Shown in pieces: positions 1 through 64,000 of a stretch of DNA of 64,000 bases. The DNA comes from a virus. The notes below the pieces were generated by a model that did no database searches, was not told where the DNA came from, and was given only the letters and a program-made list of their open reading frames with translations. Made by a program: the position numbers and the translations under genes. The stretch spans positions 1-64,000 of the IMG/VR virus record IMGVR_UViG_3300042090_002485; one strand, given 5' to 3'. Within the stretch, counting starts at the first letter, position 1. Every line of letters starts with the position of its first letter.

Positions 1-7436: not shown

Positions 7437-7765
7437 AGTGGACGCCACCGAAGGCGTCGGCACCGCTCCGCGCGGCGATGCCGCTGGGCGGGTGGACATC
7501 ATGTCTGCCGCGTGCGACGCGGCATCCGCCCAAGGACACGTCGTATGCTGTCGACGTGAAGTTAGAAGACATGCCGACGCAGCTCGACTGCACGTTGGTT
7601 GAAGCGGTCGCCGCCGCACTGCAAACCTCGAAGGGCAAGGCGCGCAAGTTCATCGCTCGCGGCGAGGCGCGGGTGAACGGCGAGGTTGTTCGCGATCCGG
7701 ACGTGCGGGTCAAACGCAGCGACCGCGTCGAGCTGGGCAGGGAGGGTCTCCCCCGCCGGCTGTAG
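7433..7765 (+). CDS. S4 RNA-binding domain protein (may start at ATG 7571)
   Basis: [35 protein letters not shown]. Confidence 0.78.
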
Positions 7766-7997
7766 TTCGTGAAAGGAGGTGATGGAGTCCAATGGACGTC
7801 CGTCCCCTGAAGTGACTGGATAAATATGGCATAAGGACCTGTATGCAAAGGAGGTCCATCATGCGCAGCTAGCAAGGCGAGAGGTAGCGTACGCGCAGGA
7901 CGCGTTCGCTGCTCCACGACGGGTACCGACGGTGCTCGTTGCGGAGTTGTGAACATCAATCGCCCAGATCGGGCATCCACCAGCGAAAGGACAGAAC

Positions 7998-8567
7998 ATG
8001 CAGAAGCACAAGGAATCGCACATGGACCACGGCTTCACCCAGGAGCAGTGGGACTACATCTTCGCGAAGTACTCCGACAAGAAGGAGTTCTTCATCGATA
8101 CGTTCGAGCTGCCCGAGAACCTCGGGACAGTGACAGACGAGCTGTACGGGCCGTCGGCCGGCGACGGGCCCGTTCCTGAGTCTGAGGTGTTCTACGCGCA
8201 CCGCGGCGTGCGGGCGTGGGACTCGCGCCTCGTGCGCTGGCCCAAGAAGCCGACGCGGTTCGTGCGGGTCATCGCGGGGCCGCATAAAGAGCCCTGCGAT
8301 CCCGCGCACCACTGGCCGAAGCAGTGCATCCTGTGCGGGGGCACCGGCGTGCGGGCGTACGCGTGCATCCTCTACACGGCCTACGGCGTCGCGCGGCTCG
8401 ACATGCCCGCCGCGCCGAAGGAGCCGGGCGACATCGTGCACAGCTCGTTCGCGCAACGCATTTCGCAGACCGAGGACTACGTGATGAAGGCCGAGGCTCT
8501 GCGTAAGGCGTTGCGCGAAGCCCAGGCGTTCTGGAGCGTTCATGCCCTCGCCCACGAGGGCTCGTGA
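7998..8567 (+). CDS. hypothetical protein
   Basis: AAGGA ribosome-binding site; typical codon usage; GTGA coupling downstream. Confidence 0.7.
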   Translation: MQKHKESHMDHGFTQEQWDYIFAKYSDKKEFFIDTFELPENLGTVTDELYGPSAGDGPVPESEVFYAHRGVRAWDSRLVRWPKKPTRFVRVIAGPHKEPCDPAHHWPKQCILCGGTGVRAYACILYTAYGVARLDMPAAPKEPGDIVHSSFAQRISQTEDYVMKAEALRKALREAQAFWSVHALAHEGS

Positions 8568-8941
8568 AAGTCCTCCACGTCGAGGATCATCCTGACGTCC
8601 AGCGCGCAGTCTTTCGCGTGCTGAAGCGCACGTTCGACCAGCTCGACCCTTGGGTCGCTGACCGCGCGGACCTCGCCATCGAATACCTTCGTGACGCCGA
8701 GCTGACTGCGCCGTGCGACCTGGTCATCTGCGACTGGGACCTGAACGGCAAGGAGACCGGCAAGGCGGTGCTCACGTGGATTCGCGAGCACTGCTCGCGC
8801 CTCGAGAGCAAGTTCCTGTTCTTCACGGCCAACGACGCGGGGGCGCATCAAGGCGTCGCCTACCTTGAGAAGCCGTCTGATACCGAGACGCTTCGCACGG
8901 CCATTATGGCCTTGCTGAAGCCCACCGAACAACGGTCCTAG
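8564..8941 (+). CDS. stand-alone CheY-like response-regulator receiver domain
   Basis: LHVEDH, VICDWDL (phosphoacceptor Asp), FFTA and EKP all present. Confidence 0.9.
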   Translation: MKVLHVEDHPDVQRAVFRVLKRTFDQLDPWVADRADLAIEYLRDAELTAPCDLVICDWDLNGKETGKAVLTWIREHCSRLESKFLFFTANDAGAHQGVAYLEKPSDTETLRTAIMALLKPTEQRS

Positions 8942-8963
8942 CGCTCGTGCTGATCGCGCGAGC

Positions 8964-9575
8964 GTGGCCACCAAACCAATCACAAGGAGCAAAACAGTGA
9001 GTTCAAAAGTCACGAGCCTGTACAAGCAGGGCAAGATCGGCAAGCCGACGGACGCGAAGGACCCCATCTACATTCACGCAAGCAAGATCGATGTCTACCG
9101 CGGGCTCGCGTGGGCACCGGACCAGTGTGTCCTCGCGAAGGCGGCCTTGCGTGCGATCCCCAACTCGTTGAAGTGCATCTTCTACGAGAACGCGGTTTAC
9201 ATTGCCGTGGTTGACATCAAGACCGGCAAGAAGACCACGCTGCGCTACATCCCATCGCCCGAAGCGCAGAAGGCCATCGCGACCTACGACATGACGGGCA
9301 AGTTCCCCACTGGGCGTTATCGTCTTGACGCGCCCTCGGGTTCGAACACGCTCGCCGCAATCAAGGCTCGCAACGTGTGGCGCAACGGAACGCGCCACAA
9401 GGAGGGCAATAAGACCATCACGCGCAAGCCCGTCGACTTGAAGACGGAGTGTGCGGTGACGCCGAAGTCTGGTCGTAGCAAGAGGTCTTGCAAGAAGACC
9501 CTGCGCGACGAGATGTCGCGTCGCAACGAAAAGCAGACGCCGAAGCGCTCGCGGCTGCAGTTCGCGTTCGCGTAG
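8964..9575 (+). CDS. hypothetical Lys/Arg-rich protein
   Basis: 203-aa ORF with strong GC3 bias and a basic C-terminal tail. Confidence 0.7.
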   Translation: MATKPITRSKTVSSKVTSLYKQGKIGKPTDAKDPIYIHASKIDVYRGLAWAPDQCVLAKAALRAIPNSLKCIFYENAVYIAVVDIKTGKKTTLRYIPSPEAQKAIATYDMTGKFPTGRYRLDAPSGSNTLAAIKARNVWRNGTRHKEGNKTITRKPVDLKTECAVTPKSGRSKRSCKKTLRDEMSRRNEKQTPKRSRLQFAFA

Positions 9576-9623
9576 CAACCAATCGTAACGGTCCTGATCG
9601 GACCAGAAAGAGGTCACCTGACC

Positions 9624-11456
9624 ATGGCTACCGTAGCTCGTGCTCGTCGGACGGCTGCCCCGAAGGCAGCCCCCAAGGCGGAGGTTTCCGCTACCCCGTC
9701 GCGCCCCGGTTTCTGGGCGCGTACCACCAGCGTCGCTAAGCGCGCCGCTGCTACCGTCGTCGGCGCCGTCAAGCGCGCCGTCGCCGCGGTGACCGGCAAG
9801 GTCGTCACCATCGCCACGTCGGTTCGCCGCGCGGTCGTCGCGGTTGTTGTCGCGCGCCCGCGCGTGATGCGCGTCGTCCTGCGCGTCCAGATGACCGCCA
9901 GCCGGCTGTGGCGCCGGGCCATCCTGCCGTTGCTCCAGGCGGTGGCCCTCGCTGCGGTGTTCACGACCGCGTTCGTCGCGCTCGTGTACGGCCTCATGGT
10001 CGCGCCGCTGCTCACGCTGCTCGCGTACGCCGTCGTCATTGGGGTGGTCTTCCTGCTCGCGCTCGCGTGGCGTGCCCTCGAGGAGCGCGAGGCGCGGGGT
10101 TCGGTCTGGGCCGCGCGCGTCTTGAACGCGGTCGATTTCTTGGCGCGCATCGGATACGCGCTGGGTCTCGTCGCGGCCGGCGTGCTCACGGTCGTGCTGT
10201 GCGCGACGTCGCTGGGCTTCGCCGTGTTCGTCGCGCTCGACGTCGCGTTGTCCTACTTCGCGGTCCGCGGCGCGTCCACCATCGCGTTCCTCGCGTCGTG
10301 CCTGGTGACGGGCCAGTGGGAGCTGGCGCTGGCGTGGCTGGCGTGGCGTGCGATTCGCGGTGGGGTCATCAGCGAGCGTGAGCCCGCCGTGGCGCCGGAG
10401 TACTCCGAGATCCGCCGTCGCTCGGCGCCTCGCGACGCCGAGGTCGTCGAGGAGACCGTCGAGACCGTCGCCGAGGAAATCGTCGCAGAGGCGCCAGAGC
10501 GCGGCCGCGTGCTCATCGCCAAGGACACCGAGGAGATATGGGATACCGAGACGCTTCGCACGGCCATCATGGCCTTGCTGAAGCCCACCGAACAAGAGTA
10601 CTCCGAGATCCGCCGTCGCTCGGCGCCTCGCGACGCCGAGGTCGTCGAGGAGACCGTCGAGACCGTCGCCGAGGAAATCGTCGCAGAGGCGCCAGAGCGC
10701 GGCCGCGTGCTCATCGCCAAGGGCACCGAGGAGATGTGGGGCACGGATTGGGACACCCACGTTCTGGTCCATGACGATGCGGACGAGGGGCGCGCCGCCG
10801 AGGTGACCCTGCCGTGCGCCTCCTGCGGGCGGCTGGATGCCGGCACGCGTGTGCGGTCGCTGGACCACCGTGTCGCTGACGCGCGTCGCCTCGGCGTCGA
10901 CCTGCGCGAGTGGGACATCGTCGGGCTGCCCCACGCACCCGACGCCATGCTCTGCGAAGGTTGCTTCGTCGCCGAATGCGAGGACACGGCGATCGCCTAC
11001 ACCGGCGTGTCGTTGAAGGTCCGCGGCCTCGAGGTGTCGCTGACTCGCTTGGGCCTCGAGGCCTCGAGCGAGTACGGGCTCAGTCGGGCGCTTGCTGCAG
11101 GTGCGCTTACCCCCGTGCAGCACGGCGCGTTGCAGGCTGCTGGCTGGAAGGACGGCGACCCGGGCGTCTGGGGCGTCGTGACGTGGTGGCGGCACAAAAA
11201 CGACCGCGCGTTCCCCGCGCCGCGCGCGTGGGCGTGCTTGCACGACGGCATCGAGATTGCGCGCGTACGTCTCGACGACCACAGGCGCAACGTGTTCTCG
11301 GCGACGGTGCTAGGAACGGTGCTGCCGCGGACGTGGTCCAGCGAAGGCGCTGCTAAGAGCGCTGTGCACCGCGCGCTCCGCGCCCACGAAGCGGTCGTGG
11401 CGCGTAAGGTCGGCAAGCTCGAGACCGCCGGAACCCCCGCGACGCAGGGGGCGTAG
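9624..11456 (+). CDS. multi-TM membrane protein with an internal duplication and a Cys-motif C-terminal domain
   Basis: Several TM helices, two copies of EYSEIRRR...TEE, CASC and CEGC. Confidence 0.8.
   Translation: MATVARARRTAAPKAAPKAEVSATPSRPGFWARTTSVAKRAAATVVGAVKRAVAAVTGKVVTIATSVRRAVVAVVVARPRVMRVVLRVQMTASRLWRRAILPLLQAVALAAVFTTAFVALVYGLMVAPLLTLLAYAVVIGVVFLLALAWRALEEREARGSVWAARVLNAVDFLARIGYALGLVAAGVLTVVLCATSLGFAVFVALDVALSYFAVRGASTIAFLASCLVTGQWELALAWLAWRAIRGGVISEREPAVAPEYSEIRRRSAPRDAEVVEETVETVAEEIVAEAPERGRVLIAKDTEEIWDTETLRTAIMALLKPTEQEYSEIRRRSAPRDAEVVEETVETVAEEIVAEAPERGRVLIAKGTEEMWGTDWDTHVLVHDDADEGRAAEVTLPCASCGRLDAGTRVRSLDHRVADARRLGVDLREWDIVGLPHAPDAMLCEGCFVAECEDTAIAYTGVSLKVRGLEVSLTRLGLEASSEYGLSRALAAGALTPVQHGALQAAGWKDGDPGVWGVVTWWRHKNDRAFPAPRAWACLHDGIEIARVRLDDHRRNVFSATVLGTVLPRTWSSEGAAKSAVHRALRAHEAVVARKVGKLETAGTPATQGA
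10398..10740 (+). repeat. 145-bp direct repeat (10398-10542, 10596-10740) flanking a 54-bp copy of 8879-8932
   Basis: Repeat copies differ at 2 positions; the insert matches the receiver-gene 3' end with 1 mismatch. Confidence 0.92.
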
Positions 11457-11459
11457 TCC

Positions 11460-11915
11460 GTGCTGGACGCGGTCGTACAGGCGCTCGCGGAGCTTCCGCA
11501 GAAGCGCGACGCGCTTAACGCGGTCGACGACAAGATCTTGGGCGCCATCCAGCGCATCGAGACCGCGCTGACCGAGCTGCGCGCGTGCATTCGCGCGGAG
11601 ACCCGCTACGACACGGAGGAGGGTCGCTTCATCTTGTCGTTCGGCAAGCATCAGGGCACGTGGCATCTGATGTGGGGGTGCGAGAAGGACGATGACATCG
11701 ACCGCGATGTTCCCCTGGCGCACGCTCCGCGGCACGCGCGCGGCGACGTGTTCTCGCCCAATGCGCAACGGAGCCTCTCGCCGGTGGCATGCCTGATCGT
11801 CGAGATTGGGCACGCGCTGGTGCGCGCGCACCAAGAACGACACGTGTTGGTCACGGTCGCCGAGCGCATCGTCGCCGTGCTAGAAGACGCGGTCGCGGCG
11901 CAGCCCAAGCGCTGA
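11460..11915 (+). CDS. hypothetical protein, N-terminal coiled coil
   Basis: GTG start 3 nt after the previous stop. Confidence 0.65.
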   Translation: MLDAVVQALAELPQKRDALNAVDDKILGAIQRIETALTELRACIRAETRYDTEEGRFILSFGKHQGTWHLMWGCEKDDDIDRDVPLAHAPRHARGDVFSPNAQRSLSPVACLIVEIGHALVRAHQERHVLVTVAERIVAVLEDAVAAQPKR

Positions 11916-11934
11916 CCTAGAATCCGGGTGCACG

Positions 11935-12255
11935 ATGCAGAACGAGTTCCGATGCCTATCAAACGCGCTGCTGCGCGCGGGCCTGCGCTGCGACCTGCCA
12001 GTTGCGTTCTCCGTTCCTCCGCGCGTGCGCGCGATGGTGGGTGCTGCCGATGTCGCCAAGGTGCGCACGGTGACGCTCCACCAGTGCCCGCAGCGCGACG
12101 GCACGACACACTACGTGATCGAGATGCACACGATCGACGGCGACCACAAGGTCGAGGAGTTCGGTCACCGCGGCAAGGTTTCAGAGCACGATACGTTCGT
12201 GCTCTACGACCGGCACCGCGACGGCAGGTTGAAGCACTTGCACTACGTCCACTGA
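11935..12255 (+). CDS. hypothetical protein
   Basis: Fills the gap; typical codon usage. Confidence 0.55.
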   Translation: MQNEFRCLSNALLRAGLRCDLPVAFSVPPRVRAMVGAADVAKVRTVTLHQCPQRDGTTHYVIEMHTIDGDHKVEEFGHRGKVSEHDTFVLYDRHRDGRLKHLHYVH

Positions 12256-12294
12256 CAACAACAACCGCGCCTGATCGGCGCCGAGGAGCCAACC

Positions 12295-12588
12295 ATGGCG
12301 AACGACAAGAACAAGTCCTGGCACGCGAGGTGGGGGAATTGGGCGGTGTCGCTGAAGACCACGGGCGACTGCTGGGCCGTCACCGTGTACCGGTGGCCGC
12401 CGGGCTCGGGTCTGGGTGACCGCAAGGTCCTCGCGACCTGCCCGTTCTTCGGGGCGCGTGAAGAGGCCGTGTCCTGGGCGTGCGGCGTGATGCGGTCCGA
12501 CGGCGCCACGGTTGTGGTGCTGGACGCCCCGGGGCTCGCGCTCGAGCACCTGCTCCGGTTCACGACGGCGCCGGAGCTGGCGGCGTGA
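12295..12588 (+). CDS. hypothetical protein
   Basis: GAGGAG ribosome-binding site; followed by a terminator. Confidence 0.7.
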   Translation: MANDKNKSWHARWGNWAVSLKTTGDCWAVTVYRWPPGSGLGDRKVLATCPFFGAREEAVSWACGVMRSDGATVVVLDAPGLALEHLLRFTTAPELAA

Positions 12589-12592
12589 GGTG

Positions 12593-12620
12593 AGAGGCGC
12601 GCCCGCGGCGCCTCTTTTTT
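12593..12620 (+). terminator. intrinsic terminator
   Basis: AGAGGCGC-7 nt loop-GCGCCTCT followed by a T run. Confidence 0.85.
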
Positions 12621-12626
12621 GGCCCT

Positions 12627-12645
12627 GTGTTTACAGGATAAACAC
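12627..12645. promoter_or_regulatory. palindromic operator-like site GTGTTTAC-AGG-ATAAACAC upstream of dam
   Basis: Same GTTTAY-N3-RTAAAC core at 18091 and 61954. Confidence 0.55.
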
Positions 12646-12664
12646 GACGGTGTAGGGTTCCTCG

Positions 12665-13495
12665 GTGGCAAGACCGTTGCTGAAATGGGCGGGCGGGAAG
12701 ACCCGGCTCCTGTCCGAGTTGGTCGCCCGCATGCCTTCTGCGTACCGTGGTTACTACGAACCGTTCTGCGGCGGCGCCGCGTTGTTCTTTCACTTGGGGC
12801 CGCAACCCGCCACGCTCGGCGACACCAACACCGAGTTGGTCGCGATGTACAAGGCGGTGTCATCGCACGTCGAGGACGTCATCGACCATCTGGCCGCGCA
12901 CAAGCACAAGCACGGCGTTGATGAGAGCTACTACTACACTGTGCGCGAGGCGTTCAACGCCCTCGAGTGGGATGAGGACCCCCCGGCGCGCGCTGCGGCG
13001 TTCATCTACCTCAACAAGACTTGCTTCAACGGGCTGTGGCGCGTCAACCGGGAGGGCCGGTTCAACGTGCCGCGCGGCGACTACAAGGACCCGGGGATCT
13101 ACAGCGTCGAGCAGCTACGCGCGGCTTCCCAGGCGCTGCGCGGCGCCGACGTGCGCGCCGGTAGCTACGTTGACACGACGGCGCGCGCGGGCGAGGGCGA
13201 CTTCGTCTACATGGATCCGCCATACGACCCACACTCGCAGACGTCGAACTTCACTTCGTACACCAAGGACGTGTTCGGGCGCGACCAGCAGCGCGAGCTG
13301 GCCGAGTACGCGCGCAAGCTTCGGGCGCGCGGCGCCTACGTGATGTTGTCGAACAACGACACGCCGTTCATCCGCGAGCTTTACGCCGACTTTTGCGTGG
13401 ACGACGTGCAGGTCGCGCGCGCGATCAACAGCAAGGGCGACAAGCGGGGCAAGGTGGGCGAGGTGATCGTCACCAGTTATGAAAGGACGTCATGA
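12665..13495 (+). CDS. dam: Dam-like (D12 class) DNA adenine methyltransferase
   Basis: LKWAGGK, YYEPFCGGAA, YLNKTCFNGL and DPPY motifs. Confidence 0.95.
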   Translation: MARPLLKWAGGKTRLLSELVARMPSAYRGYYEPFCGGAALFFHLGPQPATLGDTNTELVAMYKAVSSHVEDVIDHLAAHKHKHGVDESYYYTVREAFNALEWDEDPPARAAAFIYLNKTCFNGLWRVNREGRFNVPRGDYKDPGIYSVEQLRAASQALRGADVRAGSYVDTTARAGEGDFVYMDPPYDPHSQTSNFTSYTKDVFGRDQQRELAEYARKLRARGAYVMLSNNDTPFIRELYADFCVDDVQVARAINSKGDKRGKVGEVIVTSYERTS

Positions 13496-14130
13496 GCAAG
13501 CCGGTCATTCTCCTGGACATCGATGGCGTCGTCGCGAACTTCATCGCCGGCTGCCTACCGCACGTGCTGGACCTCACCGGACGCCTGTACGAACATGATG
13601 ACGTCGATCAATTCATGATCGAGAAGGCCCTCGGGCTGGACGCGCAGCAATCCAAGCTCCTGTACGATCAGGTTTGCAAAGAGGGTTGGGTCGAAGGGTT
13701 ACCGGCGTACGAAGAGGCCAAGGTAAGCGTTGCAGCGCTGCGCGAGTTCGCTGACGTCGTACCGGTGACGCAGCCGTTCCTGGCGAGCCGGCATTGGGTG
13801 TTCGAGCGCAACGCGTGGATCCTCGAACACATCGGCATCGACCCGCGCGACGTCTACCACGCGTTCAAGAAGTTCCGCATCCATGGCGACATGCTCATCG
13901 ACGATCGGACGTCCCATCTGATCGAATGGGCGGAATACTGGACGTCGAAGATGGGGCGTGGTGCCGGCGTCGCCGTGCGCCTGCGTCGTCGCTACAACGA
14001 GAACGAGCCGTGGTTGCGGCCGCATGGTTCGTCGGAATATCCCAACGCGGAGTGGGGCGTCCAGGTTGACGACTGGGCGCACTTGGTGCGGTTCGCGCGT
14101 GTTCACTTCGGCGTGGAGCCACTGCGATGA
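13492..14130 (+). CDS. HAD-superfamily 5'(3')-deoxyribonucleotidase-like protein
   Basis: ILLDIDGVVANF (motif I), K...GDMLIDDR (motifs III and IV). Confidence 0.8.
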   Translation: MSKPVILLDIDGVVANFIAGCLPHVLDLTGRLYEHDDVDQFMIEKALGLDAQQSKLLYDQVCKEGWVEGLPAYEEAKVSVAALREFADVVPVTQPFLASRHWVFERNAWILEHIGIDPRDVYHAFKKFRIHGDMLIDDRTSHLIEWAEYWTSKMGRGAGVAVRLRRRYNENEPWLRPHGSSEYPNAEWGVQVDDWAHLVRFARVHFGVEPLR

Positions 14131-14414
14131 AGACGACCGTTGTGAACCTGCGGACGTCGGCATACGACGTCGACATCACCAGAGCTACGCGGTGGGGCAA
14201 CCTCTTCACGCACGAAAAGGATAAACCTACGCGCGCGAAGTACGTGGTCGCCACGCGCGAGGAAGCCATTTCGAAGTATGAGGAGTGGCTCAAACAACAG
14301 CCGCACCTCATGGTGAAGTTGTCGACGTTGCGTGGGAAGGTTTTAGGCTGCTGGTGTAAGCCGCTTCCGTGTCACGGCGATGTGCTCGCGCGACTTGCGG
14401 ATGAGGAGAAGTAG
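14127..14414 (+). CDS. DUF4326-family protein
   Basis: RATRWGNLF...REEAISKYEEW...LRGKVLGCWCKPLPCHGDVL. Confidence 0.88.
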   Translation: MKTTVVNLRTSAYDVDITRATRWGNLFTHEKDKPTRAKYVVATREEAISKYEEWLKQQPHLMVKLSTLRGKVLGCWCKPLPCHGDVLARLADEEK

Positions 14415-14415
14415 C

Positions 14416-14679
14416 ATGGGCGTTGCGGCGGCACGTCGCGAGCGCAAGCTGGGGGAGCTGCTCGTCAAGCGCGACAAGGAGATTGCGAAGCTGCGCAAGC
14501 AGCTCGCGATGCGCGAATGCGTCGTGCTGATCAACCCTCGCCAGCTCGCGCGCGTCGAGCGGTTGTGCATGGCGCTGCTGCATGCACAGGACCGGCTTGC
14601 GCAGGCACAACAGGCTGTGGTGACGGAGGTCGACAACCTGCGCCGCGACACGGTGGACCGCGTTAAGAAGATGCGCTGA
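14416..14679 (+). CDS. coiled-coil hypothetical protein
   Basis: GAGGAG ribosome-binding site; heptad pattern. Confidence 0.6.
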   Translation: MGVAAARRERKLGELLVKRDKEIAKLRKQLAMRECVVLINPRQLARVERLCMALLHAQDRLAQAQQAVVTEVDNLRRDTVDRVKKMR

Positions 14680-14709
14680 CTCTTGGTACAAGGACTCGAG
14701 GAGGACGCG

Positions 14710-14925
14710 ATGGGTTATGACAGCGGCAAGGAACCGCACACGCTCGGCGACGGCAAGGTCGCTCGCGAGACCGAGAAGGCTCTGCTGATCCGAATCGACG
14801 ACAAGGAGATCTGGGTGCCCAAGAGCGTCATCCACGATGACAGCGAGGTGTTCGACATGGGCGACAACTGCGAGGGCACCGTTGTGGTGCATCGCTGGTG
14901 GGCGGAGAAGAACAACCATGCCTGA
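14710..14925 (+). CDS. small phage hypothetical protein (ETEKA.L....EIW.PKS type)
   Basis: GAGG ribosome-binding site; beta-rich motif seen in small phage proteins. Confidence 0.65.
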   Translation: MGYDSGKEPHTLGDGKVARETEKALLIRIDDKEIWVPKSVIHDDSEVFDMGDNCEGTVVVHRWWAEKNNHA

Positions 14926-15136
14926 CAACGACGAGCGGTTGATCGCCGCGGTCAACCAACTGACCGATCAGGTGTCACGGCTAGCATGGGCACAAGAAGC
15001 TCTCGTGCGCGGGCGTTTCGAGAATGGCGTTTTCGAGGGGAAGACCTGCCGAACTTGCGGTTCAATGCTCGTGCCGGTGGAATATCCGTGTTGTGCCGCG
15101 TGCCGGGAGCCCAAGCCGGTGAAGACCGATGGCTGA
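14918..15136 (+). CDS. small Zn-ribbon protein
   Basis: CRTC...CCAAC; overlaps neighbouring genes. Confidence 0.6.
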   Translation: MPDNDERLIAAVNQLTDQVSRLAWAQEALVRGRFENGVFEGKTCRTCGSMLVPVEYPCCAACREPKPVKTDG

Positions 15137-15401
15137 CATTGAGTCTCAGCTCAGCGCGCTGCAGCTCCAGGTCTACGACCTCATCCGGTCCGCGGGCTGG
15201 GAGGGGTGCACCGTCGACGAGCTGGAGGTCGCGACGGGACGTACGCACCAGAGCATCTCGGCTCGCGTGAATGAGCTGGAGAACTGGAAGCCGACGCCGC
15301 TGGTCGAGCGGCGCGCAGCCAAGCGCAATACACGCACGGGACGCCCGGCGTGGATCTTCATCCAGTGCGGCCTCAAACGGGTCAACAAGGAGGAGGGTTG
15401 A
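15129..15401 (+). CDS. winged-HTH DNA-binding protein
   Basis: VYDLIRS...TVDELEVATGRTHQSISARVNELE...RNTRTGRPA. Confidence 0.75.
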   Translation: MADIESQLSALQLQVYDLIRSAGWEGCTVDELEVATGRTHQSISARVNELENWKPTPLVERRAAKRNTRTGRPAWIFIQCGLKRVNKEEG

Positions 15402-15637
15402 TGCGGTCGTCGGTGAGGCCCGGCGTCGACGAACACGAACCGAGCCTCGCGCGCGAGGGCACGGTCTGGATGTGCGGCGCGTGCGGCCGTACCCGCAAGG
15501 ACCGCGACAACCTGGGCGACACGTCGTGTCAGATCTGGGCGGTGCTGGTCCGCGAGGACTCGATCAAGCGCGACGAGACTGGCCGCGCGATCGGCGCCGA
15601 GGCTGTCAACGATGAGACCTCCGAGATCACGTGGTAG
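15401..15637 (+). CDS. hypothetical protein
   Basis: TGATG overlap; GGAGG ribosome-binding site; CGAC. Confidence 0.55.
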   Translation: MRSSVRPGVDEHEPSLAREGTVWMCGACGRTRKDRDNLGDTSCQIWAVLVREDSIKRDETGRAIGAEAVNDETSEITW

Positions 15638-16307
15638 CGGGGTAGTACGGTCCGCCGGTGACGCAGTCCTCGCCGTACTGGTGCGACACGATGTTGTCGG
15701 CTGGGTTCCTCTCCTTGTACTTCGCCCAGTCCATGCCGTAGGTGGCGATGGTCTGGCGTGCGTAACCGAGACCGTGGTTGTGCGCGATCGCGAGGTAGGC
15801 CCGCATCGTGCCGCCCTTCCACACCGTGCCCTTGGGGTCGATGTAGTCGAGGTCCGGTGCATCGGCTGCGAGCTTGGCGTAGCCGCGTAACGCGGTGCGA
15901 TTGCGCTCGGCGAGCTGGATCATGCAAACCGTCGCTTTGTCGAAGTCGAGCATGTCGGCGAGCACGAAGCCGAACGTGCGCGCCTCTTCGTCGCCGATCT
16001 GGTAGGCGCCGACGCTCTGGAAGCCAGTCGGACTCGACGCGGTGGCGACCTCGGTGTCCCACTCGTTCGTGCAGCCCGCTTCGTGGAAGCAGGTGCCCAC
16101 GAAGTAGCGCGGGTCGATGTTTGTCATGCCGATGCCGAGCTGTCCTCCCTGGACGACCTCGAGCACGCGCTGGCCCGTTAAGGGCACGGCTGCAGCTTTG
16201 CGGTCCCACGACGGCGGCAGGTTGTCGAGGACGTATTCCTCGAGGCGGTGAGGAAGGAGCTTGGACGGGAAGAGCTGTTCGTGCTGCGGCAAGACAAGGG
16301 TCATCAC
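15627..16307 (-). CDS. lysozyme-fold / lytic transglycosylase-like endolysin
   Basis: FHEAG (catalytic Glu), VGAYQI (SLT GLMQ-like), IAHNHG (AYNAG-like). Confidence 0.7.
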   Translation of the reverse strand: MMTLVLPQHEQLFPSKLLPHRLEEYVLDNLPPSWDRKAAAVPLTGQRVLEVVQGGQLGIGMTNIDPRYFVGTCFHEAGCTNEWDTEVATASSPTGFQSVGAYQIGDEEARTFGFVLADMLDFDKATVCMIQLAERNRTALRGYAKLAADAPDLDYIDPKGTVWKGGTMRAYLAIAHNHGLGYARQTIATYGMDWAKYKERNPADNIVSHQYGEDCVTGGPYYPATT

Positions 16308-16331
16308 GGCCTCCTTTTTTGGCCCACAGGA

Positions 16332-16375
16332 AATTGTAGGGCACGTTTGGACGGAGGCCTCCGGCGCCTATAATT
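16332..16375. promoter_or_regulatory. divergent pair of CCTAYMATT motifs (minus CCTACAATT 16332-16340; plus CCTATAATT 16367-16375)
   Basis: Each copy points toward the adjacent gene start (16307 minus, 16400 plus). Confidence 0.7.
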
Positions 16376-16399
16376 TCGTCACACCTTGAGAGGTTCCCG

Positions 16400-17305
16400 A
16401 TGGCGCTCCTGACTGTGACCAACCTGTCGACCAGCAACATCGGGATCCAGGACCCCACCGGCCTCTATCCCGCCGCCAGCTTCCAGATCAAAGGGAGCGG
16501 GACTTACGGCCCGGTCGAGTTGCCTCTTGGTGAGATCGCTGCGATCGAGGCGATCCTCATCGCCGAGAAGACCGCAGGCAACATCACCTACACGATCACC
16601 AACGATCCGGCGGTGCAGACCGACGTGCCCCCGTCGCACGAGGTCACGGTCTTGGTCACACCGTACGACGCTGTTGCAGGTGACCACGACATCCTCACCA
16701 ACCTGACCGCACCCGGCGCTGTTTCCGTCGTGCTTTCCGCCGCCGCGCCAATCGGTCAGACGGTGCGCGTCATCGACGAGAAGGGTGATGCGGGCACCAA
16801 CAACATCACGATCACGGTTGCCAGTGCCGGCACGATCAACGGCGGCGCCAACATCGTCATCAACACCAATCGCGGCTGGGCGACGCTGCTCAAGACGGGC
16901 ACCAACGCGTGGGCTGCTGTGGCGTCGACGTCGGCTTCGTCGGGCGCCGCTGGCGGTGACCTGACGGGGTCTTATCCGAACCCGTCGCTCGCGTCGATCT
17001 TCAAGAGCGCGCCTGCGACGCTCTCGGGGGCAGGCACGATCGACGTGACCAAGCGGACGACGCTGTTCACCTCGACCGGGGCAGGCAACGCGCTCGTGCT
17101 CCCCGACGGTTCCGAGGCGGGTCAGCGGCTGACCCTCATCCATACGGTCAAGGGCGCGTCGGGCACCGGTGTCATCACGCCGACCCACGCAGGCAACTTC
17201 GCAACCGCGACTGTCACCAGCAAGTGGGACTGGTACGAGTTCGAATGGTCGGGCTCAGCGTGGAACGCTGTCGGTGGCGCCGTCGCGCCCACCGGTCTCG
17301 CCTAA
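16400..17305 (+). CDS. virion structural protein (fibre- or decoration-like)
   Basis: Thr/Gly/Ala/Val-rich beta protein with GGDLTGSYPNPSLA, a motif typical of phage tail fibres. Confidence 0.65.
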   Translation: MALLTVTNLSTSNIGIQDPTGLYPAASFQIKGSGTYGPVELPLGEIAAIEAILIAEKTAGNITYTITNDPAVQTDVPPSHEVTVLVTPYDAVAGDHDILTNLTAPGAVSVVLSAAAPIGQTVRVIDEKGDAGTNNITITVASAGTINGGANIVINTNRGWATLLKTGTNAWAAVASTSASSGAAGGDLTGSYPNPSLASIFKSAPATLSGAGTIDVTKRTTLFTSTGAGNALVLPDGSEAGQRLTLIHTVKGASGTGVITPTHAGNFATATVTSKWDWYEFEWSGSAWNAVGGAVAPTGLA

Positions 17306-17311
17306 CACGCG

Positions 17312-17629
17312 ATGGGCGCTGACCACGCGGATGCCGGCCAGCCCATGCCGGCTGACCTGGTGGCGCGCCCGTGCGTCGGCTACCACCGCTTCGCGACCGC
17401 GACGCGGCAGATCTCGCTGCGCAACACCGGCGTCAACACGCTGTGGGTGTCTTTCGACAAGAAGAAGTGGCACGACGTCGCGTGCGGGACTTCGTGGGAC
17501 GACCGTGTCAGTGCGAAGGGGTTCTGGTACTGCACGCAGGTCGGTGTGACGTCGTTCGTGGTGATGGGGATCGCACTCAACCTGGTGCGCATGGACGCGC
17601 CTAAGCCGGACCCGGAAGAGCTGGCGTAG
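17312..17629 (+). CDS. hypothetical protein
   Basis: Co-oriented and tightly spaced. Confidence 0.6.
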   Translation: MGADHADAGQPMPADLVARPCVGYHRFATATRQISLRNTGVNTLWVSFDKKKWHDVACGTSWDDRVSAKGFWYCTQVGVTSFVVMGIALNLVRMDAPKPDPEELA

Positions 17630-18091
17630 GTGCCGTTCACGCACTACCCCAAACTCTCAGCGAACGTCATCTGCGCGTGGGTGCAGCCGGCACCGCCGGA
17701 CAAGCCGAACTTCCTCGGGCACCCGCGGTTCGCGATGCTGAACCGCTTCGTCAAGCCCCTCGAGCCCGGCTCAACCCTCGTCGCGTACCAAGAAGCGATC
17801 AACTTCACGCGGTTCTTCGGCTCCATCGCGTGCGACCAGCCCCTCGAAGTCGTCGTGACCTTCTCGAACGACGAGGTCGACGACGACGGGCACTACGTGA
17901 CCGACGAGAACATCTACCAGCTTCACTACGACGCCGAAGAGCGACGCCACCTGTACGACCCGAGCAAGCAGGCCGCGACCGGGAAGTTCTTTTCGATGAT
18001 CTTCGGGCGCTGGCTTCGCGTCGAGGTCAAGAACGTCGGCACGTCGCCCACCGGGCTTCTTCGCCTCTACGTGCGTGGATCCGTGTTCTAG
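17630..18091 (+). CDS. hypothetical protein
   Basis: GTG immediately after the previous TAG; typical codon usage. Confidence 0.65.
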   Translation: MPFTHYPKLSANVICAWVQPAPPDKPNFLGHPRFAMLNRFVKPLEPGSTLVAYQEAINFTRFFGSIACDQPLEVVVTFSNDEVDDDGHYVTDENIYQLHYDAEERRHLYDPSKQAATGKFFSMIFGRWLRVEVKNVGTSPTGLLRLYVRGSVF

Positions 18092-18105
18092 TTTATGTGA
18101 TAAAC
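18091..18105. promoter_or_regulatory. palindrome GTTTAT-GTG-ATAAAC upstream of the BCCP-like gene
   Basis: Perfect 6-bp inverted repeat, 7 nt before ATG 18113. Confidence 0.55.
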
Positions 18106-18112
18106 ATCGCCG

Positions 18113-18352
18113 ATGGCCATTCGCAAGGTTGAGGCGCAGGTCGCGGGCAGCGTGCTCACGCACTCTGTCGGCGTCGGGCAGCACATCACGCAAGGAACGA
18201 CGATCATCATCCTCGAGTGCATGAAGATGGAGATCCCGCACGAGGCGCCGTGTGCCGGCGCCGTGGTCTGGCTCGAGGCCTGCGCCAAGACCGTAGAGGT
18301 GGGGGACGTCGTTGCTACGCTGGACGACGCGCCAGCGCCCTCGCGGCCATGA
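18113..18352 (+). CDS. stand-alone biotinyl/lipoyl carrier (BCCP-like) protein
   Basis: V.A...G.V...V..G..I..G.....LECMKMEIPHEAPCAG.V; the biotin-accepting Lys of ExMKM is kept. Confidence 0.85.
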   Translation: MAIRKVEAQVAGSVLTHSVGVGQHITQGTTIIILECMKMEIPHEAPCAGAVVWLEACAKTVEVGDVVATLDDAPAPSRP

Positions 18353-19841
18353 CGCCGAGTGGGATCGACGCGCCGATCGCGGCCATCTCGCCGCCGCTGA
18401 ACGGGTTCTTCGCGTACGGCGTCCAGCCGGCTCCGGTCTGGCGCTGGCCCGCGTGGAGCGACAGCAGCTTCTCGTGGCGGGACAGGCCCGACGCGTCGAT
18501 GCCGGCCGCAGCGAGCTGCTGGTCGAGGGCGTCGCCCCAGCCAGCCTGCGGCCGGATCTTCATCATCGTGCCGCCACCGAGGTCGATCGCGTCGCCGCCC
18601 AGCGTGTCGAACGCTCGGTTGCCGACGTCGATCGACTTCTCGTAGTCGAGCAGGTCGTGGGTGCGCGCGCCGCGGCCGCGCTGCAGCACCTGCTGCCGGA
18701 TCGTCGCGGGGTCCCGGTTGATGTGGATGGCCGCGTCGAACAGCTCGGGGTCGTAGCTGCGCAGGAGCTGCTGGTGCTCGAGGATCTCACCCGCGTGCGG
18801 CGCGTACGGCGTCTTCTCGATGTCGCCGCCTCCCAGCAGCTGGTGCGCGCGCATGTGCGGGCGCCAGTCGAGCCCGTGGTGTCGCAGGCCCATCTGCTGC
18901 GCGAGCGCCTTGGAGAGCACCGTCTTGCCGGCGCCCGACGGCGCGTCGACGGCCATCCGCAGGGCCGACGGGTCGATGCCGCGCTGGGTCAGTGCCTCGT
19001 GCGCACGGGCGGCTTGCGCTAGCACCTCTGCGGGGATCGCTTGTTCAGCGTCCTGCTGGTGGATGTCGCCGGGGTTGTGCAGGCTGTTCGCGAGGTCGGC
19101 GTGAATGCCGGGCTTGTGGGCGAGCAACGCGCCGCCGACAGCGAGCGGAATGGCAGCGCCGACTGCGGTAGGCAACACTGCGCCGGTCTTGAGGACCTGC
19201 GTGCTGTCCCCCTGTCCTGCCGCCAGGCCTCCGATCGGCGACACGCGCGCAGGAATCGCGACGTCGGGTCGATTGACGGGCGGCGGCTGTTTCAGCGGCG
19301 TGAGCTGCGCGCGCGGGTCGTTCTGTTGGCGGTACTCATCGAAACGGTCGAGTACACGGTCCTGATGCATGAGGTGCATCTGGTAGTCGCGCCTCAGGTT
19401 CCGTGGTTGCCATCCGGGCGCAGGGCCCACCTGCGTCTGTTCTCGGGTCTTCGGCGCGAGCGGGAGGTTGGTGACCTTCTGCTGATGGAATGCCGCAGCG
19501 CCACCAGGCGTCGTCGACGACAGACCACGCTGGTCGAGCAGTGCGTTGGCCCGGTCGAGCGCCTTCACACCGCCGCCATGCTCGGCGCTCTGCCAGGGCA
19601 GACGTGCTGACAGGCTTCGCATCGCTTCGCTTTGCGGCGTCGGAGCCAGCTCACCGCCGCTACCGTGCTCGCGGAAGAACTGCCCCAAACCCGGGCGCAG
19701 CTGCGCGTTGGGCTGTGCAGCGATCTGCGATGCGCGCTCGGTCATCGCTGGCGCCAGCGCGCGGCCGCCGCGCGTCGCCGCGTTGGTCAGCGCGCGCGCG
19801 TACGTGCTGCCGAGGATGGCGAGCTTCTCGAAGATATCCAC
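18315..19841 (-). CDS. probable internal virion protein with a C-terminal P-loop NMP-kinase-like domain
   Basis: MAVDAPSGAGKTVLSKALAQQMGL resembles the cytidylate kinase P-loop; N-terminal EKLA. Confidence 0.7.
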   Translation of the reverse strand: MDIFEKLAILGSTYARALTNAATRGGRALAPAMTERASQIAAQPNAQLRPGLGQFFREHGSGGELAPTPQSEAMRSLSARLPWQSAEHGGGVKALDRANALLDQRGLSSTTPGGAAAFHQQKVTNLPLAPKTREQTQVGPAPGWQPRNLRRDYQMHLMHQDRVLDRFDEYRQQNDPRAQLTPLKQPPPVNRPDVAIPARVSPIGGLAAGQGDSTQVLKTGAVLPTAVGAAIPLAVGGALLAHKPGIHADLANSLHNPGDIHQQDAEQAIPAEVLAQAARAHEALTQRGIDPSALRMAVDAPSGAGKTVLSKALAQQMGLRHHGLDWRPHMRAHQLLGGGDIEKTPYAPHAGEILEHQQLLRSYDPELFDAAIHINRDPATIRQQVLQRGRGARTHDLLDYEKSIDVGNRAFDTLGGDAIDLGGGTMMKIRPQAGWGDALDQQLAAAGIDASGLSRHEKLLSLHAGQRQTGAGWTPYAKNPFSGGEMAAIGASIPLGVMAARALARRPA

Positions 19842-19843
19842 AG

Positions 19844-20164
19844 CTACGTCCTCAGTGCACCCATCGACTGTGGCGCCGGGCCCGGCGCGCCAGCGAGCTG
19901 CGGCGGCGAGCCGACCGTCGAACCGACGGTGTTGGGCGGCGTCTGTGGCGACGTCGACTGCGGTAGCTGCAGTGGCATCGTACCGTCGAGCGCCGCGCAG
20001 TCGCCGGGCGCGTGTGACATCGGCGGGACCGCTCCAGACGGAGGGACATCCTGGCCGTTCTCGACGTCGGCGACGAACTGATCGACTTGCGTGGGTGGCC
20101 CGAGGGCGAACTTGGCGCGCGCGGCGCGGCCGCCGCTCTCGAACGCGATGCGCATCAGCGACAT
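19844..20164 (-). CDS. small tagged virion-region protein
   Basis: Starts MSLMRIAFESGGRAARAKFA; Pro-rich tail. Confidence 0.65.
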   Translation of the reverse strand: MSLMRIAFESGGRAARAKFALGPPTQVDQFVADVENGQDVPPSGAVPPMSHAPGDCAALDGTMPLQLPQSTSPQTPPNTVGSTVGSPPQLAGAPGPAPQSMGALRT

Positions 20165-20724
20165 CAGAACCCTCCGGTCATGGGAGCGTAGACGAGGTCG
20201 CGCTGGCGACGGTCTTCCTCGTTCTGGTTGTGGAGGCCGTACGCGAGCGCGCCCGCGGTGCCGAGCGCGGCCAGTCCGAGTCCACGCCGAGTGCCGCGCA
20301 TGAAACGGCCTGCGCCGCCGGCCGCGGCTGACGCCGCTCCTGCCGCTGCGGGCGCGGCGGCCGGTGCAAGCGACTGTGCCGCGGGCTTGGGCGCAGGCAG
20401 CTCTGCGTGCGCCGGGGCGACGTTCGCTGCCTGTTGGCCCCGCACCGCAGCGTGCGCAGCGGCCCACGCCGGGTCGGGCGACGCGGGCGTGGCGGGCGCC
20501 GGCGGGGCTCCAGCACCGTGGCGGGCCTGCATGAACGACTGCTGCCACTCGGGCATCGCCTGGTGCTGGAACATCGGCCCGCGTTTTTGGCGCAACGCCG
20601 GCATCGGCATCGACGGCGGCACGACTGCGTTGTGGACCTGCGCCAGGTGCGGCGCGGCCATGTCGGCGAGCTTGAAGTGCTCGAGCGCGGCTGCGCGGCC
20701 ACGGTCTGCCGCGTGGCGTAGCAT
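20164..20724 (-). CDS. small tagged virion-region protein with a C-terminal TM segment
   Basis: Starts MLRHAADRGRAAALEHFKLAD; GLGLAALGTAGALAYG. Confidence 0.7.
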   Translation of the reverse strand: MLRHAADRGRAAALEHFKLADMAAPHLAQVHNAVVPPSMPMPALRQKRGPMFQHQAMPEWQQSFMQARHGAGAPPAPATPASPDPAWAAAHAAVRGQQAANVAPAHAELPAPKPAAQSLAPAAAPAAAGAASAAAGGAGRFMRGTRRGLGLAALGTAGALAYGLHNQNEEDRRQRDLVYAPMTGGF

Positions 20725-21092
20725 TATCCCACCGCGAGGAAGACGACGTTGCAGGGGCCCGTCGTTGTGATGAATGCAGAGGTCGGGAACGGCGTCTGCG
20801 GATTGACCCACAGGAAGTAGCCACCGACGGCGAGTGGCCACGCAGCGTCGGCGTCGGACTGCCACGAGATCGTGCAGCTGCCCGAGCCAACGTAGACGAA
20901 GACGCCCTTGGCTCCCGGACTCGCGAGCGTGCCGAAGTTGACAGGGTCGTTGGAGATCGCTCCCGTGTAGCTGCGCTGGAAGTCGGCGCGCGCCGTGAAG
21001 CCCAGCGACGCCGCCAGGCTGATCGCGGCGACGGTGCCGCCGTCCACGAGGGGGATGGCGAGCGATCCCTGGACGGCCAGTGCCTGCGTCAT
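20724..21092 (-). CDS. hypothetical structural protein
   Basis: CCTATAATT motif and GAGG directly upstream. Confidence 0.7.
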   Translation of the reverse strand: MTQALAVQGSLAIPLVDGGTVAAISLAASLGFTARADFQRSYTGAISNDPVNFGTLASPGAKGVFVYVGSGSCTISWQSDADAAWPLAVGGYFLWVNPQTPFPTSAFITTTGPCNVVFLAVG

Positions 21093-21119
21093 GTCCTCAA
21101 TTATAGGTGTCGACGATCG

Positions 21120-22151
21120 CTACGACTTCGGCCAGCCGGCAGCGAGGCCGGCTTTCGCGATCGACTCGGCCTGCGTGCGTGTGAGCAGCACGGGGGCCTT
21201 CGCGAGCGCGCCGACGGCCAGGCCTTGCGCCTGTGCGAGCGTCGCCATCGGCGACGCAGGCGGCGTTGGCGTCGGGTTCGGCGTCGGGCTCGGGTTCGGC
21301 GTCGGGCTCGGGGCCGGCTGTGGGACGGGCACGCTGCCGCCCATCGAGTCGAAGTCCGCGATGAGGTCCGTCCACGCGACGCCGTTCGGCGCCTTGGCCG
21401 CACCCTTCGCGAGTTGGTCCGGCGAGCACAGTACGTAGACGGCGCCGCCGGCCTTCTGCACGGCCAGCGCAGCGATGGCCGCCCAGGTGAGTGTGCCGCC
21501 GTTGCCGGTCGTCGGGTCGACGAGGCCCCACGAGTCGATGTCGACACCCGTCGTGCCGTAGCCGTAGCCGATGACGCAGTGGCCGTTGTTCGGGTCGGGC
21601 GCACCGACGTCCCAGACATAGCCTGGTCCGCTCGGGAACGGGTTGACCCACGCGTCCGGCAGCTCGAGTCCGAAGTACAGGTTCTCGAACAGGTAGAGCG
21701 CCTGCATCAGCTCGGTCTTGTTGGTCGCGTCGACCGCGAGCCAGCCGAGAAGCTTGGTGCCGTTGGCGAAGCCGTGCTGCGTCCAGTAGTTCAGCGCGGT
21801 CGGCTCGTCGCAACCGTTGTCGGTCGACGGGTCGCCGGGGACGTAGCCGCCGATCGCGGAGTAGTCCGCGATGATTTGAGCGCTCGTCGCGTGGAACAGG
21901 TCGCCGGCGTTGCCGGTCTCCGTGCCCTCGACATGGTAGCCGCCGCTCACCACACAACAGCCGAGCGTGTCGTTGCAGAAGATGTCGGTGAGCACCGGCA
22001 TCGCTGCGGCCGCATAGCGCGTCGAGGTCGGCGGCGGCGGCAGGTTCGCGCGGAGGTAGTTGTGAAGCCGGAAGTGCGGCCCGATCGCGACGGGGCGCTT
22101 GCGGCCAAACCGGGCGGTGCCCTTGGCGTGCGTGATGGTCTTGACGGGCAT
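21120..22151 (-). CDS. papain-like (C1-type) cysteine peptidase with a Pro-rich linker
   Basis: NDTLGCCVVSGGYH (Cys), GHCVIGYGY (His), DSWG; PxPxP linker. Confidence 0.7.
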   Translation of the reverse strand: MPVKTITHAKGTARFGRKRPVAIGPHFRLHNYLRANLPPPPTSTRYAAAAMPVLTDIFCNDTLGCCVVSGGYHVEGTETGNAGDLFHATSAQIIADYSAIGGYVPGDPSTDNGCDEPTALNYWTQHGFANGTKLLGWLAVDATNKTELMQALYLFENLYFGLELPDAWVNPFPSGPGYVWDVGAPDPNNGHCVIGYGYGTTGVDIDSWGLVDPTTGNGGTLTWAAIAALAVQKAGGAVYVLCSPDQLAKGAAKAPNGVAWTDLIADFDSMGGSVPVPQPAPSPTPNPSPTPNPTPTPPASPMATLAQAQGLAVGALAKAPVLLTRTQAESIAKAGLAAGWPKS

Positions 22152-22161
22152 GGAGGGCTCC

Positions 22162-22983
22162 CTACTTCTTCTTGCCGTGGTTGAACTTCTTGCCGGGCGC
22201 GAGTGCGTTGAGCAGCTTCGCCTTGGTGTCGAGATCGACAGCGCCGCCGTATCGTGTCGACGCGACGACAGGCGCGGCGCTGCCTGAACCGCTGCCAGCG
22301 CCGCTGCCGCTCGTCGGGTAGTCGTCGACGATGCAGGCGACGAGGTTTGGGCCGAACGAGGTTGCCAGGCCCTCAAGCACCGGGATAACGGCGGTGATGC
22401 CATCGGAAACCACGCCTGCAATCGCGCCCCACACGGCCGCGACGACCTGCGTGACGGTGTAGCCGTCGCTGACGACGATCGCCTCAGCCTTCACGCAGTC
22501 GACGATGTCAGTGACGATCGGAGGAGCGCTTGCACAGCCTGTTGGACCGAGTGCGACGCCCTCGACCACGTCGGCCGTGTCGAGCGTCGGCGCGGGGGTC
22601 GAGCTGTTCCGCGCCAGCTGCACGATCAGCAGGAGCGCAGTGGCAACGATAAGAAGAAGGCCCACGCGTGCGCGACCAGACTGCGGCGCGCGCGGCGCAG
22701 CCGGGATGCTCTTGCCGGCCGCATCTCGAAAGACCCCGTTCTCGACGGTGTGGCCGTACAGCAGGGCATGCATTTCGACCTCGTGTGCATGCGCCATCTT
22801 CAGCTTGGTTTGCTGTGCGGTCTGCCAACCCTGGACGCCGAGGATGACCATGATCGGTGTGATGAGGCCGACGATGGTCTGGACCGGGATGTTGTAGCCG
22901 AACACCGCGGCTGTGGACGCCGCTGCGGTCAGCAGCGCGATGATGAAGGCCTTGTTCTCGATCAGCGTGATGAACTTGCTCAT
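22162..22983 (-). CDS. membrane protein with a holin-like 2-TM N-terminus and a lipoprotein-like C-terminal part
   Basis: Three hydrophobic segments; internal GC-AS-PP-V..IVDC. Confidence 0.6.
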   Translation of the reverse strand: MSKFITLIENKAFIIALLTAAASTAAVFGYNIPVQTIVGLITPIMVILGVQGWQTAQQTKLKMAHAHEVEMHALLYGHTVENGVFRDAAGKSIPAAPRAPQSGRARVGLLLIVATALLLIVQLARNSSTPAPTLDTADVVEGVALGPTGCASAPPIVTDIVDCVKAEAIVVSDGYTVTQVVAAVWGAIAGVVSDGITAVIPVLEGLATSFGPNLVACIVDDYPTSGSGAGSGSGSAAPVVASTRYGGAVDLDTKAKLLNALAPGKKFNHGKKK

Positions 22984-23243
22984 TGGATCTCTCCTGGGCC
23001 CCGCACCGAGACGGAGCCCTTCTCCGCCGGACGGTCTCCATGCGTGTGGACGTGGCCGGCCTTCTGTTTGAGGGAGCCCCGATACGACGGGATGGTCACG
23101 GTGTGTAGACGCCCGCCCAGAATTTCGTCGTTCTCGGTGGCGATGCGTCCACAGAACGGGCACGACGCGACGTCAGCTTCGGGGCGATGCGTGTGCTCGA
23201 ACCGCACACCGCAGGTGCAGGCGTACTCCCTCAGGATTCGCAC
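22980..23243 (-). CDS. FmdB-like Zn-ribbon protein
   Basis: REYACTCGVRFE...CPFCG; GTG start just after a CCTATCATT motif. Confidence 0.7.
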   Translation of the reverse strand: MRILREYACTCGVRFEHTHRPEADVASCPFCGRIATENDEILGGRLHTVTIPSYRGSLKQKAGHVHTHGDRPAEKGSVSVRGPGEIQ

Positions 23244-23286
23244 GACCGGGAATGATAGGTCGCGCTTGTCGGATAAACAAAACCGC

Positions 23287-24996
23287 TTAGCAGAGGTCAG
23301 CGGCGGTCGTTGTGTTGGTCGTGCCTGTGTTGGGATTGCGCGGGTCGTTGGTTGCGACCGGTGTGCCGTCGTCTGCAATCACTGGCGTGCTTGGAGGCGG
23401 CACTGGCGCCGGTGTTCCCGTTGGCAGTGGCAGCATGTTCGGCCCGAACACGGCCGTCTCGGCGGATGTGATTGCGGTGTCGATCGCGGCCAACAGGCCC
23501 ATCAGCGGGTTGCCCGCAGCCGCGGGGCCGAACATTGCGTCGAAAAATGTCATCGTGGCCGCGAGGTCGGCCAGGCGTGGCGCGCCCGCGACGAAGCACA
23601 CACCGCAGACGTACTCGCCGTTGTGGAACGGCGGCGCGGTGGGGTCAGACGCGTCGCCCAGGCGCGTCGCGAGCTGCTGCAGCAGGTACGTGTTGCCACC
23701 TGACGCGCTCGACATCTGCGTGACGTACATGCTCGGCATCGGGCGCGCGAATGCTGCGGCTGTGCGTTGGATGTCTGCGACCAACGTTTGCGCGTTCGCA
23801 CCCAAGCGTGATGCTGCTGCCGATGCGAGCTGTGATGCCGCTGCCAGGCGACTCGACGCCGAGTTTCCGTTGGGAGCTGCGAGTAGCCCGCTGACCTGCG
23901 CGATCATCGCGTCCGCGGCGTCGGCGACTGCGGGGAATGCCTGTAGTGCTGAGCCCGCGCCGACCCAGCTCGGGCCCACCCCGGTTTGTGGGGCTGGCGG
24001 CTTGACCGCGGACACCTTGGTCACGTTTGAGACGCGGTCGAACGGCAGCGTCGTCGCTGTCGCGCCGTTCTCGGCGGCGGCGACTTCCCATGCGACGCAG
24101 TAGTACGCGGGCGTCGCCGGCGGACTTGCGTCGAGGTACGACGACGTCGTGCCCGTGCCAACGGCCAGCACCGTGGCTGGCCCCGCTGTCATCCCGGCCG
24201 TGAGCGCCTGGGTCGAGAAGAAGTCGAGGACCGACCGCGCGGCTTGTGCGCTCGCGTCGGTCGAGCGGATGACGGCGTAGCGCGACACCTTGCTGGAGAC
24301 GCCGGGGAAGTACAGCGACGAGAATGCACCCGAGGGCGGGTCCCACGACAGCTGCACGCCGACACCGGGTGAGGCGTTCGCGGGGACCGCCTTGAGGTTC
24401 TGCGGTACCGGGACCGTGCGTGCTGCGGCCGCGCTGTCGCCCTGCGGCGCGACGAGTACGTCGAGGGTCGACGCCGCCGCTACGATCGCAGGGAATGTCG
24501 GGGCCCCCACGAGCAGGACGGCCATCGCAACCGCGTCGGTCTGGGCGTCGTACTGCGGGCGGTTCGGGTCCTGGACGTTCATCATCGCGGACGCGAACGT
24601 GCGATAGAATCCGGCGTTGCCCCCGAGGCCGGAGATCATGTCGGCGTAGGCCGCCGCGTCGATAGCCCCCGTGCTGCCCCCCGATTGGTTCAGCGCACCC
24701 TGGAGGTCGTCCAGTGTTGGAGGGAGCGTGGCAACTCCCTGGCCGGGTATCGTCTTGGCGATGGGAATCGTCAGGACGTGGACAGGACCGCCCTCGAGCA
24801 AGGACTGGAGCGTGTCCAGGATGGCCTGGACCACGAGTGCGGTTGGGTCCGGCGGGGACGGCAGCGCGGGAATGGACGGCAGCGACGCTGGCGCGGCGGA
24901 CAGCGCCGTCGACAGCGCGCTTGCGGCGCCTTGCACGGCCGCTGTCAGCGCGGGCGGGATCAGCTGGTTCGGATTGATGACGGCCCAGTTGGTCAC
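23287..24996 (-). CDS. baseplate/tail protein with an FN3-like domain
   Basis: VPQNLKA...VQLSWDPP...Y.V.R...YYCV; lies next to the spike gene. Confidence 0.6.
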   Translation of the reverse strand: MTNWAVINPNQLIPPALTAAVQGAASALSTALSAAPASLPSIPALPSPPDPTALVVQAILDTLQSLLEGGPVHVLTIPIAKTIPGQGVATLPPTLDDLQGALNQSGGSTGAIDAAAYADMISGLGGNAGFYRTFASAMMNVQDPNRPQYDAQTDAVAMAVLLVGAPTFPAIVAAASTLDVLVAPQGDSAAAARTVPVPQNLKAVPANASPGVGVQLSWDPPSGAFSSLYFPGVSSKVSRYAVIRSTDASAQAARSVLDFFSTQALTAGMTAGPATVLAVGTGTTSSYLDASPPATPAYYCVAWEVAAAENGATATTLPFDRVSNVTKVSAVKPPAPQTGVGPSWVGAGSALQAFPAVADAADAMIAQVSGLLAAPNGNSASSRLAAASQLASAAASRLGANAQTLVADIQRTAAAFARPMPSMYVTQMSSASGGNTYLLQQLATRLGDASDPTAPPFHNGEYVCGVCFVAGAPRLADLAATMTFFDAMFGPAAAGNPLMGLLAAIDTAITSAETAVFGPNMLPLPTGTPAPVPPPSTPVIADDGTPVATNDPRNPNTGTTNTTTAADLC

Positions 24997-25193
24997 GGCG
25001 GCAGTCTCTTCATCGCACGCGCGAGCGCCGCGGTGTTTTTGGCGCGGTGCCCCATCTCGACGCGCAGCGCGCGCGCGTACAGCTCCGCGAGCCGCGACAG
25101 CACCGCACCGACCGCGGGTGCCTCTGCTTGCCAGCTGGAGCGTCGCGGGGCGTCGCCGCGCAGCACGAAGACGTGTTTCTTGGGACCGCTCAT
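24993..25193 (-). CDS. small hypothetical protein
   Basis: Overlap coupling on both sides. Confidence 0.5.
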   Translation of the reverse strand: MSGPKKHVFVLRGDAPRRSSWQAEAPAVGAVLSRLAELYARALRVEMGHRAKNTAALARAMKRLPP

Positions 25194-26626
25194 TCGGTGA
25201 CGACCTTCGTTGACAAAGTTGACGGTGTCGCCGCCGCCGCAGCAGAGAGCAGCGACCCGATGGCTGTGAGCGCTGCTGCGATTTGGCCTACGGCTGTCGT
25301 TGTGGCGATGGACGGCGTCCCGGTGAATAGGTCTGGGCTGATCGTCGCCACCGCGGTCGCGCCTGCTGCCGTTGCCGCTGCGCCCGCTGCTCCGACCTGC
25401 GACATCACGGTGGCGTTGAACGTCGTGCCCTTGATGTTGGCGTCGACCGCGTTGGCGCCGAGCTTGACCTGGACGTTGGCGTCGACAGTCGAGGTCTCCA
25501 TCGCGGTCGCGGTCCAGTTGCCCCCGGCAGACACCGAATCGTCCCCGCCGGTTGCAGCCTTGCGCGCGCCGCCGACCGCGAGGGTTTGGTCGCCGCCGAC
25601 GCCGAGGTCGTGGTCGCCGCCAACGTAGTCCGTTGAGTCGCTGCCCACCGAGCGCATGGCCGTGCCGCCTACCGACGCTGACGACGCGCCGTCGACGGAC
25701 GTCGTCGAGTCGCCGGTCACGGCGTGCGTGTGGTCCCCGGCCGTCGTCTCGGCGCGGTCGCCAGCGACGTCGTTGCGCATCGTGGCGGTGCCGTTGGCGC
25801 CCGAGGTCAGGTCAACGCCGCCGTCGCCGTAGAGCTGCACGCGGCCGTCGGAGCCGGCGTGCAGGCGGAACAGCGTGCGTCCCTCCGGATCCGCGATGCG
25901 GAAGTCGAACACGTCGCCCTCGGACCCGAGGTCGAGGTAGATGGTCCAGTGCTGCTCGTCGAGACCGGTCTGCGTCGTCTGGTTCGCGCCGGCGCGCAGG
26001 GTTAGCGACGTCTTGCCGTTGTCATTCTGGACGAGGAGCTGGCCGAAGTCGGTGATCTGCTGGAGCCGTCGCGCGAGCGTGCGCAGCGTGCCGGTTGCGC
26101 CGAGCGACTGGAGCATCGCGGTCGGGCTGCCGATCTGTGAGACGCCGCCCTCGAGCACCGCGACGTGGTTGCCGAGCCGGCCGACCTGAGCCCAGTCACC
26201 AGCGGTCATGTCGGTGGGGGCGCCCGGCGGCTTGAAGTTGCTCGTGCCGTCGGTTGGCGTGACGGGGTTGTCGTCGCCGACCCCCGCGACGCCTGTCAGC
26301 GATGGCGACGGAATCGCGGTCTGCACCGCGCCAGGCATGTCGATGCAGCCGATGATTGCGGGGAAGCCCAGCGCGTAGGAGACGACGACGGTTGCCCCGG
26401 TGGGCAGGTGGTCGTAGCTACCGGCGGTCGCCCGGATCTGCGGGACGTCCGAAAGCGGGCGACCGCTGTGCGTCCTGAGCACCGAGGTGTGCGTCGCCGA
26501 GTTGTAGGCGACGACGTCAGCCAGTTCCCATTGTGGGCGTCCTTCGGAGTCGGAGCCGTCTCGCGCCAGTCCCGCTGCGCCGACGTTGGCCGCGCCGCGC
26601 GGAGGACGGAGCGGGTCGGGCCTCAC
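25190..26626 (-). CDS. gp5/VgrG-like baseplate central spike
   Basis: OB-fold-like N-terminus (VVAYNSATHT..V) and VG/GD 8-mer beta-helix repeats (SVGGTAMRSVGSDSTDYVGGDHDLGVGGDQ). Confidence 0.75.
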   Translation of the reverse strand: MRPDPLRPPRGAANVGAAGLARDGSDSEGRPQWELADVVAYNSATHTSVLRTHSGRPLSDVPQIRATAGSYDHLPTGATVVVSYALGFPAIIGCIDMPGAVQTAIPSPSLTGVAGVGDDNPVTPTDGTSNFKPPGAPTDMTAGDWAQVGRLGNHVAVLEGGVSQIGSPTAMLQSLGATGTLRTLARRLQQITDFGQLLVQNDNGKTSLTLRAGANQTTQTGLDEQHWTIYLDLGSEGDVFDFRIADPEGRTLFRLHAGSDGRVQLYGDGGVDLTSGANGTATMRNDVAGDRAETTAGDHTHAVTGDSTTSVDGASSASVGGTAMRSVGSDSTDYVGGDHDLGVGGDQTLAVGGARKAATGGDDSVSAGGNWTATAMETSTVDANVQVKLGANAVDANIKGTTFNATVMSQVGAAGAAATAAGATAVATISPDLFTGTPSIATTTAVGQIAAALTAIGSLLSAAAAATPSTLSTKVVTE

Positions 26627-26638
26627 CTCAGCAACGTA

Positions 26639-26986
26639 TCACGTGCGACGCGTGCTGTTCGGCGCGTTCGTGGGCGGGATGCTGTAGCTTGGACCGCCGC
26701 GCCGCGCATCGACGAACTTGGTGTCCGACCAACGGAACGCGAAGTAGAAGTTGACCACGACCGCTGCGCTGAACACGTGGGTCGCGATGGCGAAGATCTC
26801 CCAGCTCGCTTGGCCTAGCACTGCGAGAGCGAACACTACGTTGGTGTAGGCGAACTGGATGCACGCGGCACAGATGGCTAGGCTCACCGGGTTCTTTCGC
26901 GTCTGCCAGCCTCGGCGGAACCGCACAGCGAGCGGCAGCCACGCGAGCGTGAGCGCCACGGACGCGATGACGAGGTACGCGGTCAC
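26639..26986 (-). CDS. 3-TM membrane protein
   Basis: Hydropathy pattern. Confidence 0.65.
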   Translation of the reverse strand: MTAYLVIASVALTLAWLPLAVRFRRGWQTRKNPVSLAICAACIQFAYTNVVFALAVLGQASWEIFAIATHVFSAAVVVNFYFAFRWSDTKFVDARRGGPSYSIPPTNAPNSTRRT

Positions 26987-27219
26987 GCCTTCTTGCCTGC
27001 CGCTTTGGCGATCTCTTGCGCTGAGGGGATCTTGTGCGTTTCCGTCGGGTCCCGTCCGAACTTCGCGCGGTAGCGCTCCTTGGCTAGCCGTGTCATCGAC
27101 GCGATGTCTTCATTGGTGCGCGCGAGGAACGCGCGACTGCGCCGCCCGCAGAGCACCTCGAGGTAGACGATACGCACCACCACCAGAACGGTGATGGCAC
27201 TGATGATCCATACCAGCAT
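26983..27219 (-). CDS. single-TM protein
   Basis: N-terminal TM segment, basic tail. Confidence 0.6.
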   Translation of the reverse strand: MLVWIISAITVLVVVRIVYLEVLCGRRSRAFLARTNEDIASMTRLAKERYRAKFGRDPTETHKIPSAQEIAKAAGKKA

Positions 27220-27228
27220 GGTGTCTCC

Positions 27229-27546
27229 TTACCCCTGGCCACTTTGCACGGGGGGTGCCGTGCCCGGGCGTCCTGGCGAGGGTGGCAGCTGTGGGGCTGC
27301 TGGTGACAGGTGGTCGACCGTTTTGGCCATGATGGTCACAGCGGTGAGCAGGTTCTGCAGCGCCTCGGTGAAGCGATCGAATCGCTTCTCGACCCGCCAC
27401 ATGAACCACAGGGCGACGAAGACGGGAAAGCCGAACTCTCGGATGATGCTCACTGCATCTTCCGGTCCCACCGAGTTCGCCGAGTCCGCGCTCACCACGA
27501 AGAGTAGGACGCCGAACAGCAGCGCGATCCGCTCGCCGCGCCCCAC
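27229..27546 (-). CDS. YvrJ/BhlA-like small membrane protein (holin candidate)
   Basis: IIREFGFPVFVALWFMWRVEKRFDRFTEAL. Confidence 0.65.
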   Translation of the reverse strand: MGRGERIALLFGVLLFVVSADSANSVGPEDAVSIIREFGFPVFVALWFMWRVEKRFDRFTEALQNLLTAVTIMAKTVDHLSPAAPQLPPSPGRPGTAPPVQSGQG

Positions 27547-27548
27547 GA

Positions 27549-28337
27549 CTACAGTCCGCCCGGGAAGTTGTCCGGCATGACATCGTCGAGGCCGCCGACG
27601 CTGTCGGCGTCGAAGAGGTTGCCGCCCTCGGTGTCGGTGAACCCGAGGACCTCGTCGATGTCGACCGCCGTGATCGGGTTGCCGCCGGCGTGCGGGCGCT
27701 CCACCGACAGCGACAGCGTGTTGCTGCCGAACGGCAGGAGGCGGTCGGCCATGCCCGAGACGTTCTCGAGGATGAGGTTCTGGCCCGCATTCCAGCCGAC
27801 CGCGTAGCTGGTGATCGCGCACAGTTCGGCGTAGAAGCCGCCGACGAAGCCGTGCGTCTTGTCGCGGAAGACCGTCCCGAGCCCGAACGGGATCAGGAAC
27901 AGCTCGCTGTCGAGGTTGATGAAGTACTTCTGACCTGCCGGACTCACGTCCGTGGCCGGGTCGTCGAACAGGGAGGGGTCGATGCCGCCGGCGACCGCGT
28001 TGTGGTTCAGGACGCGGAGCATGTTGCGGCCGTTGACGAACAGCCGCCCCATCGTCCACTGCGTCTGAGCCTTGCCGCTGACGTAGAAGCTGCGGCCGGA
28101 ACCGATGGCCATCATCGGCTGGGTCGGCTTGGTCTGCGTGAAGTTGACCGCCTGCAGCATCCCGATGGGCAGCAGGTTGGTGAAGCCGCTCGCGATGCCG
28201 TAGAGCCGCGCGGGCCCCGCGAGCACGAGCGTGTCGTCGGGGTGCGCCGCCGTGAACGCGGCGTTGTCCATCACGCGCTCGACGTAGCTCTCCTGGAACT
28301 TCCAGGTGTCGAAACTCTTGACTACTCCGAGGGCCAT
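27549..28337 (-). CDS. tail tube protein
   Basis: IGMLQAVNFTQTKPTQPMMAIGSGRSFYVSG pattern; downstream of the sheath gene. Confidence 0.65.
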   Translation of the reverse strand: MALGVVKSFDTWKFQESYVERVMDNAAFTAAHPDDTLVLAGPARLYGIASGFTNLLPIGMLQAVNFTQTKPTQPMMAIGSGRSFYVSGKAQTQWTMGRLFVNGRNMLRVLNHNAVAGGIDPSLFDDPATDVSPAGQKYFINLDSELFLIPFGLGTVFRDKTHGFVGGFYAELCAITSYAVGWNAGQNLILENVSGMADRLLPFGSNTLSLSVERPHAGGNPITAVDIDEVLGFTDTEGGNLFDADSVGGLDDVMPDNFPGGL

Positions 28338-28348
28338 GATGTTTCTCC

Positions 28349-28969
28349 TTAGGGTCGCGCGATCCGCATCCCGTGCGTCGCACCAACGGTGCCGCCGAGG
28401 CCGGCCAATAGGTCTGACAGCGATAGGCCGGTGAGGGGAACTTTATTCGACGACGGCATCTTGAGCAGGTGCTCCAGCCCCATCCCGACGCCCTTGCCGA
28501 TGAGGGCGCCGCCGCCGCCGCCGAGCGCCATGCCGCCGAACGTCTTGGCGGCCTGAGCCGGGCCGTGTCCTGGTCCGTGCAGCAGCGACTGCGCGACCGG
28601 GAAGCCGGGGATCTCTTGCGCCGGAACGTCCCACCAGGGCTCTTGCGCGTGCGCCGCCTGCTTCATCGCGGGGTTCAGCAGCTGCGCACCCTGCAGCGCC
28701 CACGCTGGGATGTCGGCCGACGACGCGTCGAGGGCGTAGGGCGCGCCGGGCGGGATTGCAGGAGCTGCCTTCGCCGCTTCCTCGACTTGCTCCTTGATGA
28801 GGCCGCCGCCGATGCCGCCGGTCATCGCGCCGAGCGCGGCGCCGAGATCGGGCTGCTTGTACCGTGCGCCGATCGCACGTCCCGCGATGCCGCCAAACGT
28901 GGGACCCATCGCCACCGGCAAGATCGTGCCGAGGCTCGCGCGTTTGCGCATGAACCTGTCGAGGCTCAC
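28349..28969 (-). CDS. glycine-zipper membrane-type protein
   Basis: Repeated GxxxG helices; KRA and KQA motifs. Confidence 0.7.
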   Translation of the reverse strand: MSLDRFMRKRASLGTILPVAMGPTFGGIAGRAIGARYKQPDLGAALGAMTGGIGGGLIKEQVEEAAKAAPAIPPGAPYALDASSADIPAWALQGAQLLNPAMKQAAHAQEPWWDVPAQEIPGFPVAQSLLHGPGHGPAQAAKTFGGMALGGGGGALIGKGVGMGLEHLLKMPSSNKVPLTGLSLSDLLAGLGGTVGATHGMRIARP

Positions 28970-29364
28970 CGGATACCTCGGGTGAGGACGCTCGGCGCGC
29001 TGCGATCGAGCGCGGTCGGGCCCGGCGTGCCTGCGAGGCCGCGCAGCAGCGCCTCCTCGGGCGAACGCTGCAGCGCCGCAGGAACGGCGTGCTGGCGGAG
29101 CAAGCGCTCCGGTGCCGCTGCGATTTCGCCTGCGCGCGCGAGCGGCGCGGTCACACGGGCGTAGGCATTCGGGGCGGCCGCGCGGAACGCGTCCTGTCCG
29201 AGGCCGCGCAACGCGCCCATGACCTTGCTACCGGCGTACGTCGCCGCGAGCGCGGGCGCGCCGTGGATCGCCGTCGACAGTAGGTCGAGGATCGACGCCT
29301 CGCGCACTCCGAAGCGTGCGCATGCCGGCCTCGCACCGTCTTGGTTAGCTGCCCGCAGTGTCAT
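28966..29364 (-). CDS. small tagged virion-region protein
   Basis: Starts MTLRAANQDGARPACARFGVREAS. Confidence 0.65.
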   Translation of the reverse strand: MTLRAANQDGARPACARFGVREASILDLLSTAIHGAPALAATYAGSKVMGALRGLGQDAFRAAAPNAYARVTAPLARAGEIAAAPERLLRQHAVPAALQRSPEEALLRGLAGTPGPTALDRSAPSVLTRGIR

Positions 29365-30086
29365 CCCCCGTACCCTGGCTGGGGTTGCTGCATGTGCTGG
29401 CCGAGTGCGCCGCCGGCGGCGCCGGCGACCTGGTCGAACGCTGCGCCGCCCATGCCGCCAGCGATGCGCGGCATGATCTTGCCGGCCATGCCGCCGAGCA
29501 TCTTGCCGCCGGCACCGGCGGCGAGGCGCCCCATGCCCGCGCGCGCGAGGGCGGGACCGGCCACGGAGCCGACGAGGGCGCCGAGGAAGGCTTCTTTGAT
29601 GCCGAAGCGTGCGGCGGCGGCCTTGGCGCCTGCTTCGTGTGCCGCCGAGAGCTTCGCGCGCGCTGCGTCAGCGAACGTCTCTTTCTCGCCGCCCTTGTGT
29701 GCGCCGTACATCATGCCGGGCACGGATCCGAGTGCGCCGCCCACGCCCATACCGACCATGGGGTTGCCCGCGAGCGCGCCGATGAGCGCGCCCAGGCCAC
29801 CGCCGGCGAGGGCTCCACCTGCGCCTCCGAGGATGGATCCACCTGCGGCAGACAAGCCCTGTCCCTTGTCTGCCCCGATCGCGGCGCCGATCGGTGCTCC
29901 GAGACCCGGTAGCGCGAGTCCGCCGAGCAAGCTCCCCAGCGCCGCGTGGTTCGCGAGCTTCTCCTCGCGTCCGTGGTTCTCGCGGTCCACGACGATCTGC
30001 ACGCCGGGACCGCCCGCGGCGCGCGAGTTCACCTCCGCCCCCTTGACGAGGTCGGCGACGAACTTGTCGAAGAACGAGTCGGACAC
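29361..30086 (-). CDS. glycine-zipper protein carrying an internal tag
   Basis: Long GxxxG runs; AHEAGAKAAAARFGIKEAF. Confidence 0.7.
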   Translation of the reverse strand: MSDSFFDKFVADLVKGAEVNSRAAGGPGVQIVVDRENHGREEKLANHAALGSLLGGLALPGLGAPIGAAIGADKGQGLSAAGGSILGGAGGALAGGGLGALIGALAGNPMVGMGVGGALGSVPGMMYGAHKGGEKETFADAARAKLSAAHEAGAKAAAARFGIKEAFLGALVGSVAGPALARAGMGRLAAGAGGKMLGGMAGKIMPRIAGGMGGAAFDQVAGAAGGALGQHMQQPQPGYGG

Positions 30087-30096
30087 GGGGGCTCCT

Positions 30097-32454
30097 TTAC
30101 GCGACGAGGTGCAGTTCGATGACGTTGAGGGGCTTCGGCAGGCCGATGGCGCAGTAGAGGAGCACCCGGTCGGCCGACGTCGGCGACACCGACAGGCTCG
30201 TGATCGAGAACGTCAGCAGCGGTGCGCCGATCTTGGCGACCGTGCGTAGCAACAGCAGCTGCGCGCCGGTGTTCATCGCCGCGCCGAGCAGGGTCAGCGT
30301 GTCGGGCGTGACGTTGTAGATGCCGAGGAAGTTCTCGAGGATGTCGACGAAGAACAGCGACACGAAGTCGAAGTTCTTGACGACGGAGAACTCGCCGCTC
30401 TCGAGCGTCGACGGGTTGGTGGTGAGCTGATGGATCGTGAACGGCAGCGATTGCGGGGTTTGCTGCGCGAACACATACCAGCCGCCGTTGGATAGCGACG
30501 TGAGCTGGTCGTCGGAGAAGTACGTGTTCGAGTCGTAGATCTGGCTGACGCCGGCGATGCCGAGGTTGGTGAACCCCTGCTGCGCGGGCAGGCCCGCGGT
30601 CATGCCGCCGACCGCACATGCCAGGTAGAACCCGGGTTGCGCGGTTCCGCCGACGACGCCGGGCAGGTCGCATTTGTCGGGCCACACCAAGATGGTGCGG
30701 CTCGAGTTGAACGACTGCGCCAGCGCGACCAGGTTGGTGACCTGCTGGTCCTTGGAGAGGTTGCGGATGACCTGGTAGTTCAGCGAGCCCTGGGTGACGA
30801 GCGCGCTGCCGATGCGCTTGACGCCGTGCGGCAGTTCGTTCTGCGTCGTCGAGCTGTCGGGACCGTTGTTAACCACCGTCAGGCGCTGGTTGCTCTGCAC
30901 CTGCGCGACGACGAGGTTGGTGAACACCGATGCGCTGGTGATCGTCGCGTCGGGGTCTGCAGGAAACTGGATGATGTCGCCGGCCGCGACGCCCTGGGTC
31001 ACGAACGCCGCGCTGGGGTCGGTGAGCTGCAGGAACAGGGTCGGACCCGCTGCGGTGATGACGCCGGTCAGGGCGGCCGAGCCGATGCGCACGGTGACGC
31101 CGTCGGACTCGAGGATCTCCGCCGTGATGTTGCACGTGCCCGCGCCCGCGAACGGCGTCGCGATGTTGGTCGTCATGACCGATGCGCTGATGACGGAGGC
31201 GACAGGGTACATGCCGAGCGCGACATCGCCAGCGGCGCTGGTGACCGTGACGTTGAGGATGTCACCGGGAATGACCCCGCCGGAGACCAAGCTTGCGACG
31301 CCCGTCAGCGTGATCTGCGTGATCTGGGACGGCGCGGTACCGGACACCGCCGACGCGGTGCCCGTCGACGACGGCGTGGCCAGCGTTTCGGTCAGCGGCA
31401 GCGTGCCGTTGCCGATGACGACGCGGAACCGCTGCGGGCGGCCTCCATTGTTGTCGGGCAGCGCGCGGCCGATGCAGTCGGAGTTCCACATCGCGAAGAT
31501 GGGCACGCTCGTCGACAGCGGCATGATCGCGTACACGTCTGCGCGTCCCGCGATCAAGTCGCGGCATGCGGTGTGGCCGTTGATGTCGTCGGTCAGCACA
31601 CCGAAGTACTGCACCTCGGACGTCGTGTTCTCGAGCGCGATGAACGCGCCCGCAGCGAGCGGGTTGCGCGCATCGATGCGGCCGAGCTGCGTGGTGATGT
31701 CGCTCTCGGACGCGACCGTGCCCAGTTCGCCGAGGTCCTGGCGAAGACTGCGGTACGCCTCGTAGACGAGGGCGTACTCGACCGGCTTGTTGCCCTGGTT
31801 CGGCACCGGGATCTGGATGCCACCGGAGATGTTCACGATGTTGCCGTTGGTCGTCCAGTACGTGCTGGAGACGGCGACGTCGTGGAGCTGGCGCTTGATG
31901 CGGAACACCTGCGACGAGCCCGGCGTGAACGTGAGCCCGGTGATGTCAGACGTCGTCGTGAGCGACGTGTTCGACTCGACTGCCGCGACGGTGAGCGAGA
32001 TGAAGTGCGTGCCGTCGGAGATCGTGATCGTATCGCCAGGCAGAACGAGCGTGTTGCCGGTCTGCCATTCGCCCGTGGCCGACGTGATGGTGTTCGGGGT
32101 TGCGCCCGACGTGACGCCATCAGTACCGCTGGCGATCACCGCCTGCGCGTCGTCGAGAAAGATCTGGACGCTGGTGTCGTCGAGCACCGCTCCGACCGCG
32201 TTGTTCGGCGGCTCGGCGACGGTGATGTAGTTCGGACCGGTCGGCAGCGCGGTCGCGGGGTTGCCGTTGAGCGTGCCGTACGCGGTCGTGATCTCGATCT
32301 CCGCCTTGTCCGCGTAGGCAGTGGAACCTGGGACGAAGTAGTCCTGGATCCAGTACGCGGGACCTACGGCGAGGCAGTTCAGGTCGGGCGTCGTCGGCGT
32401 GACGGTCTGGGTCGCGAAGTCCTGGTAAACAAGTACGACCGGTCGGATGGCCAT
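30097..32454 (-). CDS. contractile tail sheath protein
   Basis: 785 aa; sheath-type C-terminus (YLACAVGG..GLPAQQGFTN, HQLTT, EFSVVKNFDFV, NVTPDTL). Confidence 0.78.
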   Translation of the reverse strand: MAIRPVVLVYQDFATQTVTPTTPDLNCLAVGPAYWIQDYFVPGSTAYADKAEIEITTAYGTLNGNPATALPTGPNYITVAEPPNNAVGAVLDDTSVQIFLDDAQAVIASGTDGVTSGATPNTITSATGEWQTGNTLVLPGDTITISDGTHFISLTVAAVESNTSLTTTSDITGLTFTPGSSQVFRIKRQLHDVAVSSTYWTTNGNIVNISGGIQIPVPNQGNKPVEYALVYEAYRSLRQDLGELGTVASESDITTQLGRIDARNPLAAGAFIALENTTSEVQYFGVLTDDINGHTACRDLIAGRADVYAIMPLSTSVPIFAMWNSDCIGRALPDNNGGRPQRFRVVIGNGTLPLTETLATPSSTGTASAVSGTAPSQITQITLTGVASLVSGGVIPGDILNVTVTSAAGDVALGMYPVASVISASVMTTNIATPFAGAGTCNITAEILESDGVTVRIGSAALTGVITAAGPTLFLQLTDPSAAFVTQGVAAGDIIQFPADPDATITSASVFTNLVVAQVQSNQRLTVVNNGPDSSTTQNELPHGVKRIGSALVTQGSLNYQVIRNLSKDQQVTNLVALAQSFNSSRTILVWPDKCDLPGVVGGTAQPGFYLACAVGGMTAGLPAQQGFTNLGIAGVSQIYDSNTYFSDDQLTSLSNGGWYVFAQQTPQSLPFTIHQLTTNPSTLESGEFSVVKNFDFVSLFFVDILENFLGIYNVTPDTLTLLGAAMNTGAQLLLLRTVAKIGAPLLTFSITSLSVSPTSADRVLLYCAIGLPKPLNVIELHLVA

Positions 32455-32525
32455 GGGCTAGATCTCCGCGTCCAGAGGGATGCGAGAATTATAGGTTCCG
32501 CACCCTTCGATCACGACGGAGGGGA

Positions 32526-33224
32526 CTAGCGCTGCCAGTTGAGCGCGACGTCCTCGAAGTACTCGGTCGCCGAGTCGAAGCCGCTCTTGGCGACGCGCAG
32601 CGCGATTTCGGCCAGCAGCGGGGCGGTCGGCTTGTTGGTCCACCGCAGCGGATATTGCACTGTGAACGTGACCGATGTGACCCACTGGTCCTTGTCGCGC
32701 GTGGCCGGTTGTACACGCCCCACCGTTACCGGCGTCATGTCGTGGAAGCCGAACTTGGCCTGAACGAGGTCGCTCGAGGCGTGCAAGTAGACGCCAAGGA
32801 TGTCACCGAGCGAAGCGCTTTCCGCGCGCTTGGCCGCCACGCATTCGATGAGGATCGGCACTGACTGCAGGTTCCAGAACCCTTCGAGGCCGGTCTTGAG
32901 GTTTTGACCGACACGGTCACCGATCACGACGCGCCCCATCACCTGGTCATCGCAATCCAAGAAGATTGCCGGGCGGAAGTCGCGGTGGGTCTTGTCTTCG
33001 TTGAAGGCGCTCTCGATCGCGAGCTTCGTGCGCGTGATGTCTGGGCGCCACAGCCACTGGAACTCGCTGCCGACGACGGACTCGGCGAATCGCATGCGCG
33101 CGACCTCGACGAACACGCCGAGCACAGCGAGCTTGGACCCCGGGCGGATGCTGTTGGGCTGCCGCTCGACCGGCGACGGCAGCGGCTTGGGGTCGGGAAC
33201 GTACGTGGGGTTGTTGTCGGCCAT
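32526..33224 (-). CDS. tail terminator / neck-like protein
   Basis: Lies between the neck and sheath genes; ATG at 33224 overlaps the upstream stop. Confidence 0.55.
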   Translation of the reverse strand: MADNNPTYVPDPKPLPSPVERQPNSIRPGSKLAVLGVFVEVARMRFAESVVGSEFQWLWRPDITRTKLAIESAFNEDKTHRDFRPAIFLDCDDQVMGRVVIGDRVGQNLKTGLEGFWNLQSVPILIECVAAKRAESASLGDILGVYLHASSDLVQAKFGFHDMTPVTVGRVQPATRDKDQWVTSVTFTVQYPLRWTNKPTAPLLAEIALRVAKSGFDSATEYFEDVALNWQR

Positions 33225-34063
33225 CAGTAGAGCGGAGGTACGGCGTTGGGGTCGACCGCGAGGGAGTATTCGACGGAGTTGCGCGCGAGGAGCGATGAGG
33301 TGACCTTCTGGTGGACAGTGACGCTCTTCAGCTCGGTCTGGTGGGTGCGCTGGACCTGATAGCGATCGTTCCTGACCAGGTCTACCACGATGTCCTTGTA
33401 CTCGATGAGGGGGTAGTCCAGCACGTTGATGTCGTTCAGCTTGCGGTCGCTGTCGCCACTCGACGTCATGTTGGTCTCGATGGCGGCGGCTTCGCGACGC
33501 CCGCGGATGAAGACTGGCGCCCAGTAGCCGCCCAGGAACGCCGTACCGAAACATGCGGGGCAGTGCTCGAGCGTGGCTTGCTTGGTCACCGGGTCGTAGC
33601 ATTTCGGGCAGCGGTCGCCCCAGCGCCGGCGCTTGAGCACGGCGAGCGGGATGCCGTTCAGGTTCTTGTAGCCCACGGCCTCGTCGTGGAGGATCTTGCG
33701 CTTGAGCAGGCGCGTGCGCGTGTCGAGACCAGGCTCGACCGGTGTTGGCTCGCTCTTGAACGTGTTTGCGAACCCTGACGGTGGAACCACAGTGAGCTGG
33801 TAGTAGATCGCGCGGGAGAGCGCGAACAGGTTGACCGGCTCGCGCCCAGCGTGCGTCGCGGGCGGCGGTTCGTTGAACCTGTTGTCGAGGAACTGGTAGG
33901 CATCGCGCAACCCCGTCGCGATCACTTCCCACGGGCCCAGCGGCGACTCGGAGCGCGCGACGTCGACGAAGAAGTCGCCGCTCTCCTCGGACTTGACGTC
34001 CCACTGCACGAATACCGCGGTTGGGTACAACGCCGTCGTGCGCGTGATGCGGGCTTCGGGCAC
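33224..34063 (-). CDS. head-closure/neck protein with a Zn finger
   Basis: RCPKCYD...CPACFGT.F.GGY; position in the neck cluster. Confidence 0.6.
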   Translation of the reverse strand: MPEARITRTTALYPTAVFVQWDVKSEESGDFFVDVARSESPLGPWEVIATGLRDAYQFLDNRFNEPPPATHAGREPVNLFALSRAIYYQLTVVPPSGFANTFKSEPTPVEPGLDTRTRLLKRKILHDEAVGYKNLNGIPLAVLKRRRWGDRCPKCYDPVTKQATLEHCPACFGTAFLGGYWAPVFIRGRREAAAIETNMTSSGDSDRKLNDINVLDYPLIEYKDIVVDLVRNDRYQVQRTHQTELKSVTVHQKVTSSLLARNSVEYSLAVDPNAVPPLY

Positions 34064-34066
34064 GGC

Positions 34067-34939
34067 TCACCCGAGCGCGGGCGGGCCGCCGCTAGGCTGA
34101 CCCTTGCTCGCGTCCTCGATGTTCGTGCTGTCGACGGCGCCGTCGATCTGGTCGAACGCGCGACGGATGCGCTGTGGACCTTCGTCGCCAAAGCCGACGG
34201 GTGGCGATTTGACGGTCAGGCGCTCCTCGTAGGGGTTCGGCGTTCCGCCGGGTCCGCGTTGTTCCCAGGATGAGTGGCCGTCGGTGCCCCACATCTGCCA
34301 GTCGCCGAGCTTGGAGATGGCGAACATCTTCTCGAGGAGTGCCGCGCGGCGCGCGCGTAGCTTCGCGATGTTCAGGATCTCCGCGACTTTGTTGAGGCCG
34401 CCCGTCATCTGCCCGGGCTCGTCCGCGCTGTTGCGGATGCCCTCGTGGCGGAACAGGTCTGCGAATAGCGATGCCGCCTGTTCGTCGGCGGGCCGCCCAT
34501 CGCGCGCTCGCGCGAGCGAGCTGTCGGCAGTCGTCGCCGCGTGGTAGTGCGGGCTCGTTGACGGGTTGTCACCCTGGCTGGGGTCGCTGCCGAGCAGGCC
34601 CGCGTTGAAGTCGGCCGCCTTCTCCGGGATCCTCTTCGGCGCGTCGCACGAGCCGTAGTGCTTCGCGCGCCGGCACGTCGTGCACAGCTCGGCCGACAGC
34701 TTGCGCTTGGGCTCCGTGCGCGTCGAGCCCTGCTGGTGCGCGTCGAAGATCTGCGACAGCGATTGCGGCGTGGTCGGCGGCGCGAGGTTCGCTTGCGCGG
34801 TCTGCGGGATCTCGGTCGGGCTGCTCTTGGCGCGCAGCACGGCACTGCCGGCGACCGTCGGGTCGGACGGCGCGGCCCAGCCGAGCTTGTGCAGGGCTGC
34901 GAGTTGCCCGTCCGCGAACGCGATCTCGAGGCTGCTCAC
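34067..34939 (-). CDS. tagged internal virion-like protein
   Basis: Starts MSSLEIAFADGQLAALHKLG; several K-x-A motifs. Confidence 0.7.
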   Translation of the reverse strand: MSSLEIAFADGQLAALHKLGWAAPSDPTVAGSAVLRAKSSPTEIPQTAQANLAPPTTPQSLSQIFDAHQQGSTRTEPKRKLSAELCTTCRRAKHYGSCDAPKRIPEKAADFNAGLLGSDPSQGDNPSTSPHYHAATTADSSLARARDGRPADEQAASLFADLFRHEGIRNSADEPGQMTGGLNKVAEILNIAKLRARRAALLEKMFAISKLGDWQMWGTDGHSSWEQRGPGGTPNPYEERLTVKSPPVGFGDEGPQRIRRAFDQIDGAVDSTNIEDASKGQPSGGPPALG

Positions 34940-35322
34940 GGGGACACCACAGCGCCAGGCAGCGGCATCGACGAGGTTGCGTAGTCGTCGTCGTTGCGCT
35001 GCAGCGCACGGTCGATGACGCTGCGTTGGCGACGACCCTCATCTGCGGGTTCGCCGGCCTGGCCGCCGGCGCCGTCGGTCGACGTCGACGCACCCATGCC
35101 GACGTTGGCCGCGAGCTTCGCCGCGCCCGTTCCGATCTCGCCGGGCGACGCGCCGGGGGACACGGGGGACGGCGGCGCGGGCGGCGCGGGCGCGGCCGGC
35201 AGTCCGGGCGCCTTCACCGGCGACTTGATTTTCACTGAGCCGAGCGACGGCTGCGACGGCACGCTGAACGCAGCGAGCGCGACGCGCCCGCCCCGCTCGA
35301 ACATGTCGCGCAGCGCCGCCAT
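34936..35322 (-). CDS. tagged Pro-rich virion-region protein
   Basis: Starts MAALRDMFERGGRVALAAF. Confidence 0.65.
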   Translation of the reverse strand: MAALRDMFERGGRVALAAFSVPSQPSLGSVKIKSPVKAPGLPAAPAPPAPPSPVSPGASPGEIGTGAAKLAANVGMGASTSTDGAGGQAGEPADEGRRQRSVIDRALQRNDDDYATSSMPLPGAVVSP

Positions 35323-35339
35323 GGTCGGGCCTCGCGCGA

Positions 35340-35534
35340 CTACGCGGTGCGGAACAGGGACTCGAGCACGCTTGCGGGGATGTTCCCCGGCGTGGCCGCC
35401 GCGGTCTTGGGCTTCTCGACGAGGCCGAGGTCCTGGGCCTCCTTCACGAGGTCGTCGATGTTCTTGTAACCAGCCTGCTCGAGGGCCTGCTGGGCGCCCC
35501 ACTCGCGGGCCGTCTTGAGGTGATTGCTGGACAT
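35340..35534 (-). CDS. small tagged protein
   Basis: MSSNHLKTAREWGAQQALEQAG; CTATAAT 6 nt upstream of ATG. Confidence 0.7.
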   Translation of the reverse strand: MSSNHLKTAREWGAQQALEQAGYKNIDDLVKEAQDLGLVEKPKTAAATPGNIPASVLESLFRTA

Positions 35535-35551
35535 GCGGCAATTATAGCCGG

Positions 35552-35839
35552 TCAGCCAATGACTTCCTGGCCCCATGTGCCGTCCGCGCGCCCAGGCGCG
35601 GCCCGATCGTACGTTGTGAAGTTGTCCCACAGCCAGTCTGGCATGTCAGCGCGCCACGCGCTCGCCGCGTCAGGCGGCGCGCCGTCGTCCGGCGTGTCGC
35701 GCTTGGCGTACTGGATGCGCTCGGTGCCGTGGCTCTGTTCGGGGCCGGGCGGCATGACGCCGACGTCCGCGCCCATCGGGCCCGCGAATTTGGCGAGTGC
35801 GGCGCGCGCGCCGGCGGTGAAGGTCTCGCGCAGCGTCAC
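35552..35839 (-). CDS. small tagged protein
   Basis: MTLRETFTAGARAALAKFAG. Confidence 0.7.
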   Translation of the reverse strand: MTLRETFTAGARAALAKFAGPMGADVGVMPPGPEQSHGTERIQYAKRDTPDDGAPPDAASAWRADMPDWLWDNFTTYDRAAPGRADGTWGQEVIG

Positions 35840-36315
35840 GACTTGTTGAACCGCGAGACGTTGCGGTAGCCGGAGCTGAGCGTGTTGTACGCGCTCTCCA
35901 TGTTGTTCTGCGTCTTCACGCCACGCGTCAGCTCATCCCATTCGCTCTTGAGCGTCTGCGAGAGCTGCGAGTACAGCGCGGCCTTGTCGGAGATGCCGAT
36001 CGGCGCGATGTCGCCGTCCTGGACAGTTGCCTGGTTGCGCGCCTGCATGAACGAGTTGGACGTCAGCAGGAAGCGCGTCGTCCCGATCAGGAGCAGGTAC
36101 ATGAGCCCTTGCGGGAACGACTGCGGTGTGAAGTTGGTCTGCGGAGTGACCGTGTTGAAGGCGGACACCGCCATCTCGATGGCCAGGTTCAGTTCCTTGT
36201 CGGTGAACTCGACGGTGTCCAGCAGGATGTTGTTCGGCGCGTAGTCGCGCATGAACATCCTCACCTGGTCCTTGGTGACGACGGATGGGGTTGTTGGTGT
36301 CCCGACGACGGGCAT
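35836..36315 (-). CDS. head-tail adaptor-like protein
   Basis: Helical 159-aa protein (VRMFMRD...FTDKEL..AI) downstream of the capsid genes. Confidence 0.6.
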   Translation of the reverse strand: MPVVGTPTTPSVVTKDQVRMFMRDYAPNNILLDTVEFTDKELNLAIEMAVSAFNTVTPQTNFTPQSFPQGLMYLLLIGTTRFLLTSNSFMQARNQATVQDGDIAPIGISDKAALYSQLSQTLKSEWDELTRGVKTQNNMESAYNTLSSGYRNVSRFNKS

Positions 36316-36779
36316 CAGCGCACGAACTGCCGCTCGAGGCTGGCGACGACCTGGGCAATCTGCGCCGCGCCGCTCGCCGTCGTGATGATCTGGATGCCCT
36401 GGAATGGCAGCAAGACGGTCTTGAACCGCGCCTCGTCGAGCGCGATGAACGCGACGGACGTCGCGGCCTCGATGGTCATCTCCTCACCAGCGAGGATGGC
36501 CGGCGAGGCCGTGTTGACGGTTGCGGGGTCGAGGTTGACGAGCTTGATGGTGATGTCAGCCGAGCCGCCCAGGTCGACGTGGATCTGGCTGCAGACCAGT
36601 GGCTCGACCGTGTTCCAGTAGAACAGACCGCCGGCGGTCTGCGGCGTGTACTTGTAGATCGTGTAGTCCGCGCCGATCGGCGAGTCACCGGTGGGGAACG
36701 TGCCGTCAAAGAAGGCGCTCGACGTGATCCGCTGCTGGATCGCGGTGGCGGTCGCCATGGGGATGCGCGGCGTCGTCAT
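36315..36779 (-). CDS. hypothetical structural protein
   Basis: CTACAAT motif 8 nt upstream; TGATG coupling. Confidence 0.7.
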   Translation of the reverse strand: MTTPRIPMATATAIQQRITSSAFFDGTFPTGDSPIGADYTIYKYTPQTAGGLFYWNTVEPLVCSQIHVDLGGSADITIKLVNLDPATVNTASPAILAGEEMTIEAATSVAFIALDEARFKTVLLPFQGIQIITTASGAAQIAQVVASLERQFVR

Positions 36780-36805
36780 GCACCCCTATTGTAGTCGTCG
36801 ACGAG

Positions 36806-37291
36806 CTACTGCCGGGTTCGGCGGCGCTGCGGCGCGTCTGGCGACTTGGACGTGTCAGGCACGGCTTCGGTCGAGCCAGGGGCGCCGGTGGCCTGCTCGG
36901 CGGCCGCTGCCATCACGGCGGCGACATCCTCTTCGGCGATGACGTTGGCTGGCGGCGTGTGCGGCATGCTCTCGTCGGTCGCGAGGACCGGTTGCGCGTC
37001 GGCGGGTGGCACGGTTTCGAGGTGCGCGGGTGCTAGCGGAGCGGGCGGTGCCAGTGGGGCAGGAGGCGCAGGCGGCACAGCGATCGGCACCGCGCCGACC
37101 GGGCGAACGTCGACCCAGCCCATTTTCTTGACGCGCTCGACGATCTCGTCGGCCGCGGTGAACGAATCGATCTCTTTGGTGCCGCCGATGTGCCCGCGCT
37201 GGAACAGCACGAGCGTCTGACCGGTGATGTCGCGCAGCGGCGCGAGGTCGACCCGGCTGATGGTCTTGTTGACGATGACGAAATTGGTCAT
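36806..37291 (-). CDS. hypothetical protein (ordered N-terminal domain, Pro/Ala-rich tail)
   Basis: GGAGAA ribosome-binding site before ATG 37291. Confidence 0.65.
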   Translation of the reverse strand: MTNFVIVNKTISRVDLAPLRDITGQTLVLFQRGHIGGTKEIDSFTAADEIVERVKKMGWVDVRPVGAVPIAVPPAPPAPLAPPAPLAPAHLETVPPADAQPVLATDESMPHTPPANVIAEEDVAAVMAAAAEQATGAPGSTEAVPDTSKSPDAPQRRRTRQ

Positions 37292-37310
37292 GGGGTTCTC
37301 CAAAATCGAA

Positions 37311-37354
37311 GGGCCCTCTTCCGCAGGTCCCCGGCACGGGGTGGAAGAGGGCCC
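37311..37354 (-). terminator. strong hairpin (terminator/attenuator) downstream of the capsid gene
   Basis: 12-bp perfect inverted repeat GGGCCCTCTTCC/GGAAGAGGGCCC followed by TTCGATTTT on the minus strand. Confidence 0.6.
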
Positions 37355-37391
37355 AGGTCGAACAGTAGCGCGCCGCGGGGCGCAACGGGGA

Positions 37392-38330
37392 TCAGGCGAA
37401 CGGGAAGTCGACGCGCTGCATCGCGAGCGTGTTGCCGATGCCGATACCCGGAGCCGCGTAGCTCCAGAACTCGATGATGTCGGCCTCCTGCTTGATGTAC
37501 AGGGTCGCGTCCTGCAGCAGGAAGAACACGCCGAGGTAGTTCTGCGGCGCGAAGATGTACGCTGAGCGGCGGGTCTCCCCGACCGTGTCATCGACGATGT
37601 CGCGCTTGATCGTCGAGACGACCGGGATGCCCCACAGCTTCTCCTCGGCCTCGATGCCGAGGTCGTAGTGCCGCGACGCCACGTCGTTACCGACGCTGGT
37701 CGCCGGCAGGTCGAGGGCCTCGTAGTACGTCGACTTCGACAGCAGGATCTTGCCGATGGGCTGCTTGCGGTTGACGAGGGCTTGGAAGCCCTGCTTGAAC
37801 CCGCTCGAGTTGAACGCGCCCGCGAGCGTCCGCTGCGTCGACAGCGCCAGCGCGATGATCGCGTTGTTGGTCGCCGTGAACTTGGTGTCCTCCTGGTCGG
37901 CCATGTCCTTGACCGAGTTGTCCGAGAGGATCTTGCGGATGTCGTTCTGGTACGTCATCAGCTCGAACTTGTTCTTGGTGAAGCGCTGGCTCTCGGTCTT
38001 GCCGAAGTAGACCGCGAAGCGCTGACCACGGAACCAGGTCCGCTGCGCCGAGCCGTTGAACGGCACGAAGGTCGCGACGGAGTTGGGCTCCTTCTCGACG
38101 ATCTTCTTCGGCTGGTCCGTGTTCTCGTCACGGTCGATCTCGTCGTCGGCCAGCATGACCGGCTCGATGATCTCGCGTGCGAACGACTCCTGGCGGAGCT
38201 TCTGGCGAATGAAGGCGGTGCCCTCGGCTTCAGCTTCCTTCGTCCGTCCGTCCGTCACCTTGCGGACGAAGTTCGAGTTGATGAACTGGGCCGAGACCTG
38301 TGGCGTCTGGGTCTTGTATGCGGCGGTCAT
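37392..38330 (-). CDS. major capsid protein (HK97 fold)
   Basis: 312 aa; F.R.KLRQESFAREII, E-loop-like region, IRKILSDNSVKDMADQED..F; follows the protease/scaffold genes; very strong codon bias. Confidence 0.82.
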   Translation of the reverse strand: MTAAYKTQTPQVSAQFINSNFVRKVTDGRTKEAEAEGTAFIRQKLRQESFAREIIEPVMLADDEIDRDENTDQPKKIVEKEPNSVATFVPFNGSAQRTWFRGQRFAVYFGKTESQRFTKNKFELMTYQNDIRKILSDNSVKDMADQEDTKFTATNNAIIALALSTQRTLAGAFNSSGFKQGFQALVNRKQPIGKILLSKSTYYEALDLPATSVGNDVASRHYDLGIEAEEKLWGIPVVSTIKRDIVDDTVGETRRSAYIFAPQNYLGVFFLLQDATLYIKQEADIIEFWSYAAPGIGIGNTLAMQRVDFPFA

Positions 38331-38360
38331 GGTGCTGCTTCTCCTTCGAGGTCTCGGGGG

Positions 38361-38825
38361 TTAGAACGACGCCGTGTCGCCGCCCGTGTAGAACACGACG
38401 AGCGTCCCGTCGGTGGCGATGTTGTTCTGCAACACCTCCCCGATGATCTGGTTGTTGGTGGTGGCCGGCTGCCAGACGCCGGCACTGAACGTCAGCTTCT
38501 CGCCGACGGTGTAGGTCGTCGCCTCGAAGTTCGAGGGGTCGAGCTTGAACTCCGCGTTCATGCGCAGGCAGGTCACGCTGCCGACGAACGTCGCATCGAA
38601 GTCCGTGCTGTCGGTGACAACCACCCAGGTGGCCACGCTGTTGGCCGCCGAGCGGTTGGGAGTGGTTGCGAGCGCGACCGAACCGTCCGTTTGGACGGAA
38701 ACGACCGACCCAGCCGGCAGCGTGTCGGGCACGCCGGGCGTGGTCTGGTGGATCGGGAAGGTCTCGTCGATGGCACCTTCCTTGGGCCAACCGCGCAGGA
38801 CGTCGAACAGGCTTGCGAGCTTCAT
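38361..38825 (-). CDS. capsid decoration/cement protein
   Basis: Beta-rich 154-aa protein immediately upstream of the capsid gene. Confidence 0.6.
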   Translation of the reverse strand: MKLASLFDVLRGWPKEGAIDETFPIHQTTPGVPDTLPAGSVVSVQTDGSVALATTPNRSAANSVATWVVVTDSTDFDATFVGSVTCLRMNAEFKLDPSNFEATTYTVGEKLTFSAGVWQPATTNNQIIGEVLQNNIATDGTLVVFYTGGDTASF

Positions 38826-38849
38826 CTGAGTTTTCCTCTTTGGAGAGCG

Positions 38850-39212
38850 CTACGAACTGATGATCCAGGCGCCGAACGCGTCGTAAGCAGCATCGGCCGC
38901 TTCCTTTACGTTCTTGGGTTTGGTGGTCTCGTCCGAATCACGGTCCGTACCCGCGCCGAGCGGCGTGACCACGCCGCCCTGCTTGGCCAGCAAGTCCTCG
39001 ACGACGCCAAGCGACGCGTCGTCGGTCGCGGCGAGCTTCTGGCGGACGTCGTCCGTCATCTCCTCGCCGTGTGCCACGAGGTGAGCCGCCGCGATCTTCT
39101 GAACGCGCGCGTCGCGCGTCGCCTTGATCGCCGAGGTCTTCTCGCGCTCGGTCTGGTCGTAGTAATCCGCGAACGCGTCGACCAGTGCTGCGACCTTGAG
39201 GAGGTTAGCCAC
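38850..39212 (-). CDS. scaffold-like acidic helical protein
   Basis: Four K-x-A motifs in 120 aa; GTG start. Confidence 0.6.
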   Translation of the reverse strand: MANLLKVAALVDAFADYYDQTEREKTSAIKATRDARVQKIAAAHLVAHGEEMTDDVRQKLAATDDASLGVVEDLLAKQGGVVTPLGAGTDRDSDETTKPKNVKEAADAAYDAFGAWIISS

Positions 39213-39360
39213 GGGCCACCCCCAGCTTGCGGGCGAGCATGCCCAGACCTGCTGCCGCGACGAGTACACCAGCGGCCTTGGCGCGGCGCACATCCTCGCG
39301 ACGGACGTGTTCGGCACGCAGGTCCTGGGCAAGGGCGCGAAGCATCTCGGACTCCTTCAT
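39205..39360 (-). CDS. 51-aa protein missed by the ORF track
   Basis: MKESEMLRALAQDLRAEHVRREDVRRAKAAGVLVAAAGLGMLARKLGVARG; overlaps both neighbours. Confidence 0.65.
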   Translation of the reverse strand: MKESEMLRALAQDLRAEHVRREDVRRAKAAGVLVAAAGLGMLARKLGVARG

Positions 39361-39569
39361 CGGGACCCCGGCAGGTCGGCGTAGCCGACGTCGATGGAGT
39401 CGTCACGGAGGTTGGCGGCGAGCGCGCGGAGGCCGCGCGCGACCTCGGTGCGGGGCTGGACCTCGGCTGTCTTGACGGCTTGGACCTCGTCCGCGCGCCG
39501 GCGCGCCGACGTTGCCGCGTCGGCGAGGACCTCATCAACGACGAGCGAGAGGTGACGGGTTGCGCTCAC
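39357..39569 (-). CDS. small helical head-region protein
   Basis: Overlap coupling; VKTAE. Confidence 0.65.
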   Translation of the reverse strand: MSATRHLSLVVDEVLADAATSARRRADEVQAVKTAEVQPRTEVARGLRALAANLRDDSIDVGYADLPGSR

Positions 39570-39841
39570 TGGGCGCCCCTGTGCTGGAGGGCGTGGAGCG
39601 CGTCGACGATCTGCGGGCCAGCAAGGCCAGTCGCAACGCCTGCACCGAATCCGACGTTGCCCGCGCGCTGACGGGCCTCCTCATCCCGCGAATGGGTGAG
39701 GCCGCTCGCGAGTGCACCACCCGCGAGCACGCCTGCGCCGCCGGCGAGCAGCGCGGGAACGAGCGCCGGGTAAGCGGCGACCTTCTCACGTGCTGCGCGC
39801 TCGAGGCGAGCGAGGACGTCGGTGTTCACGGCGGCCGACAT
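39566..39841 (-). CDS. small glycine-zipper protein
   Basis: EKVAA followed by GGAGVLAGGALASG and GFGAGVATG. Confidence 0.65.
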   Translation of the reverse strand: MSAAVNTDVLARLERAAREKVAAYPALVPALLAGGAGVLAGGALASGLTHSRDEEARQRAGNVGFGAGVATGLAGPQIVDALHALQHRGAQ

Positions 39842-39847
39842 GGCGAG

Positions 39848-40441
39848 TTAGCGCTGCGCCTCCGCGACGAGGTCGTTGGCGACCTTGAAGCCGGCGACGA
39901 ATGCCTCGCAGCCGAGCTTGTGGATCTGGGTGACCTGCGCGTTCCAGCCCGCGTCGAACGCGCGCTGGTGGAGGTCACGGATTGTGTCCGCTGCGGCGCG
40001 GTAGCCCTGCTGCGCGGCTTCCTTGACGAGGTCGGCGTTCGCCGCGGCGAACTTCTCGAACGTGTCGTCGGTTTGGCCGACCGACGCGGTCTTGACCTCG
40101 ACCGGCGGCAGCTGATCGGCGGCCTGCTTGTACTGCGCGGCGCGGGCCATGAAGCCGTCGCACACCGCGGCGCCGTAGGACTGCGCCTCCTTCATCAACG
40201 CCTCGTGCTCGGCCTTGCTCAGGTCGGCGGCGAGCTTGGTGAGGTCGTCGACCGGCGAGCCTGCGCCCGCGGTCTTGGTCGCCTCGGGCGCCGTCGCCTC
40301 TTTGAGGGCCTGCTTGAGACGCTCGCCGGCATCACCGGACGGAGCCGATGCAGCGGGGGCGGGCGCCGGAGACGGCGCGGGGGCGGACGCGGTCTTCACC
40401 GCGCCGTCCGTTACTGCCGAGAGTGCATGCGAGAGCTTCAT
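39848..40441 (-). CDS. scaffold/core-like protein
   Basis: Seven K-x-A motifs; CCTATCATT upstream. Confidence 0.7.
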   Translation of the reverse strand: MKLSHALSAVTDGAVKTASAPAPSPAPAPAASAPSGDAGERLKQALKEATAPEATKTAGAGSPVDDLTKLAADLSKAEHEALMKEAQSYGAAVCDGFMARAAQYKQAADQLPPVEVKTASVGQTDDTFEKFAAANADLVKEAAQQGYRAAADTIRDLHQRAFDAGWNAQVTQIHKLGCEAFVAGFKVANDLVAEAQR

Positions 40442-40503
40442 GGGTGGCCGTCTCCGTTACGAGGGAAATGATAGGAAAGCGGGTCCTCAAAAACAAAACG
40501 CCG

Positions 40504-42261
40504 TCAGTGGCGACTCGTGATGATGTTGCCGAGCTTCTCCGCGACGTCGCCGAGCGCGTCGGACGCGCGTACGTCGACGCCAACGCGCGCGCTGCGCGGC
40601 ACCGCGTTCTCGACGAGGTTGACGATCGACATCATCGACGCGGTCTTCGCCGACAGCTCGGTGATGTCGGGAATCGCGTAGCCCTCGTCGGTCTGCATCG
40701 TGCCGCCGGTGCCATGGTTGCCGATCGCGCGCGCGCCGAGCACGCCTGCGGTCGCGGCGAGAGGCAGGCGGAACTTGCGCAACCACGGGAACGCGCCGAG
40801 CGCCTTGTAGCCGCCGAGCGCAAGCGCTCCGCCGCCGAGTACCTGGTTGCGCATGCGCGCGCGAGTCACTGCATCCTGCGCGTCGATCGCGGCACCGCGC
40901 GTGGTCTCGTAGGGTCCGACGTGCAGCACGTCCGTGGTCGGCGCGGCGTCCTGCCGGAGGCCGACACCTTCGGGAACGAGACGCCGGTAGAGCATCTCGC
41001 CCGCGCCTGCACGCTTCTGCGCCGCGCGCGCGAAGCCGTCCATCAGCGCGGCTGCGACCTTGTGCGACTCGAGCACGCCGCTGTCCAGCAGTTCGTCCAG
41101 CAGGTCAGGGCGGTCGCCGAACAGCTCGAGTGCGAAGCGGCCGGCCGCCGCGAACTTCTCGAACTCGGCCTCCGTGTGCGGCATGCACGTGTTGCTGCAG
41201 CCCGCGAGCTTGCTCGTGGACAGGTACATGAACTCACGGTCGGTGAGCGTGACGCCGTTGGCCGCCGCTGCACTGAGCGACTCGCCGAGCGGGTAGCCGA
41301 GCAGGCCGGCCACCTGGATGCGCGGCGCGCCTGCGAGCTTGGGCGCGAGGTGGTCCTTCAGCTTGACGATGAACGAGCGTTCGTCGGGCGCGAGGTGGCT
41401 CGTCGCGATCGGCTCGCCCTGGATCACCTTGTCGATGTCGGAGAGCTTCTGCACCGCGGCGCCCTTGAGCGCGAGCGCGTCGGATTCCTCGCCGAGCAGC
41501 GCCGACAGGCGAATCTCGGGCGTCGCTTCGGCGACCTTCTTGAGCGTGTAGCCGGTGCGGTCAGCCGGGCGGAACACGCGGCTGATGTCGAAGAAGTCGG
41601 GTGATGGGTTGTGGACGTAGTCCTTGAAGCCGTTCGCGTCGACGACGTTCATCGCGAACTTGACGTGGTCGCAGTAGTCCGCACGCGTCGGCGCCTCGTT
41701 GCCGCAGCGAGCGCAGACGTCGTACTTGATGCGACAGCCCATGCTGACGGGCACGAACTCGCCGTCGGCCGCGCGCTTGACCCACTCGGGGTCCTTGGCG
41801 TCGTCGACCGAGACCAGCAGCTCGACCCGGTGCATGCGCGGGTTCCAGAACGCCTTCTTCACCACGCCCGAGGCCTTCGCCGGGTCGCGGTTGGCGTGGT
41901 GCTGGAACGCGTGTGCGGGGTTGGTCTCGAACGAGTGGTAGTGCTTGGTCAGCTCCTGGCCGGGCGCAACGAACCAGCGGCGGTCGGCGGAGGCGATCTT
42001 GCCGCGCGCGGGCACGGGGAACTCGGGAAAGCCGTCGCCGTTGCGGTTGGGGCCGTAGGTCTCCTCGCCGCCCATCGCGCACAGCAGCATCGCGGTCTTG
42101 CCGGCCTCGGGCGTGACGCTCTTGATGTAGTCGAGCGCCTCGGACGCGTGCTTGGTGATGCGGCTGGTGTCGACCGAGCGGCCGCCGTTCCATGGCAGGA
42201 TGATCTGGGCGGTCAGCTCGCCGGTCGGGAAGAACTCGGGCAGCTCGATGAGCTTCTTCAC
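40504..42261 (-). CDS. prohead maturation protease (HK97/herpes-type serine protease fold) with a Zn finger and C-terminal extension
   Basis: YGPNRNGDGF, FQHH, VSMGC (putative catalytic Ser), CARC...YCDH, FFDISRV..PAD. Confidence 0.75.
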   Translation of the reverse strand: MKKLIELPEFFPTGELTAQIILPWNGGRSVDTSRITKHASEALDYIKSVTPEAGKTAMLLCAMGGEETYGPNRNGDGFPEFPVPARGKIASADRRWFVAPGQELTKHYHSFETNPAHAFQHHANRDPAKASGVVKKAFWNPRMHRVELLVSVDDAKDPEWVKRAADGEFVPVSMGCRIKYDVCARCGNEAPTRADYCDHVKFAMNVVDANGFKDYVHNPSPDFFDISRVFRPADRTGYTLKKVAEATPEIRLSALLGEESDALALKGAAVQKLSDIDKVIQGEPIATSHLAPDERSFIVKLKDHLAPKLAGAPRIQVAGLLGYPLGESLSAAAANGVTLTDREFMYLSTSKLAGCSNTCMPHTEAEFEKFAAAGRFALELFGDRPDLLDELLDSGVLESHKVAAALMDGFARAAQKRAGAGEMLYRRLVPEGVGLRQDAAPTTDVLHVGPYETTRGAAIDAQDAVTRARMRNQVLGGGALALGGYKALGAFPWLRKFRLPLAATAGVLGARAIGNHGTGGTMQTDEGYAIPDITELSAKTASMMSIVNLVENAVPRSARVGVDVRASDALGDVAEKLGNIITSRH

Positions 42262-42809
42262 GGCAGCAGGCTCCGCAGCAGGCGCGCGCCGTCGCCGCGG
42301 TGGCGCACGAGCAGCACGAGCGCGGCGTGCTTGGCGTCCGGGTCGGACAGGGCGCACGCGGCCTCGAGGACATCGTCGACGAGGATCGCCGCCGCGAGCT
42401 TCTGTGGGGACGACAGTGCGCCGGCCATATCGTCGTTGGTCGCGGGGCTCGGGCGGCTGAGCTTGCTCTTGAGCAGCTCGCCGAGGCCCTGCATGCCGCC
42501 GACGCCGGCGGCCGTCATCAGCGCCTGGTTACGCGCGTCACGCAGCAGCTCGTGACCCTGGTTGCCGGCGTCGCGCGCGAGTAGATGGCCGACGCCGAGC
42601 GCAGGGATGCCCAGGCCGACACCCCAACCCAGGCCGCGCTGCAGCGCGGACATCGCTGCGGGGTCGATTGCAGCGCGCTTGAACATGCCGAACGCGGCGA
42701 AGTCAGCAAGCGCGGCGCGCTCGAGCAGCGTGGCCGACGGCGGGCGCGCCGACGCGATCTTCTCCGCGAGGAGGACCGACGTCTCGAGGGCCTGGTTGAG
42801 CGCGGTCAT
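42258..42809 (-). CDS. head-region protein with a central TM segment
   Basis: EKIAS, FKRAA, QKLAA. Confidence 0.65.
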   Translation of the reverse strand: MTALNQALETSVLLAEKIASARPPSATLLERAALADFAAFGMFKRAAIDPAAMSALQRGLGWGVGLGIPALGVGHLLARDAGNQGHELLRDARNQALMTAAGVGGMQGLGELLKSKLSRPSPATNDDMAGALSSPQKLAAAILVDDVLEAACALSDPDAKHAALVLLVRHRGDGARLLRSLLP

Positions 42810-42813
42810 GGGG

Positions 42814-43083
42814 TCACCGCGCCGGTGCGACGGTGCGCCGTAGCAGCTCAGCGAGCGCGGAGTCCTCAGCGATCTTGGTGCCGGTCACCGCCGCGAGCGC
42901 GCCGAGGCCGTCGGCGATTGCGCGCGCTTCCTTGCGGCGGCGGTACGCGCGCTCGCCGATGGTCTTGACCGCGACGCCGATGTTCAACTCGGGGACGCCG
43001 AGCATCGCGCCGGCGATCTTGTGCAGGCCGTGGTGCGCGACGGCCGCGGTGACGGAGGGCGGGATGAGGTCATCGAGGGTCAT
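42814..43083 (-). CDS. small head-region protein
   Basis: AAGGA ribosome-binding site; HKIAG, TKIAE. Confidence 0.65.
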   Translation of the reverse strand: MTLDDLIPPSVTAAVAHHGLHKIAGAMLGVPELNIGVAVKTIGERAYRRRKEARAIADGLGALAAVTGTKIAEDSALAELLRRTVAPAR

Positions 43084-44188
43084 CGTGAGTCCTTTCACCG
43101 ATAGGCTGCAGCTCGTACGCCTTGGGTTGCGGAAACAACCATTCGGACAAGGCGCCTCCACCGGCACCGAGTGCGCCGCCGAGGCCTCCGCCGATGAGTG
43201 CGCCGCGTGCGCGATGTTTGTCGTCGGACAAGGCTCCGCCGAGCGCCCCCATTCCGGCACCCGTCAGGCCACCGAGCGCCGTGGACTTCAGGATGTCGGT
43301 GGGTCGGTCTTTGCGCGCTTGCTCGGCTGCCATTTCGAGCAGTTGTTTGATGGCCTGGTCGTGCGACATTTCGGCCGCGCGCTTGTCACCGCCGCCGGTC
43401 ACGGCGCGCTCGGCGTCGGCGAGCAGCTTGATCGACATGTAGTCCGGGCCCGCGCCAGTCATCACGGCCTGGCGGAGGAACGAGCGCACCGCGTTCTCGT
43501 CGGTGGACAGCACGGGCGCGAATCGCGTCATGCTGTGGTACGCGCCCATCAGCGTGGCGTCGTCGGCACCGGCGAGCACCGAGTCGGTCTTCTTGAGCTT
43601 GCCGACGATGGCCTCGCGCGCGGCCTGGTCGCCAGCATGCCCGACGGCCTCCACCGCCTTGGCGGCCATGTCGCGGAGCAGGCCGAAGCCGGCCTTGCCC
43701 GCCTCGGCGCCGAACGCCTTGGCCGCTGCGCCGCCGCCGATGCCGAGCGTGTCCTGCCGCTCGCCCAGCTCGCGGCCGAACAGCTTCTTCTCGACGAGCG
43801 AGCTGAGGCCGTGGGCGACACCCTTGCCGGGCGCCGCGCCGATCTCGCCCAGGCTGCCCTTCGCGCCCTCGAGGAGCCCGCCGCCGATGGCTTGGCCGGC
43901 GCCCATCGCGCCGCGGCCCGCGGCTCCTGCCGCCGCGCCCGCCGCCGCCTTGGGGTTGTGGAACAGCTGCGCGAGCGGCAGCGCGAGCTGCATCGGCAGC
44001 GCAGCGGTCTTCGGCAACGACGCCTCATCGACGGCGTGCTCGGTCGAGTGCGCGCGCTCGAGCGCCCTCTCGACGATGCTGGGGATCATCGCGCCGACGG
44101 CGAGCGGCAACATCACGCCAGCGCGCTTCTGCGTGTGGCGCTCGAGCGCACGACGGGTGGTCAGCGCGAGGACGTCGCTCAGCTGCAC
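43070..44188 (-). CDS. glycine-zipper internal-head-like protein, possibly a polyprotein
   Basis: Modules separated by QKRAG, PKTAA and DKRAA; C-terminal Gly-zipper hairpin. Confidence 0.7.
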   Translation of the reverse strand: MQLSDVLALTTRRALERHTQKRAGVMLPLAVGAMIPSIVERALERAHSTEHAVDEASLPKTAALPMQLALPLAQLFHNPKAAAGAAAGAAGRGAMGAGQAIGGGLLEGAKGSLGEIGAAPGKGVAHGLSSLVEKKLFGRELGERQDTLGIGGGAAAKAFGAEAGKAGFGLLRDMAAKAVEAVGHAGDQAAREAIVGKLKKTDSVLAGADDATLMGAYHSMTRFAPVLSTDENAVRSFLRQAVMTGAGPDYMSIKLLADAERAVTGGGDKRAAEMSHDQAIKQLLEMAAEQARKDRPTDILKSTALGGLTGAGMGALGGALSDDKHRARGALIGGGLGGALGAGGGALSEWLFPQPKAYELQPIGERTHDDPR

Positions 44189-45102
44189 TGGATCCTCACG
44201 AATTCCGCGCCGCGGCGCAGCTTGTCAGCTTCGGCCGCGATGCTGGCGAGCTTCTCGAACAGGCGCGTCGCCTCGTTCTCGGTGACGAGGTGGCGGTCGA
44301 CCAGCGCGGCGTGCTTGGCGCAGATGTCTTCGTGCGTCAGGGGCGGCAGGCGCCGCGACTCGCGCACGAGGTTGAGGACGACGGCGCCGAACGCGTCGCC
44401 GCGCAGCGCCATCGCGTCCTTCTCGAAGGCCTCGAGCGACGGGCCGCCCCAGGCGCGGCTGAGCGAGCGCTCGAGGGCTCCGAACGTGTCCTCGAACAGC
44501 CACTCGGCCTGCTTGTACTGGTCCTCGAGCACAGAGGCGAACTTGCGCCGGCGCTCGCCGCGGAACGCCGCTTCCTTGGCCTCGTCCTTCTTCGACTCCT
44601 TGGGCGGCTCCTTCTTCTCGGGCTTGTCCTTCTTGCCGTCGTCGTCCTTGGACTTCTGCTTCTCGCCCTTGGGGAACGGCCCGTCGTTGTCGTCGTCGAT
44701 CGGTGGTTCGCCCTTGGGCTCGCCGCCCTGGCCGCTGGCCATCATGGCCTCGCCTTCGCCGATCTCGTTGGGCAGCGGCCCCTCGTCGCCGTCGGGCTCA
44801 GCGTGCGGCGGTTCCTCGTGCGGAAGGTCGACGCCGCCCATGATGTGCTGCAGGACCTGGCGCGGGTCGATTGGGTCGAACTCGCCGGTCATGTCGGGCA
44901 CGCCCTGCTGCTTCTGTTGTTCCATCAGCCGCAGGAACGCCATCGTGTTCGCGGCCTGGACAAGGCGCGCGACCTGATCGGGGTTGAGCTGCCCCTGTTG
45001 CGCTTCCATCGCGGCCATGTCGGCGAGCTTCTCGCCGCTCATGAAGCGATCGACCACCCGCTGGGCCATTTGGTCGAAGTCCTTCTCTTGGTAGGCGCGC
45101 AT
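44179..45102 (-). CDS. internal-head/scaffold-like protein with a Lys/Asp-rich linker
   Basis: EKLAD, AKEAA, AKHAA, EKLAS. Confidence 0.7.
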   Translation of the reverse strand: MRAYQEKDFDQMAQRVVDRFMSGEKLADMAAMEAQQGQLNPDQVARLVQAANTMAFLRLMEQQKQQGVPDMTGEFDPIDPRQVLQHIMGGVDLPHEEPPHAEPDGDEGPLPNEIGEGEAMMASGQGGEPKGEPPIDDDNDGPFPKGEKQKSKDDDGKKDKPEKKEPPKESKKDEAKEAAFRGERRRKFASVLEDQYKQAEWLFEDTFGALERSLSRAWGGPSLEAFEKDAMALRGDAFGAVVLNLVRESRRLPPLTHEDICAKHAALVDRHLVTENEATRLFEKLASIAAEADKLRRGAEFVRIQCS

Positions 45103-45779
45103 CAGTGGACGATCTCCTCGCGGGGCACGGCGGCTCCCGCCTCATGCGTCAGCTCGCGGAACTTGAGCTTGGCGAGCAGGTCGGAGAGGTTGCCGCCGGT
45201 GCCGCCATCGGAGACGAGCGCGGCCGCGTTCATCGCGGTCTTCAGCATGCTGTGCGCGGCCGAGCCCTCGGTGCTGTTCAGCGTGTTCATGCGCAGCGTG
45301 CGCATGCTGCGGAAGTAGGCCTCGCGCATCGTCTGCTCTTGGACGTGCGACGCAGAGAGCTTGGACTCGCGACCGGAGTGGTGCGCGAGCGCCTCGACGC
45401 CGTCGAAGTGGGTGGCGACCGCGAGCATGGCGCGACCGAGCGGGCTGCCCTCGTAGTTCCGCACCCATCGCAGCAACTCGAGTCGGTCGCGGAAGTTGGA
45501 CAGGTTGCAGCACAGGTGGCGGAATGCCGGCAGCACAGCGAGCGAGACGCCGATGTCCTGGTGGATGCGCGTGTCCTCCGCCCCCGCGATGATCCAGGCC
45601 TGGACCTGCTCACGCTCGAAGAACGGGTCTTCATAGAGGTCGACGACGCGCTCCATGACGTCGGAGAACACGACGCCGTTGAGGTGGCGCCACAGCGCCT
45701 GCTCGTGCTCCTGCTTCGGCTCTTCGGCCATACGCATGACCGCGAGGTAGCGCGAGTCGGGCTTGCGCTCACGCCGCAT
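45102..45779 (-). CDS. hypothetical protein
   Basis: 225 aa, helical, coupled to neighbours. Confidence 0.65.
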   Translation of the reverse strand: MRRERKPDSRYLAVMRMAEEPKQEHEQALWRHLNGVVFSDVMERVVDLYEDPFFEREQVQAWIIAGAEDTRIHQDIGVSLAVLPAFRHLCCNLSNFRDRLELLRWVRNYEGSPLGRAMLAVATHFDGVEALAHHSGRESKLSASHVQEQTMREAYFRSMRTLRMNTLNSTEGSAAHSMLKTAMNAAALVSDGGTGGNLSDLLAKLKFRELTHEAGAAVPREEIVH

Positions 45780-48700
45780 GATCGTCCGGCTCCTTTACGG
45801 CCTGGACGCCGCGGGACAGGCGCAGGACGAGGTCGCCCAGGCCCTTGAACGACGACTGCATGTTCTCCTCGATGCCCGCGAACGCGGCCTCACCGATCTG
45901 CTGCTTGAGATCAGGCTCCTGCATCCACAGCGTGAGCTGCACGCGGGCGAGGTTGTCGACGGCCTTCTCGAGGTTGGGGAGGTACTGCGCGACGACGCCG
46001 TGCAGCTCGGGTGACTGCGCGAGCGTGGCGACGGCCGCCGCGTCGAACATGTCGGCGGAGCGCATTTGCGCGACCTGGTCGAGGAACTGCGGGTTGATCT
46101 CCTGCCCCATCGCCTGCGCGTTTGGGCCGTCGGAGGGCATCATCGCCGACGGCGGCGGCTGTCCGCCGCCCATCGCCGGATCCATACCGCCCATGCCGCT
46201 CATGCTCGGGTCGCCACCGGGCATGCCACCCGACATGCCGCTCATCATCGACGGGTCCATGCCAGGCTGCCCACCGCTGGGCATGCCGCCGCCCATGCCG
46301 CCGAACATCCCGCCCATCGACGGGTCGGCGCCGCCGCCCATCATCGACGGGTCGCCGGCGCCGGGAGGGAACGGGCCGCCCGGAGGCATGCCCGGAGGCA
46401 CGGCCGCGCCCATCGACGGATCCTGCGGCGGTTGGCCCATACCCGCGGTCATGCCGGGAGGCATGCCCGGCCCACCCGTCGCGAGGTTCATCGACGACGG
46501 AGGCGCACCCATTGCTTGCGACTGCACGGACGCGGCAGGCGGTGCGCCGCCGCCGATCTCGCTCGAACGCTGCAGCAGCTGTTGGATCGTCTGTTGACGG
46601 TCCATCAACTTCTGCATCTCGTGCTGGATCGCTTGGTCCATCTCCATCGCTGCGAGGTCGAGCGGCGCCGGCGGGGGCGGAGCAGGCGGTGGGCCCATTG
46701 CTGCCATGGCCGCGTCTTGTCCGAGGTTCGGATCGCCCATGCTCGGATCGCCGCCCGGCGGACCCGCGTCAGCGCCGCCGTTCGGCGGAGCCTTCTTCTT
46801 CGGCTTGCTATCGGACTTTTTCTTGTCGTCGCTGTCATCGGCACCGAGCTTGCCCAACAAGCCACCTAACGCACCGCCCATCATTGCACCGCGCTGCGGT
46901 GCTCCGGGTAGTTGCGGAGCTTGGGGTTTCTTGGCGAGCAATCCCTTGAGAGGACCTCCGAGTGATGCAGGACCGCCCGAACCTCCCATCGCACTGCTGT
47001 CGACGAAAGACGAGGTTTTGTCACCTGCAGCGATCTTGTCGAGGCGGATTTGTGCGGTCGCGAGCTGCGCGCGCGTCGCGATCCACGCCGTTGCCGAATG
47101 GTCGGACGCGGCCTTCGTGAGCAGTGCCTCGGCGTCGTCGACGGAGATGTTGCATCCGTGAGCGAGCTTCTTGAGCGCGGGAACGAAGCTCAGCGGAGCC
47201 ATTCCGTTGATCGAGAACTGCTTGGCGCCCGCGTCCTTGATCGCGACCTTCTTCGCGCCCACGGCCGAGAGCATGCTCGAGACGCACGCCTGCAGGTCGA
47301 GCGCGGAGCGATACCAGCCGCGCTCGTCGAGCTTCTCGCCGAGCGGGATCCAGATGAAGTCCGGCGGGAGGTAGACGACGTCGGCGCCCTTGGGCATCCA
47401 GATCGCGCCGTAGGGGTGCGTCGGGTCGGTGCAGACGGTCTTCTCCGGGTAGCCGCCAATCCCGCTGATCTTCAGGCGGCGCACGCCGTCGCTGCCGGTC
47501 GACATCGACTTGACCTCGACGGGCACCGTTGCCTGGTAGACCGAGTGGAGCTTGCGGACGAAGAAGCCCTTGCCCGTCCGCGGTGCACCGTCGACCTTGT
47601 CGAACAGGCGTTCCTGGAGCCGGCCGGCAACGTCGTCAGCGACGGAGCTGCGCCCGACCAGACGATCCGTCATGAGGTACTTGCCGTCGCCGAATGCGGC
47701 GAGGTACGGCTTCGCGGTGTAGTCGCGCTTGGTCGCGTAGTCGGCCTCGTTCGGGCGCCCGACCGGGTAGACCTTGTTGTTGGGCCCGAAGTTGTCGGGG
47801 TCGCGGTACGAGTTGTCGACGACGGGGTTGTGCGCCGGGATCGCCGGGCGCCGGCCGTAGCGCGTGCCGTCGTCGAGCAGGTCGATCGGATCGGGCATCA
47901 CGAACGCGTAGCGCTCGCCGCCGTCGGAGCTGTAGAGGCAGTACACGCCCGGCTGGTTCGGTTCGGTCCAGTGCGCGAACGGCTGCTCCTGCACCGCCAT
48001 GTTACGGGTCAGACGCTCGTCCTTGGCGGCAAAGCCCTTCTTGCGCACGCCCGCGTAGGCCTCGCCGGCCTGGTCACCGAAGATGCGGCGGAAGTCGGTC
48101 GGCGTGTTGTCCTTGTCGGCGATCCACAACGCACCGCCAGACAACTGCTTGGCCGCGACCTTCTCGAGGCGCGGCTGGACCGCGCGCGACAGCGCCGCGA
48201 CGCCGTAGAACGCCGCTGCCGTCTTGAGCAGGCGGGGGTGGCGCTTGAGCGTGGCGACGAATGCGGTCTTCACCCGGTTGGGTGCGGCTTCGAGCATGCC
48301 GATGAACATCGGCGCGGGCTCGGCCGCTTCCTTTTCGCGCGCGTCGAGGTACTCGCGCGAGACGACGCGCGAGGCGTCGTAGATCGCCTTGGGCATCCAC
48401 GCCGCGTACGAGAACCGGCCCGTGATCGGCGGCACCACGACGTTGCGGATGTCGACGTCGGTGTAGAGCGTCTCGGGGGTCTTGATGCCCTTGCCCAGCG
48501 CCGAGAGCGCTGTCTTGTCGATCTCGTCCAGCCAGCCCTTGGTCAGCGGCAGGAAGATGTTGAGGGTCTTGTGGAAGAAGACCTCGAGCGGCTTGATCGT
48601 GTTGTCGACGAGCACGACCGGGATGTAGATCGGCTGGTCGTTGCGGAGCACGATGAACGCGCCCACGCCCGCTCCCTTGTCGACGTCGGCCTTGATCACC

Positions 48701-48858
48701 TTGAAGGTGACGACGTCCTGCATGACGTCGGGCATCTTCGACGACAGGAGGTTGTAGGCCATGTCGGACATGCCCTGCTCGAAGAGCTGGGCCTCCTGGT
48801 CCGGGCCGGCGTTCATCCCGGCCTGGAACTGCTGAGTGCGCGGGCTGAGCGGCGGCAT
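45769..48858 (-). CDS. large (1029 aa) internal head/core-like protein with an M/G/P-rich low-complexity region
   Basis: Many K-x-A motifs; PGMPPGM/DPSMGG repeats. Confidence 0.75.
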   Translation of the reverse strand: MPPLSPRTQQFQAGMNAGPDQEAQLFEQGMSDMAYNLLSSKMPDVMQDVVTFKVIKADVDKGAGVGAFIVLRNDQPIYIPVVLVDNTIKPLEVFFHKTLNIFLPLTKGWLDEIDKTALSALGKGIKTPETLYTDVDIRNVVVPPITGRFSYAAWMPKAIYDASRVVSREYLDAREKEAAEPAPMFIGMLEAAPNRVKTAFVATLKRHPRLLKTAAAFYGVAALSRAVQPRLEKVAAKQLSGGALWIADKDNTPTDFRRIFGDQAGEAYAGVRKKGFAAKDERLTRNMAVQEQPFAHWTEPNQPGVYCLYSSDGGERYAFVMPDPIDLLDDGTRYGRRPAIPAHNPVVDNSYRDPDNFGPNNKVYPVGRPNEADYATKRDYTAKPYLAAFGDGKYLMTDRLVGRSSVADDVAGRLQERLFDKVDGAPRTGKGFFVRKLHSVYQATVPVEVKSMSTGSDGVRRLKISGIGGYPEKTVCTDPTHPYGAIWMPKGADVVYLPPDFIWIPLGEKLDERGWYRSALDLQACVSSMLSAVGAKKVAIKDAGAKQFSINGMAPLSFVPALKKLAHGCNISVDDAEALLTKAASDHSATAWIATRAQLATAQIRLDKIAAGDKTSSFVDSSAMGGSGGPASLGGPLKGLLAKKPQAPQLPGAPQRGAMMGGALGGLLGKLGADDSDDKKKSDSKPKKKAPPNGGADAGPPGGDPSMGDPNLGQDAAMAAMGPPPAPPPPAPLDLAAMEMDQAIQHEMQKLMDRQQTIQQLLQRSSEIGGGAPPAASVQSQAMGAPPSSMNLATGGPGMPPGMTAGMGQPPQDPSMGAAVPPGMPPGGPFPPGAGDPSMMGGGADPSMGGMFGGMGGGMPSGGQPGMDPSMMSGMSGGMPGGDPSMSGMGGMDPAMGGGQPPPSAMMPSDGPNAQAMGQEINPQFLDQVAQMRSADMFDAAAVATLAQSPELHGVVAQYLPNLEKAVDNLARVQLTLWMQEPDLKQQIGEAAFAGIEENMQSSFKGLGDLVLRLSRGVQAVKEPDDHAA

Positions 48859-49046
48859 TATGGGTGACCTCGGTCAGGACGTCGGGAAGGAGACGACCTT
48901 CGGAATGGGAGCGTTGGGTGTGCTGGGCCCGGTGCCCAGCTCTCGGGTCTTCTGCGCCTTGAGCGAGGCCAGTGTCGGCATCGCGATCTCGGCAAGCTTG
49001 TCTTCGACGGCGCGAAGCCCGGCGAGGCGGATGTGGCGAGGAAGGC

Positions 49047-50369
49047 TCACGCCGCGCTGCGCTGGGCGGCGTTGATGCGCTCGATCTCGGCCTTGAGGGC
49101 CGCCTTCTTCTCCTCCTCGTGCTTCATCCACGGCGGCAGGTCCTTGTCCTTGTCCTTGTCCTTGCCGTCGTCGTCCTTCTTGTCCTTGTCGTCGTCCTTC
49201 TTCTCGCCCTCCTCCTTCTTCTCCATGAAGGGCGGAAGCTCGGCCGACTTGGTGCCCTGGTTGCCTCCGCGCCCGTCGTAGGCGCCGGGCCGCGAGTGCG
49301 TCGCCTCGGGGGTGTGGTTCTTGTAGCCGTCCGTGCGCGAGCCCGGCGGGACCGCCGCGGGCGTCGCCGCCGCGGTCTTCTCGGACGCCTCCTTCTGGAG
49401 GCCCGTCAGGTAGTGCGCCTTCTCGACGACGTTCAGGCCCATGCACGCGCGGACCGCGGCGACTTTGCGGTCGTCGTCGAACGACGCGGGCAGGTACTCG
49501 GCGACCTCGGCAGCCGTTTTCTTGAACAGCGCGATGTAGGGGTCCTCCGCCGCAGCCTTCGCCGAGTGCTGCTGGACCGAGTTCGACTTGTCGTCGGTGC
49601 GGGCGGGGGCGTTGGGCTGCGTGGTCTCGCGGCCGACGACGGCCGGGCCCTTCACCTGCTTCATCACCTCGCCGAGGCTGCCGACGCCGGCGACACCGAA
49701 CGTCGCATAGCCCGACGGGCGCTGCTCGGCGTCCATCTTGGCCTCGGCGGAGCCCATCGCCTTGTTGCCCTTGTCGCCGCCGAGGATTGTCGAGCCCTCA
49801 GCCTGCTTGAACAGGCTGCGCAGCGTCTCGGACGCGGTGCGCGACTGCTCCTGCGGCGAGTTCGACTTGTCGTCGCTGCGCGCCGGCTTGTTCGGGTTCT
49901 CTTCTTCCTTGCCCACCGCACCCGGCTTTGTGTCGACCTCGGTCTTGCCGAGGCTGTCCGTCGCGTAGCCCGGCGGGCGCTGCTCGACGTCCATCTTCGT
50001 CTCGCCGGCCGGCGACTGCTTCTCCTCGTTGCCCTTGTCGCCGCCCTCGATGGTCGAGCCCTCGGCGAGCTTCGTCATCAACTGGATGACGCTGTGGTTG
50101 GCGAGCTTGTGCACGTCCTCCCACGAGCTGAGCTTGTTGAAGGACGCCGCCTTGAACCCCGGCCGGCCCTTGAACCAGTCAGATGCCGCGATGACCTCGT
50201 TCGAGACCTTGACCACGACGTCGCGACCGATGTCCCGGCTCAGGTCGATCTCGACGCGGTCCGCGATGAGGTCCGCGACCTTGTGTGCGGTGGTCTCGTC
50301 GGGGAACGAAGCGCGGCCTGCGTTGACCAGCGCGGTCTGGATGCCACGAACGAAGGCGTGCTTGAACAT
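49047..50369 (-). CDS. scaffold/core-like protein with two internal repeats
   Basis: KLA-EGSTIEGGDKGN...DDKSNS and KQA-EGSTILGGDKGN...DDKSNS; CCTATCATT and AGGAG upstream. Confidence 0.75.
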   Translation of the reverse strand: MFKHAFVRGIQTALVNAGRASFPDETTAHKVADLIADRVEIDLSRDIGRDVVVKVSNEVIAASDWFKGRPGFKAASFNKLSSWEDVHKLANHSVIQLMTKLAEGSTIEGGDKGNEEKQSPAGETKMDVEQRPPGYATDSLGKTEVDTKPGAVGKEEENPNKPARSDDKSNSPQEQSRTASETLRSLFKQAEGSTILGGDKGNKAMGSAEAKMDAEQRPSGYATFGVAGVGSLGEVMKQVKGPAVVGRETTQPNAPARTDDKSNSVQQHSAKAAAEDPYIALFKKTAAEVAEYLPASFDDDRKVAAVRACMGLNVVEKAHYLTGLQKEASEKTAAATPAAVPPGSRTDGYKNHTPEATHSRPGAYDGRGGNQGTKSAELPPFMEKKEEGEKKDDDKDKKDDDGKDKDKDKDLPPWMKHEEEKKAALKAEIERINAAQRSAA

Positions 50370-50432
50370 GCGGCTATCTCTCCTGGGGAACGGGTGAATG
50401 ATAGGGCGGCATTTGGCAATTCCCAACGCGGG

Positions 50433-50645
50433 TCAGCCGAGCGCCTTGGCCTTGGGCGCGCCTGCAGCGATCGCAGGTGATGCAGGTGCTGGGGCAGCCG
50501 CTGTTGCAGGTGGTGCGTGGTTCGTCGCGGCTTGGCCGCTGAGCATCGGGTTGTAGCCCGCAGCGCCCTGCATCATGTTGGCGAGCTTGAAGTGCGCGAG
50601 GGCGCCTGCGCAGCCCGCCTCATACGAGTCCTTGAGAGTTTTCAT
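50433..50645 (-). CDS. small tagged protein
   Basis: MKTLKDSYEAGCAGALAHFKLAN. Confidence 0.7.
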   Translation of the reverse strand: MKTLKDSYEAGCAGALAHFKLANMMQGAAGYNPMLSGQAATNHAPPATAAAPAPASPAIAAGAPKAKALG

Positions 50646-50660
50646 GGCGTCTTGTCCCTG

Positions 50661-51101
50661 TTAGAAGAGGCGTCCGACTGCGTGTCCGAGGCCGCGACCT
50701 AGCGCCATCCCGATCGGCGCGACAGCGAGTCCGCCTGCTTGACCGCCGTACATCATGCCCGCGAGACCGCCGATGCCGCCGAGCAGGCGCGCCGCGCGGC
50801 CCTGCTCGGGGTCGCTGTGCATCATGCCGGGAAGCGCAGCCAGCGTGCCGAGGGTGCCGATGCGGCCCAGCGTCTGGCGAACAGGTTGGCCGGGCAGCGT
50901 CGGCCACAGCACCTGGCGCGGGTGCAGCGCGCCGCCCGCGCGGAACGCGGCGGGCCCCTGCACGAACGCCTCCGGTCCCATGCCGACCAGGCCGAGGTTG
51001 CGTGCCGCGCTGATCCCGGTGTCAATGAGGTTGGCCTCCTTGAAGCCGAAGCGCGCGCGGGCTGCTGCCGCGCCCGCTTCGTGTGCACTGGCGATGGTCA
51101 T
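50661..51101 (-). CDS. tagged glycine-zipper protein
   Basis: MTIASAHEAGAAAARARFGFKEAN; C-terminal GxxxG helices. Confidence 0.72.
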   Translation of the reverse strand: MTIASAHEAGAAAARARFGFKEANLIDTGISAARNLGLVGMGPEAFVQGPAAFRAGGALHPRQVLWPTLPGQPVRQTLGRIGTLGTLAALPGMMHSDPEQGRAARLLGGIGGLAGMMYGGQAGGLAVAPIGMALGRGLGHAVGRLF

Positions 51102-52879
51102 CAGTAGCCTCCGTCCTGGCCGAGACCGAACTCGGCACCCGCGACGTACGCCGGCACCGGCGAGGCGCCGTGCAGGTTCGACACGTCGCCGCGGTGGATG
51201 CCCGCGAGCAGAGACTCCTTGAGGTAGCGGTGCGCCAGGCGCGCCATCCAGTCGGGGTTCAGCAGCGGCGTGCGCGACGCGGCGCGCATGACGGGCACCG
51301 CGCGGGGCCCGGTCGTCGCGATCGGCACTGACGTCACGCCGTGGCGCGTGAGCTGCTCGACCATCGGCGGCGTGATCATCGTGCCCGCGGTGTGGTGAAG
51401 CACGGTGTCGGCCAGGGTCTCGCCGACCGCGTCAGCCGTCGGTACGCGGCGCTTGTCGGCGGCGAGCGCGGCGTGGAAGCGGTTGTAGTCGATGACGTCG
51501 CCCTTGAGGAACGCGTCGTCTGGTCCGGGGTCGACGACCTGGACGTAGTTGAGCACGCTCTTCGCGAGCGTCTCGAGGTGGCGCTTGTCGACCTCGGAGC
51601 CTGAACGCTTGTAGACGTCGGCGAGCGCGTCGACGAGGTAGCGCCGGCCCTCGCCGAGGCCCTTGTGCTCGACGACCTCGTCGGGCTTGGGCACGCCGTC
51701 AGAGAGCTGGTCGCCGGCGTAGACCGACTGGCCCGGCGCGACGAGGACACGGTGCTCGGGCGCCACGTAGTGTCGGGTGTCCCCGACGGTGACGTAGTGC
51801 CCGCCCTGTGGCGCGGCCTCGATGCCCTTGACCTCGCCATCGAGCCCGGCGAGCACTGCTTTGTGGGCGAACGACGACGGCACCTCGAGCAGCGAGCGCA
51901 CGCCCTTGATGCCCTCGAGTTTTTTCTCGTCGTCAGCGCGCGCGACGCGGCCGCCGTGCTTGGCGTTGAGGCTGAACTGCGTGAGCGGCTCGCTCAGCGC
52001 CTGCGCCGCGCGCACGCCGACGTTGGTGCCGATCGGGTGCAGACCACCCGCGGGCGCGAGACCCTGGCACTTCTGGCAGACGCCATGTGGCGCCTCGCAC
52101 GTCATTGGCGAGCGCACGGTGACGGTCTTGCCCTCGCGCGTCAGCTCCGACGCCAGTGCCGGCGTGACCAGGCGCCCGTCGGTGAGGTAGCGGTCGATGA
52201 CGTGCGGGTCCGACCCGAGCATCGCGATGCCGTTCTTGGTGCCGCAGTCTGGCGTCGTGATGAGCTGGTCGCCCATGTTGTTGACGAGGATCTTGGCGAG
52301 GTCGCCTGGCTCGACGACGGAGATGTTTGAGAGCACCGCGTTCACGCGCGCCTCGCCGCCGGCGACCCACGCATCGGCGGGCTTGAGCCCCTCGGAGAAG
52401 CTCCGGTCGATGAGCCACGGTACGACCTTGCCCTTCGAGTCGCGCACCATCACCGGCGCGCCGACCGCGCGCATCAGCTGCGCGGCGTTGCCGCGGCCGC
52501 CGGAGCGGACCATGTCGCCCATCGTGCCCGGGTGCTTCTTGGCGACGCCGAGCATCGCGTCGAAGCCCGCGGCGAGCGCCTTCTCCTTCTCGGCCGCGGT
52601 GCCGGCGCGGCGGAACGCGGCTGCGTGCGGGCCGAGCGCGGCGTCGCGCTCCTCGCGCTTGGGCGCGATGTCGTCCAGCCCGACCGAAATGCCGTCGAGC
52701 GTCGCGACCTCGTCGCCGACGCGCTTGAGCTTGGTGACAGCGTCGGGGTAGCCGCGCGGATCCTCCTTGGCGAGGCCGACGAGCAGCTCGTTGAGCGAGC
52801 CCTTCGTCAGCTCGCCGCGTCCGCGCCACTTCGGCGGCAGCGCGGAATCTACGAGGTGGCGACCGAGCGTGGTGGGCAC
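51101..52879 (-). CDS. rpoC: RNA polymerase beta-prime subunit, C-terminal half
   Basis: TTLGR, SVGLDD, MVRSGGRG, SFSEGL (bridge-helix region), DCGT..VRSPMTC...VCQKCQG Zn site, trigger loop AAQALSEPLTQ...HGG. Confidence 0.93.
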   Translation of the reverse strand: MPTTLGRHLVDSALPPKWRGRGELTKGSLNELLVGLAKEDPRGYPDAVTKLKRVGDEVATLDGISVGLDDIAPKREERDAALGPHAAAFRRAGTAAEKEKALAAGFDAMLGVAKKHPGTMGDMVRSGGRGNAAQLMRAVGAPVMVRDSKGKVVPWLIDRSFSEGLKPADAWVAGGEARVNAVLSNISVVEPGDLAKILVNNMGDQLITTPDCGTKNGIAMLGSDPHVIDRYLTDGRLVTPALASELTREGKTVTVRSPMTCEAPHGVCQKCQGLAPAGGLHPIGTNVGVRAAQALSEPLTQFSLNAKHGGRVARADDEKKLEGIKGVRSLLEVPSSFAHKAVLAGLDGEVKGIEAAPQGGHYVTVGDTRHYVAPEHRVLVAPGQSVYAGDQLSDGVPKPDEVVEHKGLGEGRRYLVDALADVYKRSGSEVDKRHLETLAKSVLNYVQVVDPGPDDAFLKGDVIDYNRFHAALAADKRRVPTADAVGETLADTVLHHTAGTMITPPMVEQLTRHGVTSVPIATTGPRAVPVMRAASRTPLLNPDWMARLAHRYLKESLLAGIHRGDVSNLHGASPVPAYVAGAEFGLGQDGGY

Positions 52880-52880
52880 G

Positions 52881-53273
52881 TCACATCCCGGGGTAGCCGC
52901 TGCCGCCGCCCATCATCATCTGTTGCTGACGGGCCTGTTGCTCGCGCTTTGCCTGGTTGTGCCGATGGAGCATGTAGAGCGCGCCGCCGGCGAGCAGCGA
53001 CGGCGCGAGCGTGCGCATGTTGCCGAGCGCGTTCTGGCGTGCCTCCATGCCGAGCGCGGGCGTTGCTGCGCCGCCGAGACCTTGGCGGAGGTTGCCGTAA
53101 AGGTCCTTCGCAGCGCCCATCTGTCCCTGTCCGAACGCCTTGGCACGGTCCATCAGGCCGGGCCCCGCGGGCGCGGGCGGCGCTGCGGGCGTCGACATGA
53201 ACGCGGGGTCGTTGGCGAGCTTGAAGAAGCGGATGGCGGCATCGCGGCCGCGCGCGGTGGAGTCGTTCAGCAT
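52881..53273 (-). CDS. small tagged protein with a TM segment
   Basis: MLNDSTARGRDAAIRFFKLAN; LLAGGALYML. Confidence 0.7.
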   Translation of the reverse strand: MLNDSTARGRDAAIRFFKLANDPAFMSTPAAPPAPAGPGLMDRAKAFGQGQMGAAKDLYGNLRQGLGGAATPALGMEARQNALGNMRTLAPSLLAGGALYMLHRHNQAKREQQARQQQMMMGGGSGYPGM

Positions 53274-53734
53274 CAGAACACCGTTCCGATTGATGTGGGC
53301 TGGCCCATGTCGCTGAGCCGGTTCGCGGTATCACCTGCCGACAGGTTCGACGGCGCGCCCCACGAGGTGGAGCGGTCGAGCGGGTCGCGCGCAGACAGCT
53401 GGTCGCCGGGTGACAGCGGTGAGTCGAGGCCGCTGAGCGCGGCTGCGAGGTCGTCGGCCGAGCCTAGGCTCGCGCGTTTGGCGTTGCGCTCGTGCTCGGT
53501 CTTGAACGCCTCGTCCCAGCCGTGGAACTCGCGGCGCGGGATCTTCAGGCGGATCTCGGCGGAGGCTTCCTTGAAGCCGAACTGCTCGAGCGCGGCGGCG
53601 GCGCCGAGCACGAACGAGTGCTTGACCTTCTCGGGGAGCTTCTTGTCCTTGGGCGTCGCATCCTCGAACTCCTTGGCCAGTTCGGGGTGGCGGGCGTACA
53701 TGAACCGCCGCTGCGCCTGGGACTTGAAGGGCAC
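53273..53734 (-). CDS. small protein with a basic MPFKSQAQRRFMY N-terminal motif and an internal tag
   Basis: GTG 5 nt after TATAAT; SFVLGAAAALEQFGFKEAS. Confidence 0.72.
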   Translation of the reverse strand: MPFKSQAQRRFMYARHPELAKEFEDATPKDKKLPEKVKHSFVLGAAAALEQFGFKEASAEIRLKIPRREFHGWDEAFKTEHERNAKRASLGSADDLAAALSGLDSPLSPGDQLSARDPLDRSTSWGAPSNLSAGDTANRLSDMGQPTSIGTVF

Positions 53735-53740
53735 GACCAA

Positions 53741-54376
53741 TTATAGGTGCTTGTGCTTGCGCCGTTGTTTCAAGCGCTGGTGCCAGGCGACCTGTCTTCG
53801 ATGTGCCGCTTCTGGGACGCGATGACCGGTGTCTCTCGTCAAGTACTGCGTCGCGCGGTCAGCCCATCCAGGCTGTTCGATATGACTTAGCGCTTGGTTG
53901 CATCCTCCACACAATGCACCACGTATCGCTCGTGTTTGATGGTCGTGGTCGACGTCAGTAGGTTTTTCATTACACAACGCACACGTGCCGTCTTGGCTCG
54001 TGATGATCGCGTCCCAGTGGCGCTGTGATATGCCCTTCGATGTAAAGCGTCCGTGTGCTTGTTTATCAGGTATGCAGGTCTTGCAATACTTCTGGTTTGG
54101 CGACGTTGGTACAAATGGGTCTGAGCATAGTTTGCAATTGCGCGGCGCGTGAACGCGTTTGCGTTCTTGTTCCTTTTCGACGCGTTTCGCTTCTTTCTTG
54201 GAGCGCCTTACGCCTTGGCGTCCTAGAAACGCTGCAATTGCTCCCTTGGGAATCTTGAACGCGCGGCTAAGTGTTAGCGGCGACTCCCCGTTCTTGTACT
54301 CACGCAGAACGCGACGGCCGATTTTGCTCCAGGCGATTTTGGTACCGTCACGCGCCGCGGATCTCGATCGGGTCAT
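53741..54376 (-). mobile_element. free-standing Endonuclease VII-like homing endonuclease gene
   Basis: QDGTCALC...DVDHDH...IRGALCGGCN; visibly AT-richer than flanking DNA. Confidence 0.85.
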
Positions 54377-57300
54377 TCAGCGCGATCTCGCCGCGGTGAT
54401 AAGCCGCCATCGCCTCTTCCTGCGACGCGAAGTGCCGTGTCTTCTCGCGTGATGGCGCGCGGGTCGCGCGGTTAAGGCCCATCAGGCTCTCCATCTCGGG
54501 CGCGACGTTGAGCACGCCCGGCCGTTTGTCGGCGAAGATCATGCTCGACAGCGTCATCTTCTTGGCGTCTTCGACGCCGCCCGGCGTCACAGGCGCGTGG
54601 ATCTGCATCGCGTCGCCGTCGTAGTCGGCGTTGGTACCCTTCTCGGCGAATGGGTTGAGCTTGAGCGTCTTGCCGTCGACGACCTTGGGGTAGGCCGCGA
54701 TGATGTTGAAGCGGTGCAGCGATGGTGCGCGGTTGACCAGCACCGGACGTTCCTTGCTCTCGTTGAGCAGCTCCTGACGCGCGATCGGCGACTTGTCGTC
54801 GACCATCTTCTGCGCGTCAGTTGCGGCGTAGCCCCTGCGTACCAGCCGGCCAACGACGAACCGGCCGTACATTCGCCACAGCACACCCTCGGGAACTCCG
54901 ATTTCATCCATGTTGAGCGTAGGGTCAGGCGCAATCGTAGCACGGCCTGATACGTCTTGCTGTCTGCGCATTAATCTAGATTGGAAAAATCCACTACCTG
55001 GGCGTGTCCCCGTGATCGCCGCGATGTAGCCCTTGGCACCGCGCTTCTCCGCGCCGGGGCTGACCGGCTCGCCGACGCCAAACAGCGCGCCGACGGCGTC
55101 GTAGAGGTGGCGCCGCGGGTCAGCCAGCTCGGACTCGGGCAGCGTCTTCTTCGCCTCGCGCAGTTGGTCGCTGGCGAGGAACGCGTCCTTGTAGAGCAGG
55201 TTCGCGTCGCCGACCTGGAGGCGGCCGTCCTGCAGCGGCAGGATCGGGCGGATGACCGGCGGCGTCACCGGGACCTTCGTCAGGACGTAGGCGTTCGCCG
55301 GCTTGAGGTCGCGGTCCTTGAGTGCCTCGAGGTACTTGATCTGCTTGACGACGCCGTCGAGCGCGGGCCCGCGCGCGCGCCGCGACTCCTCGCGCAGCTC
55401 GGCGAGCTTGGCGTCCACGTCGATGTCGTCGAGCGCGCGCCGGAACCACTCGCCGCCGCGGCCGACACGCTCGGAGAACTCCTTCTGGGTCAGGCCGAGC
55501 AGGCGCCGCACCGGCTCCTCGAACACCGGGTTGACGATCGGCTCGTGCAGATCGACGTGCGACCACTTCGTGCCGGACATGCCGCCGGTGGTCGTCGGGT
55601 CGAACAGGCCGCCGGTCTCGGGGCGCAGGTCCTTGGCGCGAACGAGCTTGCTGGCGTCCTTGAGCGCGCCCGACGACATGCTCTTGATGTCGGCGTCGGT
55701 GAGCGGGCCGAGTGCGAGTCGCGAGCCGCTCTTGTCGACCTTGACGCCGGCCCCGGTGAGCATCGCGAGGAACTTGTCGTAGGCGAACGTGGTCTTGGGG
55801 GCGGGCGTGGGTAGGCCGAGCTGGACCGCGCGCCAGAACTCGTCACTGCGCTGACTCTTCACCGACGCGGCCTCGCGGAGGATGTTGCGGGCGTTGTGCG
55901 CGACCAATCCGTCAAATTCCATGCGGCCTAGCCCCTTGGCGCCGTCGTCGCCGCCGCGTGCTGGCTGCTGGTTGTAGTCGTAGCGCTCGGCGCCGTGCGC
56001 GGCCCAGTTGCTGTCCGTCGTCTTGAAGAGCTTGAGGATGTAGCTCTTGCCGACCACCACGTCGGGGATCTTCTTCCCTGTGATCGGATCGGACACGGTC
56101 TCCTTGTCCGTTAGCCCGTGTTCGGCGAGCAGCTTCTTGGCGTACTCTACATTGTCCCGTCCCGGGACGTACTGCGGTACGACGACGGGCTTGCCCGTCT
56201 TCTCGGCGACCTTGCCGAGCATCGTCTCTACGGTCTGCGCCGGGTTGATGCGCGATACGATGCCGGCCGACGTGAACAACAGGTCGACCGGTCGGCCGTC
56301 CTGGTCGTGGATCATCTGCTCGTCTGGGACGATCTTGGCGATGACCCCCTTGTTGCCGTAGCGGTTGCAGTTGCCGCACCAGGCGGGTTTGCCATTGCGG
56401 CGAACATACAGCACGTGCCCCGGCACGGTGAGGCAGTACACGGGTCGCGCGTAGTCTTCGATGAAGCCCTCTTCTTGCGCGTTCTGCTTCTTGGTGTGCC
56501 CGTGATTGATCTGCGGCTCGAGTTTCGTCGTCACGATGCTGACTTGGTAGAATGGACGCGCGTGGCTCGCCTTGCCCATGATCGTGACGGGGCCTCCCTC
56601 GTGGATCCGATCCACGTTGGCCGCCCAGCCCACGTGCAGGCAGAGGCGCTGGACGTCATCGGCTAGGCGTCGCGACACAGTGAAGTACGCGACGGGGCGC
56701 CCGCACGGCTTCGACGAGCCGTCTCCCCACATCAACCACTGGAACAGGATGCGCAACTGCGCTGGTGGCAGGTCGAAGACGTTGTCGGGGATGTACTTCT
56801 CGTGCGCGAGCCCGAATTGCGAGAAGTACGCGAGCAGTTGCTTGCCGTAGATTCTGATTTTCTCTGGTCCCGGATAGAACGCGATACCGGCGGCGCGCAG
56901 TGCGTCGATCAGCTGTTGTCGGTTGGGCTCGCGCGTCTGCGTGATGTCGATGCCGTACGTTCCGGGTTGGTCGAACGTATTTCCTTCGGAAAGGAATGCA
57001 CCGAGCAGCAGCAGGAACGTGTTCATCGGCATGCGCAGCGGTGGCAGCTCGCGGGTCCCGACACCGCCCTGCCCCGCGCGAACGGACATCGCGGGGAACT
57101 CGAATACGTCGACGTGCGTGCCCTGCCAGTTGCCGTTCTTCTTGAATTGGACGCGCTTGCCTGCAATCGCGTCGGCGCGCAGCAGCTCGAACTGATCGTG
57201 GTCGCGCCGCTTGACGTACATCTGGTGGTTGGCGGTGACTGCGAAGTCGACCTGTTGAGACCGCACCGCGTACATGCGCCCGCCGGTCGGGTAGGAGTGT

Positions 57301-59762
57301 GTGGCTTCTGGATTCGCGTAGGTGATTTGGTCGCCTTGAAGCGTGCAAACTTCGTCCTGTAGCGTCACGGCCGCGATCGGCTTCCACCCGCGACGCGTCA
57401 GAACTTCCGTCGCCTCGTCGAAGCAGAGCTTGTCCCCGATCTGCAGAGCCTCGGTCGTGCGCACCGACGCGGAGGCGCGATGCGGCGTCTTTGCGACGTC
57501 GACGACGTGCCCGGGCTGCTCGTGCGTCCAGCGCTCGACGACCTCCTCGAACGGCTTGACCAGCGACTTGGACAGCTTGCCGAGCAGCGCGGCGTCGCCG
57601 GTGACGCGGTTTGGGCGCACGCCGACGACGATTGGGTCGCCTTGGTGGAGAATCGCGCCGGGCTTCGCGACACCATCCTCGTCGAGGTTGGCGTACTGCG
57701 CGGCGGTGTACTTGTTGCCGAAGTAGGTCCGGTGCTTCTCGCGGCCGATTTCCGTCTCGCCGCTGCGCTCGACGCCGTGCTGGTACATGTGCTCGCTGAC
57801 GAGTTTGTCGGCGGCGCCCTGCGACACGACGATGCCATCGTTGGTGTTGAGGCCGCGGTAGGGCATGTACGCCACGCGCAGGTTGGTGCCGAGCGCGAGC
57901 GCACCGTCCTTGGTGAAGTTCGACTCGGCGAGCGGCTGGTCCTTCTCGACCTTGTCGCCGGCCTTCACCAGCAGCGTGTTGTGCAGCGCGGTCTTGGCCG
58001 CGAGCGGGAAGTCCTTGTCGTAGTGCAGCTTGTCGGGCGCCGCGGACGTCTTCTCGTCGTCGTGGCGGTCCGAGAGGTGGATGTAGTCGTCGTCGATCTT
58101 TGCCACGACGCCGGCGCGCCGCGCGGTCGGCACGACCTGCTTGACCATCTCGTGCTCGACCGAGACGCCGGGCTTCCACGACTCGACCTGCACGAGGGGC
58201 GCCTCGCGGTGGACGAGCGGCAGCGCCTGGCCCTGGTGCTTGCTGGCCATCAGCACGCGGTTGCCCTGGATGCCGTAGATGAGCGGCAGCAGGTTCGACG
58301 TCGGGCCGTAGAGGTCGGCGACGTGCTCGATCTGGTGCGTGACCTCGGACCCCGGGACCCTCTCGACCTTCCCTCGGTTCATCGCGTCGACCAGGCGACT
58401 CGCCTCGACGTTCTCGCCCGGGAACGCGACCACCGCCTTCTCCATGTCGGCGGCCTTGAGGAACGTCGACTTGCCCGTTCGCACGTCGCGGACGGGCGCG
58501 TAGAGGTTGCCCTTCTCGTCGCGGCGCGCGCCGATCGCGGCGCGCAGGTCGACGCCGATGGAGAAGCTCTCCGGTGACCGCGCCGGGTCGAGGATGCCCA
58601 TGTGGGTCGGGTGGACGTCGCGGGCCTCGAGTGGGATGGCGCGCTCCGACGGGATGGCGCCCTCGCCGAGCATCGTCACCTTCGACGCTTGGTCCATCAG
58701 CTCCATCGGGTTGATCTGCATCGGCACTGACGACAGCGACGTGCCGGTGAGCAGGCCGCGCACCGCGCCGGTGAACGGCCCGGCGGGCAGCGCCTTCTTG
58801 ACGTCGCCGCGCGCCGCGTCGAGCTTCCACCCCAGCTTGGTGCGCATCGCGCGGGCGCCGAGCTGGATGCGCTCCTTGACGAAGTCGTCCACCGAGTGGA
58901 GCGTCTTGAACGCGAGCGAGTCGCGGTCGTCGACGTCGGCCGCCGTCCGGTGGACGTCGAGCAGCTTCTTGCTGGCCGCGAGCATCGCGCTGGCCGACGC
59001 CTTGTCGTAGGGGTAGCCCAGCGTCTTGACGCAGACCTCTGGGTCCATGACGGTGTTGTCGAAGTAGTCGCGCAGCACGCGCGCCTTCTCGTCTTGCGTC
59101 GTCGCGGTCTGCTTCGCGGGGTGGACCAGCGTCGAGTACAGCTTGTCGACGTGTTTGTCCGGCGCCTTCCACGCGTCGCGGTTCATCTGTGCGATCTCGG
59201 AGCCCCACGCCGCCGCGATGTCCTGCTGCGGCACGCCGAGCGCGCGCAGCACGGGGTGCAGCGGAATCTTCGACGTGGTGTGTGAGGGCTGCATGTAGAG
59301 CAGGCCCTTCTCCGCGTCCATCGACACGCGGAAGTTCGCGCCGCGGGCGAGGTTGAACGTCGCTTCCAGCTCTTCGTTGCCGCGTCGGCGGACGTACGCG
59401 CCGGGCTTGGTACGCAGCTGGTTGGCGACCGAGTACTCCGTGCCGTCGACGATGAAGGTGTGGCGCGGCGTGAAGTACGGCAGCTGCATCAGCGTGAAGT
59501 CGCGCGCGGAGCTGACGGGCTGGCCCGCAGAGTCCTTGACGACGATGTCGCCACGGATGCGCTCGGACAGCGTGCGGCCCTCGAGCACGGCCGTCTTCTG
59601 CTCGCGCGATGAGAACTCGCGGGGCTCGACGCGGATGTTGGACAGCTCGAGCGTGTGCTTGCCCGCCTTGAGAGGGAACACCTGCGCGAGGGCCTCGGCC
59701 GCCTTCTTGCGGATGGCCTCGCGCCGGGTGGCAGCGTCTTCGATGACCGGGCGCAGGTTCAT
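54348..59762 (-). CDS. rpoBC: RNA polymerase beta fused to the N-terminal half of beta-prime; contains an intein
   Basis: beta: RDVHPTH, NRVLMAS.H..QALPL, LALGTN, GDKL/NRYGNKG, QQPARG, GRME. beta-prime: GGLFD, VPVTPPVIRP, SGRATI, NRAPSLH, NADYDGD (54612-54632). Confidence 0.96.
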   Translation of the reverse strand: MNLRPVIEDAATRREAIRKKAAEALAQVFPLKAGKHTLELSNIRVEPREFSSREQKTAVLEGRTLSERIRGDIVVKDSAGQPVSSARDFTLMQLPYFTPRHTFIVDGTEYSVANQLRTKPGAYVRRRGNEELEATFNLARGANFRVSMDAEKGLLYMQPSHTTSKIPLHPVLRALGVPQQDIAAAWGSEIAQMNRDAWKAPDKHVDKLYSTLVHPAKQTATTQDEKARVLRDYFDNTVMDPEVCVKTLGYPYDKASASAMLAASKKLLDVHRTAADVDDRDSLAFKTLHSVDDFVKERIQLGARAMRTKLGWKLDAARGDVKKALPAGPFTGAVRGLLTGTSLSSVPMQINPMELMDQASKVTMLGEGAIPSERAIPLEARDVHPTHMGILDPARSPESFSIGVDLRAAIGARRDEKGNLYAPVRDVRTGKSTFLKAADMEKAVVAFPGENVEASRLVDAMNRGKVERVPGSEVTHQIEHVADLYGPTSNLLPLIYGIQGNRVLMASKHQGQALPLVHREAPLVQVESWKPGVSVEHEMVKQVVPTARRAGVVAKIDDDYIHLSDRHDDEKTSAAPDKLHYDKDFPLAAKTALHNTLLVKAGDKVEKDQPLAESNFTKDGALALGTNLRVAYMPYRGLNTNDGIVVSQGAADKLVSEHMYQHGVERSGETEIGREKHRTYFGNKYTAAQYANLDEDGVAKPGAILHQGDPIVVGVRPNRVTGDAALLGKLSKSLVKPFEEVVERWTHEQPGHVVDVAKTPHRASASVRTTEALQIGDKLCFDEATEVLTRRGWKPIAAVTLQDEVCTLQGDQITYANPEATHSYPTGGRMYAVRSQQVDFAVTANHQMYVKRRDHDQFELLRADAIAGKRVQFKKNGNWQGTHVDVFEFPAMSVRAGQGGVGTRELPPLRMPMNTFLLLLGAFLSEGNTFDQPGTYGIDITQTREPNRQQLIDALRAAGIAFYPGPEKIRIYGKQLLAYFSQFGLAHEKYIPDNVFDLPPAQLRILFQWLMWGDGSSKPCGRPVAYFTVSRRLADDVQRLCLHVGWAANVDRIHEGGPVTIMGKASHARPFYQVSIVTTKLEPQINHGHTKKQNAQEEGFIEDYARPVYCLTVPGHVLYVRRNGKPAWCGNCNRYGNKGVIAKIVPDEQMIHDQDGRPVDLLFTSAGIVSRINPAQTVETMLGKVAEKTGKPVVVPQYVPGRDNVEYAKKLLAEHGLTDKETVSDPITGKKIPDVVVGKSYILKLFKTTDSNWAAHGAERYDYNQQPARGGDDGAKGLGRMEFDGLVAHNARNILREAASVKSQRSDEFWRAVQLGLPTPAPKTTFAYDKFLAMLTGAGVKVDKSGSRLALGPLTDADIKSMSSGALKDASKLVRAKDLRPETGGLFDPTTTGGMSGTKWSHVDLHEPIVNPVFEEPVRRLLGLTQKEFSERVGRGGEWFRRALDDIDVDAKLAELREESRRARGPALDGVVKQIKYLEALKDRDLKPANAYVLTKVPVTPPVIRPILPLQDGRLQVGDANLLYKDAFLASDQLREAKKTLPESELADPRRHLYDAVGALFGVGEPVSPGAEKRGAKGYIAAITGTRPGSGFFQSRLMRRQQDVSGRATIAPDPTLNMDEIGVPEGVLWRMYGRFVVGRLVRRGYAATDAQKMVDDKSPIARQELLNESKERPVLVNRAPSLHRFNIIAAYPKVVDGKTLKLNPFAEKGTNADYDGDAMQIHAPVTPGGVEDAKKMTLSSMIFADKRPGVLNVAPEMESLMGLNRATRAPSREKTRHFASQEEAMAAYHRGEIALNDPIEIRGA
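56370..57425 (-). mobile_element. 352-aa intein with a LAGLIDADG endonuclease, inserted in the beta GDK-x-GNKG motif
   Basis: GDKL|CFDEATEVLTRRGW...VRRNGKPAWCGN|CNRYGNKG; LLGAFLSEG and LMWGDGS blocks. Confidence 0.93.
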
Positions 59763-59786
59763 GGTGTTTCTTGGTAGAAGAGGTTG

Positions 59787-60158
59787 CTACGGGATCCTTC
59801 GCGGCAGCACGGGCGCTTCAGCATCGCCCGCGTCCTGATCCGGCCTGGCCTGCGGGAGCTGGCGCGGCGTCAGGTAGCAGACCGCTACGATGAAGTCGCC
59901 GTCCTTGGTGAACGTCTTCTCCTCGTAGCGGATGGTCGCTTCGCCGCGCAGCACCTTGTTGAGCACGTCCTCGTACTCCCCGCGGTCACCTGGCAGCCCG
60001 AACAGCTGCACATGCGCGTCGAACTCCAGTTCGGGGCCCATCTTGCGCGGGTTGCCCTCGAACGCGACCCGACCAGGCCCGCCAAACATGCCAGCAACGT
60101 CGCTGGCTCCGCGCTGGGCCTTCGCGATGGACGCTACGAAGTCGTCTTCTTCAGCCAT
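59787..60158 (-). CDS. hypothetical protein
   Basis: Lies between portal and RNAP; typical codon usage. Confidence 0.7.
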   Translation of the reverse strand: MAEEDDFVASIAKAQRGASDVAGMFGGPGRVAFEGNPRKMGPELEFDAHVQLFGLPGDRGEYEDVLNKVLRGEATIRYEEKTFTKDGDFIVAVCYLTPRQLPQARPDQDAGDAEAPVLPRRIP

Positions 60159-60170
60159 CGTTGCATCCTA

Positions 60171-61952
60171 TCAGGCAGTAGCCGGGGGAGCACCGCCGCC
60201 CGATGGGTCTCCACCCTGCCGCATCGCCGTGATGGCGTCGTGGTTCTGGGCGGTGGTCTGCGCTTGGAGCCGTTCCTTGACCACGGCGTACATCACGAGG
60301 TCCTCGCTCTGCAGCGCATGCATCTGCGATTGACGTGAGCCGGGGTCAAGAGCTGCCATCTGCTGGACGATCTGATCGGCCTGCGCGATCACGGCCTGCT
60401 GGTCGTACGACAGGCCCTGCTGCCCCAGCTGCGCCTGCGAGCGCGCCTGCGTGGCCAGCGAATTCTGCCGCTTCATCAGCTCCTGCTGCAGCTCCTGCGC
60501 GGTGCGGGCGTCCTCGAGGGCCTCCTGCTTGCGCCACTTCCGCTCGTCCGCGGGGTCGACCTCGAAGGCCTCGCCGAGCGTCCGCTTGGACAGCCACGGC
60601 CCGGTCGTCGGGTCGGCCATGTTGAGCTGCAGCAGCAGGGCCTTCTGCTGGACGTCGTCGATGAACCGGAAGGGCGCGAGCGAGACCTGGACGGTGCCGC
60701 GACCGAGCTGCTTGGCGGACTTGTCCGTGATCCACTGCAGGAGGTCGTTGAGATCGCCGGTCTGGTGGACGAGCTGGTTCTCGAGCACGCGCAGCTGGAT
60801 GCCGGAGCCCATCGCGGAGAAGCCGCCGTAGATGAACTCCTTGGGCAGGCCCATGGCCGCGATGATGTTGTCCTCCGCAGCCTGGACCTCGCCGAGCGTC
60901 ATCAGTGCGCGCGCCTGGCCGCCGAGGTGCGTGACCTCGGCGGGGACCGGCGACCACATGATGTGGAGAGGGTCGCGGCGCCACTTCTTGACGCTGTCCT
61001 TCATCTGCGCCGACCACTTGGCGAGGTTGATGGTGACCAGCGGGTCGCCGTTGGGCGAGGACTGCTTGGGCGAGATGATGCGGAGCGGGACGATGTAGTC
61101 CAGCGCGATCGCCTCATTCGCCTTGCGCAGCACGGCTGCGTAGAAGAACAGCTTGATCGTCGACGCCAGCGGCGGGAAGCCCCACTGGGCCTCGATGCCA
61201 GCAGGTGCGTCCATACGCATGTGGAAGATCTGGCCCTCGGCGAACTTGAAGATCTTGTCCTCGCGGATGGCCTTCAAGAACTCCATCGGCATCGTGTCGA
61301 TGAGGTGCTTGTTGCCCTTCGCGCAGCGCTCCTTCAGCTCCTTGGGGATGGTGTAGAAGTACTCGCTGTGCCCGGTGATGGGGTTGTAGTCGATATCCAT
61401 CAGCTTCGGGTCCCAGCGGATCACCGAGAGCCGATCCTTGCGCGTGATCTTGCGGTCGACGATGTTCTTTTCGCTCGCGTCGACGCGCGTGCTGCATCCG
61501 CTGCACTCGTAGTTGAACGAGAGCTTCTTGAGCTTGAACTTGTAGTTGACCTGGTGGACGTTGGTTAGCCGCGCACACCGCGGGCACTTGAGGAAGCGCA
61601 CGAATGGCGCGTACATCGAGAAGAACGCATTGCCGTAGACGAACTTGTCGATGGCGGCTCGGATCAATGTCCGCTTCGTCTTCAAGACCTTGTCGTGCAG
61701 GTCCTCGAAGAACTGCTTGAGCGATTCGTTCTGGGTCTCGTAGATCAGGTTCGTGATCGGGTACGTGCAGAACTTCTGCAGCGCCGCGTAGATCTGCGCG
61801 CTGTTGAAGTAGAGGTACTCGCACAGCCGGAAGAGGTCCTTGAGCTTCCGCGGCGCGAACGCCGTGAGGAAATCGAAGAGCGGACTGCCCTGCGAAGCGC
61901 TGTTGTGCGACGCGAGTTCCGCGACGCCGGGGTCGAGCATTCCGTCAGGCAT
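60171..61952 (-). CDS. probable portal protein
   Basis: 593 aa; VYGNAF, IFHMRM...WG.PPL...F....LRKANEAIA..IVPLRII, Q-rich C-terminus; first gene of the morphogenesis block. Confidence 0.68.
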   Translation of the reverse strand: MPDGMLDPGVAELASHNSASQGSPLFDFLTAFAPRKLKDLFRLCEYLYFNSAQIYAALQKFCTYPITNLIYETQNESLKQFFEDLHDKVLKTKRTLIRAAIDKFVYGNAFFSMYAPFVRFLKCPRCARLTNVHQVNYKFKLKKLSFNYECSGCSTRVDASEKNIVDRKITRKDRLSVIRWDPKLMDIDYNPITGHSEYFYTIPKELKERCAKGNKHLIDTMPMEFLKAIREDKIFKFAEGQIFHMRMDAPAGIEAQWGFPPLASTIKLFFYAAVLRKANEAIALDYIVPLRIISPKQSSPNGDPLVTINLAKWSAQMKDSVKKWRRDPLHIMWSPVPAEVTHLGGQARALMTLGEVQAAEDNIIAAMGLPKEFIYGGFSAMGSGIQLRVLENQLVHQTGDLNDLLQWITDKSAKQLGRGTVQVSLAPFRFIDDVQQKALLLQLNMADPTTGPWLSKRTLGEAFEVDPADERKWRKQEALEDARTAQELQQELMKRQNSLATQARSQAQLGQQGLSYDQQAVIAQADQIVQQMAALDPGSRQSQMHALQSEDLVMYAVVKERLQAQTTAQNHDAITAMRQGGDPSGGGAPPATA

Positions 61953-61953
61953 G

Positions 61954-61968
61954 GTTTACCTCGTAAAC
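61954..61968. promoter_or_regulatory. perfect palindrome GTTTAC-CTC-GTAAAC in the portal/helicase divergent gap
   Basis: 1 nt from the portal ATG; same core as 12629 and 18091. Confidence 0.6.
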
Positions 61969-62004
61969 ACGCAGGGCCTCTCCGTGATAGAAAGGCATCG
62001 TCAC

Positions 62005-64000: not shown

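Follow-up and report, generated by a model that had tools for sequence, protein, structure and literature searches.

Fusion of beta with the N-terminal part of beta-prime and a separate beta-prime C-terminal chain in the RNA polymerase of an uncultured tailed phage

The window analysed here (64,000 nucleotides from the complete, 187,862-bp (188 kb) genome of an uncultured tailed phage) encodes an RNA polymerase (RNAP) in which beta is fused to the N-terminal part of beta-prime and the C-terminal part of beta-prime is a separate gene; this observation is confirmed. The locus likely represents the sole RNAP of the phage, a slimmed-down bacterial-type enzyme of two chains, of which chain 1 is fused and intein-bearing, and which was re-split from a one-chain ancestor. 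Judged from the sequence, chain 1 (1452 aa) would run from beta through the catalytic NADYDGD barrel, and chain 2 (592 aa) would supply beta-prime from TT.GR, with bridge helix, second Zn site and trigger loop. A single RNAP set was found in the whole genome.

The fused chain 1 and its intein

The first-pass annotation had described an 1804-codon ORF passing from beta into beta-prime, and this ORF was recovered at 54348-59762 (minus strand, 1804 aa) without a stop between beta and the N-terminal part of beta-prime. HMM domain mapping placed Rpb2 and then Rpb1 domains on the long ORF (Pfam: Rpb2_3 at aa 349-404, Rpb2_6 with E 5e-40, Rpb1_1, and Rpb1_2 with E 3e-22) and Rpb1_5 on the short one, and the motifs named for the long ORF were located at residues 1265 (QQPARG), 1279 (GRME), 1300 (SVKS) and 1711 (NADYDGD). 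The transition, previously put at about 55730, was mapped between aa 1346 and 1347 (window ~55724/55725), 5 nt away, and the proposed partition into beta::beta-prime-N and beta-prime-C, with both double-psi barrels on a single chain, stands. Chance is excluded because of the HMM E-values and because more than 250 homologous proteins share the same continuous frame. Although the window derives from just one metagenomic assembly, there is next to no chance that the continuous frame is an assembly or sequencing artefact in which a stop or frameshift between two ordinary genes was lost: these more than 250 proteins were independently assembled, the frame recurs in 58 IMG/VR loci and in the genomes of isolates (Arash, Vibrio D69), residues at the junction are conserved and modelled with pLDDT 89-97, and peptide coverage of gp206 of Salmonella phage Arash is 100% (PMC10585845).

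The beta part measures 994 aa and the beta-prime parts together 1050 aa. The beta N-extein (aa 1-779; 57426-59762, minus strand; Pfam Rpb2_3 and Rpb2_6) comprises the protrusion/lobe, the fork (Rpb2_3), the flap with its flap-tip helix and the first half of the hybrid-binding domain, ends with GDKL and aligns with E. coli beta 421-889; in the alignment it retains the flap tip and lacks the lineage-specific inserts that E. coli beta carries. Positions 47-228 of the PF00562 (Rpb2_6) profile correspond to window 57423-57986 and positions 228-360 to the beta C-extein (aa 1132-1346; 55725-56369, minus strand), which was also delimited by alignment with four bacterial beta subunits and which holds the second half of the hybrid-binding domain together with the C-terminal clamp part of beta (QQPARG, GRME, SVKS). 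The beta part ends with ...GAGVKVDKSG, matching the last residue position of E. coli beta, and the beta-prime N part (aa 1347-1804; 54351-55724, minus strand; Rpb1_1, Rpb1_2, rpoC and gamma profiles) follows without a linker, its first residue corresponding approximately to residue ~18 of E. coli beta-prime. This part aligns with E. coli beta-prime 175-551, the clamp-helix region lying inside the aligned stretch, and carries the double-psi barrel with NADYDGD at aa 1711-1717 before the C-terminus ...IEIRGA and the stop codon at 54348-54350. The beta-prime zinc-binding domain (ZBD) is absent and a ~13-aa Cys-free loop takes its place; in an alignment with four bacterial enzymes this position is a Cys-free segment of 12-16 residues in 55/55 phage rows, versus 46 residues including the four Zn-binding Cys (5 Cys counted) in the bacteria. 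An AlphaFold2 model of aa 1132-1804 reached a mean pLDDT of 88.3 and a pTM of 0.77, with pLDDT values of 97, 89 and 96 in the 10-residue blocks across the junction, which is flanked by strands 209-214 and 217-222. Foldseek with this model returned bacterial beta-prime and cyanobacterial gamma chains as top matches (E about 1e-29).

Within beta, residues 780-1131 (352 aa; 56370-57425, minus strand) are an intein with a LAGLIDADG homing endonuclease, recognised by presence/absence, motifs and family matches, which the first reading had overlooked. The ORF length of 1804 codons is therefore correct but does not give the size of the mature chain, since 352 codons are intein: the 1804-aa precursor would have to splice out the 352-aa intein by itself, leaving the predicted 1452-aa chain 1. 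The intein starts with Cys1, contains TANH (block B) and two LAGLIDADG motifs (LLGAFLSEG, LMWGDG), ends with ...WCGN and is followed by Cys+1. Its terminus is Gly-Asn instead of His-Asn, as known from other inteins (PMC1635734). Its insertion point falls between the residues equivalent to M1066 and A1067 of E. coli beta, with the active-site lysines K1065 and K1073 on either side, and the PF00562 profile is broken at one point, exactly position 228. Among alleles of 80-87% identity the intein is either present (at the identical site in P0012, P0022 and P0061) or absent, and its absence exactly restores GDKL-SNRxGNKG, as in the relative P0003 (87% identity), where the sequence is GDKL-SNRFGNKG. 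The LAGLIDADG_3 match (E 1.4e-5) was above the cut-off, NCBIfam matches were confined to the intein parts of intein-bearing DnaB/PolII/GyrA models, and GC3 is 0.82 in the intein versus 0.88-0.95 in the exteins.

Chain 2, the split point and the surrounding genes

The separate 592-aa beta-prime-C gene, claimed to lie 1.5 kb downstream, was located at 51101-52879 (minus strand; Rpb1_5, Pfam E 2e-17; rpoC profile) after a gap of 1468 nt. Its product starts with (M)PTTLGR (TTLGR at aa 3-7), comprises the region of the bridge helix, the second Zn site (motifs DCGT and CEAPHGVCQKC), a trigger loop lacking the SI3 insert and the C-terminal domain, covers positions 827-1066 of the 1147-position rpoC profile, matches PDB beta-prime chains with E 7e-40 and aligns with E. 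coli beta-prime from residue 570 onward. The split point corresponds to E. coli beta-prime 569/570, 2 residues ahead of TT.GR. A cyanobacteria-like position had been proposed for it, but chain 1 reaches only position 553-559 of the gamma (RpoC1) profiles, which span 619-626 positions, and the actual cut lies ~65 residues upstream of the rpoC1/rpoC2 split. The last residue of chain 1 and the first of chain 2 are homologous to neighbouring positions, neither end carries surplus intein-like sequence, and fully single-chain relatives run uninterrupted across precisely this split point.

Three same-strand ORFs, two of them conserved, are packed closely into the interval. A free-standing homing endonuclease gene of the HNH/endonuclease VII type (211 aa; 53741-54376, minus strand; PF02945 E 2e-14, PHROG endonuclease VII E 4e-22) sits exactly at the split, its start overlapping the final 29 nt of the beta::beta-prime-N gene. 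This gene appears as a mobile insertion at the split site: compared with L026 and L028 it is a clean insert of ~600 bp, is missing from 58/58 IMG/VR relatives, has a 36% homologue at the same place in L011, and differs from its neighbours in GC content (54.7% versus 67%) and GC3 (0.57 versus ~0.9). The second ORF, a small conserved gene delimited by position and start-site conservation (53273-53734, minus strand; 153 aa from GTG at 53734, listed as 155 aa from TTG at 53740), is kept at this position in 18/58 loci, solely in the closest subclade. Its product, with the N-terminus PFKSQAQRR and the internal motif GAAAALEQFGFKEA, is probably head cargo; a tag motif occurs in small proteins neighbouring the RNAP chains. 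The third ORF is a small Ala/Gly-rich gene (130 aa; 52881-53273, minus strand) conserved in 16/58 loci, and neither this gene nor the 153-aa gene matched a Pfam or PHROG family.

A homing endonuclease gene inside the interval, a group I intron found by Rfam in the RNAP gene of Vibrio phage D181 and the many inteins of relatives could suggest that beta-prime is not truly split, i.e. that the 1.47-kb interval is an intron or that the halves are rejoined by a split intein or recoding. We regard this as very improbable, given the packed ORFs and the adjacent homologous termini described above. Moreover, Rfam found no intron in the RNAP region of the window, the interval ranges from 567 to 5734 nt in 43 loci and in Arash spans nine genes, several on the opposite strand, and Arash gp206 and gp216 were annotated separately and detected as separate proteins (PMC10585845).

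Upstream, the block holding the RNAP genes is headed by a portal-like gene (593 aa; 60171-61952, minus strand) that shares 29% identity (E 1e-84) with gp204, the portal protein of Arash, and a portal lies upstream of RNAP in 50/58 related loci, full-fusion forms included. Between portal and RNAP lies a small gene (123 aa; 59787-60158, minus strand) with same-position small ORFs in Arash (gp205) and Vibrio D181; it has a conserved core in an alignment of nine close relatives and gave no Atlas, Pfam or PHROG match. Divergent from the portal-RNAP block and adjoining it is a gene for an SNF2-family helicase (713 aa; 61840-63981, plus strand; SNF2-rel_dom E 3e-21, Helicase_C E 3e-9), weakly similar to gp217 of Arash, which in that phage comes after beta-prime C and is abundant in virions; the helicase is a possible RapA-like polymerase partner. 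Promoter and terminator scans yielded nothing above chance.

Distribution, history and deployment of the enzyme

The layout is common to hundreds of related phages. Rpb2 and Rpb1 domains were found in one protein in all of the best 120 clusters at 90% identity (120/120), and the junction is in one frame in all of the best 150 representatives at 50% (150/150), of which 104 are split and 45 are full fusions. All 58 IMG/VR loci (58/58) are fused, 43 of them split (gaps of 567-5734 nt) and 15 full, and fully single-chain forms make up about a third of the related representatives. Large inserts occur at recurrent sites in 86/272 homologues. The architecture had been called distinct, which is valid with respect to known systems but not as a peculiarity of this genome: it is a clade hallmark, present also in cultured phages. 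Many described relatives would have removed the novelty; many relatives do exist, but they are annotated just as 'beta' and 'beta-prime', and our literature search found no paper describing the fused and re-split layout.

A phylogeny computed by IQ-TREE with PMSF and four bacterial outgroups gave a support of 100 for the phage clade and an SH-aLRT of 99 for the split clade, which also received a support of 97 in a FastTree tree of 144 rows. Full-fusion lineages are basal, but this basal position is weakly supported (86, or unresolved), and the polarity therefore rests mainly on outgroup parsimony. Because the split clade is nested among full fusions, and relatives are continuous at the split point, the suggested combination of a fusion with a cyanobacteria-like split is better described as the re-split of a one-chain enzyme. 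On these comparisons the whole lineage shares the beta::beta-prime fusion, and the split appears to have arisen once from a fully single-chain ancestor. The converse history, in which the split is ancestral, a cyanobacteria-like donor with a two-gene beta-prime had its beta fused to gamma, and single-chain forms arose by a later second fusion, is unlikely. It could draw on the weakly resolved tree base, on the recurrent RNAP split of jumbo phages after the beta-prime barrel, which coincides with the cyanobacterial one (PMC7598289), and on the best single PDB match of the beta part, the cyanobacterial beta 8gzg_C. However, PDB E-values of cyanobacterial and other bacterial beta subunits differ by no more than a few orders of magnitude and indicate no specific affinity, the cut is placed upstream of that in cyanobacteria, the split forms group in one nested clade, and two fusions would be needed instead of one fusion and one split. 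In the favoured order, fusion followed by re-split, the original split, like the resident homing endonuclease, would stem from mobile-element traffic in a gene that is an intein/intron hotspot.

Alpha, omega and sigma genes had been reported as missing from the window, which is correct, but the absence of sigma is valid for the window alone: a sigma-70-family gene lies 5 kb upstream, at genome positions 67245-68333 (minus strand), 3.2 kb past the window. Searches with Pfam profiles detected neither alpha nor omega across the 187,862-bp genome, and a divergent functional analogue may be present among the many small ORFs without an assigned family. We infer that the phage sigma would direct the two-chain core and that the covalent beta/beta-prime link would stand in for the alpha-dimer assembly platform. 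That the phage chains are instead not self-sufficient and form a hybrid polymerase with host alpha2 and omega, possibly also with host sigma, seems rather doubtful to us. The enzyme does resemble bacterial RNAP (28-31% identity, E 1e-40 to 1e-60) far more than phiKZ-type enzymes do, with the flap tip and the clamp-helix region within its aligned parts, and has no detected phage alpha or omega. Against such a hybrid, the same chains are kept in phages whose hosts differ widely (Salmonella, Vibrio, a 67%-GC host), the fusion would remove the main need for an alpha platform, phiKZ and AR9 enzymes function without alpha or omega (PMC7598289), and the Arash virion protein list, as far as consulted, names phage proteins only (PMC10585845).

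The protein detected most in CsCl-purified virions of Arash was gp206 (3516 spectra); gp216 accounted for 1210 spectra, and a sigma factor and the neighbouring helicase were likewise abundant (PMC10585845). The gene order portal, RNAP, head proteins and major capsid protein is common to this phage and Arash. By analogy, the enzyme described here would be produced together with the head proteins and travel inside the virion for the transcription of early genes, an extrapolation from one cultured relative whose chains are just 30-38% identical. A minor but real possibility is that the polymerase is an intracellular middle/late enzyme that is not packaged, its position in the head module reflecting timing only. 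The Arash authors caution that abundant enzymes may be carry-over in purified particles (PMC10585845), an informal reading of the sequences recognised no packaging signal on either RNAP chain, and there is one RNAP set, whereas phiKZ-type phages have separate virion and non-virion enzymes (PMC7598289). The abundance of all four proteins in Arash virions and the portal-RNAP linkage kept in 50/58 loci argue for packaging.

Comparison with known systems

The closest cultured counterparts are Salmonella phage Arash, with gp206 (1525 aa) and gp216 (606 aa) (OQ632216.1; PMC10585845), and the Vibrio phages D69/D148/D181, which have the same two-chain layout and split point. They share with this phage the neighbourhood (portal, small ORF, beta::beta-prime-N ... 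beta-prime-C ... head proteins, major capsid protein), a genome size of 181-188 kb and a sigma-family gene, but their chains are only 30-38% identical to those described here. Arash has no intein and carries 4.8 kb with nine genes between the two RNAP genes, and D181 and D148, unlike this phage, have a group I intron with a homing endonuclease within the gene. The published Arash annotation reads 'beta' and 'beta-prime' and leaves fusion and split unremarked (PMC10585845). Single-chain enzymes of metagenomic sister lineages (P0185, 2032 aa; P0200, 2074 aa; ~40% identity) have the same linker-less junction, ZBD loss and compact size and likewise a phage context with the portal upstream, but their beta-prime reads on across the position at which this phage shows a stop, followed by 1.47 kb of other genes and then a new start.

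The contrast with Helicobacter/Wolbachia (full fusion), cyanobacteria (split only) and phiKZ/AR9 (both subunits split), drawn at the outset, was upheld. Helicobacter/Wolbachia fusions are complete (~2840-2890 positions) and retain alpha, omega and the zinc-binding domain. In these rpoB-rpoC fusions (PRK09603, PRK14844) the beta C-terminus is likewise covalently joined to the beta-prime N-terminus, and the Helicobacter-type fused model was the best NCBIfam match of chain 1 (E 6.5e-108; 361 bits, far under the 5372-bit cut-off), but the phage version has been re-split and falls in an independent clade of phages. Cyanobacterial/plastid rpoC1 (gamma)/rpoC2 likewise cut beta-prime after the catalytic barrel into two genes, and gamma chains were good structural matches (Foldseek TM by target 0.57-0.59); the phage cut lies ~65 residues earlier, cyanobacterial beta is unfused, and the phage split is of independent origin.

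The inteins that Goodwin et al. (2006, PMC1635734) describe in second-largest RNAP subunits (RPA2/RPB2/RPC2 and viral RPO) are likewise of the LAGLIDADG type and located in the most conserved, active-site-proximal hybrid-binding and fork motifs, but their six sites are in eukaryotic or giant-virus enzymes, unlike the phage enzyme here. The multisubunit RNAP-encoding Caudovirales (mReC; Weinheimer and Aylward, 2020, PMC7481178) are uncultured tailed phages, too; their beta and beta-prime are compact and bacterial-like, branch outside the cellular lineages and have sizes (beta from ~920 aa, beta-prime 907-1052 aa) comparable to the 994 and 1050 aa found here. In their Supplementary Data 2, beta and beta-prime are two different ORFs, unfused and unsplit, and the text of that paper mentions no fusion. 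The RNAPs of phiKZ/AR9, finally, are likewise phage-encoded, without alpha and omega, with beta-prime split after the barrel and with one virion-packaged version (PMC7598289, PMC7824862), but they consist of four or five chains, have a split beta, no sigma-70-family factor, two paralogous sets and a much greater divergence, whereas this phage has two chains with beta intact and fused, one set, a sigma-70-family gene and clear bacterial similarity.

Architecture of the two polymerase chains

The window covers the first 64 kb of an IMG/VR record of 187,862 bp (GC ~67%) which carries direct terminal repeats and is rated 100% complete; when 16 kb were compared by Megablast with 50,697 phage records, no near-identical phage was found. 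The first-pass annotation had described a multisubunit RNA polymerase (RNAP) in which beta is fused to the N-terminal part of beta-prime and the remainder of beta-prime is encoded separately, and the feature is real and the architecture was given correctly. Two ORFs are found on the minus strand, one at 54348-59762 encoding the 1804-aa beta::beta-prime-N precursor (chain 1) and one at 51101-52879 encoding the 592-aa C-terminal part of beta-prime (chain 2). The passage from beta to beta-prime in a single frame is confirmed because the reading frame is open, without a stop, throughout 54348-59762; as support for the assembly, its conservation in independently assembled sequences was used. All motifs cited in that annotation were located in the two ORFs and domain mapping with profile HMMs agreed: Pfam assigns Rpb2_3, Rpb2_6 (E 5e-40), Rpb1_1 and Rpb1_2 (E 3e-22) to the long ORF and Rpb1_5 (E 2e-17) to the short one. 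Against PDB sequences, the long ORF matched bacterial beta (E 1e-59) as well as beta-prime (E 5e-47), and the short ORF matched beta-prime (E 7e-40).

The beta part retains the flap-tip segment by alignment and is devoid of the lineage-specific inserts of E. coli. The double-psi barrel of beta-prime is present with its Mg-binding motif of the NADFDGD type (NADYDGD, aa 1711-1717). Chain 2, which aligns to PDB beta-prime over aa 123-221 and 232-475, contains the bridge helix, the trigger loop and the second Zn site (DCGT followed by C-x6-C-x2-C) and does not have the proteobacterial trigger-loop insert.

To define the junction, four bacterial enzymes were aligned with a spread of relatives including 55 phage sequences. 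The last residue of E. coli beta is reached at aa 1346 of chain 1 (...GAGVKVDKSG), and the residues which directly follow align to beta-prime from about residue 18 onwards (SRLALGPLTDADIKSMSSG versus IKIALASPDMIRSWSFG in E. coli), i.e. there is no linker between the two parts. The N-terminal zinc-binding domain of beta-prime is not present. In its place, all 55 phage sequences have 12-16 Cys-free residues (about 13 here), whereas the bacterial counterpart comprises 46 residues with the four Zn-binding cysteines (five Cys counted). For aa 1132-1804, an AlphaFold2 model calculated with a 47-row alignment (mean pLDDT 88.3, pTM 0.77) predicts the junction region with high scores (pLDDT 97, 89 and 96 for 10-residue blocks across it) and places one strand before the junction (fragment residues 209-214) and one after it (217-222), the junction itself being at 215/216. 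The top Foldseek matches of this model were bacterial beta-prime chains and cyanobacterial gamma.

Chain 1 ends in ...IEIRGA and chain 2 begins with (M)PTTLGR, which puts the split between the equivalents of E. coli beta-prime residues 569 and 570, two residues ahead of TTVGR at 572. The split had been called cyanobacteria-like. When chain 1 is matched to the gamma profiles of cyanobacteria, its end falls on position 553-559 of 619-626, and the cut therefore precedes the rpoC1/rpoC2 boundary by about 65 residues, which is near the cyanobacterial site and not at it. One might suppose that the two chains are rejoined through an intron or a split intein, given the 1468 nt which separate the genes. 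No intron was detected by Rfam in this interval and neither chain carries extra residues at the cut, which makes rejoining unlikely, and the enzyme is regarded as composed of two separate chains.

Mobile elements in and around the polymerase genes

Residues 780-1131 of chain 1 (352 aa) are missing from relatives which are 85-87% identical. The insert is absent from the homologous proteins P0003 and P0004 and present at the same site in P0012, P0022 and P0061. Relatives without it read GDKL-SNRFGNKG and chain 1 reads GDKL-[352 aa]-CNRYGNKG; the hybrid-binding domain is present, its Rpb2_6 profile is broken by the insert only, at the single position 228 with matches on both flanks, and its lysine motif is whole only once spliced. 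The insert has the residues of an intein, namely C780 at position 1, TANH at 843-846 (insert positions 64-67), N1131 and C1132 at +1. The penultimate His is not present and the terminus is Gly-Asn, a known variant found in the Ceu ClpP, ThrRS and Pno RPA2 inteins and thereby also in an intein of RNA polymerase I (PMC1635734). The insert further has two LAGLIDADG motifs that contain acidic residues (LLGAFLSEG at 919 and LMWGDG at 1010), Pfam LAGLIDADG_3 (PF14528) scored 25.7 bits and thus above its 22.5-bit cut-off, and the NCBIfam models of intein-bearing DnaB, PolII and GyrA match solely within the insert. Judged by these sequence features, the 352-aa insert is an intein with a LAGLIDADG homing endonuclease and is predicted to splice. 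Its GC3 (0.82) is below that of the exteins (0.88-0.95). The insertion site lies between the equivalents of E. coli beta M1066 and A1067, hence between K1065 and K1073. Both lysines belong to the active site of beta, so that splicing would be obligatory and the mature chain would comprise 1452 aa.

The interval between the two RNAP genes is filled by three ORFs on the same strand. The first encodes an HNH/endonuclease VII homing endonuclease (53741-54376, minus strand), with the first 29 nt of its gene shared with the end of chain 1. DNA alignment with the compared loci L026 and L028 showed that this gene is a clean insertion of ~600 bp between the stop of chain 1 and the next gene. It is absent from 58 of 58 IMG/VR relatives, a 36% homologue occurs at the same place in one other locus (L011), and its GC content of 54.7% (GC3 0.57) is far under that of the surroundings in this 67% GC genome. 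The clean insertion, the absence from the 58 relatives and the low GC content together indicate that this free-standing homing endonuclease gene was acquired recently. The remaining two ORFs (53273-53734 and 52881-53273, both on the minus strand) are conserved in the closest subclade only and match no family. They share a short motif with a third, otherwise unrelated small protein on the other side of beta-prime C (50661-51101, minus strand), reading GAAAALEQFGFKEA, AGAAAARARFGFKEA and, more loosely, RDAAIRFFKLA, which was not recognised on either RNAP chain. The scan for promoters and terminators gave results no higher than the shuffled expectation. An element reading CCTATAAT/CCTATACT, which resembles a -10 hexamer and was not called by the generic promoter scan, is conserved in three genomes, where it directly precedes the GTG start codon of the small gene which follows beta-prime N (window ~53735-53750, minus strand; L026 ~8125-8145; L028 ~8120-8140).

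Among 272 homologues of the protein P0001, 86 carry large inserts (110-550 aa) at recurrent sites, which in window numbering fall at about aa 400-420 (25 cases), 570-600 (29), 779/1132 (23) and 1710-1740 (14). The third of these is the intein site used in the window and the last lies just past NADxDGD. A GNAT acetyltransferase domain (PF00583/PF13508) is inserted inside beta at about aa 565-570 in seven homologues (P0019, P0029, P0049, P0080, P0083, P0093 and P0100); this site and a second intein site are both empty in the window. Vibrio phage D181 (locus L002) has two group I introns (Rfam RF00028, E ~1e-24) at 7437-7717 and 3640-3847, each adjoining a homing endonuclease gene. One of them interrupts the beta::beta-prime-N gene, which is annotated in the D181 record as separate hypothetical proteins; the related phage D69 is without the intron. 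Mobile elements of several kinds (inteins, a group I intron, homing endonucleases) make the RNAP gene an insertion hotspot. For phiKZ-type enzymes, it was proposed that splits follow the insertion of mobile elements (PMC7598289). The presence of a homing endonuclease exactly at the split suggests how such splits arise, and by analogy the split in the window lineage may likewise have followed a mobile-element insertion.

Distribution and history of the layout

The layout is a hallmark of a large family of phage polymerases and not a peculiarity of one genome. The same two chains are encoded by the cultured Salmonella phage Arash (OQ632216.1; gp206, 1525 aa, and gp216, 606 aa) and by Vibrio phages D69, D148 and D181. 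In a collection of 5.8 billion proteins, the best 120 clusters (64-87% identity, source contigs of up to 197 kb) all have Rpb2 and Rpb1 domains in one protein, with lengths of mostly ~1450 aa and in some cases ~1800 aa (intein) or ~1580 aa (acetyltransferase domain inside beta). An exhaustive HMMER search with a 673-aa junction fragment yielded 1585 proteins at E ≤ 1e-30, and the junction was covered in one frame by 150 of the 150 best representatives at 50% identity. By BLAST, 104 of the best 150 representatives stop where chain 1 stops and 45 run through the whole of beta-prime. These single-chain forms measure ~2000-2090 aa, or more if they contain inteins, and two of their genes, situated on phage-like contigs, are both continuous across the split point (...VNIGGATTTLGR...). 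From IMG/VR, a profile-guided scan recovered 58 loci, every one of them fused at the beta/beta-prime boundary; 43 are split (gaps of 567-5734 nt) and 15 encode a single chain. With the Arash-like fused and split clade, the window has in common the junction, the split and a location in the head module after the portal gene. The family is large and apparently undescribed, with hosts as unlike as Salmonella, Vibrio and a host of 67% GC.

Hypothetical proteins of two Acinetobacter phages with genomes of 55-110 kb (Ab1-TPeters, PP763253.1, and vB_AbaM_3098, PV081573.1) are 25-29% identical (E ~1e-13) to beta-prime C over its first 320-450 residues and may be unrecognised RNAP-like proteins.

Phylogenies were calculated from the junction region with FastTree (144 sequences, E. 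coli root) and with IQ-TREE (LG+C20 PMSF, 59 rows, four bacterial outgroups). The split forms make up one clade in the FastTree phylogeny (support 97), with the single-chain forms in basal position. With IQ-TREE, the phage clade received a support of 100 and the split clade of 99, the latter again placed amid single-chain lineages; the basal order of these single-chain lineages has poor resolution. The window falls within the split clade in both trees. The earlier reading of a fusion combined with a cyanobacteria-like split does not fit trees in which split forms are nested among single-chain forms. Since beta-prime is unsplit in the bacterial outgroups and the split clade is nested, the simplest history would be a single fusion in the ancestor of the lineage, followed by a single split in the ancestor of the branch holding the window phage and Arash.

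Accessory factors, virion context and comparison with known systems

The genome contains only one RNAP set, and a profile search conducted without a positive control gave no match to a T7-type polymerase. The window had been described as having no recognisable alpha, omega or sigma gene. For alpha (PF01000, PF01193) and omega (PF01192), this holds for the complete genome, with profiles that matched in 14 of 14 control genomes; a sigma-70-family gene was found 3.2 kb past the end of the window. It encodes 362 aa on the minus strand (genome positions 67245-68333, corresponding to 739-1827 of locus L012) and matches region 2 once and region 4 twice in tandem (aa ~231-281 and ~290-340); it is unusual for a sigma factor to have region 4 in duplicate. 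A second small ORF (genome positions 131393-131521) has region 4 only. As for sigma docking, the flap-tip segment is kept by alignment and the beta-prime clamp-helix region falls within the aligned stretch. The enzyme is clearly bacterial-like and probably sigma-dependent.

A 123-aa ORF between the portal and RNAP genes was considered as an omega candidate by position and discarded, as nothing links it to RNAP and it matches no family. The small ORFs around the RNAP genes and most head genes likewise gave no match in PHROGs, Pfam or the ESM Atlas. Rfam identified two tRNA genes in the window at 5202-5274 and 5297-5378 (minus strand).

The RNAP genes are flanked on one side by a portal-like gene (60171-61952) and on the other by homologues of Arash structural proteins, all on one strand, with the major capsid protein (37392-38330, 40% identical to Arash gp226) at the end of this head block. 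The linkage of portal and RNAP was found in 50 of the 58 loci. Divergent from the portal-RNAP block, a gene on the plus strand (61840-63981) encodes an SNF2-family helicase (SNF2-rel_dom and Helicase_C) with weak similarity to Arash gp217, which follows beta-prime C in Arash; the helicase may be a partner of the polymerase similar to RapA. Of the proteins in purified Arash virions, gp206 was detected most, and gp216, a sigma factor and gp217 were abundant as well (PMC10585845). The position in the head block, the linkage in 50 of 58 loci and the virion content of Arash, one distant relative, suggest that the enzyme would be produced late and enter the virion, so as to transcribe early genes at the next infection.

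Taken together, the lineage fused beta to beta-prime, lost the zinc-binding domain and apparently also did away with alpha and omega; one branch then recut beta-prime at a new place. To our knowledge, all cellular multisubunit RNA polymerases bring their two large subunits together via an alpha-like platform, and as well-studied exceptions we know only the phage enzymes of the phiKZ/AR9 and crAss types, which are very divergent. We tentatively propose, at somewhat below even confidence, that the enzyme may be a minimal, self-sufficient machine of bacterial type, made of ~2,040 residues on two chains (one in sister lineages), devoid of alpha, omega and the beta-prime zinc-binding domain, directed by a phage factor of the sigma-70 family and delivered inside the virion, in which the covalent link between beta and beta-prime would take over from the alpha assembly platform, a universally conserved element. 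If true, this would be the simplest known sigma-dependent RNA polymerase, open to experiment via the cultured phage Arash. The large and widespread lineage represents a natural experiment that tests which boundaries between subunits, and which accessory subunits, can be dispensed with, offers a compact candidate enzyme for structural and synthetic-biology work and provides a marker for a phage family whose chains current annotation mislabels as "beta" and "beta-prime".

Literature searches found no published description of the fused and split layout. The Arash paper names the chains beta and beta-prime and mentions neither fusion nor split (PMC10585845), and two reviews on jumbo phages as well as a comparative-genomics paper (PMC7598289 and PMC7824862 among them) cover the phiKZ/AR9 type only. 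In the latter type, beta is divided into two or three chains, there are two paralogous sets and no sigma-70 homologue exists (PMC7598289), whereas the window phage has an intact beta, a single set and a sigma-family gene. The mReC study tabulates separate beta and beta-prime ORFs and mentions a fusion for crAssphage only (PMC7481178); the mReC group is defined by separate full-length beta and beta-prime ORFs of at least 800 aa on a Caudovirales contig, from which the fused and split genes of the window are set apart by their layout. Three relatives were looked up by contig number in the supplements of the mReC study and are not listed there. With regard to cellular enzymes, the complete fusion of Helicobacter and Wolbachia differs from chain 1, which ends at the equivalent of E. 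coli beta-prime 569 and scores 361 bits against the Helicobacter-type fused model PRK09603, far below its cut-off of 5372 bits; it is the 45 sister representatives which have such a complete fusion in one polypeptide. In cyanobacteria and plastids, the boundary between rpoC1 and rpoC2 coincides with the gamma end (profile position ~619-626), a site which differs from the end of chain 1 at 553-559.
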